Shown here: in pieces, positions 1-64,000 of the stretch
How positions within the stretch are numbered: position 1 is the stretch's first letter
How the letters are laid out: the number at the start of each line of letters is the position of its first letter
From: Pontiella sp.
GTDB lineage: Bacteria; Verrucomicrobiota; Kiritimatiellia; Kiritimatiellales; Pontiellaceae
Length of the DNA: 64,000 bases
NCBI GenBank assembly: GCA_050290185.1
Contig: JBNKHE010000001.1
Location: 546,713-610,712, forward strand
Reading direction: 5' to 3'
Notes under the pieces: model-generated
Databases searched by the model: none
What the model was told of the DNA's origin: nothing
Seen by the model: the letters and a program-made list of their open reading frames with translations, nothing else
Position numbers and translations under genes: made by a program

Positions 1-1110
1 GATGCGGCCAGCATCCGCCAACGCATTGCCGAGCGGCTGGGCCAGGGTCTGCTGTTTCTGATTACATCGCTGTCTACTTTTGCGGTGTTTTTTATTTTCT
101 ACTTTATCCTCAAAGACGCGATTCCTTTCTTCAAGCTCGAAGGCTTTAAGGAACTATTCACCGGCACGCACTGGTATCCCGCCGGAACTCCCGCCGACTT
201 CGGAGCTCTCCCCTTGTTTATCGGCACCGGACTTGTAACCCTGGGTGCCGTCCTCGTAGCCGTTCCGCTGGGCGTCGCCGCAGCGGTCTGCCTGAGCGAC
301 CTGCTCCCCTTCAGGCTCCGGCAGATTGTCAAACCCGTCATCGAAGTGCTGGCGGCCATCCCATCGGTGGCCTATGGATTTTTTGCCCTGGTCGTGTTCG
401 CTCCCGCCTTGCAAAACCATGGAGGAGCCATCTTGTCGGCCGGAGCGTGGCTGATTCTCGGCCCGGTATCCGCCCTTTTGGTGGTCGTGGCCGGCGACCT
501 GATCCTCGACAAACTAAGAAACCGGATCGGCAATGAAAAACTAGCCGGACCCCTGATATTCGCCCTCCTGGGGGCAACCGCTTATTTCATTATTCACCGG
601 ATCGCCGGTCAGCTTGGAGGCATTGAAGTCAGTAGTGGAACCAATGCACTCAATGTATCGGTCATTCTGGGGATCATGGCGCTTCCTACCGTGGTCAGCG
701 TTTCGGAGGACGCCCTTCAGGCGGCGGGCCGCGAGATTCGCGAGGGCTCCTATGCACTGGGCGCCACCCGCGCAGAAACGATTATGAAAGCCGTCATCCC
801 CGCATCGGTCAGCGGTATTCTGGCGGGCGTTATTCTGGGAGTTATGCGCGCCATAGGCGAAACCATGGTCGTCTGGATGGCTTCCGGCAACGCTGCACGT
901 ATTCCGGAGCCCTGGTATAATGTCCTGCAGCCCGTCCGTACGCTGACGGCAACGATTGCCGGAGACATGGGCGAAGCCGACCACGTGACCGGATCTGCGC
1001 GCTTCCACGTGCTCTTCGCCCTGGCGGCCTGCCTGCTCGCAACCTCTTTTATTATGAACCTCGCCAGCGAACTCATTGTTAAGCGCTCGCGCAAGAAACT
1101 GGGAAAATAA
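1..1110 (+). CDS. pstC: Phosphate ABC transporter permease PstC (5' end outside window)
   Basis: Frame is open from base 1. Motifs 'EVLAAIPSVAYGFFAL', EAA-like 'REGSYALGATRAET' and 'RAIGETM'; first gene of pstCAB-phoU. Confidence 0.93.
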   Translation, partial: DAASIRQRIAERLGQGLLFLITSLSTFAVFFIFYFILKDAIPFFKLEGFKELFTGTHWYPAGTPADFGALPLFIGTGLVTLGAVLVAVPLGVAAAVCLSDLLPFRLRQIVKPVIEVLAAIPSVAYGFFALVVFAPALQNHGGAILSAGAWLILGPVSALLVVVAGDLILDKLRNRIGNEKLAGPLIFALLGATAYFIIHRIAGQLGGIEVSSGTNALNVSVILGIMALPTVVSVSEDALQAAGREIREGSYALGATRAETIMKAVIPASVSGILAGVILGVMRAIGETMVVWMASGNAARIPEPWYNVLQPVRTLTATIAGDMGEADHVTGSARFHVLFALAACLLATSFIMNLASELIVKRSRKKLGK

Positions 1111-1112
1111 AA

Positions 1113-1238
1113 ATGAATTTTAGATTTCCGATTTTAGATTTCCAATTTTTTGAAGGGCTTCGCCCCAATCCATTGTTGCGACAGGACCGGCCAGTGCAGC
1201 CGTCCCGCAAATCGAAATTCACCATTCAAAAATCGAAA
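1113..1238. repeat. Heptamer-periodic imperfect inverted-repeat element in the pstC-pstA spacer
   Basis: Left arm ATTTTAG-ATTTCCG-ATTTTAG-ATTTCCA (about 1117-1144); complementary right arm AAATCGAAATTCACCATTCAAAAATCGAAA (1209-1238). Confidence 0.55.
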
Positions 1239-1246
1239 CTATTCTG

Positions 1247-2593
1247 ATGCGACTCGAAACCAGAAAGCTTCTCGACAAGGCCTTTTCCGGCTTCGGCCTG
1301 ATTGCCATCGTCGTCATGGCCATGGCGCTTGTCATAATCCTCGCTCCTATTATATGGCGCGGGTCCAAGGCGTTTGTCTTCAAGGGAACCATTGAGCACC
1401 GCCGTGTCATGCTGGAACAGTTCGACCGCGGAAATTCCGAAGCCTTCAATAAGGAAATGAAGAAAGCCACCGCCGCCCGTGCGCCCGTCTATCAGATGAT
1501 GGCCGACTTCGAAGCCGAAATGAAGGAAATGCCACGCGCTGAACGGCGGGAATACAAAGGGGCCTATCGGGAAGTGGAAGATGCCATCAAAGTCCTGCTT
1601 GGTCCCGCTCCCGGCCAGCGCACTCCCGTACTGATCCGGCAACGATACGGACAGACACGCTGGGATCGCGCCCTGGTCAAACTCCATGAAACGCTCTATT
1701 CCGAAGAGTGGGACTATTCCAACCCCGATGCCATGGGCGTGCTGGTGGAAAAACCGCGTATCGATCAGTTCAAAGGCACCCGGCTGGAGCCCCTATTTCA
1801 ATATCTTGAGGAACATGTGGATGAAATGCTGCGCCCGAAAACCACGTTTTACTGGCAATTCATCACGGATACATCCCGCGACTCGCACATCTTCGGCGGG
1901 ATCTGGCCGGAGGTGCTGGGAACCATCTACCTGACACTAGGCGCCATGATCTTCGCTATTCCCATGGGCGTGATTGCCGCCATCTACCTGTGTGAATATT
2001 CCAAGGAAGGCCGGATCATCAGCTTCCTTCGCATCTGTATCAGTACGCTGGCCGGAGTACCGAGCATCGTATTCGGGCTGTTCGGCCTCGCCTTTTTCCT
2101 GAATACCATCCATGTATCCGACTCCAAAAGCGTATTGGCGGGTTCACTAACCCTTTCCCTGCTTATTCTGCCCACGATCATCCGCTCGTCCGAGGAGGCC
2201 ATCCTCGCGGTCCCCCGCAGTTACAAGGAAGCCGCCTTCGGCCTTGGTGCCGGACGCTGGCGCACGGTGTTGACCGTTATCCTGCCAGCCGCCCTCCCGG
2301 GCATTCTGACCGGCATTGTGATCAGCATGGGTCGCGCCGCCGGCGAAACCGCACCGATCATCTTTACCGCCGCGGTCAGCGTCGGGGCCCCGCTCAAACT
2401 ATGGGAAACCTTCAGCCAGCCGACTCCGGCCCTCCCCTGGAACATTTATAACCTGTGTACCGAACATGAAGCGGTGGACGAGATCCGCCACGTCCAATAT
2501 GGCATGGTTTTCACGCTGGTAGCCCTGGTACTGCTCCTGAACCTGATTGCCATCACCATGCGGGCACGCATTTCCAAGAAACTGAGAGGTTGA
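1247..2593 (+). CDS. pstA: Phosphate ABC transporter permease PstA with a large extra soluble domain
   Basis: '[14 protein letters not shown]', '[12 protein letters not shown]', 'RAAGETAP'; synteny. Confidence 0.93.
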
Positions 2594-2594
2594 T

Positions 2595-3416
2595 ATGAAC
2601 GACGAAATCACCCTGAGAAAATTCGACCAGTTTGCCGAACACGACGAGTCGGCCGAACCCTCGGAAATCCATATCCAAGCCAAGGAGTTCTCCCTCTTCT
2701 ACGGCGACTTCGAGGCCGTTCGCAAAGTGAGCATGAAAATTCCCAAGCGCAAGGTTACGGCCATGATCGGACCCAGCGGATGTGGTAAAAGTACGTTGCT
2801 GCGATCCATCAACCGCATGAACGACCTCATTCCCTCTACGCACGCTTCGGGCGAGATGATCTTCGACGGACATAACATCTACGATCGCAATATCGATGTC
2901 GTTACCCTCCGCTCACGGGTCGGCATGGTGTTCCAGAAGCCCAACGTCTTTCCGAAGTCCATCTTCGACAACGTCGCCTACGGTCCGCGCCTGCAAGGCG
3001 TCGGCAACAAGCAGCAGTTGGGCGAAATCGTCGAAACGAGTCTGCGCCAGGCCGCCATCTGGGACGAGGTGAAGGATCGACTGAACACCAACGCCCTCGG
3101 CATGTCGGGTGGCCAGCAGCAACGCCTTTGCATGGCCCGCGCCCTGGCCATCAAACCGGAAATCCTATTGATGGACGAGCCGACCTCCGCGCTCGACCCG
3201 AAGGCCACCGCCAAGATCGAAGACCTCATCGGCGAACTGCGCAAGGAATACACGATCATTATTGTGACCCACAATATGCAGCAGGCCGCACGCGTTTCCG
3301 ACCTTACCGCTTTCATGTACGAGGGGGTATTGGTAGAATCTGGAAAGACCAAACAGCTGTTCACCAATCCGGAAAACGTACAAACAGAAAACTATATTAC
3401 CGGCAGATTTGGATAG
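2595..3416 (+). CDS. pstB: Phosphate ABC transporter ATPase PstB
   Basis: Walker A GPSGCGKS, signature [21 protein letters not shown]-terminal YITGRFG. Confidence 0.97.
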
Positions 3417-3421
3417 AGAGA

Positions 3422-3480
3422 GACGTGACAAGTGAAACGTGAAACGTGAACCGGAAAATCACAAATCACGAAGCACGAAT
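3422..3480. repeat. Heptamer-periodic imperfect inverted repeat in the pstB-phoU spacer
   Basis: GACGTGA-CAAGTGA-AACGTGA-AACGTGA followed by the complementary TCACAAA-TCACGAA-GCACGAA. Confidence 0.55.
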
Positions 3481-3500
3481 CCGTCTCCGAAGGAGACCGC

Positions 3501-4160
3501 ATGGCAAAGCATTTGGAAAAGGAACTGGATCGAATCAAGAAACTGATTTACACCCTCGGGGCCCGCGTTGATGAGAGCCTGGAGCTAGCGGTTAAATCCT
3601 TCCAGGAAAACGATACCGAACTGGCCAATAAGATTATCGACGGCGACCACGAAATCGACGATATGGAAGTCGAAGTCGAAGAAGAGTGCCTCAAGGCGCT
3701 TGCCCTCTATCAGCCGGTTGCCATCGATCTCCGTTTTATTGTCGCGGTCATGAAAATGAACAGCGACCTCGAACGCATCGGCGACCTGGCGGCCGACATT
3801 GCCAAGAACGGCATCTACATCAACAAGGCCGCCAAGCCAAAGATACCGCTCGATCTCCACCAGATGACCTATCTGGCCAAGGCGATTGTGCGCAAGAGTC
3901 TTGATTCGCTGTTGAACATCGATGCGTATCTGGCGCGCGAAGTCCTCAAGGACGACGAGGAAATCAATGCCATGAAGTCCGAAATGAAGACGGAAATTGT
4001 CGAAGCCCTTAAGCGCGATCCGGAACATGCCGAAACGATGATCACCCTGCTGGCGGTTACAAACCGGCTCGAACGCATCGGAGATCACGCCTGCAATCTG
4101 GCCGAAGACGTCATCTACATGGTTGAAGCCGACATTGTCCGGCACCAGGTCGACGAATAG
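3501..4160 (+). CDS. phoU: Phosphate signalling protein PhoU
   Basis: 'QPVAIDLR' and two 'LERIGD' motifs; GGAG RBS; follows pstB. Confidence 0.96.
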   Translation: MAKHLEKELDRIKKLIYTLGARVDESLELAVKSFQENDTELANKIIDGDHEIDDMEVEVEEECLKALALYQPVAIDLRFIVAVMKMNSDLERIGDLAADIAKNGIYINKAAKPKIPLDLHQMTYLAKAIVRKSLDSLLNIDAYLAREVLKDDEEINAMKSEMKTEIVEALKRDPEHAETMITLLAVTNRLERIGDHACNLAEDVIYMVEADIVRHQVDE

Positions 4161-4162
4161 AA

Positions 4163-4190
4163 AACCCTGCAAAACACGTTTTGCAGGGTT
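4163..4190. terminator. Hairpin after phoU (likely terminator between convergent phoU and rph)
   Basis: AACCCTGCAAAA-cacg-TTTTGCAGGGTT, perfect 12-bp stem. Confidence 0.65.
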
Positions 4191-4301
4191 CGGTTCACGG
4201 TTATTGGTTGATGTTTGCCAGGACCGCTCGGATCCGTGCCGCAAAGCAATCCTTTCAGCCTATCAACCATCAACGGATCACTTTAGCCAGCCGGCGAAGC
4301 G

Positions 4302-5084
4302 TCAGCCGATAACGGCTTTCTGCATTGCGACCAGTTCCCCGATCCCCTTTTCCGCAAGCGTCATCATCTGAAGCAGTTCATCCTTGCTGAACGGAGCGCC
4401 CTCCGCCGTACCCTGAACTTCGATGATCTTGCCCGATTCGGTCATCACAAAATTGGCGTCGACCTCGGCCGAAGAATCCTCCAGATAGCAAAGATCCAGA
4501 ATGGGTATGCGTTTATTGATTCCGGCACTGATGGCCGCCAGCCCCTCGATCACGGGATCCTGTTTGATCAACCCCTCCTTCATGAGCCGGTCTACTGCCA
4601 GCTTCAGCGCCACATAGGCCCCGGTGATGGACGCAGTGCGGGTACCGCCATCGGCCTGGATCACATCACAGTCGAGATAGATCTGGCGCCGGCCCAGCTT
4701 TTCAAGGTCGACCACGGCACGCAACGAACGTCCGATCAAACGCTGAATCTCCATGGTGCGCCCGCCGATCTTGCCCTGCGTGGCCTCGCGCTTGGTGCGA
4801 TCCTGGGTCGCCCCGGGGAGCATGCTGTATTCCGCTGTAACCCACCCGCCGGGCACCTTTTGAAAGCGCATCCAGCCGGGCACATTCTCGTCCACACTGG
4901 CCGTACAGATGACGCGCGTATTCCCCATTTCCACCAAGACCGAGCCCTTGGCCGAGGTAATAAAATCCTTCGTGAATTTAACGCTTCGCAGTTCATCGGC
5001 CCTTCGTCCGTCGATCCGCTTTTCCGCATTGTTCACCACTGTATCGAGATTGATTCCGCCACTGAGATTAATTTCTTTCTTCAT
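4302..5084 (-). CDS. rph: Ribonuclease PH
   Basis: '[11 protein letters not shown]', '[14 protein letters not shown]', '[18 protein letters not shown]'. Start trimmed to the ATG at 5084 (exact start uncertain). Confidence 0.96.
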
Positions 5085-5222
5085 AGTCCGCGCATGGTGG
5101 AGGAGAAGCTGTCCGAATGCAACGGGAAATGGAAATTCAGGCGTGAGGCGCGAGGAGCGGCCCCGGGTTTCCATCAATGGAATTCCACGAATCATTCGTT
5201 GTTTTTTCACTCTCAAATGGGT

Positions 5223-5250
5223 TTGACAATGTTCAATTTGTTGGTAGTTT
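5223..5250 (+). promoter_or_regulatory. Sigma70-type promoter of the rpmH operon
   Basis: TTGACA-16 nt-TAGTTT with TG just upstream of the -10. Confidence 0.55.
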
Positions 5251-5284
5251 AGCGTGCTTTTTAGAACACAAAGGGAATTTACCG

Positions 5285-5422
5285 ATGAAACGTACATACA
5301 ATCCTTCGAAGCTGAAGCGTGCCCGCAAGTGCGGATTCCGCAAACGTATGGCAACTGCAGATGGCCGTGCCATCCTTAAGCGTCGGCGTCAAAAGGGACG
5401 CAAGCGCCTTACTGCCGTTTAA
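5285..5422 (+). CDS. rpmH: 50S ribosomal protein L34
   Basis: [42 protein letters not shown]. Confidence 0.97.
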
Positions 5423-5435
5423 TTCAGGTTTTAAT

Positions 5436-5900
5436 ATGCCGAAGCCCCACCAGAGGGAGTCGGACCATTCCATCGACTCAAGCCCGCCATCCAGCGGGCT
5501 TGATCGTTGTTTATCCAAGCAGCAACGACTGACCCGGTCCTCACTTTTTTCCGAAACCTTTGCGCAAAACCGAAAATGGGTCGGACGCTACATGGTCCTT
5601 TGGCTGCGCAGCGGTGGAGACGCTTCACTGCGACTTGGTGTTATAACCAGCAAGAAAGTCCACCTGCGCGCAAACAAACGGAACCGCGCCCGCCGCAGGC
5701 TTCGCGAAGCCTACCGCAATCTGCGGCCCTACTTTACCGGCGACCTCGACGTCATACTGGTCGGACGCCGCGCCATCCTCCAGGCCGAATGGCCCGATAT
5801 TCTGCGCGAACTCCTGACGCTGGCCTCCCGGGCCGGCTTGATCTCCGCGGAAGCCTGCGAAATCGCCACCCATGAGTTTCATCTGAACGATGTGGATTAG
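5436..5900 (+). CDS. rnpA: RNase P protein component
   Basis: '[27 protein letters not shown]' RNR motif; position after rpmH. Start uncertain. Confidence 0.92.
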
Positions 5901-6138
5901 AGCCATTATTAAAATGCCTGCACGGGGAGCCGTTGTGCTGATCCGGCTGTATCAAAAAATGGTCAGCCCATGGATCGGACAGCGCTGCCGCTTCCACCCC
6001 AGCTGCTCACACTATTGCATTGATGCCCTGATCCAACATGGTATGGTTCACGGTCTTTGGCTGGGGATTAAAAGAATCTGCAAATGCCATCCGTTTCACC
6101 CGGGCGGATTCGACCCCGTCCCCAAGCGAAAACCATAG
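5890..6138 (+). CDS. yidD: Membrane protein insertion efficiency factor YidD
   Basis: '[10 protein letters not shown]', '[13 protein letters not shown]'. Confidence 0.95.
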
Positions 6139-6159
6139 ATTTACTGAAAAGAGATAGAG

Positions 6160-7917
6160 ATGAATAGAAAAGATTTAATTCCCATTATCCTGCTGGTCCT
6201 GCTGATTCCCTTGTGGATGCTTATCGATCGCACCTATCTGGCACCGAAATTCGCTTCGAAGCCGGTCCCTGTAGCCCAGACCAGTGCGGTGGCCCCCGAG
6301 GCGGACAATATGGGCACATCCGAACAGGCTGAGGCCTTCACCCAGGCGGAAACCGCGGTAGCGCAAACCATCCCCGAGGTTGTTGAACCGGAAGCTGACG
6401 AAGTAACCGCCATCCTGAAGAATGATAAAATAGAACTCGAGCTCACATCGCTGGGCGGCGGTATCAAGTCGGTTACCCTACTGGGTTATCCGGAGTTTAA
6501 CGAAGACGGCAGCCCGCCCGTATCATTGAACTTTTCCAATGCTCCGGCCTTCTCGTATCAGGGCCTGGAAGGACTCGAAGCCCGTAACGCACTACACCTT
6601 GAAGTCACCGCCAATGGAAGGAGCGCCACCCTTACCCGGAAACTGCCGGATGGTGTTTTTGAACGTACCGTCACGCTGGGCGACGACTACATGCTGAATG
6701 TAACAGACCGCTTCACGGCATCGTCAGCCAACTCCTGCCAGCTACCGGCCTTTCGTATCCTGACCGGACGCATGCAAAATCCAGCCGATATGAAGGCCCA
6801 GAAGGGTATAAGCCTCTTGGGCGTTGATAGCTATACCACCGATGGAGGCATCAACTACTGGGGACGCAAGCTGACCAAGCTTTACAAGAATGCAGACAAG
6901 CCCGAAAATCTGTACGCGGTACCGGAAGCTATGCAGGATGCCCCGGTCGACTGGGTTGCGGCAAAGAACAAATTCTTCACGCAGATTATCAGCCTGAAAG
7001 AGCCAATCGCAACCATGGCGATTTCCTCTTCACGCGATATGACCCAGAAGGGCATTGTTGCGCGGGACATCGCGGCAGCTTTAGTCTTCAAGCCGATCTC
7101 TATCCAGGCAGGCGATGCTTTGCAGCTCGATTACTCCTGCTTTATCGGGCCCAAACAGTATTCCATCCTTAAGGCCGCCGGAAACAATCTGGAAGGCGTT
7201 ATGGAATTCGAAACCATTGGTACCTTTTCATGGATGAACTGGCTGATGGAACCCTCACGCAAAGCTTTGCTTTGGACCCTGAACCTCTTCCATGGAATTT
7301 TTCATAACTATGGGGTAGCGATCATCTTGCTTACCCTGCTGGTTCGCATCCTGTTCTGGCCGCTTACCCACAAGAGCACGGAAAGCATGCGGCGCATGCA
7401 GGAGATTCAGCCGGAGATCAAGGCTCTGCAGGAAAAACATAAGAAGGATCCGCAGCGCCTGCAGCAGGAGACCATGAAGCTCTACAAAGAGAAGAAGGTC
7501 AACCCCATGGGCGGATGCCTGCCGATGTTCGTGCAGATCCCCGTATTCATTGCGCTCTTCACTGTTTTGCGCAATGCCATTGAGTTGCGCTATGCTGGTT
7601 TCCTCTGGATCGCAGACCTAAGCGCACCGGAAAACCTGTTCATGGGCAAGGTACCGGTGGTTGGGTCTCTCAACATTCTCCCGCTTCTAATGTCAGCCTC
7701 CATGATCTGGCAGCAAAAAATGAACTCCCCCTCGACAGCGGCGACTCCGGAACAGCAGCAACAGCAGAAAATGATGATGGTTATGATGCCGATCATGATG
7801 CTGTTCTTCTTCTACAGCATGCCATCAGGCCTGGTCCTATACTGGACTACCAGCAATCTGTTAATGATCGCGCAGACCGGCATCCGCAACCTCCGGAAGA
7901 AACTGAAAGAGACGTAG
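6160..7917 (+). CDS. yidC: Membrane protein insertase YidC
   Basis: 'GPKQY', 'NPMGGCLPMFVQIPVF', 'PSGLVLYWTTSN'. Confidence 0.97.
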   Translation: MNRKDLIPIILLVLLIPLWMLIDRTYLAPKFASKPVPVAQTSAVAPEADNMGTSEQAEAFTQAETAVAQTIPEVVEPEADEVTAILKNDKIELELTSLGGGIKSVTLLGYPEFNEDGSPPVSLNFSNAPAFSYQGLEGLEARNALHLEVTANGRSATLTRKLPDGVFERTVTLGDDYMLNVTDRFTASSANSCQLPAFRILTGRMQNPADMKAQKGISLLGVDSYTTDGGINYWGRKLTKLYKNADKPENLYAVPEAMQDAPVDWVAAKNKFFTQIISLKEPIATMAISSSRDMTQKGIVARDIAAALVFKPISIQAGDALQLDYSCFIGPKQYSILKAAGNNLEGVMEFETIGTFSWMNWLMEPSRKALLWTLNLFHGIFHNYGVAIILLTLLVRILFWPLTHKSTESMRRMQEIQPEIKALQEKHKKDPQRLQQETMKLYKEKKVNPMGGCLPMFVQIPVFIALFTVLRNAIELRYAGFLWIADLSAPENLFMGKVPVVGSLNILPLLMSASMIWQQKMNSPSTAATPEQQQQQKMMMVMMPIMMLFFFYSMPSGLVLYWTTSNLLMIAQTGIRNLRKKLKET

Positions 7918-8060
7918 TCTCTGGCGATTGATGGTTGCAGGAACTCAATATGAGGCGCGAACGGTCGGTGACCTTCGCGCCTTATCTGCTGGATGACAAA
8001 GGCGGGAAGGCTTCCAGCCGCTCCCGCCATGCAAAAAAAACGCCAACCGACAACGTACTA

Positions 8061-9485
8061 CTAATGGACCTTCCGCAGGTGCGAAGGGAGAATACGGAGC
8101 TGATCGCGGTATTTCGCCACCGTGCGGCGGGCTATCTTGATCCCCTGCTCTTCATCCAGCATCTTGACCAGCTTGGCGTCTGAGTAGGGTTTCTTCTTGT
8201 CTTCCTTGAGCACGATTTCAGCCAAGGCGGCCTTAACGCTTTCATTGGAGATCTGATTTCCACTGGCAGTTGCAACGCCGGGCTTGAAGAAATACTTCAT
8301 ACTGAGCAAACCCCGCGGTGTCTGCATGTATTTTCCGGTAGTTGCACGACTGATGGTGGTTTCATGCACCTCCAGAATTTCCGCAATGGTTTTCATGTTA
8401 AGCGGTTTGAGCCGGGAAACACCATGGTCAAAGAAATCGCGTTGGATCCGGACAATTTCCACAGCTATGCGATAGATGGTGTTCATGCGTTGGTCAATGC
8501 TCTGAATAAACTGCTTTGACTTGGCAATCTTTTCACGGATGTAGGTCTTCACCTCTTTTGAGGTCTTCGGATCCTTGAGCATCTGGAGGTATTTTTGACT
8601 GATGAAAAGATTGGGGTACGGCTTCTTATTCTGGGTGATGACATATTCGCCGTCTTTTTTCTCAACGATAATTTCCGGTGTGACGTACTCAATTCGATCC
8701 TCGCTGAAATTCCGTCCGGGCTTGGGGTCCAGCTTTGCCACGGCAGCAGCCAATTCCTTAACACGATCCAGCGTCAACCCCATGGCGCGCGCAATATCGT
8801 CATACTTGTGGCGGGCCAGTAAATCAAGATGGCTGGATACAATCTGATATTCCTGCGTATCTGCCTTGCCAGCCCGTTTCAACTGCAAAAGCAGGCATTC
8901 ACGCAAGTCACGCGCACCAACACCCGGCGGATCAAAGTCGTGAATGGTATTCAGGATTTTATCAAGGGTTTCGGCAGGGAAATTGGGCAATGCAAGCAGA
9001 TCTTCTACATCCAACTGCAGATAACCGTCATCATCAATATTTCCAATGGCAATCTCGGCAATTTTCTTTTCATAGTCATTCAGCCCCGACAGCGCCAACT
9101 GTTCAAGTAGCTGGTCATGCAGGGACGAGGATTCGGACAACGAATCCATCATGTACTGGTATTTTTCCTCTGCATCGGCACCACCCAGTGTCTGATGGCT
9201 TTCGTAGTAATTATCGCCCCACTCTTCGCCAAGTGCAGCCAGCTTTTCGAGCTCGTTATCAAACTCCTCCCGCTCAACATCCTTGGTGCCCTGCTCGATC
9301 TCGATCTGCTCGTCGGGCTGCTCCTGCGTAGCTTCGAGCGTGGGGTTTTCAGATAGCTCCTGCTGAATCATCTGTTGCAGATCCAGCAAGGGCATTTGCA
9401 GGATTTCGAGCGATTGGAAAAGATGCGGCGCAAGTACCTGCTGCATCTTCATTTCTTGACTTAAAACTAAACCATGCTTTGCCAT
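8061..9485 (-). CDS. rpoN: RNA polymerase sigma-54 factor
   Basis: RpoN box ARRTVAKYR, HTH 'HETTISRA', Q/L-rich region I. Confidence 0.97.
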   Translation of the reverse strand: MAKHGLVLSQEMKMQQVLAPHLFQSLEILQMPLLDLQQMIQQELSENPTLEATQEQPDEQIEIEQGTKDVEREEFDNELEKLAALGEEWGDNYYESHQTLGGADAEEKYQYMMDSLSESSSLHDQLLEQLALSGLNDYEKKIAEIAIGNIDDDGYLQLDVEDLLALPNFPAETLDKILNTIHDFDPPGVGARDLRECLLLQLKRAGKADTQEYQIVSSHLDLLARHKYDDIARAMGLTLDRVKELAAAVAKLDPKPGRNFSEDRIEYVTPEIIVEKKDGEYVITQNKKPYPNLFISQKYLQMLKDPKTSKEVKTYIREKIAKSKQFIQSIDQRMNTIYRIAVEIVRIQRDFFDHGVSRLKPLNMKTIAEILEVHETTISRATTGKYMQTPRGLLSMKYFFKPGVATASGNQISNESVKAALAEIVLKEDKKKPYSDAKLVKMLDEEQGIKIARRTVAKYRDQLRILPSHLRKVH

Positions 9486-9702
9486 GCAGTTGAATTTACC
9501 CTCTTCTGCACGCATATCTCAAGCCAAGTTTATGGAAAACAAGCAAGTTCCGGGCGCCGGGAAAATTATTCGGAGCTACGGTTTCGTCCATCACTCAATG
9601 CTTTAAAAACCACTCCACCACCTCCCGCGCAATAAACCACTAAAAAAAGTTTCCATCACTCGGATGGAGCCTATTATGTTAAAAAATTTAAAGGGGAATT
9701 AG

Positions 9703-10545
9703 ATGGATTTGCAGGTATGTGTATTAGGCAGTGGTAGCTCAGGCAATGCCATCTATATCGCCTCCAGCAAAACGCGCTTACTGATTGATGCAGGTCTAAG
9801 CGCCAGACAAATTGCACTCCGTCTCGATCAGTTGGGCGTTGTTCCTGAAAGCATCAACGGTATATGCGTGTCCCATGAACACGGGGATCATGTTGCCGGG
9901 CTTAGAGTGCTCCAGAAACGGCACGGTATTCCCATATACGCTAACGCCGGCACCCTAAATGGAATTAAGCGGCAGCCCAAGGCGCACGAAATTTATACGC
10001 GGGTTTTCCAAACGGGATCAGCGTTTGAAATTGGTGATATTACCATCGAACCCTTTTCCGTCCCGCACGACGCCTATGAACCCGTCGGATTTCGCGTGCA
10101 AACTGCTCAAAGCTGTGTGGGCACGGTGACCGACCTCGGAATGGGAACATCGCTTATCCGCGAAAAACTGAAGGGATGCCAAGCCATTATCGTGGAATCC
10201 AACCATGACGAGGACCTCCTCAGAGAAGCTCCGAGGCCCTGGTCGCTAAAACAGCGTATTCGCAGTCGCCAGGGCCACTTGTCCAATATCGATGCCGCTC
10301 GATTGATCTCAGAGAGCGCTACAGAGGCTCTAGAACATGTATTTCTGGTTCATCTCAGTTCCGACTGCAACACACCCGAAACCGCATTGCGAACTGTGGC
10401 GTCGCAACTTCGGCTGGACGGCCTGGGTCATATAAGCCTGGAAGTATCCATGGCCGACCAGATCACCAAGCTCTGGCGTCCATCGGCCTCCCATCCCAAT
10501 AACCATGACCTATGCGACCGGGGTTGCATTGCAAAGGCTCTGTAA
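9703..10545 (+). CDS. MBL-fold metallo-hydrolase (YycJ/WalJ-like)
   Basis: 'LGSGSSGN', HxHxDH (HEHGDH), 'ESNHD', 'GHLSN', 'HLS'. Confidence 0.9.
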   Translation: MDLQVCVLGSGSSGNAIYIASSKTRLLIDAGLSARQIALRLDQLGVVPESINGICVSHEHGDHVAGLRVLQKRHGIPIYANAGTLNGIKRQPKAHEIYTRVFQTGSAFEIGDITIEPFSVPHDAYEPVGFRVQTAQSCVGTVTDLGMGTSLIREKLKGCQAIIVESNHDEDLLREAPRPWSLKQRIRSRQGHLSNIDAARLISESATEALEHVFLVHLSSDCNTPETALRTVASQLRLDGLGHISLEVSMADQITKLWRPSASHPNNHDLCDRGCIAKAL

Positions 10546-10830
10546 CCCTTCTGCCTGGCTTTTTGGCTCCACCGCCCGTAAGCGACAGCCGAGGCCTCTC
10601 GGATATCAGTAACGGAAGCGGTAGCTCGAGGTTTCTTATCCGCGCAATGGGGGAACAGCCGATCTACAACATCGTTACCCACGGGTAACCAAGGTTCTAT
10701 GGCTCCTCCGCGTTTCGTGCAGTACAGATCATGGCATCGTTGACCTTGCAACCTAGAGCCTTTGCTGAAGGAACCAAGGAAGGCCCATTCAACCTCGGGA
10801 AATCCCATGGTGCTCTGTCTTCGACCGCAT

Positions 10831-10862
10831 AAAAAAATCCCCTCCGTAAAAGAAGGGGATTT
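10831..10862 (-). terminator. Intrinsic terminator of the autotransporter gene
   Basis: AAATCCCCT...AGGGGATTT stem with a U-tract on the minus strand. Confidence 0.7.
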
Positions 10863-10890
10863 CATCATATTTCGTGAAATACCTTGAGAA

Positions 10891-13755
10891 TTAGAAGCGG
10901 TGAATGAAAGTACCACTCACAATGAAGGCATCATAACCTTCTGTGCCAAAGGTTCCATCTATATCCAGCCCGATTTCGGTCGTATCATCAGCCCACTTGG
11001 TTAATCGAACCCCCGTGCCCACAGTCACAAGATCCTCCTCACGCGCCATCGGAGTTGCGCCAATCGTGGTGCCTCCCAGCGTGTAGGTTTCATTATCCAT
11101 TTCAGCATTAAACTCGTGCAACCAGTGAGCACGCACTTCAGGTTGCAGACCCATTTCCCAGGTATACATGTCAACCTTCTGAATCATAGAGAGCGTTGCT
11201 CCGACTTTAGCCAAATGCGACCATTGGTCATAAGAATTATAATCCAGATCCGGAACGCCTGATAGCGAAGAGGACTCTGTGTAGCTCTCGCGGTTATACA
11301 GCGTATTCAAGATGGATGCTTCCGGGGTAAACAAAATGCGATCCATCAGCGAAATGGCATACCCAGCACCGATATACAGACCGAGCGTATGAGCATTGAA
11401 ATCGCCCTTATATCCCATGGTGCTGTATTCTGTGCTCACTGAGTTGAAGGCATAACTTGCGTTCGCATCGAAATAAGCCTTTTCACCATGAGTCGAAAAA
11501 TAAGCCATTACATTTCCTGTATCTGCAAGGGCATCCTTGTTCGCATATCCCTTAAGTTGGGTGCGGGCATAACCACCACCGATACCTACCAGCATATTGT
11601 CTACTCTTTTATCCAAGCCAACCATCGCGCCACCAATATCCGCTTCATAGCCCGCAAAGCCAGCCGTATTATCCTGTTCAACGTGGGAGCCATATCCCCG
11701 GCCCCAACCCTGCCAGTCTACCGGAAGACCGGTGGTTGCATCCATGCTTACATCCGGAACAACACCATGGACCCAAGTTTTCACCTTGTCGTAGTTATAC
11801 TCGTTTTCAATGCGATCCGAGAATGTCCGAATACCATCAAGACTTACCTTGGACTCCATCCGGTCAGAGAATGTCCGCAACGGCTGCCAACCTGCGGCAC
11901 CTGCGGGTGATGATGTGCTTGGGTACCCAACACCATCGTAGTACATCTTCGAACGCGTACGATGCTTAACCTGATCGGAAATCACCGACTGAAGCCCCAC
12001 CAGCGTACTAGCCATTTCGGTAGTCCGGACATAAGTATTTTTCATCAGGGCTTCGCCTGCCTGCGCGTCATTGGCCAGATCCTTGACCACATTGTAACCG
12101 TCCGATCCCGGCGTAAGAATCGAGGAGAGTGCTGCCATCGCCTTGCCAAATTCCGTAGACGTTTCACCTGCAACGCCTAATGCCACATCAAGCGATGATT
12201 CAGCGTAAGTCGCTTGGAGTATGCCGCCATTGACTTCCAAAGCGCTCACCCCGCCCAGCCAGCCAGCAGAGCCTCCCGGCGCAATCAGGGTTATATCCTG
12301 AAGACTCATGTTGTTAATAATAGCTCCAGTCCCCGTCACCGACGCCAGATTGAACTTGTCATTCGAATTAACAACCGTGTTGCCAGCATCAACAATCCAT
12401 TCCGTACCGTTGCCAAAGTTTAACACACCACTTGAGGAGGTGATGTTACCTCCGGAGATCTCTGTACCGTTTATTTGCGTATAGGTTCCGCTGATCGTGC
12501 TTCCGGAAGCAGTTGTCAATCCCGAGTCAAAATTAGCTACGGCAGTCGGGGAATCTCCCAGTGTTAACTCGTACCCATCCTGCAGATTCAATGTCTTATT
12601 GAAATTCATTGTGCCGTCAGAAATCAACGTATTCTGGAAATGAACAGCATCCCAATCATCTACATTTACGATACCGCCCGTTTGCCGTATGACACCATCG
12701 ATTGCAGTTCCATGAATGGAAAATGTGTTTGTTCCTGCGCCCGAAAACAACAAATCGCCGATTAGCTGCCCGCCAGAGAGGTTAACCGTGGATCCTTGAA
12801 TCTCGAGACTTGCACCATCCTGGCCAGCAGCTCCATTGACAGTTCCGCCAGCCCCCCCGGTAAGGGTTGCGTCAATAATGATCGCATCAGCCGTATCCAC
12901 CAGCTTCAGACCGGCTCCTCCGGTTGCTGTAGATTGTACTGAACCGATGGCTTTCCCGCCATTACCGCCAAATAATATGGAATTTGAAATAACCAATGAA
13001 CCACTGACATCGCTGGCAAATAAGCCAGCACCACCATTCGCGGTGGCAACGCCCGACCCGTTGTCGGCATCCCCCCCCGCTCCACCAATGAGTTCGCTTC
13101 CAACGACCGAGTGGGCTATCGTCGTTTCAAGCAGGTTGACCCCGCTTCCTCCATCCGCAGAAGAACTGGATGTACCAGACGTAGTAGCAGACCCTCCATG
13201 TCCCCCTTTGGCATATACATTGGTCAATGAGAGGGAGCCCTTAACAACTTCTATTCCGGCGCCACCCTCGACAGTAACTGCGAAAGAACCGCTTGCCGAA
13301 GAAACTATTCCCCCTTCACCTCCGTAAAAGCTGGAATCTGTAGAATGAAGCTCGCCCCTGGCCGTAGCATAACCTTGTCCACCGCTGGCAACAACATTGT
13401 CTGTAAGGCCATCGAAAATGGAAACAGTTCCTCCCAATCCCCCTTGCAGAACCGATGAATCAACAAAAATATTTCGATCATAAGGAGCAATTCCAATCAG
13501 TCTTGCCCTTAGTCCGGCGCCGCCGAAAACGGAGGCCGAGTCAGATAGATTGGTGGTCACCGAGAGGGCGTTTCCTCCCGTCAAAGTCGATCCACTGACG
13601 TAGTGCGGACCGACCCCGTCAGATTTAAGAATCAAAACCCCATTATCTCCAGGAAGCCCGTCTGCTCCCACAATATTCGTGTTGGTTATATCGACGGCAA
13701 AGCCGGACGAAAGCGAAGCTAAAATTACGGAAAAAACAAGAGCTGTCCTATTCAT
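10891..13755 (-). CDS. Autotransporter (type Va) with a Gly-rich passenger
   Basis: Signal peptide MNRTALVFSVILASLSSGFA, repeated GGxGG passenger, C-terminal barrel ('WGRGYGS', 'RAHWLHEF', terminal F). Confidence 0.85.
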   Translation of the reverse strand: MNRTALVFSVILASLSSGFAVDITNTNIVGADGLPGDNGVLILKSDGVGPHYVSGSTLTGGNALSVTTNLSDSASVFGGAGLRARLIGIAPYDRNIFVDSSVLQGGLGGTVSIFDGLTDNVVASGGQGYATARGELHSTDSSFYGGEGGIVSSASGSFAVTVEGGAGIEVVKGSLSLTNVYAKGGHGGSATTSGTSSSSADGGSGVNLLETTIAHSVVGSELIGGAGGDADNGSGVATANGGAGLFASDVSGSLVISNSILFGGNGGKAIGSVQSTATGGAGLKLVDTADAIIIDATLTGGAGGTVNGAAGQDGASLEIQGSTVNLSGGQLIGDLLFSGAGTNTFSIHGTAIDGVIRQTGGIVNVDDWDAVHFQNTLISDGTMNFNKTLNLQDGYELTLGDSPTAVANFDSGLTTASGSTISGTYTQINGTEISGGNITSSSGVLNFGNGTEWIVDAGNTVVNSNDKFNLASVTGTGAIINNMSLQDITLIAPGGSAGWLGGVSALEVNGGILQATYAESSLDVALGVAGETSTEFGKAMAALSSILTPGSDGYNVVKDLANDAQAGEALMKNTYVRTTEMASTLVGLQSVISDQVKHRTRSKMYYDGVGYPSTSSPAGAAGWQPLRTFSDRMESKVSLDGIRTFSDRIENEYNYDKVKTWVHGVVPDVSMDATTGLPVDWQGWGRGYGSHVEQDNTAGFAGYEADIGGAMVGLDKRVDNMLVGIGGGYARTQLKGYANKDALADTGNVMAYFSTHGEKAYFDANASYAFNSVSTEYSTMGYKGDFNAHTLGLYIGAGYAISLMDRILFTPEASILNTLYNRESYTESSSLSGVPDLDYNSYDQWSHLAKVGATLSMIQKVDMYTWEMGLQPEVRAHWLHEFNAEMDNETYTLGGTTIGATPMAREEDLVTVGTGVRLTKWADDTTEIGLDIDGTFGTEGYDAFIVSGTFIHRF

Positions 13756-14145
13756 TATTCCCCCTCGGAAAGTTTGGATTACGTCACAACGCAATAAGCT
13801 CCCATAAACCACGATTGTTGTCATGCGGAAAGTGGGGAAAAACGCGTACCATCGTTTTACAGCTGATAAATGTTTGCTGCTTAGTTGTCAGAAAAACAGA
13901 AGGTCGATTTCCAAATATCAGAGAGCAGAAGCCAGACGACCCGCACACTCGAATAAGCAGTTTATTGAGCTGACGTTTCATGCAGAAAATACCCGTCATG
14001 CGCAGCAACATCGCGTACATAGAACCGCATCGATCGATTTTGAGCACAGCACCGCTGCACAGTCCACGCAATAATGATGCGCACTGGTGAACACGCACAC
14101 CAACAGAACGTTTCGAAGCAATGTAGATCAACCGGCAGGTTGCTT

Positions 14146-14547
14146 ATGGAAAATCAGATTCAACCGGATGACTTCAAAGAAGTCTTGAAATTGCCAACCG
14201 CCACTCCGCTGCCCGGCAGTTATGCCGAAGGCTATCACGGCCACCCGCGCACCACGACCGACATGAATGTCCGGGCGGCCATGAATCCCAGCAACGCCGA
14301 AAACGGGTTGATGTCTTTCACGACCGCGGCATGCACACCACCTTTCCTATTCATGAAGCAGGGCAACATCGTCCGGATGGGTATTTCTCCGGTGCGAATC
14401 GAGCTGCCAAACGAAATCGACGGCATGGAGTCCAATAACTGTTACCGCGCAGCCAGTCGATTAAAACCAATGGAATCCCGGTTAAAAAAAATCAACCTGT
14501 CCTATTTACGGAACACAAACACGTATCGAGCCATTTCAAGAACATGA
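14146..14547 (+). pseudogene. Degenerate nucleotidyltransferase-family (DUF6036-like) gene
   Basis: 'PDDFKEVLKL..GSYAEGYHGHPRTTTDMNV...NAE...IVRMGISPVRIEL.NEIDG...CY' resembles the family pattern GGYAV.YHG.PR.T.D.D, but with internal deletions and the second Asp changed to Asn. Confidence 0.6.
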
Positions 14548-15022
14548 CGATCAGGAACATCTTCCAAAAAACGGAATAATACCCATTATTTGGTATCACG
14601 ATTTTTCAGGCAAGCCGGAAGGGTTGCGATACGCAATGCAGCCATCTAGTCTGCAACAGCAACAATCGCCAACCCGTTCCACATACGAAATCACTACAGC
14701 CAGCAACGCTCCGGCAACGCCGCAACCCACCCTGAACCACACAGATAAATAACGATGGACATCGGACGAATGGACCAGCCAGCGAGCACGAAAATCTCCG
14801 ACGCTGTGCACGAGAAAAAGTGAACGCCTACCGTGCTGGAGCAACGGAGATCGCTGAGGCTTGTATAAGAGATGATATGCATGGAATTAGACCGAAAGGC
14901 ATGGGTTGAAAGCGTCGGGTAAAACAACTCCGATATTCCGTTTGCTCTACACGAGATGAATTTCATGCCTGCCACACTGGAGTAACAAAGACAACGGAGG
15001 TGATTAGCGGAAATCTGCCCGG

Positions 15023-15085
15023 GTAGCGGGCCAAGGCGCGCTGGAGGTCGAACGACGGAACGCCCGCTGAAGGCAACGGACCTAC
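15023..15085. repeat. GTAG-type REP doublet in inverted orientation
   Basis: + strand GTAG-CGGGCCAAGGCGCG; - strand GTAG-GTCCGTTG-CCTT-CAGCGGGC hairpin. Confidence 0.5.
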
Positions 15086-15231
15086 ATCAACGATAATCCC
15101 AAAGTCAGCAACCACTGTCTCTCATCCGCTACGCGGAATGGACGGCGAGGCGAACCGTTCCACTCCGTTGGATTTTTTGACCAAAAATTATCGTCAGATG
15201 CTACGGATGGCATGTGGACGACCCCCACAAT

Positions 15232-15259
15232 AAAAAAGCCGCCCCGAAGGACGGCTTTT
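15232..15259 (-). terminator. Intrinsic terminator of the PEP-CTERM operon
   Basis: AAAAAAGCCG-CCCCGAAGGA-CGGCTTTT. Confidence 0.75.
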
Positions 15260-15282
15260 ATCACTCTTGCCAATTCGACGAA

Positions 15283-15876
15283 TTAGCGTCGAGCTTTCTT
15301 ACGAGCCAGGAACATCCCGAGGCCTGCAACACCCATCAGACCGATGGTAGCCGGTTCAGGAACAACTTGAACCCAATCCTGTGTACCCATTGCAATAAGG
15401 GACTCAGAAGTATCAACTCCAAGCGTAGGAACATACCCTACGGCCGGGTCAAAAGCACCTACATTGGCAGGCGTAACGTCAACGATCATGGCCCATGACG
15501 AGTCAGCGTTCACCAGAACCGTGTAAACATCGGTTCCGTCTGGCACAGAAACAGATGGAGTAAGTGTAATTGCGGTCTGTTGGCCGATGCCGGCATCTTT
15601 GATGAAGATTGGCGAACTTGCCAGTGCCGAACCAGTCACAGCCGACAAATCTACCAGACTCATGCCGTCCTGAATTAATGGATTAAAGGTCGAGCTATTG
15701 ATCAAATAAGCCGTAAAAGCAGACGTAAACTGACCTCCAGTATCGCCGTCACCATCCGTGTATTCGTAGACTCCGCCCCCGGCTCCTTGCTTGAAGTTAC
15801 CGCCCCAGTTAATCAGACTGGCGTGAGCCATGCCCGACACGGCGACAACCGCCAATACTGCCATTGTTTTCTTCAT
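15283..15876 (-). CDS. PEP-CTERM sorting-domain surface protein
   Basis: Signal peptide; C-terminal VPEPATIGLMGVAGLGMFLARKKARR (VPEP, TM helix, basic tail); AGGAG RBS. Confidence 0.93.
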   Translation of the reverse strand: MKKTMAVLAVVAVSGMAHASLINWGGNFKQGAGGGVYEYTDGDGDTGGQFTSAFTAYLINSSTFNPLIQDGMSLVDLSAVTGSALASSPIFIKDAGIGQQTAITLTPSVSVPDGTDVYTVLVNADSSWAMIVDVTPANVGAFDPAVGYVPTLGVDTSESLIAMGTQDWVQVVPEPATIGLMGVAGLGMFLARKKARR

Positions 15877-15927
15877 TTCATTCTCCTTGTTGACTATTTC
15901 TTATCTAACACACTCTGCTCGATATGA

Positions 15928-16737
15928 TCAGGGGGTGAAGTTACGGTTGATCACCCATTCAAATCCGCTTGTGGCTTTATACCAAAACCCCTGACCCACC
16001 GGAATCACCGTGTCATTTGCATAATTCGCTGTACCGAACTGGCTTGCTTCCTGCCAGCCATCCAAATAGGCGTAGCTCGAACCATAGGTCCCGGAGGCAT
16101 CATAATAGACGTAGGTGGCGTAAGCCTGTGTAGAGGTATCCCATACTATAATCTGGTCACTGGCGTTTGCGTTGAACAGGTCGCCAGAAGGCAGAGTTCC
16201 AAACATTGTACCGAGGGTATTTGCGGTAGCATACGGGTTGGAAAGCTGCTGCAGGCCTACTACAACTGTATTCGTAACCGTTGCGTCCGTCTTAACTTCA
16301 CCCAACGTCATTAAAGTTGAGGCTGTCGACCCCGAGCCTTTGAACCAGAATGCCGATCCTGCGGGCAGAGTGGGATTCGCATAATTCGCGGTTCCGAACT
16401 GGCTCGCTTCCTGCCAGCCATCCAAATAGGCATAGCTCGAACCATAGGTTCCAGATGCATCATAATAGACGTAGGTGCTGTAACTCTGTGATCCGGCATT
16501 CCATGCAATCACCTGATCACTGGCATTTGCATTGAACAGATCGCCCTCGAATTGAGCTGGAGGAAACAGTTCGTTCAGCTTCTGACTTGTCGAAATAAAC
16601 GATACACCCACCATGTTGAGATCACCATTGGCCGGCTTAGTCACCTTAGAATAACCCACGATATTAGCGCTGTAGACTTGAGCGGAAACGATCCCCGCGC
16701 AGGCCACCACAGCCGCTGTCATTACTAGCTTTTTCAT
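15928..16737 (-). CDS. Secreted protein with an internal tandem domain duplication ('VYSANIVGY' type)
   Basis: Signal peptide; AAGGAG RBS; two repeats 120 codons apart. Confidence 0.85.
   Translation of the reverse strand: MKKLVMTAAVVACAGIVSAQVYSANIVGYSKVTKPANGDLNMVGVSFISTSQKLNELFPPAQFEGDLFNANASDQVIAWNAGSQSYSTYVYYDASGTYGSSYAYLDGWQEASQFGTANYANPTLPAGSAFWFKGSGSTASTLMTLGEVKTDATVTNTVVVGLQQLSNPYATANTLGTMFGTLPSGDLFNANASDQIIVWDTSTQAYATYVYYDASGTYGSSYAYLDGWQEASQFGTANYANDTVIPVGQGFWYKATSGFEWVINRNFTP
16019..16545. repeat. Intragenic direct repeat (about 165 bp, 360 bp period)
   Basis: About 16019-16185 versus 16379-16545; both encode GDLFNANASDQ and TYVYYDASGTYGSSYAYLDGWQEASQFGTANYAN. Confidence 0.9.
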
Positions 16738-17113
16738 ACTTTACTCCTTCGTTATAAGTGAACCCATTCCACTTAGCATTTGATTTAATACACCTTCATC
16801 CGTTGCCACGCAACTGAATTTTATTTGTTTACACCTTACATTCCCCTGCTCATATAAGGCCATCAGCCCTAGACTCAGCCTATATCCAGCATATCCTTGT
16901 ACCTCATCTGGAGAATGCAACATTGAAAGCAGTCACCTGACTCCGGCGTTTTCAATAGGCCGAAAACGAACCCATTCCGCCTTCATACCTACTGTAAACC
17001 TACGCATATTTATCCACAGGACCGTCAAAAAAGCAAGTTAATGTTTGGTAAGAACCGGCGGGATTCACTGCAGGAAGACTGCATATCAAACTGTCCGACT
17101 ATTTCTTCACCAC

Positions 17114-17432
17114 TCATGCAGCCAGCTCTCGAATGAACCTTTCCTCTGCGGTTTAAAAATCCAAAATCTTCCGTGGGTAGATCCAGCCCTCGATCACCTG
17201 GGTTTGCTTCCGGGTAAACTTCGCGATGTTGCACCCCTTGGGAATGAAGCGCGGAACAATACGGTTGGCGCTCTCATTGCTTTCCCGCTCCCTGCTCAAG
17301 TACGGAAGGGCGTAGTAAATGCAGGTGCGCCACCGCTCACGGAACGTTCAAGGGGCTTCGTAAGCCAAAAACTTGCTGCCGTTGTTTACCGTGACGCTTT
17401 TGAAGACCGCGCGGAAGGCCTCCCACCTTTTC
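17114..17432 (-). mobile_element. IS30-family transposase C-terminal remnant (pseudogene)
   Basis: Manual translation FKSVTVNNGSKF..*..IYYALPYLSRERESNESANRIVPRFIPKG...IEGWIYPRKILDF* matches the IS30 pattern (T.DNG.EF, Y.A.PY..WERG.NE..N, PRK.L) with in-frame stops. Confidence 0.8.
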
Positions 17433-17658
17433 TGGCGTTCGGTGGCGTTAAGAGCCCGGCGATGTTCCTTTTCTGATGTTTGGTCGCAAAAGAAAAAGTG
17501 CATTCCGGCGTGGGTCTTTTTGCTTCGACCGGGCAGTTTAATTTATAGTCTATCGCAGAATTAACTGCTGCGCTTTAGAGATTCTAGGTATTTGGTTTTA
17601 TCTTTGCAAAATGAAGCTGAACACATCTACCCTAAACCTGCTCTAGCTGAATGATTTT

Positions 17659-17729
17659 AACCACGAAATACACGAGCCCCCCCCTCTATTCCTAATTATT
17701 TTTTCGTATGGTTCATGTATTCCTTGGTT
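17659..17729. repeat. Palindromic dispersed repeat (AACCACGAAATACACGA family), copy 1
   Basis: Left arm AACCACGAAATACACGA; right arm TTTTCGTATGGTTCATGTATTCCTTGGTT; related copy at 62725-62800. Confidence 0.7.
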
Positions 17730-18099
17730 CATATCCTTGCTAAGGAGCCGCATAGATATGGCAACTCACTCAGGGAATTTGTTTAGTCTCAAAAAGCACA
17801 CGCATAGTGGGATCTGGAAGGAAGAGACGGTAGTGCAGCAACCATAAGTCTCGAGGAAGGAAACTCTTCGTATTGAGCTTTTACCACTCCGCAAAGGTTT
17901 TACTTTTCTGGAAAGGTTTTGAACACCTTCGGTCGCCTAAACAGATCGTATACGAGTTAAATAATGGTCGTATCAATGGTTGAGATACGCATGGATGACA
18001 CCTTATGTCATTGAACGAGCTTTATTCCGCATGGATTATTCGAGTCCATTATTGCTCTGCCAACCCGGTGTTCGATCAGGCACGACACCCGATCGAGGA

Positions 18100-19113
18100 T
18101 CAATCTAAAGCGGACAGCCGTTCGGCAATTTCTTCCAGCAAGGCCTGCTGATAGCTTCTGCGGGCGAGGTCTTCCGGCTCGCAGTGCATCATGACCTCGT
18201 GCTTGAGCTCCTTGTTGATGCGGTCGTATTGGTGAATGAGCTCCGGAGTAAAAACCAGCGGCTCGGTGATGGGGGTCACTTCCGGTGTATAGCCCATCTG
18301 CTTCATCGTATCCCCGACCACGGATTCAACAATATGGATTTGATCAAAAGAAAGCCCTTTGCGGAACTGGCCGATCCGCGAACTCATGATCGGTTTTCCG
18401 ACGTTTTCCCACAACTTGCTGGCATGCGCCGCCTCCCAGGCAGCCCGGCTGTGATAGAATTCCTGCTGGGCCGCGCAGTAGTCCAATCCCATAAAGGCCA
18501 TCAGTTTATTCAGTTCCCGCACGGAATCAGTCACCAAAGCTTCGTAACTCAACGAATAAAAGCGCTCGGAACCAACCAGTTCTCTGGCTTCCAGACACAA
18601 TCGCTGCAGTTCCGCCCATCTTTTAGCAATGAAGTAAGGGTGCTTCTCCCCCACCACCGCTTTGGTGAACGAGAGACACACGTCACGAGGGTCCCGGTAG
18701 AGATAGATGTACAACGGATCCTCGAAATAGCGCTCCAGATCATCGACCCAGCGTACATTCTGCATGCTCTTGCAAATCCAATGATCCGCGTGCTCGGCTT
18801 CCGCATACAAGTCCATCACAGCCCCATAGACGGCGACCACACTGCGTTCACGGCACTGCTGGAATATTTTATCTTCATCCAGTTCGACCGCATCCCACGG
18901 CACAGGGTTGCGATGGATGAGTTCGCACACGTCTTCGATCAACTGCATAAAGACCGCATCGTCATTGAGATCACCATACCCATGCCTCAGCGGCATCATA
19001 CGTTGCAGGATATGCGGGGGATGCGGCGCCGTAACCCGAGGGTGCTGTTCAAGCATCAGGCGCAACAGGTTGGAACCCGAACGCTGTTCCCCTATCATGA
19101 ATACTGCTTTCAT
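18100..19113 (-). CDS. PAPS-dependent sulfotransferase family protein
   Basis: 5'-PSB loop 'GEQRSGSNLL', 3'-PB 'YRDPRDVCLS', 'YEALV'. Start trimmed to MKAVFMIG. Confidence 0.88.
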   Translation of the reverse strand: MKAVFMIGEQRSGSNLLRLMLEQHPRVTAPHPPHILQRMMPLRHGYGDLNDDAVFMQLIEDVCELIHRNPVPWDAVELDEDKIFQQCRERSVVAVYGAVMDLYAEAEHADHWICKSMQNVRWVDDLERYFEDPLYIYLYRDPRDVCLSFTKAVVGEKHPYFIAKRWAELQRLCLEARELVGSERFYSLSYEALVTDSVRELNKLMAFMGLDYCAAQQEFYHSRAAWEAAHASKLWENVGKPIMSSRIGQFRKGLSFDQIHIVESVVGDTMKQMGYTPEVTPITEPLVFTPELIHQYDRINKELKHEVMMHCEPEDLARRSYQQALLEEIAERLSALD

Positions 19114-19139
19114 AACCGCTCTCTTCCCTATTTCATGGT

Positions 19140-20411
19140 TTATCCAAAAAAGAAACCGATCACCCCGGCAACGGGAATGATCCAAATAATGTCCACCTTG
19201 TATCTGAATTGTGCCGTAAACGACAGCAAGAAGACAGCCAACACCATGGCCGTCGCTGCCCAGGAGCCTTCCCCATGCGGCCAAGCCAGCCGGAAAATGC
19301 TGATAAAAGCCCCGAAAATGAGGCCGATTACCGCCACTCGGATCCCTTTCAAGGCCGCCTGCAGCATTTTAGAACGCTTCATTTCCTCCAGCATGCCGGC
19401 CAGCAGGACCATCAGTGTGGCGGGAGGGGCAAATATTGCCACTGTGGAAAGCAACGCACCGGGAATGCCAGCCACCTTTTGCCCGATGAACAAGGCGCTG
19501 ATCAAAATAGGCCCCGGGGTAATCTGCCCTAGGGCGATCCCGTCGATAAATTCCTTCGAAGTCAACCAACCAAAATGATCGACGACTACCTCCTGTATCA
19601 TGGGAATGAAGACATAGCCGCCCCCGAAGAGCGTCAGGCTCATGCTACTGAAGGTGGTTATCAGTGCGACCAAGCCGTTTTGATCGCCCGGACAGGGCAC
19701 AATGCCCAGCAGGGCCACGCATCCAAGCAGGGAAAAACCTACCATACGGCATCTTTGCAACGACTTACAAACTTTCGGCGCGACCTCCGGCAGCGTTTCG
19801 TCCGCCGGCACCTGCGCCGAACCTTCGTGATGCCGGGATGAAAACCGGTAGAACAGAAAACCGGCTACGCCGTACAAGGCCACCAAACCAAACGTGGCGT
19901 AGGCGCGAACCGCCTTCGGCAGGAATAAAAGCAGTATCACGACGAGGGCACACGCTGCCAGCGCTCCGCGCGATTTCAGGTTCTTACCGCCCATCTTCAG
20001 GCAGACATTCAGGACGATGGCGGCCACGGCCGGCAGGATGCCCGCGAAGATCCGTTCGACCGTCGGCAGAGTGCCGTATAGAAAATATAAGTGGGTCAGC
20101 ACGATCATCAGGAGCGTGGTGGGCAACAGCACCGCAAACGCACAGACCAGAGCCCCAAGCCCGCCGCGCAGGCGATATCCTACGTAGGCCACCGTGTTTA
20201 CCGCCATCGGACCGGGCAACAGGTTGGCCAGCGCAATGCCGTCGAGCATGTCCCCCTCGGACAGCCATTTGCGCTTTTCAACCACCTGGCTTTCAATCAT
20301 CGACACCAGCGACATGAAGCCGCCGAATGAAACGCATCCGATCTTCAGGAAACATGAGAAAAGAGATGGTAAGGATGGGGATGCCACGATGGCAAGGCTC
20401 CTCTCAGCCAA
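19140..20411 (-). CDS. chrA: Chromate ion transporter (CHR) family, long two-domain form
   Basis: Two CHR halves: 'GCVSFGG...ANLLPGP' and 'TLFGGGYV...GQITPGP'. TTG start uncertain. Confidence 0.9.
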   Translation of the reverse strand: MAERSLAIVASPSLPSLFSCFLKIGCVSFGGFMSLVSMIESQVVEKRKWLSEGDMLDGIALANLLPGPMAVNTVAYVGYRLRGGLGALVCAFAVLLPTTLLMIVLTHLYFLYGTLPTVERIFAGILPAVAAIVLNVCLKMGGKNLKSRGALAACALVVILLLFLPKAVRAYATFGLVALYGVAGFLFYRFSSRHHEGSAQVPADETLPEVAPKVCKSLQRCRMVGFSLLGCVALLGIVPCPGDQNGLVALITTFSSMSLTLFGGGYVFIPMIQEVVVDHFGWLTSKEFIDGIALGQITPGPILISALFIGQKVAGIPGALLSTVAIFAPPATLMVLLAGMLEEMKRSKMLQAALKGIRVAVIGLIFGAFISIFRLAWPHGEGSWAATAMVLAVFLLSFTAQFRYKVDIIWIIPVAGVIGFFFG

Positions 20412-20451
20412 CTTGCATCAACAAGATGCCTGCGGCAAATCTTGGTGTCTT

Positions 20452-21915
20452 CTAGGGAACGATGGGTTGAGAGGCCTCATCGCCCGCGCCCAAATCTATC
20501 AGCAACTTCTTTGGAGAGAGGTCTTTCCCTTTAAAAGCCGAATAGTCCGGGGCATATTTATATGCACGAAAGACCGTATTTTCAGCTCCCGGAGGCAACG
20601 TATTCCACTCTTCAAGCCTTTTAAGTTTTGGCCCGGTTGGAAATATGGGATCGATATACTCCCACACACGATTTCCATTCACATCAAGTTCGATAATCCT
20701 TCCGTACAATCCGGCACAGATCAGCGTACCGCCGTTTGTTAAGCGTTGAACACCCGATAAATTTGAAGAATAAAACAATGAGTCAGGTGCCCCAGTGTAT
20801 TCCCATACCACCTCACAGGGGGGATAGACGCCATCCGCCGTCGGAACCGGCCATGCTCCAGAGTCGGTTAGGGGTGGTTTGAGCTCTAAAACGGAAGAAT
20901 ACATCGCATAACCAGCTGGGGCGGGATTTTGATTATTAAAGACCAGAATGTTACCGGAACCCCGGAGTCCCTTTCCAATCCAGTGCGGATCATGTTGACC
21001 GAACAAGGTCTGATCCACCTCTGAGCCTTTTCCGTAGCGGCGAGGATTGCCCCAGCGATAGACCAGCTCCCCCGTTTTTCTGGATAGCACCCATATTTCA
21101 CTGAATCCATGTGACGACAGGAGTATCTCATTCCTGTCCGGATTATATGACACCGCATTGATATGCAATAAATCCGAAACCGGCGTGTTTCCCCTGAACT
21201 GATTCACGTCCAAACGATCCGGATGTTCTGCTGGATCACCAAAATTTCGGCATTTCTCGTTATAGTTCTGAATCAGATGGTCCCAAGCGCACCATCGCCA
21301 AACTACTTCTCCCGTGGTTTTCCCCGTGGGTTTTACTTCATATATCGCATCGACCCACATTTCATTATTGGGAATAGTATCTGGGTTTCTGCCTGCCGCC
21401 ACCGACTCTTGAAAGGACTTCCTCTCCCACACCGTGACCAGCGTGTTACCATTCGGCAACCGCTCAACATCGTGGTGCATGCGCTTAACCGTACGGTCGG
21501 TAGAATATTCCCAGACAACCTCTCCATCCCAAGTGAGTTCCTGAATCACATTGCCAACCTCTACCGCTGAAGTCCTCACTGTGCGCAGCAGATTCCCATT
21601 GGGCAACAGGTAGGCGGTCATCGCGGTGATTTTGTCGTTATCCCACTGATGCACAATATACCCATTGTTATCGATGAGATAAGTAGCTGTAATTGCTCTA
21701 GTTGCGATCAAGACATACCCATCGCTTACCCCTTCAGTCTTGAGAATCACACCTGTCTTGCTAGGTCGAGTCATAGCATTTTTCAACGTAGGTAACGGAC
21801 CGGGCACTGGGGGCAAATCCAGTTGCCCAAGCACTGTCACTGCAGGAAGGGCTACAATGCCGGCCAACACGATGGCACGAACCATCACGTTCCTTTGAAT
21901 CCGGAAACTTCTCAT
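20452..21915 (-). CDS. Secreted aryl-sulfate sulfotransferase (ASST) family beta-propeller
   Basis: Signal-like N-terminus; 'HHDVERLPNGN', 'LHINAV', 'QHDPHW', 'SGVQRLTNGGTLI', 'FRAYKY'. Confidence 0.85.
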   Translation of the reverse strand: MRSFRIQRNVMVRAIVLAGIVALPAVTVLGQLDLPPVPGPLPTLKNAMTRPSKTGVILKTEGVSDGYVLIATRAITATYLIDNNGYIVHQWDNDKITAMTAYLLPNGNLLRTVRTSAVEVGNVIQELTWDGEVVWEYSTDRTVKRMHHDVERLPNGNTLVTVWERKSFQESVAAGRNPDTIPNNEMWVDAIYEVKPTGKTTGEVVWRWCAWDHLIQNYNEKCRNFGDPAEHPDRLDVNQFRGNTPVSDLLHINAVSYNPDRNEILLSSHGFSEIWVLSRKTGELVYRWGNPRRYGKGSEVDQTLFGQHDPHWIGKGLRGSGNILVFNNQNPAPAGYAMYSSVLELKPPLTDSGAWPVPTADGVYPPCEVVWEYTGAPDSLFYSSNLSGVQRLTNGGTLICAGLYGRIIELDVNGNRVWEYIDPIFPTGPKLKRLEEWNTLPPGAENTVFRAYKYAPDYSAFKGKDLSPKKLLIDLGAGDEASQPIVP

Positions 21916-22249
21916 AATACAATCCTCATGAATTTTTTGTTTAAGTCTGAAAAAAGGCACCGCTGATGCTCTCCGGCCGAATCGTTGATGGAAATGTGTA
22001 ATACAAACAATAAAATCCAATTTATCAGTTTAATACCGCAAGGCTACATAAATTCGTGCTAATTCCTGCACCAGGGAAGAACGATACAAAACCAGCGGCA
22101 ACAACCCAGGTCCAGTTAACCCATGTTGCCAGAATCGGCCCGGGCATTTTAGACATCGGGATATGTTAGCCCCGATTTCAAGCGAACACCATGATCTGAT
22201 CCAGCCCTGCCGGGGTTGATGGATTTGAACGTAAAAGGCGCAAAGTCCC

Positions 22250-23265
22250 GATCAGCATCTGAACAAAGCTCGCGAAGAGCTTCTGGAGGTGCGACGCAAC
22301 AAGGAAACTGCCTTGAACAGCTTCCCGGAGTTCATTCCCGCCGCACTCAGCACCGCGTTGGGTTCGTCGCCTTCGATTTCCGTGAGCCAGCACCGGCCCA
22401 TCCGCTACTCCTGCTTGAGGCCGATTCCCGGCTCGATGGCGACGAGACGTTTCATCCATTTCCAGAGGTTTTTCGGTATCGTACCCCGCGCCGCCGCTTG
22501 TCGACACGGATCTCGCAACCCCCGGCGTAACCATGAAGCAGCGAGCAACCCCGCGAGTTCGGAGTCGACAACGACCGCCTTGCGCTCAATGTTCCAAACG
22601 CCGAAGCCAAGGATGGAGTGCAGCTTACGGGTTTCACGGTGGGCCCGGTCCAACTGACGGGCATGGGTATAGCACTGGCTCTTGACCAGATGCTCCTTCG
22701 CCTTGCGGTTGTAGCTCTGCCGCAGTTCGATCCCTCACGCATCCGCTGCAACAACCAGTCGAGCGCGTGCCAGGTCGTAGAGCCTCTCGTCAATCGTAAA
22801 TCGGATCTCCTGGTTCTGCACCATGGCATCTACGTTAACCCGATTGAGCTCGTACGGCCTGATCGCCTTGAGCCGGAGTCCGGCAGGATGGTTTCTTTCA
22901 GCAGCGCATCGCCGATTGTTTGCGAAAGCGCGTCATTCTCGACGGATCAACCGATTGGCTGTGCTCGCAGTACTGATTGCCAGACGGCCGTTGCCTTCAC
23001 AATACGTTTCGCCGAAGATCTCGGCGAGCCTTTGCCTGGCGACCTCCCTGCCATGACGGACAAGTGGATGGGAGAAATCAAGGATGCAATTAAGCTCGCT
23101 GCGGAACAGACCTCCGCGGATGCGGGGCGGTTTCAGGCTACTTCATGAGAGACTATTTGCAAGGTTTCGGCATCTGTTCGATCTATTCCTTGAAAACAAT
23201 CATCCCGCACATCCTAGCTTCCGGTCTGAAAATATTGAGTCAAATGGATTATTCAGCACCGACTA
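22250..23265 (-). mobile_element. IS5-family element remnant (transposase pseudogene, ATG at 23146)
   Basis: Fragments in shifting frames: 'LFRSELNCILDFSHPLV', 'DPSRMTRFRK', 'RVNVDAMVQ', 'KRLVAIEPGIG', 'GDEPNAVLSAAGMN'. Putative terminal sequence TAGTCGGTGCTGAATAATCC at 23265-23246. Confidence 0.8.
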
Positions 23266-23440
23266 GGTTAGATTTTGGAGCATGATTCCATAAGTGAAAG
23301 GATAAGAGTCATGAAAAACAGTCGTAATTATATATGGAACAATCCTACTGAACGGACGTGATCTCACTTTTTTATCAGTAAGATCCATCAACTATTATTT
23401 CGGAGCTAAATCCTTTCCAGAGAAAGCATGTAAAAAACCC

Positions 23441-24121
23441 CTAGGAACCCTTCACCTCCCCCTCCACCACAAAATCGATGATTAGCTTAGTCAAAGCCTC
23501 TCGTTGCCCGGATTTGAAGATGTGCTGCGCGTGCTCCGCCCCATCTAGAACTACAAATTCCTTTGGGCCGGCCGAGCGGTCACAAAGAGTCTTTACTGTA
23601 TCATAGAGCCCAAGGCGATCGTTTTTAGATACGATGAATAACTTGTCGATACGCTCTGATTTAATGGGCGTGCCTCCCGCAGGAGCCAGTAGAATGACTT
23701 TCGAAATTTTCTGATCAGGCCGCCCTTCCAAAACATCAAGCACGGCGGTTCCCCCCATGCTTCCGCCCACAAGTATGATGTGTTTAAATCCCCTTCCCTT
23801 CAGGAAATCGATTGCTGACAAAACATCACTTGGGGTTTTTCCATCCAAGGACAGGGAAGCGACATCCAGCTTTTGTAAGCGTCTGGCCAGAAAAAACCAG
23901 CTCTCTTTGTCAAATACGGCTCCCGGCACAAAAATAACCGCATTATCCCGCACTCCTTTAAAATACGCCGCATCTCTCTCAACGCCCGTTTTTGAAGTAA
24001 TATTTATGATCTCGCATCCGGAGTTATCCTCCGATGCACCATCAGCATGATCTGATTCGCCAGTTGACGAAAAAACCACGGCAAACATTCCGACCAAACC
24101 AACCAACCATCTTTTTTTCAT
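23441..24121 (-). CDS. Secreted alpha/beta hydrolase
   Basis: Signal peptide, nucleophile elbow GGSMGG, C-terminal His (AEHAQ); GGAGG RBS. Confidence 0.8.
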   Translation of the reverse strand: MKKRWLVGLVGMFAVVFSSTGESDHADGASEDNSGCEIINITSKTGVERDAAYFKGVRDNAVIFVPGAVFDKESWFFLARRLQKLDVASLSLDGKTPSDVLSAIDFLKGRGFKHIILVGGSMGGTAVLDVLEGRPDQKISKVILLAPAGGTPIKSERIDKLFIVSKNDRLGLYDTVKTLCDRSAGPKEFVVLDGAEHAQHIFKSGQREALTKLIIDFVVEGEVKGS

Positions 24122-24670
24122 ATGACCTCCCTATCCATTGCCCGAACGGGAAAGAGAAACCGCTTCACGATCCGAAAGTATGCTCGAGCAGATTATGCTC
24201 GAAGCTCGCGATGCTCGCGCAACACGCTATACCATCTGGATATATCATAAAATATTGATCTGCCAACTCAGAATCACTCAAGGCCTTTTAGAACAGTTTA
24301 ACAACGGGACTTCCCGCTGGAACGTTTCCATAGGCAAGGTATATTGCATGATACACTCGAATCACGATCCAGACCAGATTTTGCTGGCACTGGACTCCTC
24401 GGTGCCCGTTCTATATATGAATCACTTTTCGTTTGATAGGGATTATCTTTGTCGTCTCCCCCTCATTTTGTGGCCAATCTACCCCAGTCTACAGCGGCCA
24501 TTCATGTACCGTATATCCCTTGATTTTTTACTCATATTCCTACCCATTGTGAAAGTGGCGCACGGTAAAATCTTCATTCACCTACAGATCTAGGTGCATA
24601 CCGGCCAGCGCATGTACAAGCTGAAGGAGATTTGTCCTAGGTTAATTCTGGGAATCTGCGGATCGCGCAC

Positions 24671-24702
24671 AAAAAAAGGCGCCCCGGGTAGGGACGCCTT
24701 TT
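24671..24702 (-). terminator. rpoC intrinsic terminator
   Basis: AAAAAAAGGCG-CCC...GGGA-CGCCTTTT. Confidence 0.75.
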
Positions 24703-24722
24703 CGCCTGGTTGGATTCAACCG

Positions 24723-27700
24723 TTAGTCTTCGTCGGAATTTTCCGTGAAGGCGAGCGGATCACCGAGCACGTCTTCGACGGAGATTTCCTCGCCGAGCTT
24801 GACGGGCTTGATATCGCGATACATCGGGAAACCGGTACCGGCCGGAATCAAGCGGCCCATGATCACGTTTTCCTTGAAGCCGCGCAGATGGTCGACCATA
24901 CCGAACGTCGCCGCTTTCGTAAGAACACGGGTGGTGTCCTGGAACGAAGCCGCCGAAATGAACGATTCGGTTTCGAGCGCAGCCTTGGTGATGCCGAGCA
25001 GAACCGGGGAGGCTTCCGCAGGACGGCGGCCTTCGGCCACAGCCTTTTGGTTGACTTCCTGGAAGGTCTGCTTTTCGACCTGTTCGCCCCAAAGGAATTC
25101 CGTGTCTCCCGGATCGGTAATCTTGACCTTGCGAAGCATCTGGCGAACGATCACCTCGATGTGCTTGTCGTTGATTTCCACACCCTGCAGACGGTAAACC
25201 GCCTGCACTTCGTTCACGAGGTATTCCTGCAGATCCTGCGGACCGCAGACTTCGAGCAGCTCCTGAGGAATGATCGGACCTTCGGTCAGTTGCTGTCCCT
25301 TGTGGACAAAGTCGCCTGGGAACACGATCACGTGCTTATTCATCGGAATGAGGTGTTCTTCCTCGGCGCCGGTGACGGTGTCGCGAACGATGAGCTTGCG
25401 CTTACCCTTGGCAATGCCCCCCAGCTCGACGATGCCTTCGATCTTGGCGATCTCGGCAGCTTCCTTCGGCGTACGGGCTTCGACCAGTTCGGCCACACGC
25501 GGCAAACCACCGGTAATATCCTTGGTACGGACCGTTTTACGCGGCGTACGGGCCAACGTATGACCCGCGCTGATCGGTTCACCTTCCTTGATCATCACCT
25601 GGGCTCCGGCCGGGATGGAGTAGAAACCCTTTTCTTTATTCTTTCCGACGATCACGATTTGCGGATGGAGGTCTTCCTTATGCTCCATGACGGTCAGACC
25701 TTCAACACCGGTTGCTTCATCGACGGTCTTCTGAACGGTTACCCCTTCAATAAAGTCGTTGAATTCGAGCTTACCCGTGTGCTCAGAAAGGATCGGAACG
25801 GAGTAAGGATCCCACTCGACAAATGTTTCGCCGGCCTTGACTTCGCCGCCATCATCAACCGAAACCAGCGCGCCGATAACCATGGCATAGCGTTCCAGCT
25901 CGCGGCCTTCGTCGTCAACAATGATAATGTTACCGTTCTTGTTGAGCACGACGTTCCTGCCATCAACCTTAACGGCGCGGACGTTTTCATACTTTGCCGT
26001 ACCACCGGATTTGGCGGTTATTTTCGGCTGCTTAAACACGGAACTGGCGGTACCCCCGATGTGGAAAGTACGCATGGTCAGCTGCGTACCCGGCTCACCG
26101 ATCGACTGAGCGGCAATGATCCCTACGGGCTGACCAAGCTGTGCCGGCAGGCCGGTGGCCAGATTCTTACCGTAGCACTTGGCACAAACGCCACGACGGG
26201 ATTCGCAGGTCAGCACACTGCGGATCACAACGGTTTCAACCCCGGCGCTTTCCACCTTGCGGGCAGAATACTTGTCGATCAGCTCGCTGGCGGCAACGAT
26301 GACCTCCAGCGTATGCGGGTTGCAGATGTCTTCCGCGGCAGTACGGCCGATTATACGTGTGGCCAGAGAAACGAGTTCGTCGTCACCTTCGACAATCGCG
26401 CTGACTTCAATGCCGTTAAGGGTATGGCAGTTTTCCTCGGTAATGATGATGTCATGCGAGACATCGACCAGTTTACGGGTGAGGTAACCGGAGTCGGCCG
26501 TCTTCAACGCGGTATCAGCAAGACCCTTACGGGCACCGTGTGTCGAGATGAAGTATTCGAGTACGGACAGACCTTCGCGGAAGTTTGACAGAATCGGACG
26601 TTCGATAATTTCACCGGACGGCTTCGCCATCAGGCCACGCATGCCCGCCAACTGACGAATCTGCTGGCGGCTGCCGCGGGCGCCGGAGTCGACCATCACG
26701 AAGACCGGGTTCAACTCGTCCTTGGACTGCACGTTCATCGGGTCATCGTTGTTTTCCAACACACCGAACAGCTTGTTCGTCAGCTTATCGTTCGTGTCGG
26801 TCCAGATGTCGATGATCATGTTGTAGCGTTCGCCTTCGGTAATCAGACCCTTGCGATGCTTGTTTTCAACCTCTTCGATCTCTTTACGAGCCGCTGCGAT
26901 CATTTCGCCCTTGTCCTGCGGAATGATCATGTCGCAAAGACCGATGGACATTCCAGACAGTGTGGCATTTTCATAGCCGAGATTCTTAAGATCGTCCAGA
27001 ACCCGAACGGTTTCGTTGTGTCCGGCGATTTCGTAGCACTGTTCGATCAGGTTCGCGACCACCTTCTTGGTGCCGGTCTTGTTCACAAAACCCATTTCAT
27101 CCGGCCATACTTCGTTAAAGAAGATTCGGCCAACAGTAGTCAGGATCACAGAACGATCCTTGTCACCGTTGCGGGTTTCGCGCTGATAGTCCGGATTGCG
27201 GAAGCGGACGCGGTCGTGCACCTTGACCACGCCTTCGTCGTACGCCGTATGAACTTCATTGACGTCGTTCATGATACGCAGGTGTTCGACTTCCTGCTTT
27301 TTACCCTGTTTGCGATCCATCAGGTAGCTCTGCGATTCGGACGTCATGAAGTAGCAGCCCAGAGCGATGTCCTGCGTAGGCGTCGTAACCGGCTTTCCGC
27401 TCGACGGCGAGAAGATGTTATTGGAGGCGAGCATCAGACTCTTCGACTCGACCTGCGCCTCAACGGACAGCGGGACGTGTACTGCCATCTGGTCACCGTC
27501 AAAGTCGGCGTTGTAGGCGGTACATACGAGCGGGTGCAGCTGGATGGCTTCGCCCTCGATGAGGATCGGCTCAAACGACTGGATCGAAAGACGGTGAAGC
27601 GTCGGAGCACGGTTAAGCATAACCGTGTGGCCACGGGTCACCTGATCGAGGATATCCCATACGACGTCTTCTTCTCGCTCGATCATCTTCTTTGCACTGC

Positions 27701-28895
27701 GGACCGTGTGCACAATGCCACGTTCCTTCAGGCGGCGAATGATGAAAGGTTCGAACAGGACGAGAGCCATCTTCTTCGGCAGGCCGCACTGATTCAGCTT
27801 CAGGGTCGGGCCGACGACGATAACGGAACGGCCGGAATAGTCGACGCGCTTACCGAGCAGGTTCTGACGAAAACGGCCTTGCTTACCCTTAAGCATGTCG
27901 CTCAAGGATTTCAGCGGGCGATTCCCCGGACCGGTTACGGCGCGGCCATGACGACCGTTGTCGAACAGGGCATCAACCGATTGCTGCAGCATCCGTTTTT
28001 CGTTGCGGATGATCACTTCCGGCGTCTTGAGGGCCAGGAGCGTACGCAAACGGTTGTTACGGTTGATGACACGACGGTAAAGGTCGTTGAGATCCGAGGT
28101 GGCAAAACGGCCGCCTTCGAGCGGAACCAACGGACGCAGATCCGGCGGGATGACGGGCAGCACTTCCATGATCATCCACTCGGGACGCGAGTTACTCTTG
28201 ATGAAACCTTCCATCAGCTTCATCTGGTTGACGAGCTTCTTGCGCGTTTGCTTCGAGCGCGTGTTCATCATCGCTTCTTCGAGTTCCACCAGCATCTTGG
28301 CCGGATCGATCTGGGTAAGCAGTTCCCGTACGCCTTCGGCGCCGATCTTGGCCACGAAACTTTCGTCGCCATAGTTGGCGAGGGCTTCGCGGTATTCCTC
28401 TTCGGAAAGAAGCTGCTTTTCCTTGAGCGGGGTTTCACCGGGGTCAACCACAATGTAGTTGTCGTAGTAGAGCACGCGCTCGAGGTTGCGCATGGTCATA
28501 TCAAGAATCAAGCCCATGCGGCTGGGCGTGGCCTTGAAGAACCAGATATGCGAGACCGGAACGGCGAGCTCGATGTGAGCCATGCGTTCGCGGCGAACGC
28601 GCGACAGAGTTACTTCAACACCACACCGGTCGCAGATTACGCCCTTGTGCTTGATGCGCTTGTACTTGCCGCACGAACATTCCCAGTCCTTCGTCGGACC
28701 AAAGATGCGTTCGCAGAACAACCCCCCCTTTTCGGGCTTGAATGTTCTGTAGTTAATCGTTTCCGGGTTCCGGACTTCTCCGTGGCTCCACGAACGGATA
28801 GCTTCGGGCGACGCGAGCGTGATGTTCGCGAAGTCGTTCTGTTCGTCCATGTTCGGGCCAAAGATATCGGCAACGCTGCTTGAATTATTTTCCAC
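24723..28895 (-). CDS. rpoC: RNA polymerase beta' subunit
   Basis: NADFDGD catalytic motif; zinc-binding CSCGKYK...CDRC. Confidence 0.99.
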
Positions 28896-28942
28896 CGGTG
28901 TTCCTCCTGCGGTCTAATATAATGGGTCGTGTGATGCGTTTA

Positions 28943-31900
28943 CTAGGTTGTGGGCAACGGCTCGCCGTCTTTGTTCTTCACCTGGAAGTTGAGCCCGAGG
29001 CCCTGCAATTCCTTGATCAGAACGTTGAACGATTCCGGTCGACCGGAGTCGAGCACGTTTTCGCCCTTGACGATGGCCTCGTACATACGGGTACGGCCGG
29101 CGATGTCGTCACTCTTCACCGTCAGGATTTCCTGCAGCGCATGAGCGGCACCGTAGGCTTCGAGCGCCCACACTTCCATTTCCCCGAAACGCTGGCCACC
29201 GTATTGGGCCTTGCCGCCCAGTGGCTGCTGGGTAACCAGCGAGTACGGGCCGACGGCCCGGGCATGGATCTTTTCGCTGACCAGGTGATGCAGTTTCAGA
29301 ATATACATCACACCAACCACAACGCGTTGTTCGAACCGTTCGCCGGTGCGTCCATCGTAGAGTTCGGTCTTACCGTCTTCCGCCAGTCCGGCTTCGCCGA
29401 GCATATCGCGGATCTGCTGTTCCGAGATGCCGTCGAAAATCGGGGTGGCCGCATGCATACCAAGGTGCTTACAGGCCCAACCCAGATGGGTTTCCAGAAC
29501 CTGACCCACGTTCATACGCGAAGGTACCCCCAGCGGATTGAGTACGATGTCTACCGGAGTTCCATCCGGGAGGAACGGCATATCCTCTTCGGCCACAATA
29601 CGGGAGATAACCCCCTTGTTACCGTGGCGGCCGGCCATCTTGTCACCCACAGAAAGTTTCTTCTTGGTAGCGATGTAGACCTTCACCGACTTGACGATAC
29701 CCGCATCCATTTCCTCGCCGCTTCCGGCGCGGTCGAGCGAACGGTCTTTGTCTTCCTTCGCTTCGGTGAACTTGTTGCGGTATTCGTCGATGATTCCCAT
29801 GATCTTGATACGGATCGGGCTTGGATCGATTTCAACGTGTTCGTAGTTTGCTGCCAGCTTGCGCAGCAACGTCTTGGTGATCTTGCGGTTGGCCGGAATA
29901 ATGACATCGCCACTCTCGGCGTTCATCACATCCAGCGGAATCTTTTCACCGAGCAGAATATTCGAGAGCGCTTCCGTCAGATCTTCCGTCAGTTGAGTAA
30001 CCACGTCCTCATGACGATCCTGAATTTCACCCTGCAGCTTCTTCACATCAGTGGGCTTTTCCTTGCCGTTGGCAGACAGGTTCTTGGACGAAACCTTAAC
30101 GTCCATGACGATCCCGTAGGTGCCGGACGGCGCCTTAAGCGAGGTGTCGCGGACATCAGCGGCTTTTTCGCCGAAGATGGCGCGCAACAGGCGTTCTTCG
30201 GGAGCCAGCTCAGTTTCGCTCTTCGGCGTGATCTTACCTACGAGAATATCGCCCGGCTTGACTTCTGCACCGACTTGAATAATCCCGTCATGCGACAGAC
30301 ACTTCAGCGCTTCTTCACCAACATTCGGGATATCGCGGGTGATTTCTTCCGGACCCAGCTTGGTATCGCGGGCGCCGCATTCAAACTCTTCGATATGAAT
30401 CGAAGTGTAGACGTCTTCACGCACCAGCTTTTCGTTGATGAGGATGGCGTCCTCGAAGTTGTAGCCGCCCCAGGGCATGAAAGCCACAACGGCATTCTTT
30501 CCGAGTGCAAGCTCGCCCTGATCCGTTCCGGATCCATCGGCCAGCACATCGCCTGCCTTGATCTTCTGTCCCGTCTTCACAAGCGGGCGCTGATTAAGGC
30601 AGGTTCCTGCATTGGAGCGCATGAATTTCCGCAACTTGTAACTCTGGTATTCCGAAGAAGGAGCCTTCTTTGCCGGCATCTTGCCGTCCTTGGAAATCAC
30701 GATCTTATCGGCGGAAGCGTAGGCTACGATCCCGTCTTCACGGGCGGTGATGAGCACACGCGAGTCGCGGGCCAGACGACCTTCAATGCCGCTACCGACA
30801 AACGGACGCTCGGATTTCATGAGCGGAACCGCCTGGCGTTGCATGTTCGAACCCATCAAGGCGCGGTTAGCATCGTCGTGCTCGAGGAACGGGATCAGAC
30901 CGGCAGCAATGGATACCACCTGTTTCGGCGATACGTCCATGTATTCAACCTTCTCCGGCGGCACTTCAATGAAGTCGCCGCGGACGCGGACCATGACCCG
31001 GTCGTTTACAAAGCAACGATTCTCGTCGAGCTCCGCATTGGCCTGAGCAATCACATAACGTTCTTCTTCGTCAGCGGTCAGCCAATCATACTTCTTGGCA
31101 ACCTTACCCTTTGAAACATTCAGGTAGGGCGTAACGATGAAGCCATATTCATTGACCTTCGCGAAAGTGGACAACGAGGAAATCAGTCCGATATTCGGAC
31201 CTTCTGGCGTTTCGATCGGACAAATACGACCGTAGTGCGAGCTGTGTACGTCGCGCACTTCGAAACCGGCGCGATCGCGGTTCAGGCCACCCGGTCCAAG
31301 TGCGGAAAGACGTCGTTTGTGCGTCAGTTCCGAAAGCGGATTCGTCTGGTCCATGAACTGAGACAGCTGGCTGCGGCCAAAGAAATCCTTTATCACAGCG
31401 GACAGGGCCTTCGGATTGATCAGCTTCTGGGAAGAGAGGCGGTCAACCGTCGTATCAAAGATGGTCATGCGCTCCTTCACGAGGCGCTGGATACGGGCCA
31501 GGCCAACGCGGCACTGGCCTTCAAGCAGTTCACCGACCGTACGGATGCGGCGGCTGCCAAGATGGTCGATATCGTCGAGCGTGCCCTCGCCCATGCGAAC
31601 CATGAGCAGATAGCGCAATGCTTCAACAACGTCCTCAACTTCCAGGGTCAGGGAGTCGCTCTTGATACCGAGTTTCTGCTGGATCTTATAGCGGCCAACG
31701 CGGCTCAGGCTGAAACGTGCTTCATCGAAGAAGAGACGCTTAATCATCTGACGTGCTGAGGCGGTAGTCGGCGGATCGCCCGGGCGGAGCTTCTGGTACA
31801 GATCCTTGAGCGCTTCATCAACCGTACGGGTTGTGTCGGCCTGCACACTCTTCAGGAACAGACCCTGGTCCCATTCGACGTTAACAACGGAAATTTTCTT

Positions 31901-32704
31901 GTAGCCAGCCAGCTTCATCCGCTGGATCATATCTACGGTCAGCGCATCGTAACGGCGGCCAATCACGGACTCCGAGTCCGCATCGATCACATCGTCGCGG
32001 AGAACGATGTTTTCGAGATCGGTTTCAAGGTAAGTCTTTTTACTGAGCGAGAATTCATTGAACTTATAGTACAAGCCCAGAATTTCCTCGTCGGAGGCAT
32101 AGCCCAGTGCGCGCAGGAACGTAGACGCCAGGAATTTGCGGCGGCGGCGTTTGCGATCGAGATAGATGTAGATCAGGTCGCTGGTATCAAACTGCGCCTC
32201 AATCCACGAACCATGATCCGGAATGATCCGGAATGAATGCAGGATGGAACCGTTCGCATGCTGGGACTGCTCGAAGCAGATACCCGGAGAACGGTGCAAC
32301 TGACTGACGATGACGCGCTCGGCACCGTTGACCACGAAGCTTCCGCTATCGGTCATCAGCGGAATTTCACCCATGAATAGGGTGTCCTCGCGCATATCCT
32401 CGCCTTCACGGAGCTTGAACGTTACATACAGCGGCGCCGAAAACGTCTCTCCTTCCCGAAGAGATTCGAGATGGTCGAGTTTCGGCTTCTTGATTTCATA
32501 GCTGACGAAGTCCAGAGCAATCTGGCCATCGTAACTTTCAATCGGGAATGCTTCGCCCAGCACGGACTGCAGGCCAATTTTCTTCCGCTTGGAAGGAGAG
32601 GTGTCCTGCTGCAAAAAGTCCCGGTAGGAATTCAGTTGGATTTCGATCAAGTCAGGCGCATCAAGCGCATCGGTCAGCTTGCCAAAGTTTTTTCTATCAG
32701 CCAT
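28943..32704 (-). CDS. rpoB: RNA polymerase beta subunit
   Basis: '[29 protein letters not shown]', '[12 protein letters not shown]', 'GGQRFGEME'. Confidence 0.99.
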
Positions 32705-32735
32705 CCCGTACCTTCAGGTTAATATTGGAGAACGC

Positions 32736-32791
32736 TTGTTCCCCTTTGGGTCTCAAAGGGGAACAATCTACAAGCCATCGAAAGCGATGGC
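32736..32791 (-). promoter_or_regulatory. Two hairpins in the rplL-rpoB spacer (possible attenuator or processing site)
   Basis: 13-bp perfect stem TTGTTCCCCTTTG/CAAAGGGGAACAA and 7-bp stem GCCATCG/CGATGGC. Confidence 0.5.
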
Positions 32792-32822
32792 GCATCTGTA
32801 AGAATCAAGCAAACCCGCGGGC

Positions 32823-33236
32823 TTACTTGAGTTCTACGGTTGCTCCAACACCTTCGAGCTTTTCTTTCCAGGCATCAGCATCGGCTTTGGCAACGGCTTC
32901 CTTGATGGTGGCCGGAGCACCGTCGACCAATTCCTTGGCTTCCTTCAGGCCGAGACCCGTCAGAGCGCGGAGTTCCTTGATCACCTGGATCTTGGATCCG
33001 CCTGCAGCGGTCAGAACGACATCGAAATCGGTCTTTTCTGCGGCGGCGGCACCACCTTCGTCACCAGCCGGAGCTGCGGCAACAGCGGCAACCGGAGCTG
33101 CGGCAGTTACGCCCAGACGATCTTCCAGAGCCTTCACGAGCTGCGAAAGTTCCAGAACAGAAATGGTTTCAACCCAATCAACGAATTCAGCCATCTTGCC
33201 TTCGAGTACTACTTCTTCTTTTGTTTCTTCGGACAT
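32823..33236 (-). CDS. rplL: 50S ribosomal protein L7/L12
   Basis: '[10 protein letters not shown]', '[23 protein letters not shown]'. Confidence 0.98.
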
Positions 33237-33272
33237 TTTGTACCTCCTTGAACTGCTATCTAATTCAAACTG

Positions 33273-33803
33273 TTATGCTTCTTGTTCTTTTTTCTCTTTT
33301 ACCGCGCTCAGCACGTATACCAAGCTCGCCACCTTCTGGTTGAGCACGCTGGCCAGGTTTCTGGCCGGTGCCTGCAGGGTGCCCAGCAACATAGCGCGCA
33401 GGACATCCTTCGAAGGAAGCTTGGAGAGTGCGACTACATCCTCAGCGGATACAGCCTTGCCTTCAACGAAGCCTCCCTTGACAACGGGTTTCTTGTTTGC
33501 TGCGGTAAATTTCCTAATGACCTTGGCCACTTCGACCACATCGCCTTCGCCATAGATCATGGCGGTCTGGCCTTTCATCATCCCGGAGATGTCTTCCGAC
33601 ATGGACCGGCTGAGCATGCGGTTTTTCACGACATTGTACGACGCGCCGTTTTCACGCAACGAGCTCTTCAATTCGTTGGTCATGGGCATATCCATGCCAT
33701 CGTAGTCTGCGAGGATCATATACAGGGCGCCAGCGACGCGCTGATCGATCTCGGCGGCCATGGCCGCCTTCTCCGGTCTTTGCTGTTTGTCTTCAGGTTT
33801 CAT
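33273..33803 (-). CDS. rplJ: 50S ribosomal protein L10
   Basis: 'VVKNRM', 'LSKLPSK'; synteny. Confidence 0.95.
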   Translation of the reverse strand: MKPEDKQQRPEKAAMAAEIDQRVAGALYMILADYDGMDMPMTNELKSSLRENGASYNVVKNRMLSRSMSEDISGMMKGQTAMIYGEGDVVEVAKVIRKFTAANKKPVVKGGFVEGKAVSAEDVVALSKLPSKDVLRAMLLGTLQAPARNLASVLNQKVASLVYVLSAVKEKKEQEA

Positions 33804-33820
33804 TCAAATACCCAACCCTT

Positions 33821-34516
33821 CTATGCGGTAATTTCCTTGAGGGTGACCCGCAGGCCCGGACCCATGGTGGAGGAAATGGTGCAACGCTTAATGTAGGTGC
33901 CCTTGGCGCTCGACGGCCTTGCGTGGTTGATAGCATCAACCACTGCTTTGGCGTTTTCGAGCAATGCGTTCTTTTCAAACGAGCGCTTACCAAAAGGTAC
34001 TGCGATATTCCCGTTACGATCCATACGGAATTCGACGCGACCGGCTTTCAGCTGAGTGACCGCTGCGGCGGTATCGTCGGTAACCGTTCCGGTCTTCGGA
34101 TTCGGCATCAAACCGCGCGGTCCCAGAACCCGGGCCACCTTGCGAACTTCCTTCATCGCGTCCGGCGTGGCAACGGCTGCGTCAAAATCAGTCCAACCGT
34201 CCTGCACCTTCTTAATCAGATCTTCGAATCCGACTTCAGCGGCACCCGCTTCGCGGGCGGCATCAGCGGCTTCGCCGGTGGCGAAAACGATGATACGCAC
34301 GTCCTTGCCGGTACCGTGGGGCAGAGCCACGGTCGAGCGAATCGCCTGATCCGACTTCGAAGGATCTACGCCCATGCGAAAGGCGAGTTCAAACGTTTCG
34401 TCAAATTTGGCGGTAGGGTTTTCCTGCAGGAACGCAACCGCATCATCAATGCTGAAGTCCGTATCCTTGGAGACCTTCTCCGCAACGTTTCTGTATATTT
34501 TTCCGTGAGTAGCCAT
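33821..34516 (-). CDS. rplA: 50S ribosomal protein L1
   Basis: 'KFDETFE', 'LGPRGLMPNPKTGTVT', 'STMGPG'. Confidence 0.98.
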   Translation of the reverse strand: MATHGKIYRNVAEKVSKDTDFSIDDAVAFLQENPTAKFDETFELAFRMGVDPSKSDQAIRSTVALPHGTGKDVRIIVFATGEAADAAREAGAAEVGFEDLIKKVQDGWTDFDAAVATPDAMKEVRKVARVLGPRGLMPNPKTGTVTDDTAAAVTQLKAGRVEFRMDRNGNIAVPFGKRSFEKNALLENAKAVVDAINHARPSSAKGTYIKRCTISSTMGPGLRVTLKEITA

Positions 34517-34518
34517 GA

Positions 34519-34941
34519 TTATTCCACCTCGATTCCCATGCTGCGCGCTGTACCTTCGATGATACGCACTGCGGCGTCTGTATCCCGAGCATTGAGGTCG
34601 TCCTTCTTGACTTCAACAATCTCTTCAATCTGCGCACGGGTGACCTTGCCCACCTTGTCGCGGTTCGGAACGCCGGAGCCTTTGGCCAGACCGGCTGCCT
34701 TCTTAAGCAGCACCGATGCCGGGGGGCTCTTGGTCACGAACGAGAAGCTGCGGTCGCTGTACACGGTAATAACCACGGGAATAACCATTCCCGCCTGGCT
34801 CTGCGTGGCTGCGTTGTACGCCTTGCAGAACTCCATGATGTTCACACCGTGCTGACCCAGAGCAGGACCGACCGGCGGTGCCGGATTGGCTGCCCCTGCG
34901 GGGATCTGCAGCTTGATGTATCCTGTGATTTCCTTTGCCAT
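34519..34941 (-). CDS. rplK: 50S ribosomal protein L11
   Basis: '[15 protein letters not shown]', 'GTARSMGI'. Confidence 0.98.
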
Positions 34942-34959
34942 AACAATCCTCAATCAAAT

Positions 34960-35514
34960 TTATTCGGCCGAACGTTCGACTTGCCAATATTCCAGCTCTA
35001 CCGGTGCTGAGCGTCCGAAGATCGATACCGAAATCTTCAGCTTTCCGCGTTCCGGATCGACTTCCTCAATCACACCGTTGAAGTTCATGAACGGTCCGTC
35101 GGTAATCTTTACCGCCTCGCCGGGCTCAAACATGACCTTCGGCGCAACCGCTTCCTTCTTCTCTTCAATCTGGTGAACAATGGTGTCCACCTCGGCTTCG
35201 CTTAACGCGGCGGGGCGCTCGCCTCCCAGGAATCCGATCACGCCGGGCGTGTTCTGAATAAAGTACCAGGCGCGTTCGTTGAAGCCGCCATCCTCATTAT
35301 ACAGGCTGATGTTAATCAGCACATAGCCTGGGAAAAACTTCCGGTTGACTGTCGTCTTCTTGCCTTCCTTAACCTCGGAGACCTTTTCGGAAGGGATAAG
35401 CACCTCTCCGATAACATCTTCCATTTCTTCCTGCTGCACACGACTGGCAATGTTTTTCTGAACCTTCAGCTCGTGACCGGAAAGTGCGTGTAGTATGAAC
35501 CACTGTTTAGCCAT
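34960..35514 (-). CDS. nusG: Transcription termination/antitermination factor NusG
   Basis: 'FFPGYVL', KOW motif 'GEAVKITDGPF', 'SIFGR'. Confidence 0.98.
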   Translation of the reverse strand: MAKQWFILHALSGHELKVQKNIASRVQQEEMEDVIGEVLIPSEKVSEVKEGKKTTVNRKFFPGYVLINISLYNEDGGFNERAWYFIQNTPGVIGFLGGERPAALSEAEVDTIVHQIEEKKEAVAPKVMFEPGEAVKITDGPFMNFNGVIEEVDPERGKLKISVSIFGRSAPVELEYWQVERSAE

Positions 35515-35538
35515 TGTTTCCTACTCTCGTGAATAAAC

Positions 35539-35742
35539 TTAATGAATGATGAAACGAAGCAACCCCATGTTCACCAGGTCGCAAATCCCTACAAACGCAC
35601 CCAGAATGATGACCGAAATGATCACCACCAAGGATTGTCCGAAGAGTTCCTTGCGGGTCGGCCAGGTACACTTCAGCAACTCAATCTTCACCTCTTCGAA
35701 GAAGGTTCTCAAACTCCCAATGCCCTGGCTCAGTTTATTCAT
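35539..35742 (-). CDS. secE: Preprotein translocase SecE
   Basis: 'ELLKCTWPTRKE' plus a TM helix; lies between tRNA-Trp and nusG. Confidence 0.93.
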   Translation of the reverse strand: MNKLSQGIGSLRTFFEEVKIELLKCTWPTRKELFGQSLVVIISVIILGAFVGICDLVNMGLLRFIIH

Positions 35743-35764
35743 TGTACTTTCCGGTTTCAAAATT

Positions 35765-35840
35765 TGGCAGGTCGGAAGGGACTCGAACCCCTAACAGCCG
35801 GTTTTGGAAACCGGTGCTCTACCAATTGAACTACCGACCT
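35765..35840 (-). tRNA. tRNA-Trp (CCA)
   Basis: AGGTCGG acceptor stem, anticodon arm CCGGT-TTCCAAA-ACCGG, GTTCGA T-loop, encoded CCA, 76 nt. Confidence 0.97.
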
Positions 35841-35861
35841 GTTGTCAAAAAAAACGTCCAA

Positions 35862-36014
35862 CTACTTTGTTTCGCGATGCAACGTATGCCGGCGGTCACG
35901 AGGGCAGTACTTCTTGACTTCGCGCCGCTGGGTTTCCAGCTTCTTGTTGCGGGTGCCCGTGTAGTTGCGCTCTTTGCACTCGGTGCAGGCCAGAGTGATG
36001 ATATCTCTCGGCAT
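35862..36014 (-). CDS. rpmG: 50S ribosomal protein L33 (not in ORF track)
   Basis: Manual translation [50 protein letters not shown]. Confidence 0.96.
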
Positions 36015-36086
36015 GGTTTCGTCCTGTTCTTGATTAAACGGGGTCGGGGCAGGAAATCCTGCCCGTTACCCGATGTGATATCTACG

Positions 36087-37286
36087 TTACGCGGAAATTT
36101 CGGTAACGCGGCCGGCACCAACGGTACGGCCACCTTCACGAATCGCGAAGCGCATGTGCTGCTCCATCGCGATCGGGGTGATCAGCGTTACATCCATGGT
36201 CACGTTGTCGCCAGGCATAACCATCTCAACGCCTTCAGGCAGTTGGATGTCGCCGGTAACGTCGGTCGTACGGAAGTAGAACTGCGGACGGTATCCCTTA
36301 AAGAACGGGGTATGGCGACCGCCTTCGTCCTTGGACAGAACGTAGACTTCGCCTTTGAATGTGGTGTGCGGCTTGATCGAGCCGGGCTTGGCCAGAACCT
36401 GACCGCGCTGAACTTCTTCCTTCTTGGTGCCGCGAAGCAGGATACCCACGTTGTCGCCGGCCTGTCCTTCGTCGAGGATCTTGCGGAACATTTCAACGCC
36501 GGTGCAGGTGGTGGTGGCAGTATCTTTGATGCCCACGATTTCGACGGTGTCGCCCGTGTGGATGACCCCACGTTCAACACGGCCAGTAACCACAGTACCA
36601 CGACCTTCAATCGAGAATACGTCTTCGATCGGCAACAGGAAGGCCAGATCAGTAACGCGTTCGGGTTCCGGAATCCAGGAATCGAGAGCGTCCATGAGTT
36701 CCTGAATGCAGGCAGCGCCCGGTCCGGACGGATCTTCGATCGCCTTAAGGGCGGAACCGCGGATGATCGGGGAATCTTCTTCGAACTCGTACTTGGCGAG
36801 AAGTTCCTGAATTTCCATTTCGACGAGCTCGATGAGCTCTTCGTCGTCAACCAGATCGCACTTGTTCAGAAAAACAACGATTTTCGGAACACCAACCTGG
36901 CGGGCCAGAAGGATGTGCTCGCGGGTCTGGGGCATCGGGCCGGAAGGCGCTTCAACCACGAGAATCGCGCCGTCCATCTGGGCAGCACCGGTAATCATGT
37001 TCTTGACGTAGTCGGCATGGCCGGGGCAGTCAACGTGTGCATAGTGACGATTGTCGGACTCGTACTCAACATGCGAAGTCGCGATCGTCAAAATCTTGGT
37101 GGAATCGCGGCGACCCTGGGACTCGGATGCCTTTGCAACGCTATCGTATGCAATGTATTCAGCCAAACCCTTGGCTGCCTGCACACAGGTGATTGCAGCG
37201 GTGGTGGTGGTTTTACCATGGTCAACGTGACCAATTGTGCCGACGTTTACGTGCGGCTTTGTCCGTTCGAATTTATCCTTAGCCAT
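36087..37286 (-). CDS. tuf: Elongation factor Tu
   Basis: [20 protein letters not shown], '[13 protein letters not shown]'. Confidence 0.99.
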
Positions 37287-37340
37287 TTTTATTACCTCCT
37301 GAATCTTCCTCAGTTAACTTTTTCTTCAAACCCGAATAAG

Positions 37341-37416
<76 letters not shown>

Positions 37417-37544
37417 ATTGCCTATTCATTAAAACAGACAAACAAACCCCGCGGCACACCGGTAATGAATGTACGCGCAGTGCTTATTTAAAATAAAAAA
37501 ACAACCTCATATAGCCGTAGCTATTTCGGTAAATAAGACGGCGT

Positions 37545-37572
37545 ACTTTATAGAAAGCGCTTGGGGTGTCAA
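37545..37572 (-). promoter_or_regulatory. Sigma70 promoter of the tRNA-Thr/tuf operon
   Basis: TTGACA-16 nt-TAAAGT followed by a GC-rich discriminator. Confidence 0.55.
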
Positions 37573-37591
37573 CCATGAAGCCGAAAAAAGT

Positions 37592-38590
37592 TCAGCAAAT
37601 CCGCGGTAATGGGTCGGAAGCCAGAATTCCCAATGTTCTCAGGGTTCCGAGCGAGGTATGAAGCACGGTTTTCCCGGAAAAGTCAGCCACAATGGATCCG
37701 ATTATCGACGAATTTTCCCCACCCGTTGATTTTTTCAAGATTTCCAAGGCTTTTTCAGCCTGATCCGACGGCACCACGAATACCGCCTTGCCTTCATTTG
37801 CACTGTATAAAGGATCCAGGCCCAGCAGCTCCGATACACCGAATACGGCAGCCGACAGAGGAATTTCTTTTTCCTCCACGAGAATGCCCCATTCGCGGCC
37901 CTCGCTTAACTCGTTGAGAATCGTCGCCACGCCACCGCGGGTCGGATCGCGCATCCATTTCACATCCACTTTATCAATCAAATCGGAGATCATGCGGTTC
38001 AATGGGGCGCAGTCGCTCTGCAGATTCGACTTCAGCGGGAATCCCTTGCGCAGAGTCAGCAGCGCCATGCCGTGATCGCCGACCGTTCCGCTGATGATTA
38101 TTTTGTCGCCCGGCGCAATGGTATCCGGTCGCATGGGCTTTTCCAGCAAACCGATACCTGCCGTATTGATGAAGATGCCGTCGCCCTTCCCCTTCTCCAC
38201 CACCTTGGTATCGCCGCAGACGATTTTAACGCCTGCCTCCCGGGCCTTGGATGCAATTGACTTCACAATCCGCTCCAACACCTCCAGTTCCAGTCCGGCC
38301 TCGAGAATGACACCCAGCGACAGCCAAAGCGGCTTCGCCCCCATTACCGCCAGATCGTTCACCGTCCCGCAAACCGCCAACGTTCCGATATCGCCGCCGG
38401 GAAACTCCACCGGGCTGACCACATAGGAATCCGTCGTGAACACCAGCGTTCCGCCCGCATGCTCAAGAACGGCCCCGTCATCCATCGACTCAGGCCCGGC
38501 ATCGCCCAGATGCCGGCAAAAAACATCGCGCACCAGCTCGTGCGTCATCCGCCCACCGGAGCCATGCCCCAATATTATTTTTTCATTCAT
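37592..38590 (-). CDS. hypE: Hydrogenase maturation protein HypE
   Basis: 'LGHGSGG', 'TTDSYVV', 'GTVNDLA', 'RDPTRGG', C-terminal PRIC. Confidence 0.96.
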   Translation of the reverse strand: MNEKIILGHGSGGRMTHELVRDVFCRHLGDAGPESMDDGAVLEHAGGTLVFTTDSYVVSPVEFPGGDIGTLAVCGTVNDLAVMGAKPLWLSLGVILEAGLELEVLERIVKSIASKAREAGVKIVCGDTKVVEKGKGDGIFINTAGIGLLEKPMRPDTIAPGDKIIISGTVGDHGMALLTLRKGFPLKSNLQSDCAPLNRMISDLIDKVDVKWMRDPTRGGVATILNELSEGREWGILVEEKEIPLSAAVFGVSELLGLDPLYSANEGKAVFVVPSDQAEKALEILKKSTGGENSSIIGSIVADFSGKTVLHTSLGTLRTLGILASDPLPRIC

Positions 38591-39287
38591 CAGAATCTTG
38601 CCCAGCTTCCAATCCCCGCCCTTCCGGCTGCACATCAGGATGCAATCGCCGCCACCGTGCTGCATACAGGAAATAAATACCTGGCCCAAAGGAGAGCAGC
38701 ATGACCGCAATACCGAATGTGATGCCGATGAAGGTATAGAAACCGGCACAGCAATAGTCACGGCAACGGGCAACAATATGCGTGGGAACGGCAACGAACA
38801 AAGCAATCACACTGCCCTGCAAGAGCCGCTTGCATTGCAGCAGAATGATATTTTCCGGCTCCTTGCTTTTTGAAATCCGGTAAAATACACCCCCCCACAC
38901 GATCCATAATACAACCCCACCCGCAAGCGCGGACCAACCGAGCCATCCCGATTCAAATGCTTTCTCCCGCTGAAAGAATTCCACCAGGGAACCGATGACT
39001 CCCACGAGGAGCGCTCCGGCTAAAAAACCGGCAACGATGATCGGGAAAACGACATGCCTTCTTGAAACTGGCCGCCTGTGTTCAATCCTCATGGGCAAAA
39101 GCAAAAGTCCCGCTTCGCAAAGGAGAAGAATCACGATAAAAATCCAGTATGGGACCTCGCAGAATAGCCCCAAAGGTTCCGAGGTTTGCATTCCGGAAAA
39201 GGCAAAAGAGGACGCCACCAGCGGCCATGTCAACACGACGAATATGACCAGATAGGCCAACACCACAAACCACGCTATTTTTTTCAT
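38583..39287 (-). CDS. Hypothetical multi-pass membrane protein
   Basis: About 6 hydrophobic segments, a 'CRDYCCAG' cysteine cluster, GGAGG RBS; stop overlaps the hypE start by 8 nt. Confidence 0.75.
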   Translation of the reverse strand: MKKIAWFVVLAYLVIFVVLTWPLVASSFAFSGMQTSEPLGLFCEVPYWIFIVILLLCEAGLLLLPMRIEHRRPVSRRHVVFPIIVAGFLAGALLVGVIGSLVEFFQREKAFESGWLGWSALAGGVVLWIVWGGVFYRISKSKEPENIILLQCKRLLQGSVIALFVAVPTHIVARCRDYCCAGFYTFIGITFGIAVMLLSFGPGIYFLYAARWRRLHPDVQPEGRGLEAGQDSDE

Positions 39288-39642
39288 TTTTTCCTCCCAG
39301 AGCCCAATATTCGAAGCCCGCCTAGCGGGACAACGCAACCCCTAGCCAAAAACTCGAAACCTCTTCATCATAGATTCGCAACGCATCGCCGTATCCATAA
39401 AACGCATGGCCATACAAACACAAAGAAGCCGGCCGGACAGAATAGGAAACATTCAAATCGACTGCCCCCCCTCCAATCCTTCTCACCATGCTCTAAAAAC
39501 AACACGGCTGCCGAAGCCGCAGGTCATACCCGAAATCGCGAATGGCCGTTCCTGCGCCATTACGATGTAATTCTCCGAACCGCATAAAGCGTTTCGCGGC
39601 CCGTTAGGCCATGTATCTTCAGCGCATATCCCTGCAACAGAC

Positions 39643-42063
39643 TTAGTCCCCCTTCAAGCCCTTGAATAGATCCTTGGATGCATAGATTTTGTAATCCTTG
39701 ATTTTGCCCGGATTGTTGCCCTCGCGCGGAAGGTAGCGTAGCGATTTGAACGTCTCCTCCTTGCCAAGATCGATCACGATCCGGTGCGGATGTTGCGTGT
39801 TGGCTCCATCGCCCTGATACTGCGTATGCCAAAAGGTTACCGGCTGTTCGTCGAGCACATTTCCGGCGGAGGCGGACTCCGCAACCAGCTCTTCGCTGTC
39901 GGCGTAAATCACTTCCCAGCCATCGCGATTCAGCCGCCTGCCGCCTGGATCCAACAGATGGATTTCAGCGATGGCTGCGTTGTTGTCCCGGGAATGGGAA
40001 CTGAGCGATTCAACACAGATATAACGGGCCGAAATGGTCCGGCTGAACCGGACCACCTGCGCTTTGTCACCGTTTTCAAACGAGCCCTCGGCGATCATTT
40101 GCTTGTCCGAAAGCTCAATGGATTCGCCCGGCTTGCGACTGTAGCCCAGTCCCGCGTCGAGCTGGAGACCGTAGACAAAATCGGTTACGCCCTTGAGCGC
40201 ATGGTGCCCAGTGGGTTCGATGTCCATTACAACCACTTCGTTGGCTCCTTCCTTCAGCCAGCACCCCGGCAGGTAGAGCGTGTATTGCGGGCCGATGCTC
40301 CAGTAGCGCCCAAGATTGATGCCGTTGACCCAAACCATACCCTTCCCCCACCCGGTCATGTCGAGCAGCGTATCGCCCACTTCGTCCAGGTTGAATTCAC
40401 CGCGATAGAAAATCGGCAGCGGCGAATGCCCGGCTGGTTCTTCTGAAAACTTGAGTCCGGCAATATCGGAGAGCTCCAGCGGAAAGGTGAACACCGACCA
40501 GTCGAGGACAGACTTCCCGTCGAGGGTCACTTCGCCCAGCCCCTTGCGGTCCTTCATCAGTTCGCGCGAATAGTTCAGATGGCCCATGTTTTCCAGCAGG
40601 ATATCAAGCATTACCTTACCTGCGGGCAGTTCGATACGGGCCGAGTCCTGCTTATAGCGCCGGTCGAGCGTAGCGACGCGCTTGCCGTTCACGATGATAA
40701 TAGCCCGGTCCTTCAACTCGCTGAATTCGAGGTCGTGCTTGCCGTCCTTCGGCACATTGACCGTAGTACGATAGAGCGCCAGCCCCTGGGTTGCATCGAG
40801 GGACTCCATGTGGGGAGCTTCCTTTGATTTGTACGGCTTCCTGACGAGTTGTTCGAAGGAAGCGGTCTGCGTCAGAACAAATTCAGGCACCTCGATGCGC
40901 TTAATCTGCCCGGGAGGTTCCGGCAGCTCGTAGTCGGCCGGCAAGTATTTCTTCAACGTATCCCTGAAGGTGTAGAACTTTTGGGTCAGGCGCCCAGTCT
41001 CGTCGATCGGCGAATCGTAGTCATAGCTGGTGGTGTCGGCGCTGTAGCGCCCCGACGACCAGTTGGCACCGGAGGTGAAACCAAAATTGGAGCCGCCGTG
41101 CAGCATGTAGACATTGAAGGAGACTTCGTTATCGAGCATCCACTCGATCTGCGTGATAAACGGCGCGAGCGCCTTGGTGTTGTGTTTATCCCCCCAATGA
41201 TCGAACCAGCCCACCCAGTATTCGCCGCACATTTTCGGCATGCCGGGATATTCGTCGGAAAAGAAGGAAAATGCCCGTTCGGCACTTCCGCCAAAATTCA
41301 TGGTGGAGTAGACCCCATCGATGTGCGCGGTGCCGATGGTATCGGAATTGGGCCAGTCGCAACGGATGAACATGGTGTCGAAGCCGGCGTCCTTCAACTG
41401 GTCGTAAATGGCGCGGTTGTATTTCACGTCGTCCTTGTTACCGGGACGGCCGAACTGCCCAAACTCATTTTCCACCTGGACCTGGATGATCGGGCCGCCA
41501 TGGTTCACCTGCAGATCCTTCAACTGCTCTCCGACCGCCTTCAGATAGCGCGCGGTGGCCGCCACAAAACGCGGATCGTTGGTGCGCACCTGCACATCCG
41601 GATCCTTCAACAACCAAGCCGGCAATCCACCGAAATCCCACTCGGAACAGACATAGGGGCCGGGACGGACAATGACCCACATCCCTTCCTCCTGGCAGAT
41701 GCGCACAAACTCGGCGACATCGAGGTTGCCCGAAAAGTCAAATTCTCCGGGCTTCTTTTCATGCGCGTTCCAGAAGACATAGGTGCCGATGCAGTTGAAG
41801 CCCATGGCCTTGGCCTTGCGGATGCGATCGCGCCAGTAGGCACGTGGAACGCGCGCATAGTGGATCGAGCCTGAAATGATGACCGCCGGTTTGTCGTCAA
41901 ACGTAAAGTAGCCGTCTGCAGCCCCGAATACCGGTTGCTTCTCTCCCGCAGGATTAGGCCGCGGAGGCAGTGGAAGAGTCTTGGCCGATGCGGTTATTGT
42001 CACACACGCCAGAACCAACAGCGCCAGCCCTTTTTTTACGTTTAAACACCACCAATATCTCAT
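39643..42063 (-). CDS. Secreted GH35 beta-galactosidase with a C-terminal discoidin/F5-8 type C (CBM32-like) domain
   Basis: 'SGSIHYARVP', 'RPGPYVCSEWDFGG', 'QVENEFG', 'EYWVGWFDHW', 'GRYWSIGPQ', 'TFWHT...PHRIVIDLG...YLPR'. Confidence 0.93.
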   Translation of the reverse strand: MRYWWCLNVKKGLALLVLACVTITASAKTLPLPPRPNPAGEKQPVFGAADGYFTFDDKPAVIISGSIHYARVPRAYWRDRIRKAKAMGFNCIGTYVFWNAHEKKPGEFDFSGNLDVAEFVRICQEEGMWVIVRPGPYVCSEWDFGGLPAWLLKDPDVQVRTNDPRFVAATARYLKAVGEQLKDLQVNHGGPIIQVQVENEFGQFGRPGNKDDVKYNRAIYDQLKDAGFDTMFIRCDWPNSDTIGTAHIDGVYSTMNFGGSAERAFSFFSDEYPGMPKMCGEYWVGWFDHWGDKHNTKALAPFITQIEWMLDNEVSFNVYMLHGGSNFGFTSGANWSSGRYSADTTSYDYDSPIDETGRLTQKFYTFRDTLKKYLPADYELPEPPGQIKRIEVPEFVLTQTASFEQLVRKPYKSKEAPHMESLDATQGLALYRTTVNVPKDGKHDLEFSELKDRAIIIVNGKRVATLDRRYKQDSARIELPAGKVMLDILLENMGHLNYSRELMKDRKGLGEVTLDGKSVLDWSVFTFPLELSDIAGLKFSEEPAGHSPLPIFYRGEFNLDEVGDTLLDMTGWGKGMVWVNGINLGRYWSIGPQYTLYLPGCWLKEGANEVVVMDIEPTGHHALKGVTDFVYGLQLDAGLGYSRKPGESIELSDKQMIAEGSFENGDKAQVVRFSRTISARYICVESLSSHSRDNNAAIAEIHLLDPGGRRLNRDGWEVIYADSEELVAESASAGNVLDEQPVTFWHTQYQGDGANTQHPHRIVIDLGKEETFKSLRYLPREGNNPGKIKDYKIYASKDLFKGLKGD

Positions 42064-42162
42064 TAACTACTCCTATTTCGACATGACGCGCATGCGGTCC
42101 GGGTTGAGCCTAGGAATGTAGCAGACCTTTTACGGCGTACCAGTCCGTGTCTCAGGAAAATA

Positions 42163-43254
42163 TCATACAACGAGATCACCGAACAGATAGGCCGCATTGC
42201 AGGCGCCTTCGGCGCTGACCATGCAGGAACCGACTGGAGAATCGGGGGTGCAGGCTTTACCGAAAAGCGGGCAGTCGGGGGGGTGCCTGATCCCGCAGAG
42301 GATTTCCCCGCAGATGCAGCCCTTGGGTTCATTGCTTTCGACGACGGGTTTGATGCGCCGATCTGCATCGAACTGCGCGTATTCGGACCGGACGCCATAA
42401 CCGGCGTCGGGAATGATGCCGAGTCCGCGCAGTTCGTCATCCTTTTCCACGAACACTTCCTCTATCACCTGCTGCGCCTTGCGGTTTCCCTCGTGGGAAA
42501 CCGCGCGGGTATATCCATTGAGATTGCCCGATCGACCATTGGCCAATTCGCCCGCCAGTAGATGAATGGCCCCCAGCAAGTCAAGTGGTTCGAAACCGCC
42601 CACCACCATGGGCACGTCATATTTAGCGCATAGCTCATCGTAGGCTTTGGTGCCAATGATGGATGTCACATGGCCCGGCGTGATGAAACCATCAATCTCC
42701 GCCTTGCCGGAAGAAAGCAACGCTTCGAGAACTGGCGGCACGCGCTTTGCGGAAAGCAGCACCGACAGGTTTTCCACCCCTTCGGCCTGCGCCTTTTGAA
42801 TGATCAGCCCGATACCCGGCAACGTGGTTTCAAATCCTATGCCCAGAAACACCACCTGCCGATCTGGATTCGATTTGGCGAAATCGACGGCTTGGAACGG
42901 CGAGTAAACCGGTTGAATGTCTGCGCCTTCGGCCGCCGCCTTTTCGAGAGACATTGTGGTTCCGGGAACGCGCACCAGATCGCCGAAGGTAAAGATGCTG
43001 GCACCATGCTCGAGTCCAAGACAGACAGCCTTGTCGATGTATTCGATCGGTGTGACGCAGACCGGACAGCCCGGACCTGATACCAACCGTAGCGTGGGTG
43101 GCAGCATTTCACGGAGCTTGTACTTGTAAATGGTATGGGTTTGGCCACCGCAAACTTCCATGATATTGAACGGCCGGTCCGCCACCGTTTCCGCGATAGC
43201 TTTAGTAAGCTTTCGTGCCAGCTCGGGATTCTTAAAGTCGTTAAGCAGGTTCAT
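42163..43254 (-). CDS. hypD: Hydrogenase maturation protein HypD
   Basis: 'MEVCGGQTH', 'GPGCPVC', 'GFETT', 'PGHV', C-terminal Cys cluster 'CMVSAEGAC'. Confidence 0.97.
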   Translation of the reverse strand: MNLLNDFKNPELARKLTKAIAETVADRPFNIMEVCGGQTHTIYKYKLREMLPPTLRLVSGPGCPVCVTPIEYIDKAVCLGLEHGASIFTFGDLVRVPGTTMSLEKAAAEGADIQPVYSPFQAVDFAKSNPDRQVVFLGIGFETTLPGIGLIIQKAQAEGVENLSVLLSAKRVPPVLEALLSSGKAEIDGFITPGHVTSIIGTKAYDELCAKYDVPMVVGGFEPLDLLGAIHLLAGELANGRSGNLNGYTRAVSHEGNRKAQQVIEEVFVEKDDELRGLGIIPDAGYGVRSEYAQFDADRRIKPVVESNEPKGCICGEILCGIRHPPDCPLFGKACTPDSPVGSCMVSAEGACNAAYLFGDLVV

Positions 43255-43263
43255 ATCAACAAG

Positions 43264-43307
43264 GCAGGCTGGAAGCCTGCGGTACGTATCGCCGGCATCT
43301 TGCCGGC
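43264..43307. repeat. Back-to-back REP-like palindrome pair in the hypC-hypD spacer
   Basis: GCAGGC-TGGAA-GCCTGC and GCCGGC-ATCTT-GCCGGC joined by GGTACGTATC. Confidence 0.65.
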
Positions 43308-43311
43308 CTTG

Positions 43312-43530
43312 CTATCCATTTTGCAGTTCATTCCAGAAGGACAGGGTTTCATTCGCCTCGGCTTCGGAGAGGGTTTCGATAGCGATACCGGTGTGGACCA
43401 GCACATGGTCGCCGACCGTTACCTTATCGAGCAAGGCGGTGGAAAACTCGACCTGCACACCGAGCTGCTCCCCGACAGCCATCTGGCCTTCGAGCAGTTC
43501 AACGACTTTAATGGGCACTGCAAGACACAT
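43312..43530 (-). CDS. hypC: Hydrogenase maturation chaperone HypC
   Basis: N-terminal MCLAVP, 'VGDHVLVHTGIA'. Confidence 0.96.
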   Translation of the reverse strand: MCLAVPIKVVELLEGQMAVGEQLGVQVEFSTALLDKVTVGDHVLVHTGIAIETLSEAEANETLSFWNELQNG

Positions 43531-43679
43531 GAATCACCTTTCCAATACGTACACGATTTACTGCAGTCTAGCTTGCACAACGACCAAAAGCAAACGCCCC
43601 CACAGAAATAGCTATAGATTTGATTTGGCCAATACATAAAAATATTATAATGCTTGATCTATTGAATTTGGAGAGCCCC

Positions 43680-43979
43680 ATGGTTGCTGAAGAACGAAAT
43701 ATCGCTGCGGAAGTATTGAAGGCGATGGCCCACCCTGTTCGTTTGGGTGTCATCGAAATTCTGGCTGACGGCGAACGAACGGTTACCCAGCTCTATGAAG
43801 AACTGGGATGCAGCCAATCGATGATGTCGCAGCAGTTGAAGATCCTGTGCCAGCAGAAGCTGGTGGAAATCCGCAAGGACGGTACGCAGAAATACTGTAG
43901 CCTGTCCAACCGCGACTTCCTAAAGCTATTTGACTGCATGCATAAACATCTGCGTCAATTCCTCAATTTTCAGGACTAA
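43680..43979 (+). CDS. ArsR/SmtB-family transcriptional repressor
   Basis: 'LKAMAHPVRL', HTH 'SQSMMSQQLKIL', wing 'RKDG'; four Cys; GGAG RBS before ATG 43680. Confidence 0.9.
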   Translation: MVAEERNIAAEVLKAMAHPVRLGVIEILADGERTVTQLYEELGCSQSMMSQQLKILCQQKLVEIRKDGTQKYCSLSNRDFLKLFDCMHKHLRQFLNFQD

Positions 43980-44055
43980 CCATCCTGTTTTTTCACCTCC
44001 CGTACATTAGGTTATCATTATCTTTTAATTATATAACTGGAAAGGTCATCATAGA

Positions 44056-46512
44056 ATGAGTACTGAAAAACTTCTGATTGTCGGCGGTGTGGCCGGCGGA
44101 GCAAGCGCGGCGGCCCGGGCACGCCGACTCGATGAAAACTGCGAAATCATCCTGTTCGAACGCGGGCCGGATATCTCGTTCGCCAATTGCGGCCTCCCCT
44201 ACCACATCGGCGGAACCATTGCCGAACGCGAAAAGCTGCTCGTCACCACGCCGGAAGCAATGGTCGGCAAGTTCAACCTCGAGGTGCGCACGTTGAGCGA
44301 AGTGGTCGCAATCGACCGTGCTAACAAGCAGATCTCGGTCAAGAACCTGAAAACCGGAGAAGAATATACCGAGTCCTACGACAAATTGATTCTCAGTCCC
44401 GGCGCGGCCCCGGTTCGTCCCCCCATCGCCGGCATCGACAATCCGAAGGTTTTGACGCTGCGCAATCTCGAGGACATGGATCGGATTATCCAAGGCCTCG
44501 AAGGGAAAAAATCGGCGGCTGTAATCGGCGGCGGCTACATCGGCCTCGAAATGGCCGAGGCGCTGCGCGAACGCAAACTAAGCACCACGCTCATCGAGCT
44601 GGCCCCGCAGGTAATGGGCCCGGCCGACCCGGAAATGGCCACGGTTCTTCATCAGGAAATGCGCCTTCTTGGCGTCAATCTGAAACTGGAAACCTCCGTC
44701 ACCGCCTTCGAAACCGCCGGCGATGGCGTGGACCTGATTCTGAGCGACGGCGACCGCCTGCACAGCGACCTGGCCATTCTGGCGATCGGCGTAAAACCGG
44801 AAGCGACGCTGGCCATCAATGCCGGGCTTGAACTCGGTTCCACCGGCGGGATCAAGGTGAACGAAAACATGCTGACCTCCGATCCCGACATCTATGCGGT
44901 CGGCGACGCGGTCGAAATCACGGACTTCGCGACTGGCCAGCCCGCACTCATCCCGCTGGCCGGCCCCGCCAACCGGCAGGGCCGCATTGCCGCCGACAAT
45001 ATTTTCGGTCGCACCAGCGCCTATAAAAACACACAGGGCACGGCCATCTGCAAGGTCTTCAACATGGCGATCGGTATGACCGGTCTCAGTGAAAAAATGG
45101 CCAGGCGGCAGGGCATCACGTATGAAAAGGTCTATGTCCATCCGGCCAGCCACGCCTCGTACTATCCCGGCTCGCATCCCATCTCGCTCAAGCTCCTATT
45201 CGATCCGGAAAACGGCAAGGTGCTGGGCGCGCAGGCGGTCGGCGCCGACGGCGTCGACAAGCGCATCGACGTCATTGCCGTGGCCATCCGTGCCGGCCTG
45301 ACGGTCTACGACCTGGAAGAGATGGAGCTGACCTATGCCCCGCCGTTTGGCTCGGCCAAGGATCCGGTCAACTATGCGGGCTTTGTGGCCTGCAACGTGT
45401 TGCGCGGCGACGCAAAGCTGTTCCACGTCGAAGAGGCCCTGAAGCCCGCCGACCACCAGAAGCTGATCGACGTGCGCAACCCCGAAGAAATGGCGGGCGG
45501 CACGATTCCCGGCGCCAAGAACATTCCCCTGGGACAACTCCGCGACAAGCTCGACGAACTCGACAAGGACCGCGAATACCTCGTTTTCTGCCAGGTCGGC
45601 CTGCGCGGCTATCTCGCCTGTCGCATCCTGACCCAGAATGGATTCAAGTGCCGCAACCTGACCGGCGGCTATAAAACCTATATGATGGTGACGGCCCACC
45701 AGCCGGACACCATTCCCGAAAACGAAACCACCTTCGACGATCCCGGCGATGACATCGTAGGCGTGTCCGCTCCGGCCTCCGAAGCTCCGGTCGTGGAAAC
45801 GATCGATGCCATCGGACTCCAATGCCCGGGCCCGGTTCTTCAGCTGGCCAAGGGACTGGAACGTGTCCGCAACGGCGAAGCAGTCGGGATCCTGTCCAAC
45901 GATCCCGGCTTCGCCGCCGACATCCCGGCGTGGTGCCACTCGACAGGAAACCAGCTGCAGTCGCTGGAACCCGAAAAGGGCGGATACCGGGCGGTGATCG
46001 TTAAACAAAGCGCTTCGGCCTGCACGATGGCGATGGGTTCCGGAGAAAAGCGCTTCACCAATGTGGTGTTCAGCAACGATCTCGACAAAGCACTGGCCGC
46101 TTTCATCATTGCCAACGGCGCCGCCACCATGGGCTACAAAGTGACGCTGTTCTTCACCTTCTGGGGACTGAACATCCTGCGCAAGGAAGGCCCGGTTTCC
46201 GTGCAGAAAAACCTCGTGGAAAAAATGTTCGGCTTCATGATGCCCAAGGGCCCCAAAAAGCTGGCCCTCTCCCAAATGCACATGGGCGGCATGGGTGCCG
46301 CCATGATCAAGGGGATCATGAAACAGAAGAACGTCATGAGCCTGCCGGAACTGATCGACACGGCCGTCAACAACGGCGTGAAACTAGTGGCCTGCTCTAT
46401 GTCCATGGACCTGATGGGGATCAAACGCGAAGAACTAATCGATGGCATCGAGGAAGGCGGCGTGGCAATGTACATTGATGAGCTTGGCGGCAACGCCAAC
46501 CTATTCATTTAA
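44056..46512 (+). CDS. CoA-disulfide/persulfide reductase-rhodanese-TusA(SirA)-DsrE fusion
   Basis: GGVAGGASAA, redox SFANCGLPY, GGGYIG, YAPPF; rhodanese FCQVGLRG; TusA-like DAIGLQCPGP; DsrE-like FFTFWG...ACSMSMDLMG. Confidence 0.92.
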   Translation: MSTEKLLIVGGVAGGASAAARARRLDENCEIILFERGPDISFANCGLPYHIGGTIAEREKLLVTTPEAMVGKFNLEVRTLSEVVAIDRANKQISVKNLKTGEEYTESYDKLILSPGAAPVRPPIAGIDNPKVLTLRNLEDMDRIIQGLEGKKSAAVIGGGYIGLEMAEALRERKLSTTLIELAPQVMGPADPEMATVLHQEMRLLGVNLKLETSVTAFETAGDGVDLILSDGDRLHSDLAILAIGVKPEATLAINAGLELGSTGGIKVNENMLTSDPDIYAVGDAVEITDFATGQPALIPLAGPANRQGRIAADNIFGRTSAYKNTQGTAICKVFNMAIGMTGLSEKMARRQGITYEKVYVHPASHASYYPGSHPISLKLLFDPENGKVLGAQAVGADGVDKRIDVIAVAIRAGLTVYDLEEMELTYAPPFGSAKDPVNYAGFVACNVLRGDAKLFHVEEALKPADHQKLIDVRNPEEMAGGTIPGAKNIPLGQLRDKLDELDKDREYLVFCQVGLRGYLACRILTQNGFKCRNLTGGYKTYMMVTAHQPDTIPENETTFDDPGDDIVGVSAPASEAPVVETIDAIGLQCPGPVLQLAKGLERVRNGEAVGILSNDPGFAADIPAWCHSTGNQLQSLEPEKGGYRAVIVKQSASACTMAMGSGEKRFTNVVFSNDLDKALAAFIIANGAATMGYKVTLFFTFWGLNILRKEGPVSVQKNLVEKMFGFMMPKGPKKLALSQMHMGGMGAAMIKGIMKQKNVMSLPELIDTAVNNGVKLVACSMSMDLMGIKREELIDGIEEGGVAMYIDELGGNANLFI

Positions 46513-46527
46513 TACAAGGAGAACATT

Positions 46528-46944
46528 ATGTGGACCTATGAAAGCGCCGTAGACTGGAAGCAGGGAAAGACCGGGGAAACCCGCAGTGCCGGCAAACCCA
46601 CCGTCGAGGTGGCAACGCCCCCGGAATTCGGAGGCCCGGAAAACATCTGGACGCCGGAAGAGCTGCTCACCAGCTCCGTGGCGACCTGTATCATGACCTC
46701 GGCGCTGTTCTTTCTCGACCGCGCGAAGATCCAACTGCGCTCCTACAAGAGCAATGCCACCGCCACGATGGAGAAAGGTCCTGCCGGCCTGACCATCACC
46801 GGGATCAAGGTGGCTGTTAGCGTCGAACTGGAAGATGCATCGCAAGAGGATGCGGCACGCAAGGCCGTGGAACAGGCGGAAAAAACCTGTCCGATTTCCA
46901 ACTCGCTGCAATGCCCCGTTGCACTCGAACTTCAAGTCGGCTGA
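46528..46944 (+). CDS. OsmC-like protein
   Basis: 'PPEFGG..WTPEELL..SVATC' and 'CPISNSL' (two Cys). Confidence 0.88.
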   Translation: MWTYESAVDWKQGKTGETRSAGKPTVEVATPPEFGGPENIWTPEELLTSSVATCIMTSALFFLDRAKIQLRSYKSNATATMEKGPAGLTITGIKVAVSVELEDASQEDAARKAVEQAEKTCPISNSLQCPVALELQVG

Positions 46945-46957
46945 CCGGTTGCATCCC

Positions 46958-47395
46958 ATGGCCATTCCAAAAAAGGATATCACCGTAAGCTTCCCGGGAG
47001 GGAAGCAGGTGCAGGCGCATTTCAACGGACACTCGGTTCTGACGGACCAGTCGGTGAAGAACGGAGGCAAAGGCTCGGCTCCTGAGCCGTTCGACCTCTT
47101 CTTTGTCTCGATGGCCACCTGTGTCGGCATCTATGTGCTGGAATTCTGCACCAGCCGCGAATTGGATACCGACGGCCTCGGGGTACATCTGGTCAGCGAA
47201 CTGGATCCCGCGGAAAAGCGGTTTCCGAAGGTCTCCATCGACATCGCCCTCCCCCAGGGATTTCCGGAAAAATACCGCAAGGCCATCTGGCGGACCGCCA
47301 ATCTTTGCAGCGTCAAGAAACACATTCTCAACCCTCCGGAATTCAACATCTTGCTCGACGGGCATGCGGTGGACGCTGAACCTCCGGAAGGTTAG
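46958..47395 (+). CDS. OsmC-like protein (second)
   Basis: 'TDQ...GG.GSAPEPFDLF..SMATC' and 'CSVKKHI'. Confidence 0.88.
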   Translation: MAIPKKDITVSFPGGKQVQAHFNGHSVLTDQSVKNGGKGSAPEPFDLFFVSMATCVGIYVLEFCTSRELDTDGLGVHLVSELDPAEKRFPKVSIDIALPQGFPEKYRKAIWRTANLCSVKKHILNPPEFNILLDGHAVDAEPPEG

Positions 47396-47508
47396 TTTTT
47401 CCAAGGATACTTTTTCTCGGAAAGCCCGCGGGGATAGCTGAATTCCCGAACTACCACTCGCTCATCGTCCAAGTTCAGCGACAGGCGGCAACGTATACCC
47501 TGCACGTC
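47392..47508 (-). pseudogene. Orphan C-terminal fragment paralogous to the 47644-48390 gene
   Basis: DVQGIRCRLSLNLDDERVVVREFSYPRGLSEKKYPWKN* versus DVHGIRCRLIVKLSEEQTLVREFNEPSGLSEHKYPWKE* (24/38 identical by hand count). Confidence 0.8.
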
Positions 47509-47643
47509 AATGCATTCGTGCATATGCTCAACCAGACCTCAACAATGGCGAAAGCGTGCACGGTGGTCAGCCAATTGTTCGAATTTAAACAACCTGCATG
47601 AGTGGCCCATCACATATGAATCAGCGACCCGACATGCAGAAAT

Positions 47644-48390
47644 CTATTCCTTCCAAGGATACTTATGCTCGGAGAGTCCGGAGGGCTCGTTGAACTCGCG
47701 AACCAGGGTTTGCTCCTCGGACAGCTTGACGATCAGGCGGCAACGGATCCCATGCACATCCCCTTCGGCAGGTTTGCTCGATATCGTAAAGCGGGAAGTG
47801 AACCGCTCATTCAGGATTTCGACGGCATCCGTCTTGAATCTGATCTTCCGGCCGGCATCGATATTCGGTAGCTTTTTCTCACCGAAATGAACTTTCTGCT
47901 CGGGCTCTTTGGCTCCCCGCTGGCCTTGTTCATAATAGATTTTGTATTCGACGCGGGCATCAAGGATCGGAAAGGATGACTTGTTTTCAAACTCAATGAT
48001 ATAACCGATCTCCTCGTATTCTTGTTCCCCGCCCTTCTCCTGATCAGTGTCGCCATAGTCATAACTCACATTGAAGATGATCTCCTCTTCCCGCTCGCTG
48101 AAGACCTCCTCATCGGTAGAAATTTTCAGGTTTCTGTCGGAAATCAGCTCGTTGGCCTTATACCAATCCGTGATGTAGTCCTGGTCGGATTTGGAGAAAC
48201 CGCTGATCTTTACCGTCATGCGCCGGCCGTTTTCAAGCTCAACCGTTACGCGGTCACTCTCCGGCTCGCATTTCACGACCTTGAGCATGATGGACCGGCC
48301 CTGTTCATCCATGAATACGCGAAACTCTTCCCCGGCAAGACTGCATAGGCAAGAGACCGCAACGATCAGCAATACGACATAACTCTTCAT
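47644..48390 (-). CDS. Secreted protein with an N-terminal SHD1-like domain
   Basis: Signal peptide then 'FRVFMDEQGRSI...FSKSDQDYI'. Confidence 0.7.
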   Translation of the reverse strand: MKSYVVLLIVAVSCLCSLAGEEFRVFMDEQGRSIMLKVVKCEPESDRVTVELENGRRMTVKISGFSKSDQDYITDWYKANELISDRNLKISTDEEVFSEREEEIIFNVSYDYGDTDQEKGGEQEYEEIGYIIEFENKSSFPILDARVEYKIYYEQGQRGAKEPEQKVHFGEKKLPNIDAGRKIRFKTDAVEILNERFTSRFTISSKPAEGDVHGIRCRLIVKLSEEQTLVREFNEPSGLSEHKYPWKE

Positions 48391-48409
48391 GATTTTCCCC
48401 TGTTGTTTC

Positions 48410-49789
48410 CTATAGGTGTTCGATCAAATAACGTTTTACGGCATCCACATCATTGGCGATGGTGTCACAACGGGTTTCGGCATCAATGAGCGCATCCAGT
48501 ATCGGATGATGAACCTCTTCGCCAATCGCATCGATGATGGCTTGGGTAAACTTGGCTGGATGCGCGGTCGCCAAACAAATGGTAGGCGATGATTCGGAAA
48601 GCTCCTTCTCCGCCACCAAAACACCCACGGCCGTGTGCGGGTCCAGGACATAGCCAAATTGATCGTTGTATCGTTTGATGGTCTCCAGTGTCGCGGCCGT
48701 GTCGCCCCGGCCGGCCACGAACAGGTCATCCACCACGTTGTTTTTATTCAACGGAACGCAAAGTTCGCCGGACTGCGAGAAGTCGGCCATTAGCGCGGTA
48801 AGTTTGGCGGCATCCTGCCCAACCTTGTAGTAGAGATAGCGTTCGAAATTGCTGGCGACCTGGATGTCCATGGACGGGCTGATGGTCGGCACTACGCTGG
48901 CCATGCCGTAGACGCCACTGTTGAAGAAACGCGAAAGAATATCGTTTTCGTTGGTGGCAAGAATCAGCTTGCCGACGGGAAGTCCCATGCGCTGCGCCAG
49001 ATAGCCGGCCATGATATCGCCGAAGTTGCCGGTCGGAACGGAAAACTGCACGGACGACGAACCGGTTTCCTCCATCACCCGGAAGGCCGAATAGAAATAG
49101 TAGACCGTCTGCGCCAGCACACGTGCCCAGTTGACCGAATTAACCGAACCCAGCGCATGCTCCGTCTTGAACGGCACATCGGCGAAAGTTGTTTTCATGA
49201 TGTGCTGGCAGTCGTCGAACGTGCCATCGACTGCGAGGTTGAAGACGTTGTCGTCGAGCACACTCGTCATCTGTTTTTCCTGCAACGGACTGGTCCGGCC
49301 GGCCGGATGCATGATGAAGATATTGATATTGGGCTTTCCCCGCACGCCATGGATCGCGGCGCTGCCGGTGTCGCCGCTGGTGGCCCCGAGTATATTCAGA
49401 TTACCGCCACGTTTTTCCAGGATGTAGGCAAAGAGGTTTCCGAGAAACTGCAGCGCCACATCCTTGAAGGCCAGCGTCGGTCCGTGAAACAACTCCAGAA
49501 TATGCACATCGCCCACCTTGACGGAAGGTGCGACTTCGGGATGGTCGAAGGTCGCATAGCTGGCGTTGATAAGCTGGCGCAAATCATTCTCCGGGATATC
49601 GGTGGCAAACAGGCTTATCACCTCGAAGGCCAATTCCGGGTAGGTAAGTTTCGCCCATGCATCCAACTTGTCCGCTACATTGGGCAGTGATTCCGGCAGC
49701 AGCAGGCCGCCATCCGGCGCCAATCCCGTCATGACCGCATCTTGAAATCCAACAGGCTCCATCTGCCCGCGCGTGCTGATATATTTCAT
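48410..49789 (-). CDS. thrC: Threonine synthase
   Basis: 'MKYISTRG', 'GLAPDGGL', PLP lysine in 'HGPTLAFKD', 'ATSGDTG', 'TAHPAKF'. Confidence 0.97.
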   Translation of the reverse strand: MKYISTRGQMEPVGFQDAVMTGLAPDGGLLLPESLPNVADKLDAWAKLTYPELAFEVISLFATDIPENDLRQLINASYATFDHPEVAPSVKVGDVHILELFHGPTLAFKDVALQFLGNLFAYILEKRGGNLNILGATSGDTGSAAIHGVRGKPNINIFIMHPAGRTSPLQEKQMTSVLDDNVFNLAVDGTFDDCQHIMKTTFADVPFKTEHALGSVNSVNWARVLAQTVYYFYSAFRVMEETGSSSVQFSVPTGNFGDIMAGYLAQRMGLPVGKLILATNENDILSRFFNSGVYGMASVVPTISPSMDIQVASNFERYLYYKVGQDAAKLTALMADFSQSGELCVPLNKNNVVDDLFVAGRGDTAATLETIKRYNDQFGYVLDPHTAVGVLVAEKELSESSPTICLATAHPAKFTQAIIDAIGEEVHHPILDALIDAETRCDTIANDVDAVKRYLIEHL

Positions 49790-49803
49790 ACTGTATTCCT
49801 CAT

Positions 49804-49857
49804 AAAAAAAACCGGGGCCGGATCATTTATTATAATCCGGCCCTTTTAAAGCATCAA
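49804..49857 (-). promoter_or_regulatory. Terminator hairpin overlapping a sigma70 promoter for thrC
   Basis: Minus strand TTGATG-17 nt-TATAAT; the -10 lies in the loop of the GGGCCGGAT/ATCCGGCCC stem, which is followed by a U-tract. Confidence 0.55.
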
Positions 49858-49887
49858 TGAATAAGAATCGTCTGGCTGATCCTCTCT

Positions 49888-50586
49888 TTATAGATCAAAC
49901 GTGTGACGCTCGTAATCTGCTCGAGAATACGTATCAACCTTGCTAACAGCCTGCTTCCTGATCACATTCAACTTTTTTTCATACGAACTCTTATTGGCAT
50001 CGATCGCGACCATTTCCCCTTTGTCATTTTCGACGACAACCAGGTAGCCCTCATACTGCCACCCCGATTTCCCACCTCCATATGAGTCCCAATACGAGAC
50101 CGATCCAGAAGCATTCAAGGAGACCGAATTCTTCTTATCAAAGGAAAATGAAACCTCGTTCTTACCAATGACAACCCTACTGTCTCCTCTGTAGCTCTCT
50201 GCAATGATATATAAGTACGCCTTGAACTTCTGGGTACAGGGCGACTTGCTGACTTTCTTTACTGCCACATTAACCGTTATCGTGTCGCGGTCGTGCGTTG
50301 AATAGCCGTTGTCACTCAGCGCCTCCGTGGATTTATCCCGATCAACCTCGATTTTTATTTCGGGAGGAACTACACTGGCCAGATATTCATTATCCTTCGC
50401 GCAGAGCTTGTTCATGGGAACCATGATGCGCGTGCCATCCTGCTTTTCCAGAACAACCTTATTGCCCGCCATCTGGATAAACTGGGCCTCGATATTTTGC
50501 ATGCCGTCCTTCGACGACCAAACCCGAAACTCCGCATGAACATTCACCACCATCAAAGCAACAGCGACCAATATGTATTTTTTCAT
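49888..50586 (-). CDS. Secreted SHD1-domain protein
   Basis: Signal peptide then 'FRVWSSKDG..IEAQF...VVLEKQDG...VPMNKLCAKDNEYL'. Confidence 0.75.
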   Translation of the reverse strand: MKKYILVAVALMVVNVHAEFRVWSSKDGMQNIEAQFIQMAGNKVVLEKQDGTRIMVPMNKLCAKDNEYLASVVPPEIKIEVDRDKSTEALSDNGYSTHDRDTITVNVAVKKVSKSPCTQKFKAYLYIIAESYRGDSRVVIGKNEVSFSFDKKNSVSLNASGSVSYWDSYGGGKSGWQYEGYLVVVENDKGEMVAIDANKSSYEKKLNVIRKQAVSKVDTYSRADYERHTFDL

Positions 50587-50761
50587 TGCCCCTCCTTTGT
50601 TTATCTACGTCGCAAGATTGAAAGAAGTGTATTAAAGAGAAATAGGATAAACAAGTGATATTCTCCGTCACCCCGGGGGTTCATACGATTTTCGTCTAGA
50701 ATCACTTTGCCAAGTCTCCATGGTGCGCGCTAGCTTGGTAATCAATTACCAAGGGTCCATT

Positions 50762-51703
50762 ATGAATATCATCGAACAAATCGAGGCAACCGCATTAAAG
50801 CTCGTCCCTCTCTATGCCCAAGACGAAGCCGACCTGCCGGACCGGCCGCTTTGGTCCCATCCGGAACTCGATGAGGTCATCGAAGCGTTGCGGCTGCTGG
50901 CCGACGTTCTTTTCCCTGGCAAGCATCTTCCGGAACCGTCCGACTTTAAAACCTTCTTCACCGACCAGTTGAGTGCCACGGCTGAAATCCTGATGCAGGA
51001 AGTGGAGAAGGCGCTGCCGTTCCGCTGGATGGGGGCCGCCGACCTCCATGAAAAGCGAAAACCCATCGATGACCTCCACCCTGAAGCGGCCAACATTGTC
51101 AGCCGGTTCATTGCCTCGGTGCCCACCATACGGACCGCCTTAATCGAGGATGTGAAGGCCGCCTACAATGGCGACCCGGCCGCGCTCAGTTATGCCGAAG
51201 TCAAGCTGGCCTATCCCGGACTTGTGGCAATCACCTCCCACCGTATTGCCCACGAACTGTACAAGCTGGAAGTACCATTGATTCCGCGCATCATGAGCGA
51301 ATACACCCATTCACTCACCGGGATCGACATCCATCCGGGCGCAAGCATTGGCGAAGGATTCTTTATCGACCACGGCACCGGGGTGGTCATCGGCGAAACC
51401 TGCCATATCGGCAACAACGTAAAGCTTTATCAGGGCGTAACTCTTGGCGCAAAGAGCTTCCCGCTCGATGAACACGGCCGACCCATTAAACATATCCAGC
51501 GGCACCCCACCGTGGAGCACAACGTGGTCGTTTATGCCAACAGCACGATTCTGGGAGGGGATACTGTGATCGGCCATGACTCCATTGTTGCCGGCAACGT
51601 ATTCCTTATGGAGAGCATTCCGCCCCGCAGTCTGGTTACCCGCACTGAAAGCGGCGTAGTGGTCCGAACCCGGGAGACGCATGGCGGAGGCGCCGGCATT
51701 TAA
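50762..51703 (+). CDS. cysE: Serine O-acetyltransferase (long form)
   Basis: 'GDPAA', 'YPG...HRIAHELY', 'TGIDIHPGA.IG..FFIDHGTGVVIGET', 'RHPT'. Confidence 0.93.
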   Translation: MNIIEQIEATALKLVPLYAQDEADLPDRPLWSHPELDEVIEALRLLADVLFPGKHLPEPSDFKTFFTDQLSATAEILMQEVEKALPFRWMGAADLHEKRKPIDDLHPEAANIVSRFIASVPTIRTALIEDVKAAYNGDPAALSYAEVKLAYPGLVAITSHRIAHELYKLEVPLIPRIMSEYTHSLTGIDIHPGASIGEGFFIDHGTGVVIGETCHIGNNVKLYQGVTLGAKSFPLDEHGRPIKHIQRHPTVEHNVVVYANSTILGGDTVIGHDSIVAGNVFLMESIPPRSLVTRTESGVVVRTRETHGGGAGI

Positions 51704-51705
51704 GC

Positions 51706-52752
51706 CTAGACTGGAAATTCCATCCAGAAACAACATCCGCCCAAAGTGCTTTCTTCCACACCGCAAGTTCCATTGTGCGCCTGGCATACGTCGCTAACGA
51801 TGGCAAGCCCGAGCCCAGCCCCTTCCCGGCCACTCGCACTGCCCCGTTCAAACGGCCGGAAGATGGAGGCCCGCTGGGCCCCCGTCAATCCGGGCCCCGA
51901 ATCGGAAACCTCTATCCGTATCCGTGTTTTTGAGGGGGCCGTCAAGACCAGTTCAATACGGCCACCCGAAGGCGTGAATTTCAGCGCATTATCCACAATG
52001 TTCGAAAGCGCCTCGCGAATCAGATCCGGCACACCATGTATGACCGGCATATCCACAGAATTGCTCAACTCCACCCTGATGCTGCGGAGTTCCCCAATCA
52101 TGACGGCTTCAGCGACAACGCCCTGAGCCAGCTCCTGCAGGTCTATGGACCCACGGTATTCGTCCAGCGCCCCACCCGCGGCACGGGCCAGCAACAGCAA
52201 CTGGTTTACCGTTTGGCTCAGCCGAACCGTGCTGTCCAGGATATCGACGATCACATCGCGATATTCCTCTTCGGTACGCGGGTGCTTCAGACAGACCTCG
52301 CTTTTGGTCCTGATGGCAGCCAGCGGATTCCGCAATTGGTGGGATGCGTCGTAGCTGAAACGATGCATGCGGTCCAGCAGCTCCTGGTATTCGTCGAACG
52401 TCTCGTTTAGCGTTGCGGCAAGGCGGCCGATTTCATCTGAAGGATGCTCCACTGCGATACGATCCTCCAAACGCCCGTGGCTGATGCTCTCCGCCTGTTC
52501 CACCATGGAACGCCATGGACGAAGCAACCAGCGCGAAACGTTCCATGCCACCAGCAAACTCACCGGGAAGAGTACCAGCATAACGATGCCGATCACCATG
52601 ACTTCTTCGAGCTCTTCCGACAGCACAGCGCCGCTCTGAAAGCACTCGTACAGATCGTATGAAATCAGGACGATGGCAATTAGAATGAAGTTGACCAGGG
52701 TATAAATGGTTAGGGAACCGAAAAACCGCCCCCGAATTGTTCTTTTTTTCAT
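51706..52752 (-). CDS. Sensor histidine kinase (2 TM, HAMP, HisKA, HATPase)
   Basis: 'DASHQLRNPL', 'NIVDNALKF', 'DSGPG', 'GAGLGLAIV'. Confidence 0.95.
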   Translation of the reverse strand: MKKRTIRGRFFGSLTIYTLVNFILIAIVLISYDLYECFQSGAVLSEELEEVMVIGIVMLVLFPVSLLVAWNVSRWLLRPWRSMVEQAESISHGRLEDRIAVEHPSDEIGRLAATLNETFDEYQELLDRMHRFSYDASHQLRNPLAAIRTKSEVCLKHPRTEEEYRDVIVDILDSTVRLSQTVNQLLLLARAAGGALDEYRGSIDLQELAQGVVAEAVMIGELRSIRVELSNSVDMPVIHGVPDLIREALSNIVDNALKFTPSGGRIELVLTAPSKTRIRIEVSDSGPGLTGAQRASIFRPFERGSASGREGAGLGLAIVSDVCQAHNGTCGVEESTLGGCCFWMEFPV

Positions 52753-53441
52753 TTTGCCTCTTTCAGCACAAATCCGACTCCGCGCACCGTATGAAGCAAT
52801 GGGGGCAATCCGCCGATATCGAGTTTCTGTCGCAACCGCGAGATGTGCACATCGATCACATTATCCATGGAGGTCATCGTTGAGCGGACCTTCCAGATTT
52901 CGAGTTGCAGCATTTCCCGCGTCGCAACCTCGCCCTGCAATCCGGCCAGATAGGCCAGCAGGTCAAATTCGCGGGGCGTCAGATCCAGCATCTGACCGGC
53001 CCGGATCGCAGTCCGGCTGGACAGATCGATGGAAAGGTCGCCGACCTTTTGCTGCACCATGGTGCGTTGCACATGGCGCAGCTGGATGCGGATGCGAGCC
53101 AGCAGTTCCTCGAAAGCAAAGGGTTTAACCAGATAATCGTCGGCTCCGCATTCCAGACCTTTTACACGGTCCGCCACATGGGAACGCGCCGTCGTGATGA
53201 TAATCGGAAGCGTCGGATCGGTTTGGCGGACGACATCCAGAAAGTCCAAACCCTCGCCATCCGGCAAACCCATATCCAACAGAACCAACGAAGGGGATTC
53301 CCCGGCAAGAAACTCCTTGGCCGATTTGATGGAGTTGGCCACCCGGCACGCATAGCCCACTTCACACAGGCCAAGCGAAAGGGCATCTGCCAAACTGGTG
53401 TCATCCTCAACGATTAGGATCGAAATATTGTTTCCGGTCAT
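52749..53441 (-). CDS. OmpR-family response regulator
   Basis: 'IVEDD', 'LDMGLPD', 'GADDYLVKPF', 'LTPREFDLL', 'TVRGVGF'. Confidence 0.96.
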   Translation of the reverse strand: MTGNNISILIVEDDTSLADALSLGLCEVGYACRVANSIKSAKEFLAGESPSLVLLDMGLPDGEGLDFLDVVRQTDPTLPIIITTARSHVADRVKGLECGADDYLVKPFAFEELLARIRIQLRHVQRTMVQQKVGDLSIDLSSRTAIRAGQMLDLTPREFDLLAYLAGLQGEVATREMLQLEIWKVRSTMTSMDNVIDVHISRLRQKLDIGGLPPLLHTVRGVGFVLKEAK

Positions 53442-53503
53442 GCGGCCTCCTGTACCCATGATTCGAACGCTAGCATTGCATACTGCCCCCGACAACAGAT
53501 GAA

Positions 53504-53522
53504 ATCTTAAGGTATCTTCAGG
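53504..53522. promoter_or_regulatory. Tandem direct repeat, candidate OmpR-family operator
   Basis: ATCTTAAGG-T-ATCTTCAGG (10-bp period) just upstream of a weak TTGAAC-17 nt-TAGGTT promoter. Confidence 0.5.
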
Positions 53523-53587
53523 GTAGTTTATTTGAACTTGCCCGGCATCGCAACTAGGTTGGCTCCGAATAAACCAAGGAAGTGCGC

Positions 53588-54172
53588 ATGAATAAAATGT
53601 TATTGAAGCAACTGGCCGTACTCGCGGCAGGCATTACGCTAACCCATGCTTCGGTGAGGGCCGAGACCCTTGCCGCAAAGGCAGATATCAAATTCAAGGG
53701 CTCGTCAACCCTGCACGATTTTGAAGGAACGGTGACAACACAACCGTTCGCTGCCGAGTTCAAACCGGGTAGCGGCGAAGGGCAATGGATGGTCAAGGCC
53801 CGGACTGCGCTAGAGGTGCGGAACATGACGACCCACAACAAGAAGCGCGACAAGAATATGTTCAAGATGTTCGATCTTCAACACTTCGCACAGATCGAAG
53901 GGGAGCTTCCTGAAACCCTGATTTCAGAAGCAGGCCGTACCGATGCAAAGCTGCATCTAAAAATACGCGATGTTGAGGGAGATGTTACAGCCACGATTTC
54001 CGACGTCCAGCGTACTGAAAAACAGATCAGTTGCACCATGGCCTTCCCGGTGTCACTCAAGGCATTCAACCTGAAGGGCCCGTCCGTTATGGGTTTAATC
54101 CGCGTGGACGAAATGGTTTATGTTGAATGCACCGTCAAAGGAGAGATCGGCGAATCCGTCGAAGGAAACTAA
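53588..54172 (+). CDS. YceI-family lipid/polyisoprenoid-binding protein
   Basis: Signal peptide, 'FKGSSTLHDFEG', 'RDKNM', 'AFNLKGPS'. Confidence 0.8.
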   Translation: MNKMLLKQLAVLAAGITLTHASVRAETLAAKADIKFKGSSTLHDFEGTVTTQPFAAEFKPGSGEGQWMVKARTALEVRNMTTHNKKRDKNMFKMFDLQHFAQIEGELPETLISEAGRTDAKLHLKIRDVEGDVTATISDVQRTEKQISCTMAFPVSLKAFNLKGPSVMGLIRVDEMVYVECTVKGEIGESVEGN

Positions 54173-54175
54173 ACC

Positions 54176-55342
54176 ATGAAAACATACATCCACCACATTG
54201 AGCCGCTGCTTCCGCAGTATTCCTATCGACAGGATTATGCACGCGACCGCATGGTTGGCTGGTTGCCAGGCAAGCGCAACCGCCGCCTGATCCACGGCAT
54301 CTACGACCACTCCGGCATCGAAACGCGATACAGTGTGCTTCCCGATTTCGGGCCCAATGCCGAACCCACCCTGTTCCACGAGGATGATAACGGAAGGATC
54401 ATTGAACCCACCACCGGCGAACGCAATTCGTACTACCGAGCCTCCGCCCGGAAAATGGTAGTGGAAGCAGGGCGAAAGGCGCTGGAAAAAGCGGAAGGTT
54501 TCAGCGCCGGAGACATTACACATGTGGTGACCGTCTCCTGCACCGGCTTCTACAATCCCGGCCCGGACCTCGATCTCATCAAGGGTCTCGGCCTACCGGA
54601 AAGTACGGAACGCTACAATATCGGGTTCATGGGTTGCTATGCCGCCTTCCCCGCCCTGCGTATGGCCCACCAGTTCTGCAAGGCCCGTCCCGAAGCCGTG
54701 GTGCTTGTCGTTTGCCTCGAACTTTGCTCGCTGCACCTCCAGTTCCGCGAAGAAGCGGACAGCCTGCTGGCCAACTCCCTGTTTGCCGATGGTTCGGCGG
54801 CCGTCATCGTGAGTGCCCGCACACCAGCGGAAAACCGGCCGGCCCTGGCGATCGAATCGTTTGCCTCGGCCCTGGCCCCCGAAGGGGAAAGCGAAATGGC
54901 CTGGGAGGTCGGCGATCGCGGTTTCGATATCCGGCTCTCCACATACGTCCCGAATATCATTGCCGGCAACATCGGCGCTATCGTCGACGGCATTTTGAGC
55001 GATACGTCCTGGAACCTGAACGATATCGGAACATGGGCGGTTCATCCCGGCGGTCGCTCCATCGTAGACCGGGTTGAAAATGAACTGCACCTGAAGCCCG
55101 AACAGCTGGAAGACTCGCGCGAGACATTACGCCAATATGGCAACATGAGCAGCGTTACCGTGTTGTTTGTACTCAACCGCATTCTCAACCGCGAGGGACT
55201 GGACGAGAACCATCCCATCTGCGCCATGGCCTTCGGACCCGGCCTGACTATTGAAACCGCTCTGCTTGAGTATCATCCGGCACATTCCAATGCCTTGCAG
55301 AAAGCACCAGCACAGGCTCTGGCGGGAACGTTGCAGGCTTAA
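54176..55342 (+). CDS. Type III polyketide synthase (chalcone synthase-like)
   Basis: Cys-His-Asn triad: 'GFMGCYA', 'VHPGG', 'GNMSS'; also 'VSCTG', 'ELCSLH', 'LFADG', 'AFGPGL'. Confidence 0.95.
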   Translation: MKTYIHHIEPLLPQYSYRQDYARDRMVGWLPGKRNRRLIHGIYDHSGIETRYSVLPDFGPNAEPTLFHEDDNGRIIEPTTGERNSYYRASARKMVVEAGRKALEKAEGFSAGDITHVVTVSCTGFYNPGPDLDLIKGLGLPESTERYNIGFMGCYAAFPALRMAHQFCKARPEAVVLVVCLELCSLHLQFREEADSLLANSLFADGSAAVIVSARTPAENRPALAIESFASALAPEGESEMAWEVGDRGFDIRLSTYVPNIIAGNIGAIVDGILSDTSWNLNDIGTWAVHPGGRSIVDRVENELHLKPEQLEDSRETLRQYGNMSSVTVLFVLNRILNREGLDENHPICAMAFGPGLTIETALLEYHPAHSNALQKAPAQALAGTLQA

Positions 55343-55354
55343 AGGCCGCACCCC

Positions 55355-57418
55355 ATGAAACGTATCCTCCAACGAACAGCCATTCTGTTCGCAACCGTTC
55401 TGGTTGCGGGCGTTGCCGCGTGGTTTGTTGGCGACCTGGGAATTGAACAGGACAACCAGTCCATGCAATCCGACGAAGCCCGCGATGATACGGCATATGC
55501 GACCTTCCAAAGGGAATTCGACAGTGATTACGAACTTATGGTCGTCGTTACTCGCGATACCCTGAATTCGGAAACTGGATGGAAACGACTACAGGATGAT
55601 ACGCAGTGGCTTCGGGGACTGGACGGAGTTCGGGAGGTTCATCTTCCATCTTCGATCGAACCGAAGCCGGGGCTGGTATCTGATGACGGCAAAACGGTCG
55701 GCATCCTGCTGGTCTTGCGTTCCGACCAACCACGGGACGAGCGCTCGCAGTTGCTGGAAACATTAAAAGCTGAAGCCCCGCAAAAAATCGAGGGCGTTGT
55801 ACGGGTTGTGGGACTTCCGCTATTGAAAGCAAGTGTAGCCAGCCATATCGCCCGCGATCAGCAGGTGGTCACCCCCCTCTCAGGAGTTGCGATGATGATC
55901 ATGCTGGCCCTCCTGTTCCGACGGGTGGCCGGCGTTGTGATTCCCATGCTGATCGTTGGATTAAGCCTGGTCACCACACTGGGTCTCTATGCCGCCTGCG
56001 GATTGGAACTCAATAGCATCACCTCGTTGCTTCCGGCGGTTGTTATTGTGCTTTCGGTTTCTGTCGCCGTCCATCTTCTTGATGCATGGATCCATGCGGT
56101 TGATGACGGGAAGCGCGGACAAGACGCAATCCATTCCGCCATGCAGGCGGTGTGGAAACCCTGCGTCTTTACGGCAGCCATGACGGCGGCCGGACTGCTT
56201 TCGCTGATATTGAGTCCCATACCCGCCGTGCGCCTCTTCGGCCTTTTTGCAGCCGTCGGCGTCAGCTTTTCGGTGATCTTCGCTTTTGCCGTTCTTCCGA
56301 TCGCACTCAGCTGGACTCTCGAACGGCCTTCACGAGCCAAGCCCCCCTGGATGCAGCGATTCCTGAATGGACTGGCTGAACTGCCCGTGCGCCATCCTAT
56401 CGTCATTCTACTGGCGGCCACGTTCATCACCGCTCTGAGCGCATGGGCGGCATCGAAAATTGAAAACAACACCGATCTCATCCATTTCTTCAAGAAACAT
56501 GATCCTATCTTTGTTGCCCACGACAGCGTGAACCACTCACTCGGAAGTGTTCGTTCGCTCGACCTGCTGGTTCGAAAAGCCGACGGCTCCGCCCTCGACC
56601 TGCAGAAAGACCTCCCAGTACTGACGGAACTAACGGATGAAATTGAAAACATCCCGGACGTTTTCGGAACCAGTTCCATCGTTGATTTCGCTTCTGACCT
56701 GCAAGCCGCTCCTTCCGGGGCTCCCCTGCCGACGATGGACAGACTGTTGGCCGATGAAGGCCGGCTCATGCGCGTTCAGGTTCATCTCGGCGACATCGGC
56801 TCCGCCCGGGCATCAGACATCTGCGACCGGATCACGGAAATCGCCAAAACCACCCCTGAGGCCGGCTGGGAGATCACGCCGACCGGCGCCTACTATCAGG
56901 TCGTTCGCGACTCCAACAAGCTGGTAGTGACCCTAATTAAAAGTTTCGGCATCACACTGGCTATCGTACTGGCATCCACCTGCCTGCTGTTCCGCTCGCC
57001 GGCCGTGCTGATTCCCGCCTTCATTCCCAACATCCTCCCAATCATCTGGGGAGCTGGACTGATGGGAGTGCTCGGCATCGACCTCAGCACAGCCACCACC
57101 ATGGTAGCCGCGGTCGTGATTGGGTTGGCCGTCGATGACACCATTCACTATCTCCATCACTTTCAGACCTACCGGCATCTGCCGGCCACCGAGGCTACCC
57201 GCGCCACCACCAAACGCATTGGGCGGGCCCTGGTCGTTTCATCCATCGTGCTGGTCGGCGGATTCTGGATGGGTGCCTTTGGCAGCTTTATCCCCACAAA
57301 TACATTCGCCTTGCTGACCGGATGCATGATGGCGTCGGCACTTTTTTGCGACCTACTGGTTCTGCCAGCCTACCTGAACCTCACTCATGCCCAACCCCAC
57401 CCGAGGAAACCCCTATGA
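55355..57418 (+). CDS. MMPL/RND-family membrane exporter
   Basis: Two repeats of a soluble domain plus TM bundle; 'IGLAVDDTIHY' motif. Confidence 0.88.
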   Translation: MKRILQRTAILFATVLVAGVAAWFVGDLGIEQDNQSMQSDEARDDTAYATFQREFDSDYELMVVVTRDTLNSETGWKRLQDDTQWLRGLDGVREVHLPSSIEPKPGLVSDDGKTVGILLVLRSDQPRDERSQLLETLKAEAPQKIEGVVRVVGLPLLKASVASHIARDQQVVTPLSGVAMMIMLALLFRRVAGVVIPMLIVGLSLVTTLGLYAACGLELNSITSLLPAVVIVLSVSVAVHLLDAWIHAVDDGKRGQDAIHSAMQAVWKPCVFTAAMTAAGLLSLILSPIPAVRLFGLFAAVGVSFSVIFAFAVLPIALSWTLERPSRAKPPWMQRFLNGLAELPVRHPIVILLAATFITALSAWAASKIENNTDLIHFFKKHDPIFVAHDSVNHSLGSVRSLDLLVRKADGSALDLQKDLPVLTELTDEIENIPDVFGTSSIVDFASDLQAAPSGAPLPTMDRLLADEGRLMRVQVHLGDIGSARASDICDRITEIAKTTPEAGWEITPTGAYYQVVRDSNKLVVTLIKSFGITLAIVLASTCLLFRSPAVLIPAFIPNILPIIWGAGLMGVLGIDLSTATTMVAAVVIGLAVDDTIHYLHHFQTYRHLPATEATRATTKRIGRALVVSSIVLVGGFWMGAFGSFIPTNTFALLTGCMMASALFCDLLVLPAYLNLTHAQPHPRKPL

Positions 57419-59415
57419 GCAATCCATCCATGAACCATACCCTATCGCAACGTTTCTTTGCCCTCATTTACGGGCTCGTATGCCACATCACTTTTGGCGC
57501 CGCTGTCATCGCCATGGCCACCTCCTTGTTTACCGGCCTGCGCTTCGGCATCGGCCCGTTCCATGGCTTGAGTAGCCTCCTCGCCAATGCCGCATTACTG
57601 GCCACCTTCCCGGTCAGCCACTCGTGGCTCCTGTCCCCCAAAGGCCGCCGCTTCATGGCCAAGCTGGTTCCTTTTGGAATCGGCCCAAAGATTTCAATGA
57701 CTGTTTTTGTGACCATCTCCTCCCTGCAATTGCTCGCCGCCTTCGTGCTCTGGTCCCCCTCCGGTATCGTATGGTGGCAGGCAGGGCCGGGGATGGCCAT
57801 TTTTCTTGGCACGGTTGCAGTCGGCGCATGGTTGCTTCTCGGCAAATCGATGTCTGATGCACAGTTGGACCTTCAGCTTGGCCTCGTTGGCTGGTGGGCG
57901 GTATTCCGCAACCGAAAGGCCGTCTACAAGCCCTTCTCCACCCATGGCCTTTACCGGTTTGTTCGCCAACCCATCTATATCTCATTCGCATTGCTCCTTT
58001 GGCTTACCTCGGCATGGACGCCCGACCAGCTCGTACTTGCCTTGGCCTGGACCGGCTATTGCGTCATTGGCGCCGCTCTCAAGGAAAAACGTTTCATCCG
58101 CTACTTCGGTGATGCCTTCAAATCCTACCAGCAACAAGTTCCGTTCTGGTTCCCCACCCTGACCAACAAACACGAGGAGAAAAATATGCCTAACCTTTCC
58201 ACCAAAAACGAACAGGATGCCGACATTATCATCATCGGCGCCGGCCCTATCGGCCTGTTGCTCGCCAATCTGTTGGGTAAGCGCGGACTACACGTCATCG
58301 TTGCCGAACGCCGTACCCATCCGCCCAAAGGTTCGATGGCCATCGGCATCACTCCGCCTTCACTGACGATTCTCAAGGAGCTTTCGCTCGATCATGAATT
58401 TGTCGGTCAGGGCATACAGATCACCGAAGCATCTGTGTATGAAAACGGACAACGGCTCGGAGAGGTCAATTTTTCCAAGCTTCCGTCGGAACACCGTTGC
58501 ATCCTCTCGCTGCCGCAGGCCAAAACCATTTCACTACTCCGAAAAAACCTCTCCAACTATCCATCGGTTATCCTGCTCGACGGCATGCAGTTCATCAGCA
58601 GAACGGAAACGGCGAATGGCGTCCGAGTGCGGTTGCAGGATGTGGACTCATCTGCCTATTCCGATTTTTCCGCCACTTATCTGGTCGGTTGCGACGGCCA
58701 TCGCAGCGCCGTGAGAAACCATGTTCAAATTCCGTTCCCTGGCCGGTTCTACCGTTCGCAGTTTTTCATGGCCGACTTCAACGACACTACCGACTGGGGC
58801 AAAGAGGCTCGCCTCTATTTCGGCTCCCGTGGATCTGTCGAAGCCTTCCCCCTGTCCCGCAGCCAGCGTCGCTGGATTGTACAGATGCCGCTTAAGACCC
58901 GATCCGATGCAGACCTTCTTGGCGCAACGGTTGTGGAGCAGGTTGGCAAGAGAACCGGCGTTGATCTTTCCGGCCAACCCCCTGTATTCGAAAGCTTCTT
59001 CCGCCCGCAACGGCGGCTGGCGAAAACCTACCGGCGCGGCCGGGTTCTGCTCTGCGGTGACGCCGCACACGTTTTGAGCCCGATCGGAGGTCAGGGCATG
59101 AACACTGGATTTGCCGATGCCGCCCACCTCGCTGAGGCTGTTGCAACCGCACTGGAGACTCCGGAATCCGCCGACCTTGCGTTTGCCGAATACACCAAAA
59201 TCCGCCGCCATGCCTTCAATATAGCGGCCAGCCGTGCCGCACGGGGAATGTGGCTTGGAACCCGAAAAGGTCGTTTACCCTCCCAGCTGAGACAGTTGCT
59301 GATCGGACAGGTGTTGTTGCGTACGACAATCCGCGAACGGCTCGCCCACTATTTTGCCATGCTTACCATTCCCGGCAATAATACGAATACCTCCAAACGA
59401 AAGGTCACTGCATAA
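57415..59415 (+). CDS. Fusion of an MddA/ICMT-like integral-membrane methyltransferase and an FAD-dependent monooxygenase
   Basis: N-half multi-TM with 'GLYRFVRQPIY...KEKRF...Y..QVP'; C-half GAGPIG, 'GCDG..SAVR', 'GDAAH..SPIGGQGMNTG..DA'. ATGA overlap with the MMPL stop. Confidence 0.85.
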   Translation: MSNPSMNHTLSQRFFALIYGLVCHITFGAAVIAMATSLFTGLRFGIGPFHGLSSLLANAALLATFPVSHSWLLSPKGRRFMAKLVPFGIGPKISMTVFVTISSLQLLAAFVLWSPSGIVWWQAGPGMAIFLGTVAVGAWLLLGKSMSDAQLDLQLGLVGWWAVFRNRKAVYKPFSTHGLYRFVRQPIYISFALLLWLTSAWTPDQLVLALAWTGYCVIGAALKEKRFIRYFGDAFKSYQQQVPFWFPTLTNKHEEKNMPNLSTKNEQDADIIIIGAGPIGLLLANLLGKRGLHVIVAERRTHPPKGSMAIGITPPSLTILKELSLDHEFVGQGIQITEASVYENGQRLGEVNFSKLPSEHRCILSLPQAKTISLLRKNLSNYPSVILLDGMQFISRTETANGVRVRLQDVDSSAYSDFSATYLVGCDGHRSAVRNHVQIPFPGRFYRSQFFMADFNDTTDWGKEARLYFGSRGSVEAFPLSRSQRRWIVQMPLKTRSDADLLGATVVEQVGKRTGVDLSGQPPVFESFFRPQRRLAKTYRRGRVLLCGDAAHVLSPIGGQGMNTGFADAAHLAEAVATALETPESADLAFAEYTKIRRHAFNIAASRAARGMWLGTRKGRLPSQLRQLLIGQVLLRTTIRERLAHYFAMLTIPGNNTNTSKRKVTA

Positions 59416-60164
59416 TGAATGCCCGCTTCAACCTGAAACCCCTGGAATACATCGGCGCCCCCGAATCCAAGCAAACGTTCAACCGCAGCCTGTTTGCCGA
59501 GGTCGCCCCGAAATACGACTTCATCACCAAGGCGCTTTCCTTCGGACGCGACTCGGCGTGGAAACGCAGCCTACTCGCCTGCTTGCCGGAAACCGCTTCG
59601 CTCACATGCATTGATCTTGCCTGCGGGACGGGCGATCTCACCCGCATGCTGGCTGAACGCTACAACAGCGGAAAAATCACCGGACTTGATCTCACGCCCG
59701 AGATGCTCGCTATTGCCGACAAGCGAACCGATGCCTTCAATGTCTCGTTTGTGGAAGGCAGTATGGCTGACCTTCCGTTCGATGCTGACAGTAGTGACAT
59801 TGTTACCGGAGGGTATGCCCTGCGAAACGCCCCCGACCTGAACCAGACGTTGGATGAAATCGCCCGCATTCTACGGCCCGGCGGATATGCCGCCTTTCTC
59901 GACTTCTCCAAACCAAAGAACAGAACCGGTCAGGCCATCTGCCATTTCCTGCTCAAGTTCTGGGGCGGACTCTGGGGACTGCTACTCCATGGCAACCCTG
60001 ACGTCTACGGCTATATCGCTGATAGCCTGAAACTCTATCCCGACCGCATCGAACTCCGTGACCGTTTTGCAAAACGCGGATTCGGGCTACACAGCAGCAC
60101 CCGCTTTTTTGGCGGATTGCTCGAAATCGTCGTATTCAAAAAAAAGGAGCCGCATGCTGCCTGA
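59415..60164 (+). CDS. UbiE/MenG-like SAM-dependent methyltransferase
   Basis: 'FAEVAPKYD...LSFGRD..WK', 'DLACGTGD', 'YALRN', 'RILRPGG...LDFSKP', 'Y.YI.DS'. Confidence 0.85.
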   Translation: MNARFNLKPLEYIGAPESKQTFNRSLFAEVAPKYDFITKALSFGRDSAWKRSLLACLPETASLTCIDLACGTGDLTRMLAERYNSGKITGLDLTPEMLAIADKRTDAFNVSFVEGSMADLPFDADSSDIVTGGYALRNAPDLNQTLDEIARILRPGGYAAFLDFSKPKNRTGQAICHFLLKFWGGLWGLLLHGNPDVYGYIADSLKLYPDRIELRDRFAKRGFGLHSSTRFFGGLLEIVVFKKKEPHAA

Positions 60165-60879
60165 TTTCGCTATACGTTCCAGCATGCCTGAGCTGATGGA
60201 CGACCCGGCCTGCTCCAAGGAGTTGCTGTTACGCACCGTTCGGCAGTTTGCATCGATCAACCGGCTGGTTGCGCGCTACCGGTCCATTCTCAAGCGCTGG
60301 GTGCTGGCCGACATGCTTAAAGCTCCGAACCGGCCCTACCATCTGGTGGACATGGGGGCTGGGGGATGCGATATCGATGTCTGGTTGCTTGGTGCCGCCC
60401 AACGGCTCGGCCTCAACCTGCGCATTACCGCCTGCGATCTGGATCAGCGCATCATCGATTATGCCCGCTCGACATATGGACAGACCTATGGGCTGAGTAT
60501 CCGACAGATGGATCTACTGGCCAGCCGCCCCGGAGATCGGGTCGACTACGTCTTTGCCAACCACTTCCTGCACCATCTGCCCAATGAGGATATCATCCGT
60601 CTGCTTCAATTCTGGAAACCCCACGTGACACGTCGCATGGTGTTCAGCGATCTGGAGCGCAATCCCCTGGCCTATCTCGGATTTTCCGCTCTTTCGCTCT
60701 TCTACCGTAAAAGCTTTGCGCGCTCCGACGGCCTCGTCTCCATCCGGCGCGGCTTCCGCTCCGGAGAGCTCGAATCGTTATCCCGCGAAGCTTTGCCGGA
60801 CACTGCGAGCGCGGTACATCGCCTCCCGCTGGGCCGGCTGGCATTCTGCGTTGAGGGAAATATGGCGGAAGACACCTGA
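60154..60879 (+). CDS. SAM-dependent methyltransferase of the type found beside type III PKS genes
   Basis: 'PELMDDP', 'DMGAGGCD', 'NHFLHHL', 'DLER', 'DGLVSIRRGF'; AGGAG RBS. Confidence 0.85.
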   Translation: MLPDFAIRSSMPELMDDPACSKELLLRTVRQFASINRLVARYRSILKRWVLADMLKAPNRPYHLVDMGAGGCDIDVWLLGAAQRLGLNLRITACDLDQRIIDYARSTYGQTYGLSIRQMDLLASRPGDRVDYVFANHFLHHLPNEDIIRLLQFWKPHVTRRMVFSDLERNPLAYLGFSALSLFYRKSFARSDGLVSIRRGFRSGELESLSREALPDTASAVHRLPLGRLAFCVEGNMAEDT

Positions 60880-60931
60880 AACAAAGGAATTCCATAAACA
60901 GGAGAATCCCCCATTTATTAATAAAAAACAC

Positions 60932-60960
60932 TAGACTTGCCGGAGGGGTTCACCTATAAA
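60932..60960 (+). promoter_or_regulatory. Sigma70 promoter of rpmI-rplT
   Basis: TAGACT-17 nt-TATAAA with an A/T-rich upstream tract. Confidence 0.5.
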
Positions 60961-61026
60961 TCCTCCTCTTTTGCACGGTCTCCCGACCCTGCATTTGAAT
61001 AAATTTATTAAACGGACGGTACTATT

Positions 61027-61215
61027 ATGCCTAAAATTAAGACAAAAAAGTGTGCAGCCAAACGGTTTAGCAAAACCGGCACCGGCAAACTGAAGCGCAA
61101 CCACATGGGTGGTAGCCACATCTTGTCGAACAAGAATCGTAAACAAAAACGGAAACTGCGCAGTCAGGATATCGTCGATCAGGCCGATATGAAGCGCATC
61201 ACCCCGTTCATCTAA
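61027..61215 (+). CDS. rpmI: 50S ribosomal protein L35
   Basis: [21 protein letters not shown]. Confidence 0.96.
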
Positions 61216-61233
61216 TTGCTGGAGAACTGAATC

Positions 61234-61590
61234 ATGCCAAGAGCAACCAATGGACCGGCCTCGCGCCGCAGAAGAAACAACCGCCTGAAGCTCGCCAAGG
61301 GTTTCCGCGGAGCACGCAGCAAACTTTTCCGTCAAGCCACGGAAGCCGTCGACCGCGCACAGGCCATGGCCTATGTGCATCGCAAGCACAAGAAGCGCAA
61401 CTTCCGTCGTCTTTGGACGGTTCGCATCAATGCGGCATGCCGCATGGGCGGGATCAACTACAGCCGCTTCATCGACGGGCTGAACAAGTGCGAAATCAAA
61501 CTCAACCGCAAGATGCTCTCCGAGATCGCCATTCACGATCCGCAGGGATTCGCCAAAGTGGTTGAAACCGCAAAAGCCAAAGTCTGCTAG
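61234..61590 (+). CDS. rplT: 50S ribosomal protein L20
   Basis: 'LAKGFRG', 'KKRNFRRLWTVRINAA', 'LNRKMLSEIA'. Confidence 0.97.
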   Translation: MPRATNGPASRRRRNNRLKLAKGFRGARSKLFRQATEAVDRAQAMAYVHRKHKKRNFRRLWTVRINAACRMGGINYSRFIDGLNKCEIKLNRKMLSEIAIHDPQGFAKVVETAKAKVC

Positions 61591-61611
61591 ATCCAGCTGA
61601 CTTCGTTTTGC

Positions 61612-61640
61612 AAAGACCGTCCGAGTGGCGGTCTTTTTTT
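61612..61640 (+). terminator. rplT intrinsic terminator
   Basis: AAAGACCG...CGGTCTTTTTTT. Confidence 0.8.
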
Positions 61641-61709
61641 GTGCCCGCATTCTTTCCTTCCCTAATCCCATTCACTATCGTGGTGCATCACTTGAAGCAT
61701 GGAGAATTA

Positions 61710-62723
61710 ATGATGATTAAGGATGTGATCGCGAAACTCGTTGCCCGCGAAACCCTGTCGCGCGGGGAAGCTGCCGCTGCCATGGCCGATATTATGGCGG
61801 GAGAAGCCAGCGATGCCCAGATCGGCGCATTCATCATGGGACTGCGCCAGACAGGCGAAACACCGGAGGTCATCGCGGGCTGCGCGGAAACGATGCGGGC
61901 CAATATGACGAAGGTGAAGTGTGAGGATCCCAACGCGGTCGATATCGTCGGAACGGGAGGCGACGGCGCGCACACCTTCAATATTTCCACCACGGCGGCT
62001 TTCGTGATTGCCGGCGCCGGCGTGACTGTCGCCAAACACGGTTCCTATGGCGTATCGAGCAAATGCGGCGCGGCCAATGTGCTTTCCGAGCTGGGCGTGA
62101 ATATTCAATATACGCCGCAACAGATGGAAAAATGCCTGGCTGAAACCGGCATCGCCTTCCTGTTTGCACCCGGCCTGCATCCGGCCATGAAGCATGTCGT
62201 CGGTCCGCGCCGCGAACTGGGCATCTGGAGCATCTTCAACATTCTCGGCCCGCTGTGCAATCCGGCCGGCGTAAAGAATGGCATCATGGGCGTTTTCAAA
62301 CCCGAACTCGTACCGATCGTTTCCGACGCCTGCGCCCAGCTGGGCATGCACCACCAGTTTATCGTACACGGCAACGACGGTCTCGACGAATTGACCACGA
62401 CCACCACCACGATGGTCACCGAGATCCGGCGAGGAAAAGTGGAGAGTTACGAGGTCCAGCCTTCGGGCCTAGGCCTCCAAACCGCCAAACCTGCGGATCT
62501 CACCGGCGGGGAGCCGGCCGAAAATGCCAAAACCACGCTTGCCCTGCTGAAGGGCGAAAAGGGACCAAAACGGGATATCGTCCTGCTTAACGCCGCCTTT
62601 GCCATCATGGCCAGCGGCAAGGTCGACAATCCCCAGGCAGGCATCGCCATGGCCATCGAATCGATCGAATCCGGCGCGGCACTGGCCAAACTCGAAGCCC
62701 TCACAAAGATGTCGCAGGAGTAA
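61710..62723 (+). CDS. trpD: Anthranilate phosphoribosyltransferase
   Basis: 'DIVGTGGDG..TFNIST', 'KHG...SSKCG', 'FNILGPL.NP', 'DGLDE'. Confidence 0.97.
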   Translation: MMIKDVIAKLVARETLSRGEAAAAMADIMAGEASDAQIGAFIMGLRQTGETPEVIAGCAETMRANMTKVKCEDPNAVDIVGTGGDGAHTFNISTTAAFVIAGAGVTVAKHGSYGVSSKCGAANVLSELGVNIQYTPQQMEKCLAETGIAFLFAPGLHPAMKHVVGPRRELGIWSIFNILGPLCNPAGVKNGIMGVFKPELVPIVSDACAQLGMHHQFIVHGNDGLDELTTTTTTMVTEIRRGKVESYEVQPSGLGLQTAKPADLTGGEPAENAKTTLALLKGEKGPKRDIVLLNAAFAIMASGKVDNPQAGIAMAIESIESGAALAKLEALTKMSQE

Positions 62724-62724
62724 G

Positions 62725-62800
62725 CAAACCTCGGAATACACAAACCCAAGATGCGAATTACCCGCAGTCTTTTCGTGTGGTTCGTGTATTTCGTGGTTTG
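62725..62800. repeat. Palindromic dispersed repeat (AACCACGAAATACACGA family), copy 2
   Basis: 22-bp imperfect inverted repeat CAAACCTCGGAATACACAAACC / GGTTCGTGTATTTCGTGGTTTG between convergent trpD and obgE. Confidence 0.75.
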
Positions 62801-62806
62801 TAGAAA

Positions 62807-63832
62807 CTACTCCTCGAACTGATCCGGCCGGGTCGTTTCGAAAAAGTGCTTGTAGAGGAATTCCTTGACGGGTTCGAGTCCTTCGCCCAGCTCGGCGGAA
62901 ATGGGATAGACGACTTCCTGCGTGCGCTCCTTGAACTCCTGCAGGAATTTGTCGGCGCCGGGCGTATCCATCTTATTCGCCACCACGAGATAGGGTGTGC
63001 ATGACAGTGTTTCCATATGCAGCCGAAGCTCTTCTTTCAGATGCAGGAAATCATCGGTGGGATTCCGGTCGTCAGTACCGGCCATATCCAGAACGAAAAG
63101 GATGAATTTGGAGCGCTCGATATGGCGCAGAAACTGGTGACCAAGTCCCACCCCTTCATGGGCTCCGTCAATGAGGCCCGGAATATCGGCGATACGCAGC
63201 CGGCTGAAGTTGGGATATTCCATCGTACCAATGATGGGATTGATGGTCGTAAAAGGATAAGGCGCAATTTTAGGATGCGCATGGGTCAGATGGCTAAGCA
63301 GAGTCGATTTACCGGCATTGGGATAGCCAACCAGCCCGACATCGGCCATTAGCTTGAGTTCGAGCCACAGGACTCTTTCCTCGCCTTGCGTCCCTTCGGT
63401 AAACTGTCGCGGTGCCTGGTTGGTGGAAGTCTTGAAATGGATGTTTCCAATTCCGCCGCGGCCGCCTTTGGCCACCACCAGCTCCTCACCGGGCTGGAGC
63501 AGCTCGCCCAGAAACTCATCGGTTTCCGCATCGGATATCACCGTGCCGGGAGCAACCTTGACGATGCAATCGTCGCTATTGCGTCCATGGCAGTTTGACC
63601 CCATGCCGTGCTGCGCATGTTTGGCGCGCTGGTGCGGCTGATAGTACAGCGGCAACAACGAATCTTCGTTATCATCGCAGCGAAGGATAACCGAACCGCC
63701 GTGGCCGCCGTCTCCACCATCGGGACCGCCCTTGGGAATGTACTTTTCGCGGCGAAACGAGACGCAGCCGTTGCCGCCGTTGCCAGCACGGACATATAGT
63801 TTGACGCGATCCTTGAATACGACGTGTTTCAT
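62807..63832 (-). CDS. obgE: GTPase Obg/CgtA
   Basis: 'SFRREKYIPKGGPDGGDGG', GYPNAGKS, DIPG, NKMD. Confidence 0.98.
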   Translation of the reverse strand: MKHVVFKDRVKLYVRAGNGGNGCVSFRREKYIPKGGPDGGDGGHGGSVILRCDDNEDSLLPLYYQPHQRAKHAQHGMGSNCHGRNSDDCIVKVAPGTVISDAETDEFLGELLQPGEELVVAKGGRGGIGNIHFKTSTNQAPRQFTEGTQGEERVLWLELKLMADVGLVGYPNAGKSTLLSHLTHAHPKIAPYPFTTINPIIGTMEYPNFSRLRIADIPGLIDGAHEGVGLGHQFLRHIERSKFILFVLDMAGTDDRNPTDDFLHLKEELRLHMETLSCTPYLVVANKMDTPGADKFLQEFKERTQEVVYPISAELGEGLEPVKEFLYKHFFETTRPDQFEE

Positions 63833-63888
63833 GGGAGGCAGTGTTAGGGTTTACGAGTTAAGTTTCAAGCATGCCGAATCGGCAAAAG

Positions 63889-63921
63889 AAAAGGCGCTCC
63901 GCTTTAGCGTGAGCGCCTTTT
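63889..63921 (-). terminator. Hairpin/terminator between rpmA and obgE
   Basis: AAAAGGCGCTC...GAGCGCCTTTT. Confidence 0.7.
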
Positions 63922-63942
63922 GCATTCCTGACTGAGCCTGGA

Positions 63943-64000
63943 CTAGGCAGCAACCTCATCGCGAATGTGCACTTTGCGCTGGCGCTTGTCGAATTCGACG
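63943..64000 (-). CDS. rpmA: 3' end of probable 50S ribosomal protein L27
   Basis: Reads ..VEFDKRQRKVHIRDEVAA*; assigned mainly from the conserved rpmA-obgE synteny. Confidence 0.6.
   Translation of the reverse strand, partial: VEFDKRQRKVHIRDEVAA

Follow-up and report, generated by a model that had tools for sequence, protein, structure and literature searches.

Six open reading frames lying on one strand at 53588–60879 of a 64,000-nucleotide window from Pontiella sp. (the whole stretch of DNA analysed) bring together a type III polyketide synthase (PKS), tailoring enzymes, a transporter and a lipid-binding protein, and raise the question of what such an operon makes and to what end. A first-pass annotation had proposed a new route to an exported phenolic lipid mimicking ubiquinone. 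We hold, with confidence only slightly better than even, that a triggered neighbouring sensor pair leads the operon to turn a long-chain acyl thioester into an alkyl-hydroquinone/quinone lipid bearing methyl groups, which probably reaches the periplasm and would serve there as a protectant of the envelope of antioxidant type, not as the main electron carrier.

Organisation and conservation of the operon

Open reading frames and profiles place the six genes in a tight array with junctions of +3, +12, −4, −1 and −11 nt in operon order, as the first-pass annotation had described, and junction analysis points to translational coupling throughout. That annotation overlooked, however, a two-component system and its box: the unit reaches left of 53588 to a sensor kinase and regulator pair at 51706–53441. 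The operon genes are conserved and under purifying selection, with dN/dS values of 0.08–0.26 across all seven coding parts in comparison with two relatives. Nothing points to recent foreign insertion: the GC content of the cluster is 0.568 against 0.543 for the genome, and the cysE-rpmI location is shared across the genus. A natural deletion series of the operon is available at this one chromosomal site. Sampling of 36 congeners found the PKS in 13. Only the PKS, monooxygenase and methyltransferase are kept in four congeners, and clusters that have been reduced retain the monooxygenase together with the PKS. A literature search found no paper with this gene set, in keeping with the earlier view that it is uncharacterised, although the trios of planctomycetes and of the hierridin pathway, together with the operon of ‘Saltatorellus ferox’, are nearer precedents than the Srs and Bps systems then cited (PMC10896814).

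A predicted alkylresorcinol synthase

The gene at 54176–55342 (plus strand), assigned by profile, PDB search and alignment, encodes a type III PKS with N- and C-terminal Chal_sti_synt domains. Its catalytic triad is intact, as first read: Cys154, His290 and Asn323 are invariant in 14 of 14 aligned PKSs, and so is Trp243. This tryptophan aligns with a Trp of Steely1 and with a Leu of PKS18 and of the algal enzyme. ArsB and ArsC are absent among the PDB matches listed for the PKS, and we take Trp243 to be the counterpart of the cyclisation position of ArsB, presumably W281 in that enzyme's numbering. A Trp at the cyclisation position leads to resorcinols in ArsB and PkqA (PMC6274091, PMC9927152). 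The planctomycete and Bacteroidota trio PKSs have a motif in common with the Pontiella enzyme, and a quick tree, whose branches are long, puts that enzyme nearer to them than to L083, a PKS of actinobacterial-like type; the planctomycete trio PKSs produce C15/C17 alkylresorcinols (PMC10896814). Pyrone and phloroglucinol makers are among the best-scoring solved PKSs, which counts against an alkylresorcinol product. The invariant tryptophan and the motif held in common with the trio enzymes nevertheless support the alkylresorcinol-type PKS suggested at first pass, and the enzyme is likely to be an alkylresorcinol synthase, which would add three malonyl-CoA units to an acyl-CoA or acyl-ACP and close a 5-alkylresorcinol.

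A flavin monooxygenase fused to an altered membrane domain

A single frame at 57415–59415 joins an ICMT/MddA-like membrane domain to an FAD monooxygenase. A lost stop codon was rejected as its origin, and the fusion noted at first pass is real: the frame is open in all five relatives examined, and in three of them the linker lacks a Met. Full-length homologues with the same fusion are numerous, among them proteins named from Pontiella agarivorans, Brevifollis, Roseimicrobium and Opitutales. In this strain the fusion ORF also holds an internal GAGGAG followed by an ATG at 58186, from which the monooxygenase could have a separate start. The C-terminal part (58186–59415, plus strand) is a class A flavin monooxygenase with an aromatic hydroxylase fold, in agreement with the hydroxylase first assigned; it carries GxGxxG, DG and GD motifs, and its best matches in a model fold search, where whole-model searches of the fusion covered the monooxygenase part only, were PnpA, HspB and PHBH (Z 43.1 and 40.5, 376 residues).

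The N-terminal part (57415–58185, plus strand), which we call the KE domain, belongs by profile and Atlas features to the same membrane family as MddA and ICMT, but differs from them in its fusion and in altered cofactor-site residues. It scores 99.6 bits against the MddA cut-off of 270 (NF045656) and falls outside MddA proper, whereas L068 and L069, true homologues of MddA, reach 356 and 338 and retain the RHP His as well as the Glu-Glu pair. A Lys (Lys223 here) replaces the first Glu of the pair, which ICMT and MddA keep, in 196 of 196 sequences; His has become Gln and Tyr has become Phe in most. The domain aligns only weakly with 4A2N (E 0.016), a PDB search by single sequence gave no match for it, and the cofactor-site roles of these residues, taken over from ICMT, are in part presumed. 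Because of this Lys the three methyltransferases counted at first pass are unproven as a set: the UbiE-like and PRK06202-like families stand, but the KE domain may not be a methyltransferase at all and is likely to be a lipid-presenting membrane partner.

The company kept by the KE domain bears on whether the operon is one pathway or two modules, in which the PKS would make a simple resorcinol or pyrone whilst a regulated set of YceI, MMPL, KE and UbiE proteins would bind and methylate, and so detoxify, phenols or quinones from outside. Outside the phylum the domain mostly occurs without a PKS: of 80 metagenome loci, many of which are short, 12 show one, 21 pair the domain with a UbiG-like methyltransferase in the absence of a PKS, and three have it behind an MMPL and a small unknown protein. 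One locus, that of G325, keeps the kinase, regulator, YceI, KE and UbiE genes and has no PKS. Within the phylum, by contrast, 12 of 13 strong KE matches share a locus with the PKS, the domain is fused to the very monooxygenase that remains with the PKS when clusters shrink, and every operon gene is translationally coupled. We regard the two-module arrangement as quite improbable.

UbiE-like and PRK06202-like methyltransferases

The gene at 59415–60164 (plus strand) encodes a paralogue of the UbiE/MenG/Coq5 methyltransferases: it scores 167.4 bits against the TIGR01934 cut-off of 158.35, and residues 18–224, most of its length, align with Coq5 (4OBW). It falls below all equivalog cut-offs and is 28–29% identical to the genome's own MenG. 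The possibility that it is the housekeeping menG, which had been named beforehand as a test of the proposal, was rejected: a separate MenG at C9:103203–103865 scores 222 bits, passes NF001244 and sits among mqnD-like, UbiA, ubiX and mqnA-like genes, and the operon gene is a second copy outside this menaquinone cluster. The genome thus has a futalosine menaquinone pathway with its own MenG, which weakens the first-pass reading; menD, menB and ubiB gave no match over cut-off in the genome. Since this pathway is present, a product replacing missing menaquinone was rejected for this genome. The operon enzyme is likely to be a ring C-methyltransferase. In a draw of 301 genomes of the phylum, its subfamily lies beside a type III PKS at 17 of 27 places, travelling as a monooxygenase-UbiE-methyltransferase set with two different PKS clades; it has no nearby PKS at 8 of the 27 (counting G325) and occurs in six genomes without a type III PKS over the Pfam cut-off. 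The subfamily is therefore not strictly dedicated to PKS operons, a point in favour of the two-module arrangement.

The last gene (60154–60879, plus strand) encodes a class I SAM methyltransferase, PRK06202-like by profile and pairwise comparison, whose family also occurs in the planctomycete and Bacteroidota PKS trios; its presence in a PKS operon is a feature of those trios. All three score below the NF004851 cut-off of 243 (158.8 for the operon enzyme, 175.9 for planctomycete L033, 156.6 for Bacteroidota L030), and the operon enzyme is 27% identical to L033 (E 1e-17). In Cyanobium this family methylates oxygen, in Gimesia probably carbon (PMC10896814), and HidA methylates both phenolic hydroxyls (PMC10896814, PMC6836626). 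Such homology, together with the four congeners left with the PKS-monooxygenase-methyltransferase core alone, would suit a fully O-methylated, hierridin-like phenolic lipid without redox activity, bearing extra ring methyls and acting in the membrane or as a signal. The oxidoreductase, though, is of another family from the geranylgeranyl-reductase-like enzyme of the trios, with similarity at motif level only. The substrates of UbiE/Coq5 enzymes are 1,4-hydroquinones, on which double O-methylation would block their action, and a hierridin-like product seems to us doubtful.

Single O-methylation fits the quinone lipid that we prefer. The PRK06202-like enzyme would methylate one hydroxyl of the alkylresorcinol, and the O2-dependent monooxygenase, held at the membrane by its KE domain, would hydroxylate beside the alkyl chain. 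The resulting 2-alkyl-6-methoxy-1,4-hydroquinone would be the alkyl analogue of the natural substrate of UbiE, whose paralogue could then supply the ring methyl. The likely product is 2-alkyl-3-methyl-6-methoxy-1,4-benzoquin(ol/one), an alkyl analogue of demethoxy-ubiquinone, with what would be the head group of the actinobacterial polyketide quinones reached by a SAM route.

A probable lipid carrier and an accessory transporter

The first gene (53588–54172, plus strand) encodes a YceI-like lipid-binding protein (PF04264, 27.5 bits against a cut-off of 23.7) whose N-terminus reads as signal-peptide-like. An accessory MMPL/HAE3-type RND transporter of 687 residues and 12 predicted TM helices (55355–57418, plus strand) matches Pfam in two stretches and scores below the TIGR00921 cut-off. 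Transporters of this type are expected to have acidic residues in TM4 and TM10; the Pontiella protein keeps Asp-Asp in TM10, but its TM4 carries no acidic residue, nor does that of any of its 36 closest homologues. The gene is missing, or swapped for that of an unrelated small protein, in most relatives, and an Atlas search gave no usable match for this stand-in. The MMPL is a replaceable accessory, and the export step proposed at first pass is for that reason not core, although the gene is present here. Where it occurs, MMPL may move the lipid across the inner membrane, with YceI as a probable carrier.

A neighbouring two-component system

Divergent from the operon lie a co-conserved OmpR-family response regulator (52749–53441, minus strand), which is likely to start at 53441 behind an AGGAGG site, and a sensor histidine kinase (51706–52752, minus strand) with HAMP, HisKA and HATPase domains and two TM helices. 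The kinase is syntenic with the operon in Pontiella and in further Kiritimatiellia families. Its outer loop has about 20 residues, among which Glu36 and Glu50 are invariant and Glu47 nearly so, and through this short acidic loop it is likely to sense a cation or a membrane cue.

Intergenic alignment revealed a 16-bp box, CTTA(A/C)-N6-TTCAG (53506–53521, no strand assigned), kept in all 11 of the Pontiella intergenic regions that were aligned. At a held-out locus, L035, it scored 32.2 against a maximum of 14.2 in 2000 random windows. The box is quasi-palindromic in distant relatives; among related palindromes found by eye in distant loci, only that of L065 exceeds the null maximum. It is conserved alongside the regulator; three reduced clusters, whose intergenic stretches are short, gave no sign of it. 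A likely promoter (53532–53560, plus strand) was read from the sequence as a −35-like TTGAAC, 17 nt and a −10-like TAGGTT; its TTG, A and T columns are invariant in the Pontiella alignment, whilst a consensus promoter and terminator scan gave nothing above shuffled sequences and did not pick it up. The box, immediately upstream of the −35 element, is likely to be the binding site of the neighbouring regulator, which suggests that the sensor pair switches the operon from it. A wider regulon was sought and none was found, the sole other strong site being on an 876-base AT-rich contig.

The role of the product

Envelope protection is the more likely role than respiration. The menaquinone pathway of the genome and the export and carrier genes count against a main respiratory role, as do four genomes (G314, G305, G268 and G205) with PKS, monooxygenase, UbiE and methyltransferase genes that have no heme-copper or bd oxidase match. 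A planctomycete knockout with unchanged growth and ampicillin resistance lends a protective role no direct support (PMC10896814).

The same quinone might instead serve as an auxiliary respiratory carrier beside menaquinone, as in mycobacteria and Streptomyces spores; Streptomyces has polyketide quinones alongside menaquinone (PMC9927152). A bd oxidase is present in the genome, as is a cluster of Rieske/cytochrome b plus ccoNO-like type, and within the genus a heme-copper-family match occurs in 14 of the 15 genomes that carry the PKS, compared with 13 of the 23 that do not, an association among kin that is confounded by completeness and is not decisive. The four genomes named above lack mqnA/D and menB matches, but the want of an oxidase match in the same genomes cuts the other way; moreover MMPL and periplasmic YceI would draw the lipid from the respiratory membrane, and the PKS turned up in no more than 13 of the 36 congeners sampled. 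We think an auxiliary carrier unlikely. Highly improbable, in our estimation, is a full non-isoprenoid ubiquinone mimic, an alkyl-dimethoxy-methyl-benzoquinone made from fatty acid in Kiritimatiellia and other Verrucomicrobiota as an inducible high-potential quinone for O2 respiration. If true, it would place such a quinone in a lineage without a ubiquinone pathway, possibly as the only quinone of some relatives. This product would need two hydroxylations by one monooxygenase and three methylations; three methyltransferase-like genes match that number, one of them as a new Lys-type ICMT-fold enzyme.

Comparison with known pathways

The operon is likely to be an undescribed, enlarged variant of the alkylresorcinol-trio type of pathway, its core resembling HidABC, the planctomycete operon and Srs/Pkq. 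As in the first two, one operon combines a PRK06202-like methyltransferase and an FAD enzyme with a type III PKS that has the same active-site motifs (PMC10896814, PMC6836626, PMC8086630), and an alkylresorcinol core with a long chain is predicted; in the ‘Saltatorellus ferox’ variant, too, two methyltransferases occur together with a protein that binds lipids/isoprenoids (PMC10896814). The FAD enzymes are not orthologous in the comparison, which covered the trio loci L030 and L033: those of the two loci are geranylgeranyl-reductase-like, with TIGR02032 as best match, whereas the operon enzyme is of PRK06184/PHBH or PHBH/PgaE type (pairwise E 0.013). Here the PKS precedes the tailoring genes, unlike the trio order of methyltransferase, oxidoreductase and PKS, and the operon adds a UbiE paralogue, the fused KE membrane domain, MMPL and a dedicated two-component system.

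The ring methyl of the Srs and Pkq products is already on the resorcinol, coming from methylmalonyl-CoA, whereas here it would come from the UbiE paralogue. SrsABC of Streptomyces griseus and PkqABC of Mycobacterium smegmatis follow the same logic of PKS, methyltransferase and flavoprotein hydroxylase, with the same predicted head group and an ICMT-fold membrane protein (SrsB is of the ICMT family) (PMC9927152, PMC13730376, PMC10896814). The ICMT-like domain here is by contrast MddA-related, fused and altered at its cofactor site, and the host is Gram-negative, with YceI and MMPL. CepAB of ‘Entotheonella’ pairs a phenolic-lipid type III PKS with a methyltransferase, the uncharacterised CepB, whose closest Swiss-Prot matches include MenG, by which it is poorly covered (PMC7064976). 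Pairs of PKS and UbiE-like genes in G004, G331 and G226 are comparable, whereas CepAB differs from the Pontiella operon in having two genes only, without hydroxylase, carrier or regulator.

Little is settled about what bacterial phenolic lipids do in nature, and the planctomycete study obtained the core alone, with no phenotype (PMC10896814). If the chemistry proposed here is true, the head group of the polyketide quinones would be reached by a second route, one that has recruited a UbiE, and this in a Gram-negative phylum for which we found no such route described. With proteins from a described species (P0026 and P0256 of Pontiella agarivorans match the fusion and MMPL), a natural deletion series and a dedicated regulator through which the pathway could be turned on, the operon offers a tractable test system. 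It also reveals an ICMT-fold subfamily, widespread but uncharacterised, in which the Lys is invariant and whose partners are soluble phenol-modifying enzymes.

Operon structure, regulation and conservation

The operon at 53588–60879 of the window is real, conserved and regulated. Six ORFs are present on the + strand, separated by junctions of +3, +12, −4, −1 and −11 nt in order, so that the tight, co-oriented arrangement described in the first-pass annotation holds. Pfam and NCBIfam matches identify, from the first gene to the fourth, YceI, a type III PKS of the chalcone-synthase family, MMPL, and a fusion in which a weakly matching MddA/PEMT domain precedes FAD_binding_3; next come an enzyme of the UbiE/MenG family, which clears the cut-off of TIGR01934, and a PRK06202-like methyltransferase (MT), which stays below that of its own family. 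The PKS triad, reported as intact, is indeed invariant (C154/H290/N323, 14 of 14 aligned homologues), and dN/dS against two close relatives is 0.08–0.26 across all seven coding parts. The nearest named relatives of the PKS are Pontiella/Pontiellaceae records (73–87% identity), which places the host among Pontiella-type Kiritimatiellia.

The unit extends beyond the six genes first noted, since a divergent response regulator and kinase (51706–53441) belong to it. This pair accompanies the operon in Pontiella and in three other Kiritimatiellia families (f11, f12 and f34). A box between the regulator and yceI is kept in 11/11 aligned regions, with conserved −35-like and −10-like columns downstream; a held-out locus scored 32.2, where the highest null score was 14.2. 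Similar palindromes were seen by eye in distant loci, only that at locus L065 exceeding the null maximum, and in three reduced clusters, whose intergenic stretches are short, no such box was found there. The kinase has two TM helices joined by a short loop, with Glu36 and Glu50 invariant, and may sense a cation or membrane cue. The second-best box match lies on an 876-base AT-rich contig (C52) that looks different from the rest of the genome.

An orthologous PKS turned up in 13 of the 36 congeners sampled and lies at the cysE–rpmI site wherever the flanks were assembled. Four genomes have the form with MMPL (G002, G006, G017 and G034, the last on a cut contig); in G001, G029 and G035, of which G035 lacks UbiE, an unknown protein of ~170 residues replaces MMPL, a form also present in other families. 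The remainder comprise PKS, the flavin monooxygenase domain of the fusion (FMO) and MT only (G009, G019, G023 and G025, with PKS fused to FMO in G025), PKS and UbiE (G004), or PKS alone (G011). In a quick PKS tree, in which all 45 rows were kept and long branches occur elsewhere, the reduced forms nest within a clade whose outer branches bear YceI and the membrane domain, and they are therefore likely to be reductions. As MMPL is replaced or missing across forms, it is accessory, and export by MMPL, as first proposed, is not a core step; the protein keeps the TM10 Asp-Asp pair and has no acidic residue in TM4.

The ~170-residue protein has a signal-peptide-like start and takes MMPL's place in most non-Pontiella forms (L025:8771–9286; L058:8453–9052; L082, L084, L086); in three PKS-less contigs it lies between MMPL and the membrane domain. 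It had no NCBIfam match at 1e-8, no usable match in Atlas and no homologue in the window's own genome. In forms without UbiE, a SAM methyltransferase of another kind is found 5′ of yceI (L072:2310–3173; L077:831–1691; L078). Its best database matches are RebM/MitM-like, its N-terminal motif resembles that of tocopherol/plastoquinol ring C-methyltransferases, and it is a possible non-orthologous replacement for UbiE.

A recruited UbiE paralogue

The recruited UbiE is one of two features worth testing. Contig C9 of the genome (95.5% complete) carries a futalosine menaquinone cluster that includes mqnA/D-family genes, ubiX, a UbiA prenyltransferase and a 222-bit MenG; mqnC lies on contig C5. No gene scored over cut-off for menD, menB or ubiB. 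The check for missing quinone pathways proposed at first pass thus finds menaquinone present. The operon UbiE is 28–29% identical to this MenG and aligns with Coq5 over residues 18–224. Given the separate MenG in the menaquinone cluster, it is a paralogue, and the reading as housekeeping menG, raised at first pass, is ruled out. A bd oxidase, together with a Rieske/cytochrome b plus ccoNO-like cluster (ccoN below cut-off), indicates that the genome uses O2; the latter genes and a seven-heme cytochrome c lie together at C7:13071–21800.

A census of the UbiE subfamily in 301 genomes of the phylum (E ≤ 1e-35) gave 27 places in 26 genomes. A type III PKS is present at 17 (counting G006 across two contigs), two are FMO-UbiE-MT blocks at contig ends, one has YceI and the membrane domain without PKS (G325), and at seven no PKS lies nearer than about 7 kb; in six of those seven genomes no type III PKS exceeds the Pfam cut-off. 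The FMO-UbiE-MT block is paired with two distinct PKS clades. The UbiE–PKS link is strong but not exclusive.

In four genomes (G314, G305, G268 and G205; 92–95% complete) the block accompanies a PKS of a different clade (L151, L152, L153 and L160), and searches for mqnA/D, menB, heme-copper oxidases and bd oxidases gave no match there. These are candidates for a polyketide-derived sole quinone or a non-respiratory role. Distant subfamily members (L163, L164, L165) follow genes that appear to belong to arginine biosynthesis, in genomes where no type III PKS or menaquinone marker was found.

The membrane domain and its fusion

The second feature worth testing is the N-terminal Lys-type, putatively ICMT-fold membrane (KE) domain. 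Its proposed fusion to the monooxygenase is borne out: the two form one frame in five of five relatives examined (linker without Met in three), and full-length fused homologues are many, several of them assigned by name to Pontiella agarivorans, Opitutales, Brevifollis and Roseimicrobium. In the window, an ATG at 58186 behind an internal ribosome site makes a separate monooxygenase start possible. The structure model (mean pLDDT 87.7) has a helical N-domain, a disordered linker (250–265) and a monooxygenase domain whose best fold matches, in a search with the model, are PnpA, HspB and p-hydroxybenzoate hydroxylase. PKS::monooxygenase and monooxygenase::methyltransferase fusions also occur (L051 in G025; P0094; P0100), which suggests that the enzymes act as a complex.

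Three methyltransferases had been proposed; the UbiE/MenG-family assignment stands, and the KE domain is in doubt as the third. It scores 99.6 against the MddA profile (cut-off 270), and true MddA homologues retain the His of RHP and a Glu-Glu pair. Counted from a weak profile alignment (E 0.016) with archaeal ICMT 4A2N, His126, Glu167 and Tyr179 correspond to KE Gln185, Lys223 and Phe235; Glu167 has a functional role in ICMT. Lys occupies that position in 196/196 proteins matching both motif patterns among 240 fetched, the second Glu being demanded by the pattern itself. A docking study has His126 lining the ICMT SAM pocket (PMC12643142).

In this phylum, the PKS accompanies 12 of the 13 strong KE matches. 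Among 80 metagenome KE loci, on contigs often short and some redundant, 11 have a same-clade PKS, one a distant PKS on the opposite strand, and three MMPL plus the ~170-residue protein upstream. In 21, a UbiG-like methyltransferase follows directly; stand-alone KE-type genes are translationally coupled to it without PKS (L087, L115, L126, L129 and others), and both partners tested pass TIGR01983. KE plus UbiG-like methyltransferase is an uncharacterised two-gene unit. This neighbourhood pattern is no less compatible with KE as a membrane partner of soluble phenol-modifying enzymes than with KE as a methyltransferase.

Predicted chemistry and function

In planctomycetes, 58 of the 96 type III PKSs belong to a methyltransferase-oxidoreductase-PKS operon (trio) related to hidABC (PMC10896814). 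In the same study the tested enzymes produced C15/C17 alkylresorcinols, C-methylation is the probable activity of the Gimesia methyltransferase, a knockout gave no phenotype, and the operon of 'Saltatorellus ferox' has five genes, including one for a lipid-binding protein. The Pontiella operon ends in a methyltransferase from the same family as the trio's, whereas its oxidoreductase is of another. It would work like the trio and the actinobacterial Srs/Pkq systems, and is a member of neither as defined. From its genes it appears to be a new variety of alkylresorcinol/alkylquinone pathway with a predicted product. We found no paper on this gene set, or combining three of YceI, type III PKS, MMPL, UbiE and alkylresorcinol, in a literature search with most subscription journals outside its coverage, in keeping with the initial remark that the full set was not recognised as a characterised cluster.

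PKS W243 is invariant, aligns with Trp in Steely1 and Leu in PKS18 and the algal enzyme, and is, we take it, equivalent to ArsB W281. Trp at the cyclisation position favours resorcinols (PMC6274091, PMC9927152). One O-methylation of a 5-alkylresorcinol and hydroxylation beside the alkyl chain would give 2-alkyl-6-methoxy-1,4-hydroquinone. This is the alkyl analogue of UbiE's substrate, a resemblance that would explain UbiE recruitment. UbiE-type methylation would then yield the head group that Table 2 of PMC9927152 gives for Streptomyces polyketide quinols. This route from resorcinol through methoxyhydroquinone to C-methylated quinol, every step of which we infer, is the best-supported chemistry.

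For function, we lean towards inducible envelope protection, because the genome has menaquinone, the operon contains export and periplasmic-carrier genes, and in some carriers no terminal oxidase was matched. On these grounds we consider auxiliary respiration and a hierridin-like non-quinone product unlikely, and two unrelated modules in one operon quite improbable.

Elsewhere in the window, two secreted-looking proteins are encoded at 47644–48390 and 49888–50586, one without a Pfam match and the other with an SHD1 domain. At 44056–47395, an 818-residue protein that appears from its sequence to be a CoA-disulfide reductase-rhodanese-TusA-DsrE fusion is followed by two OsmC-like genes.
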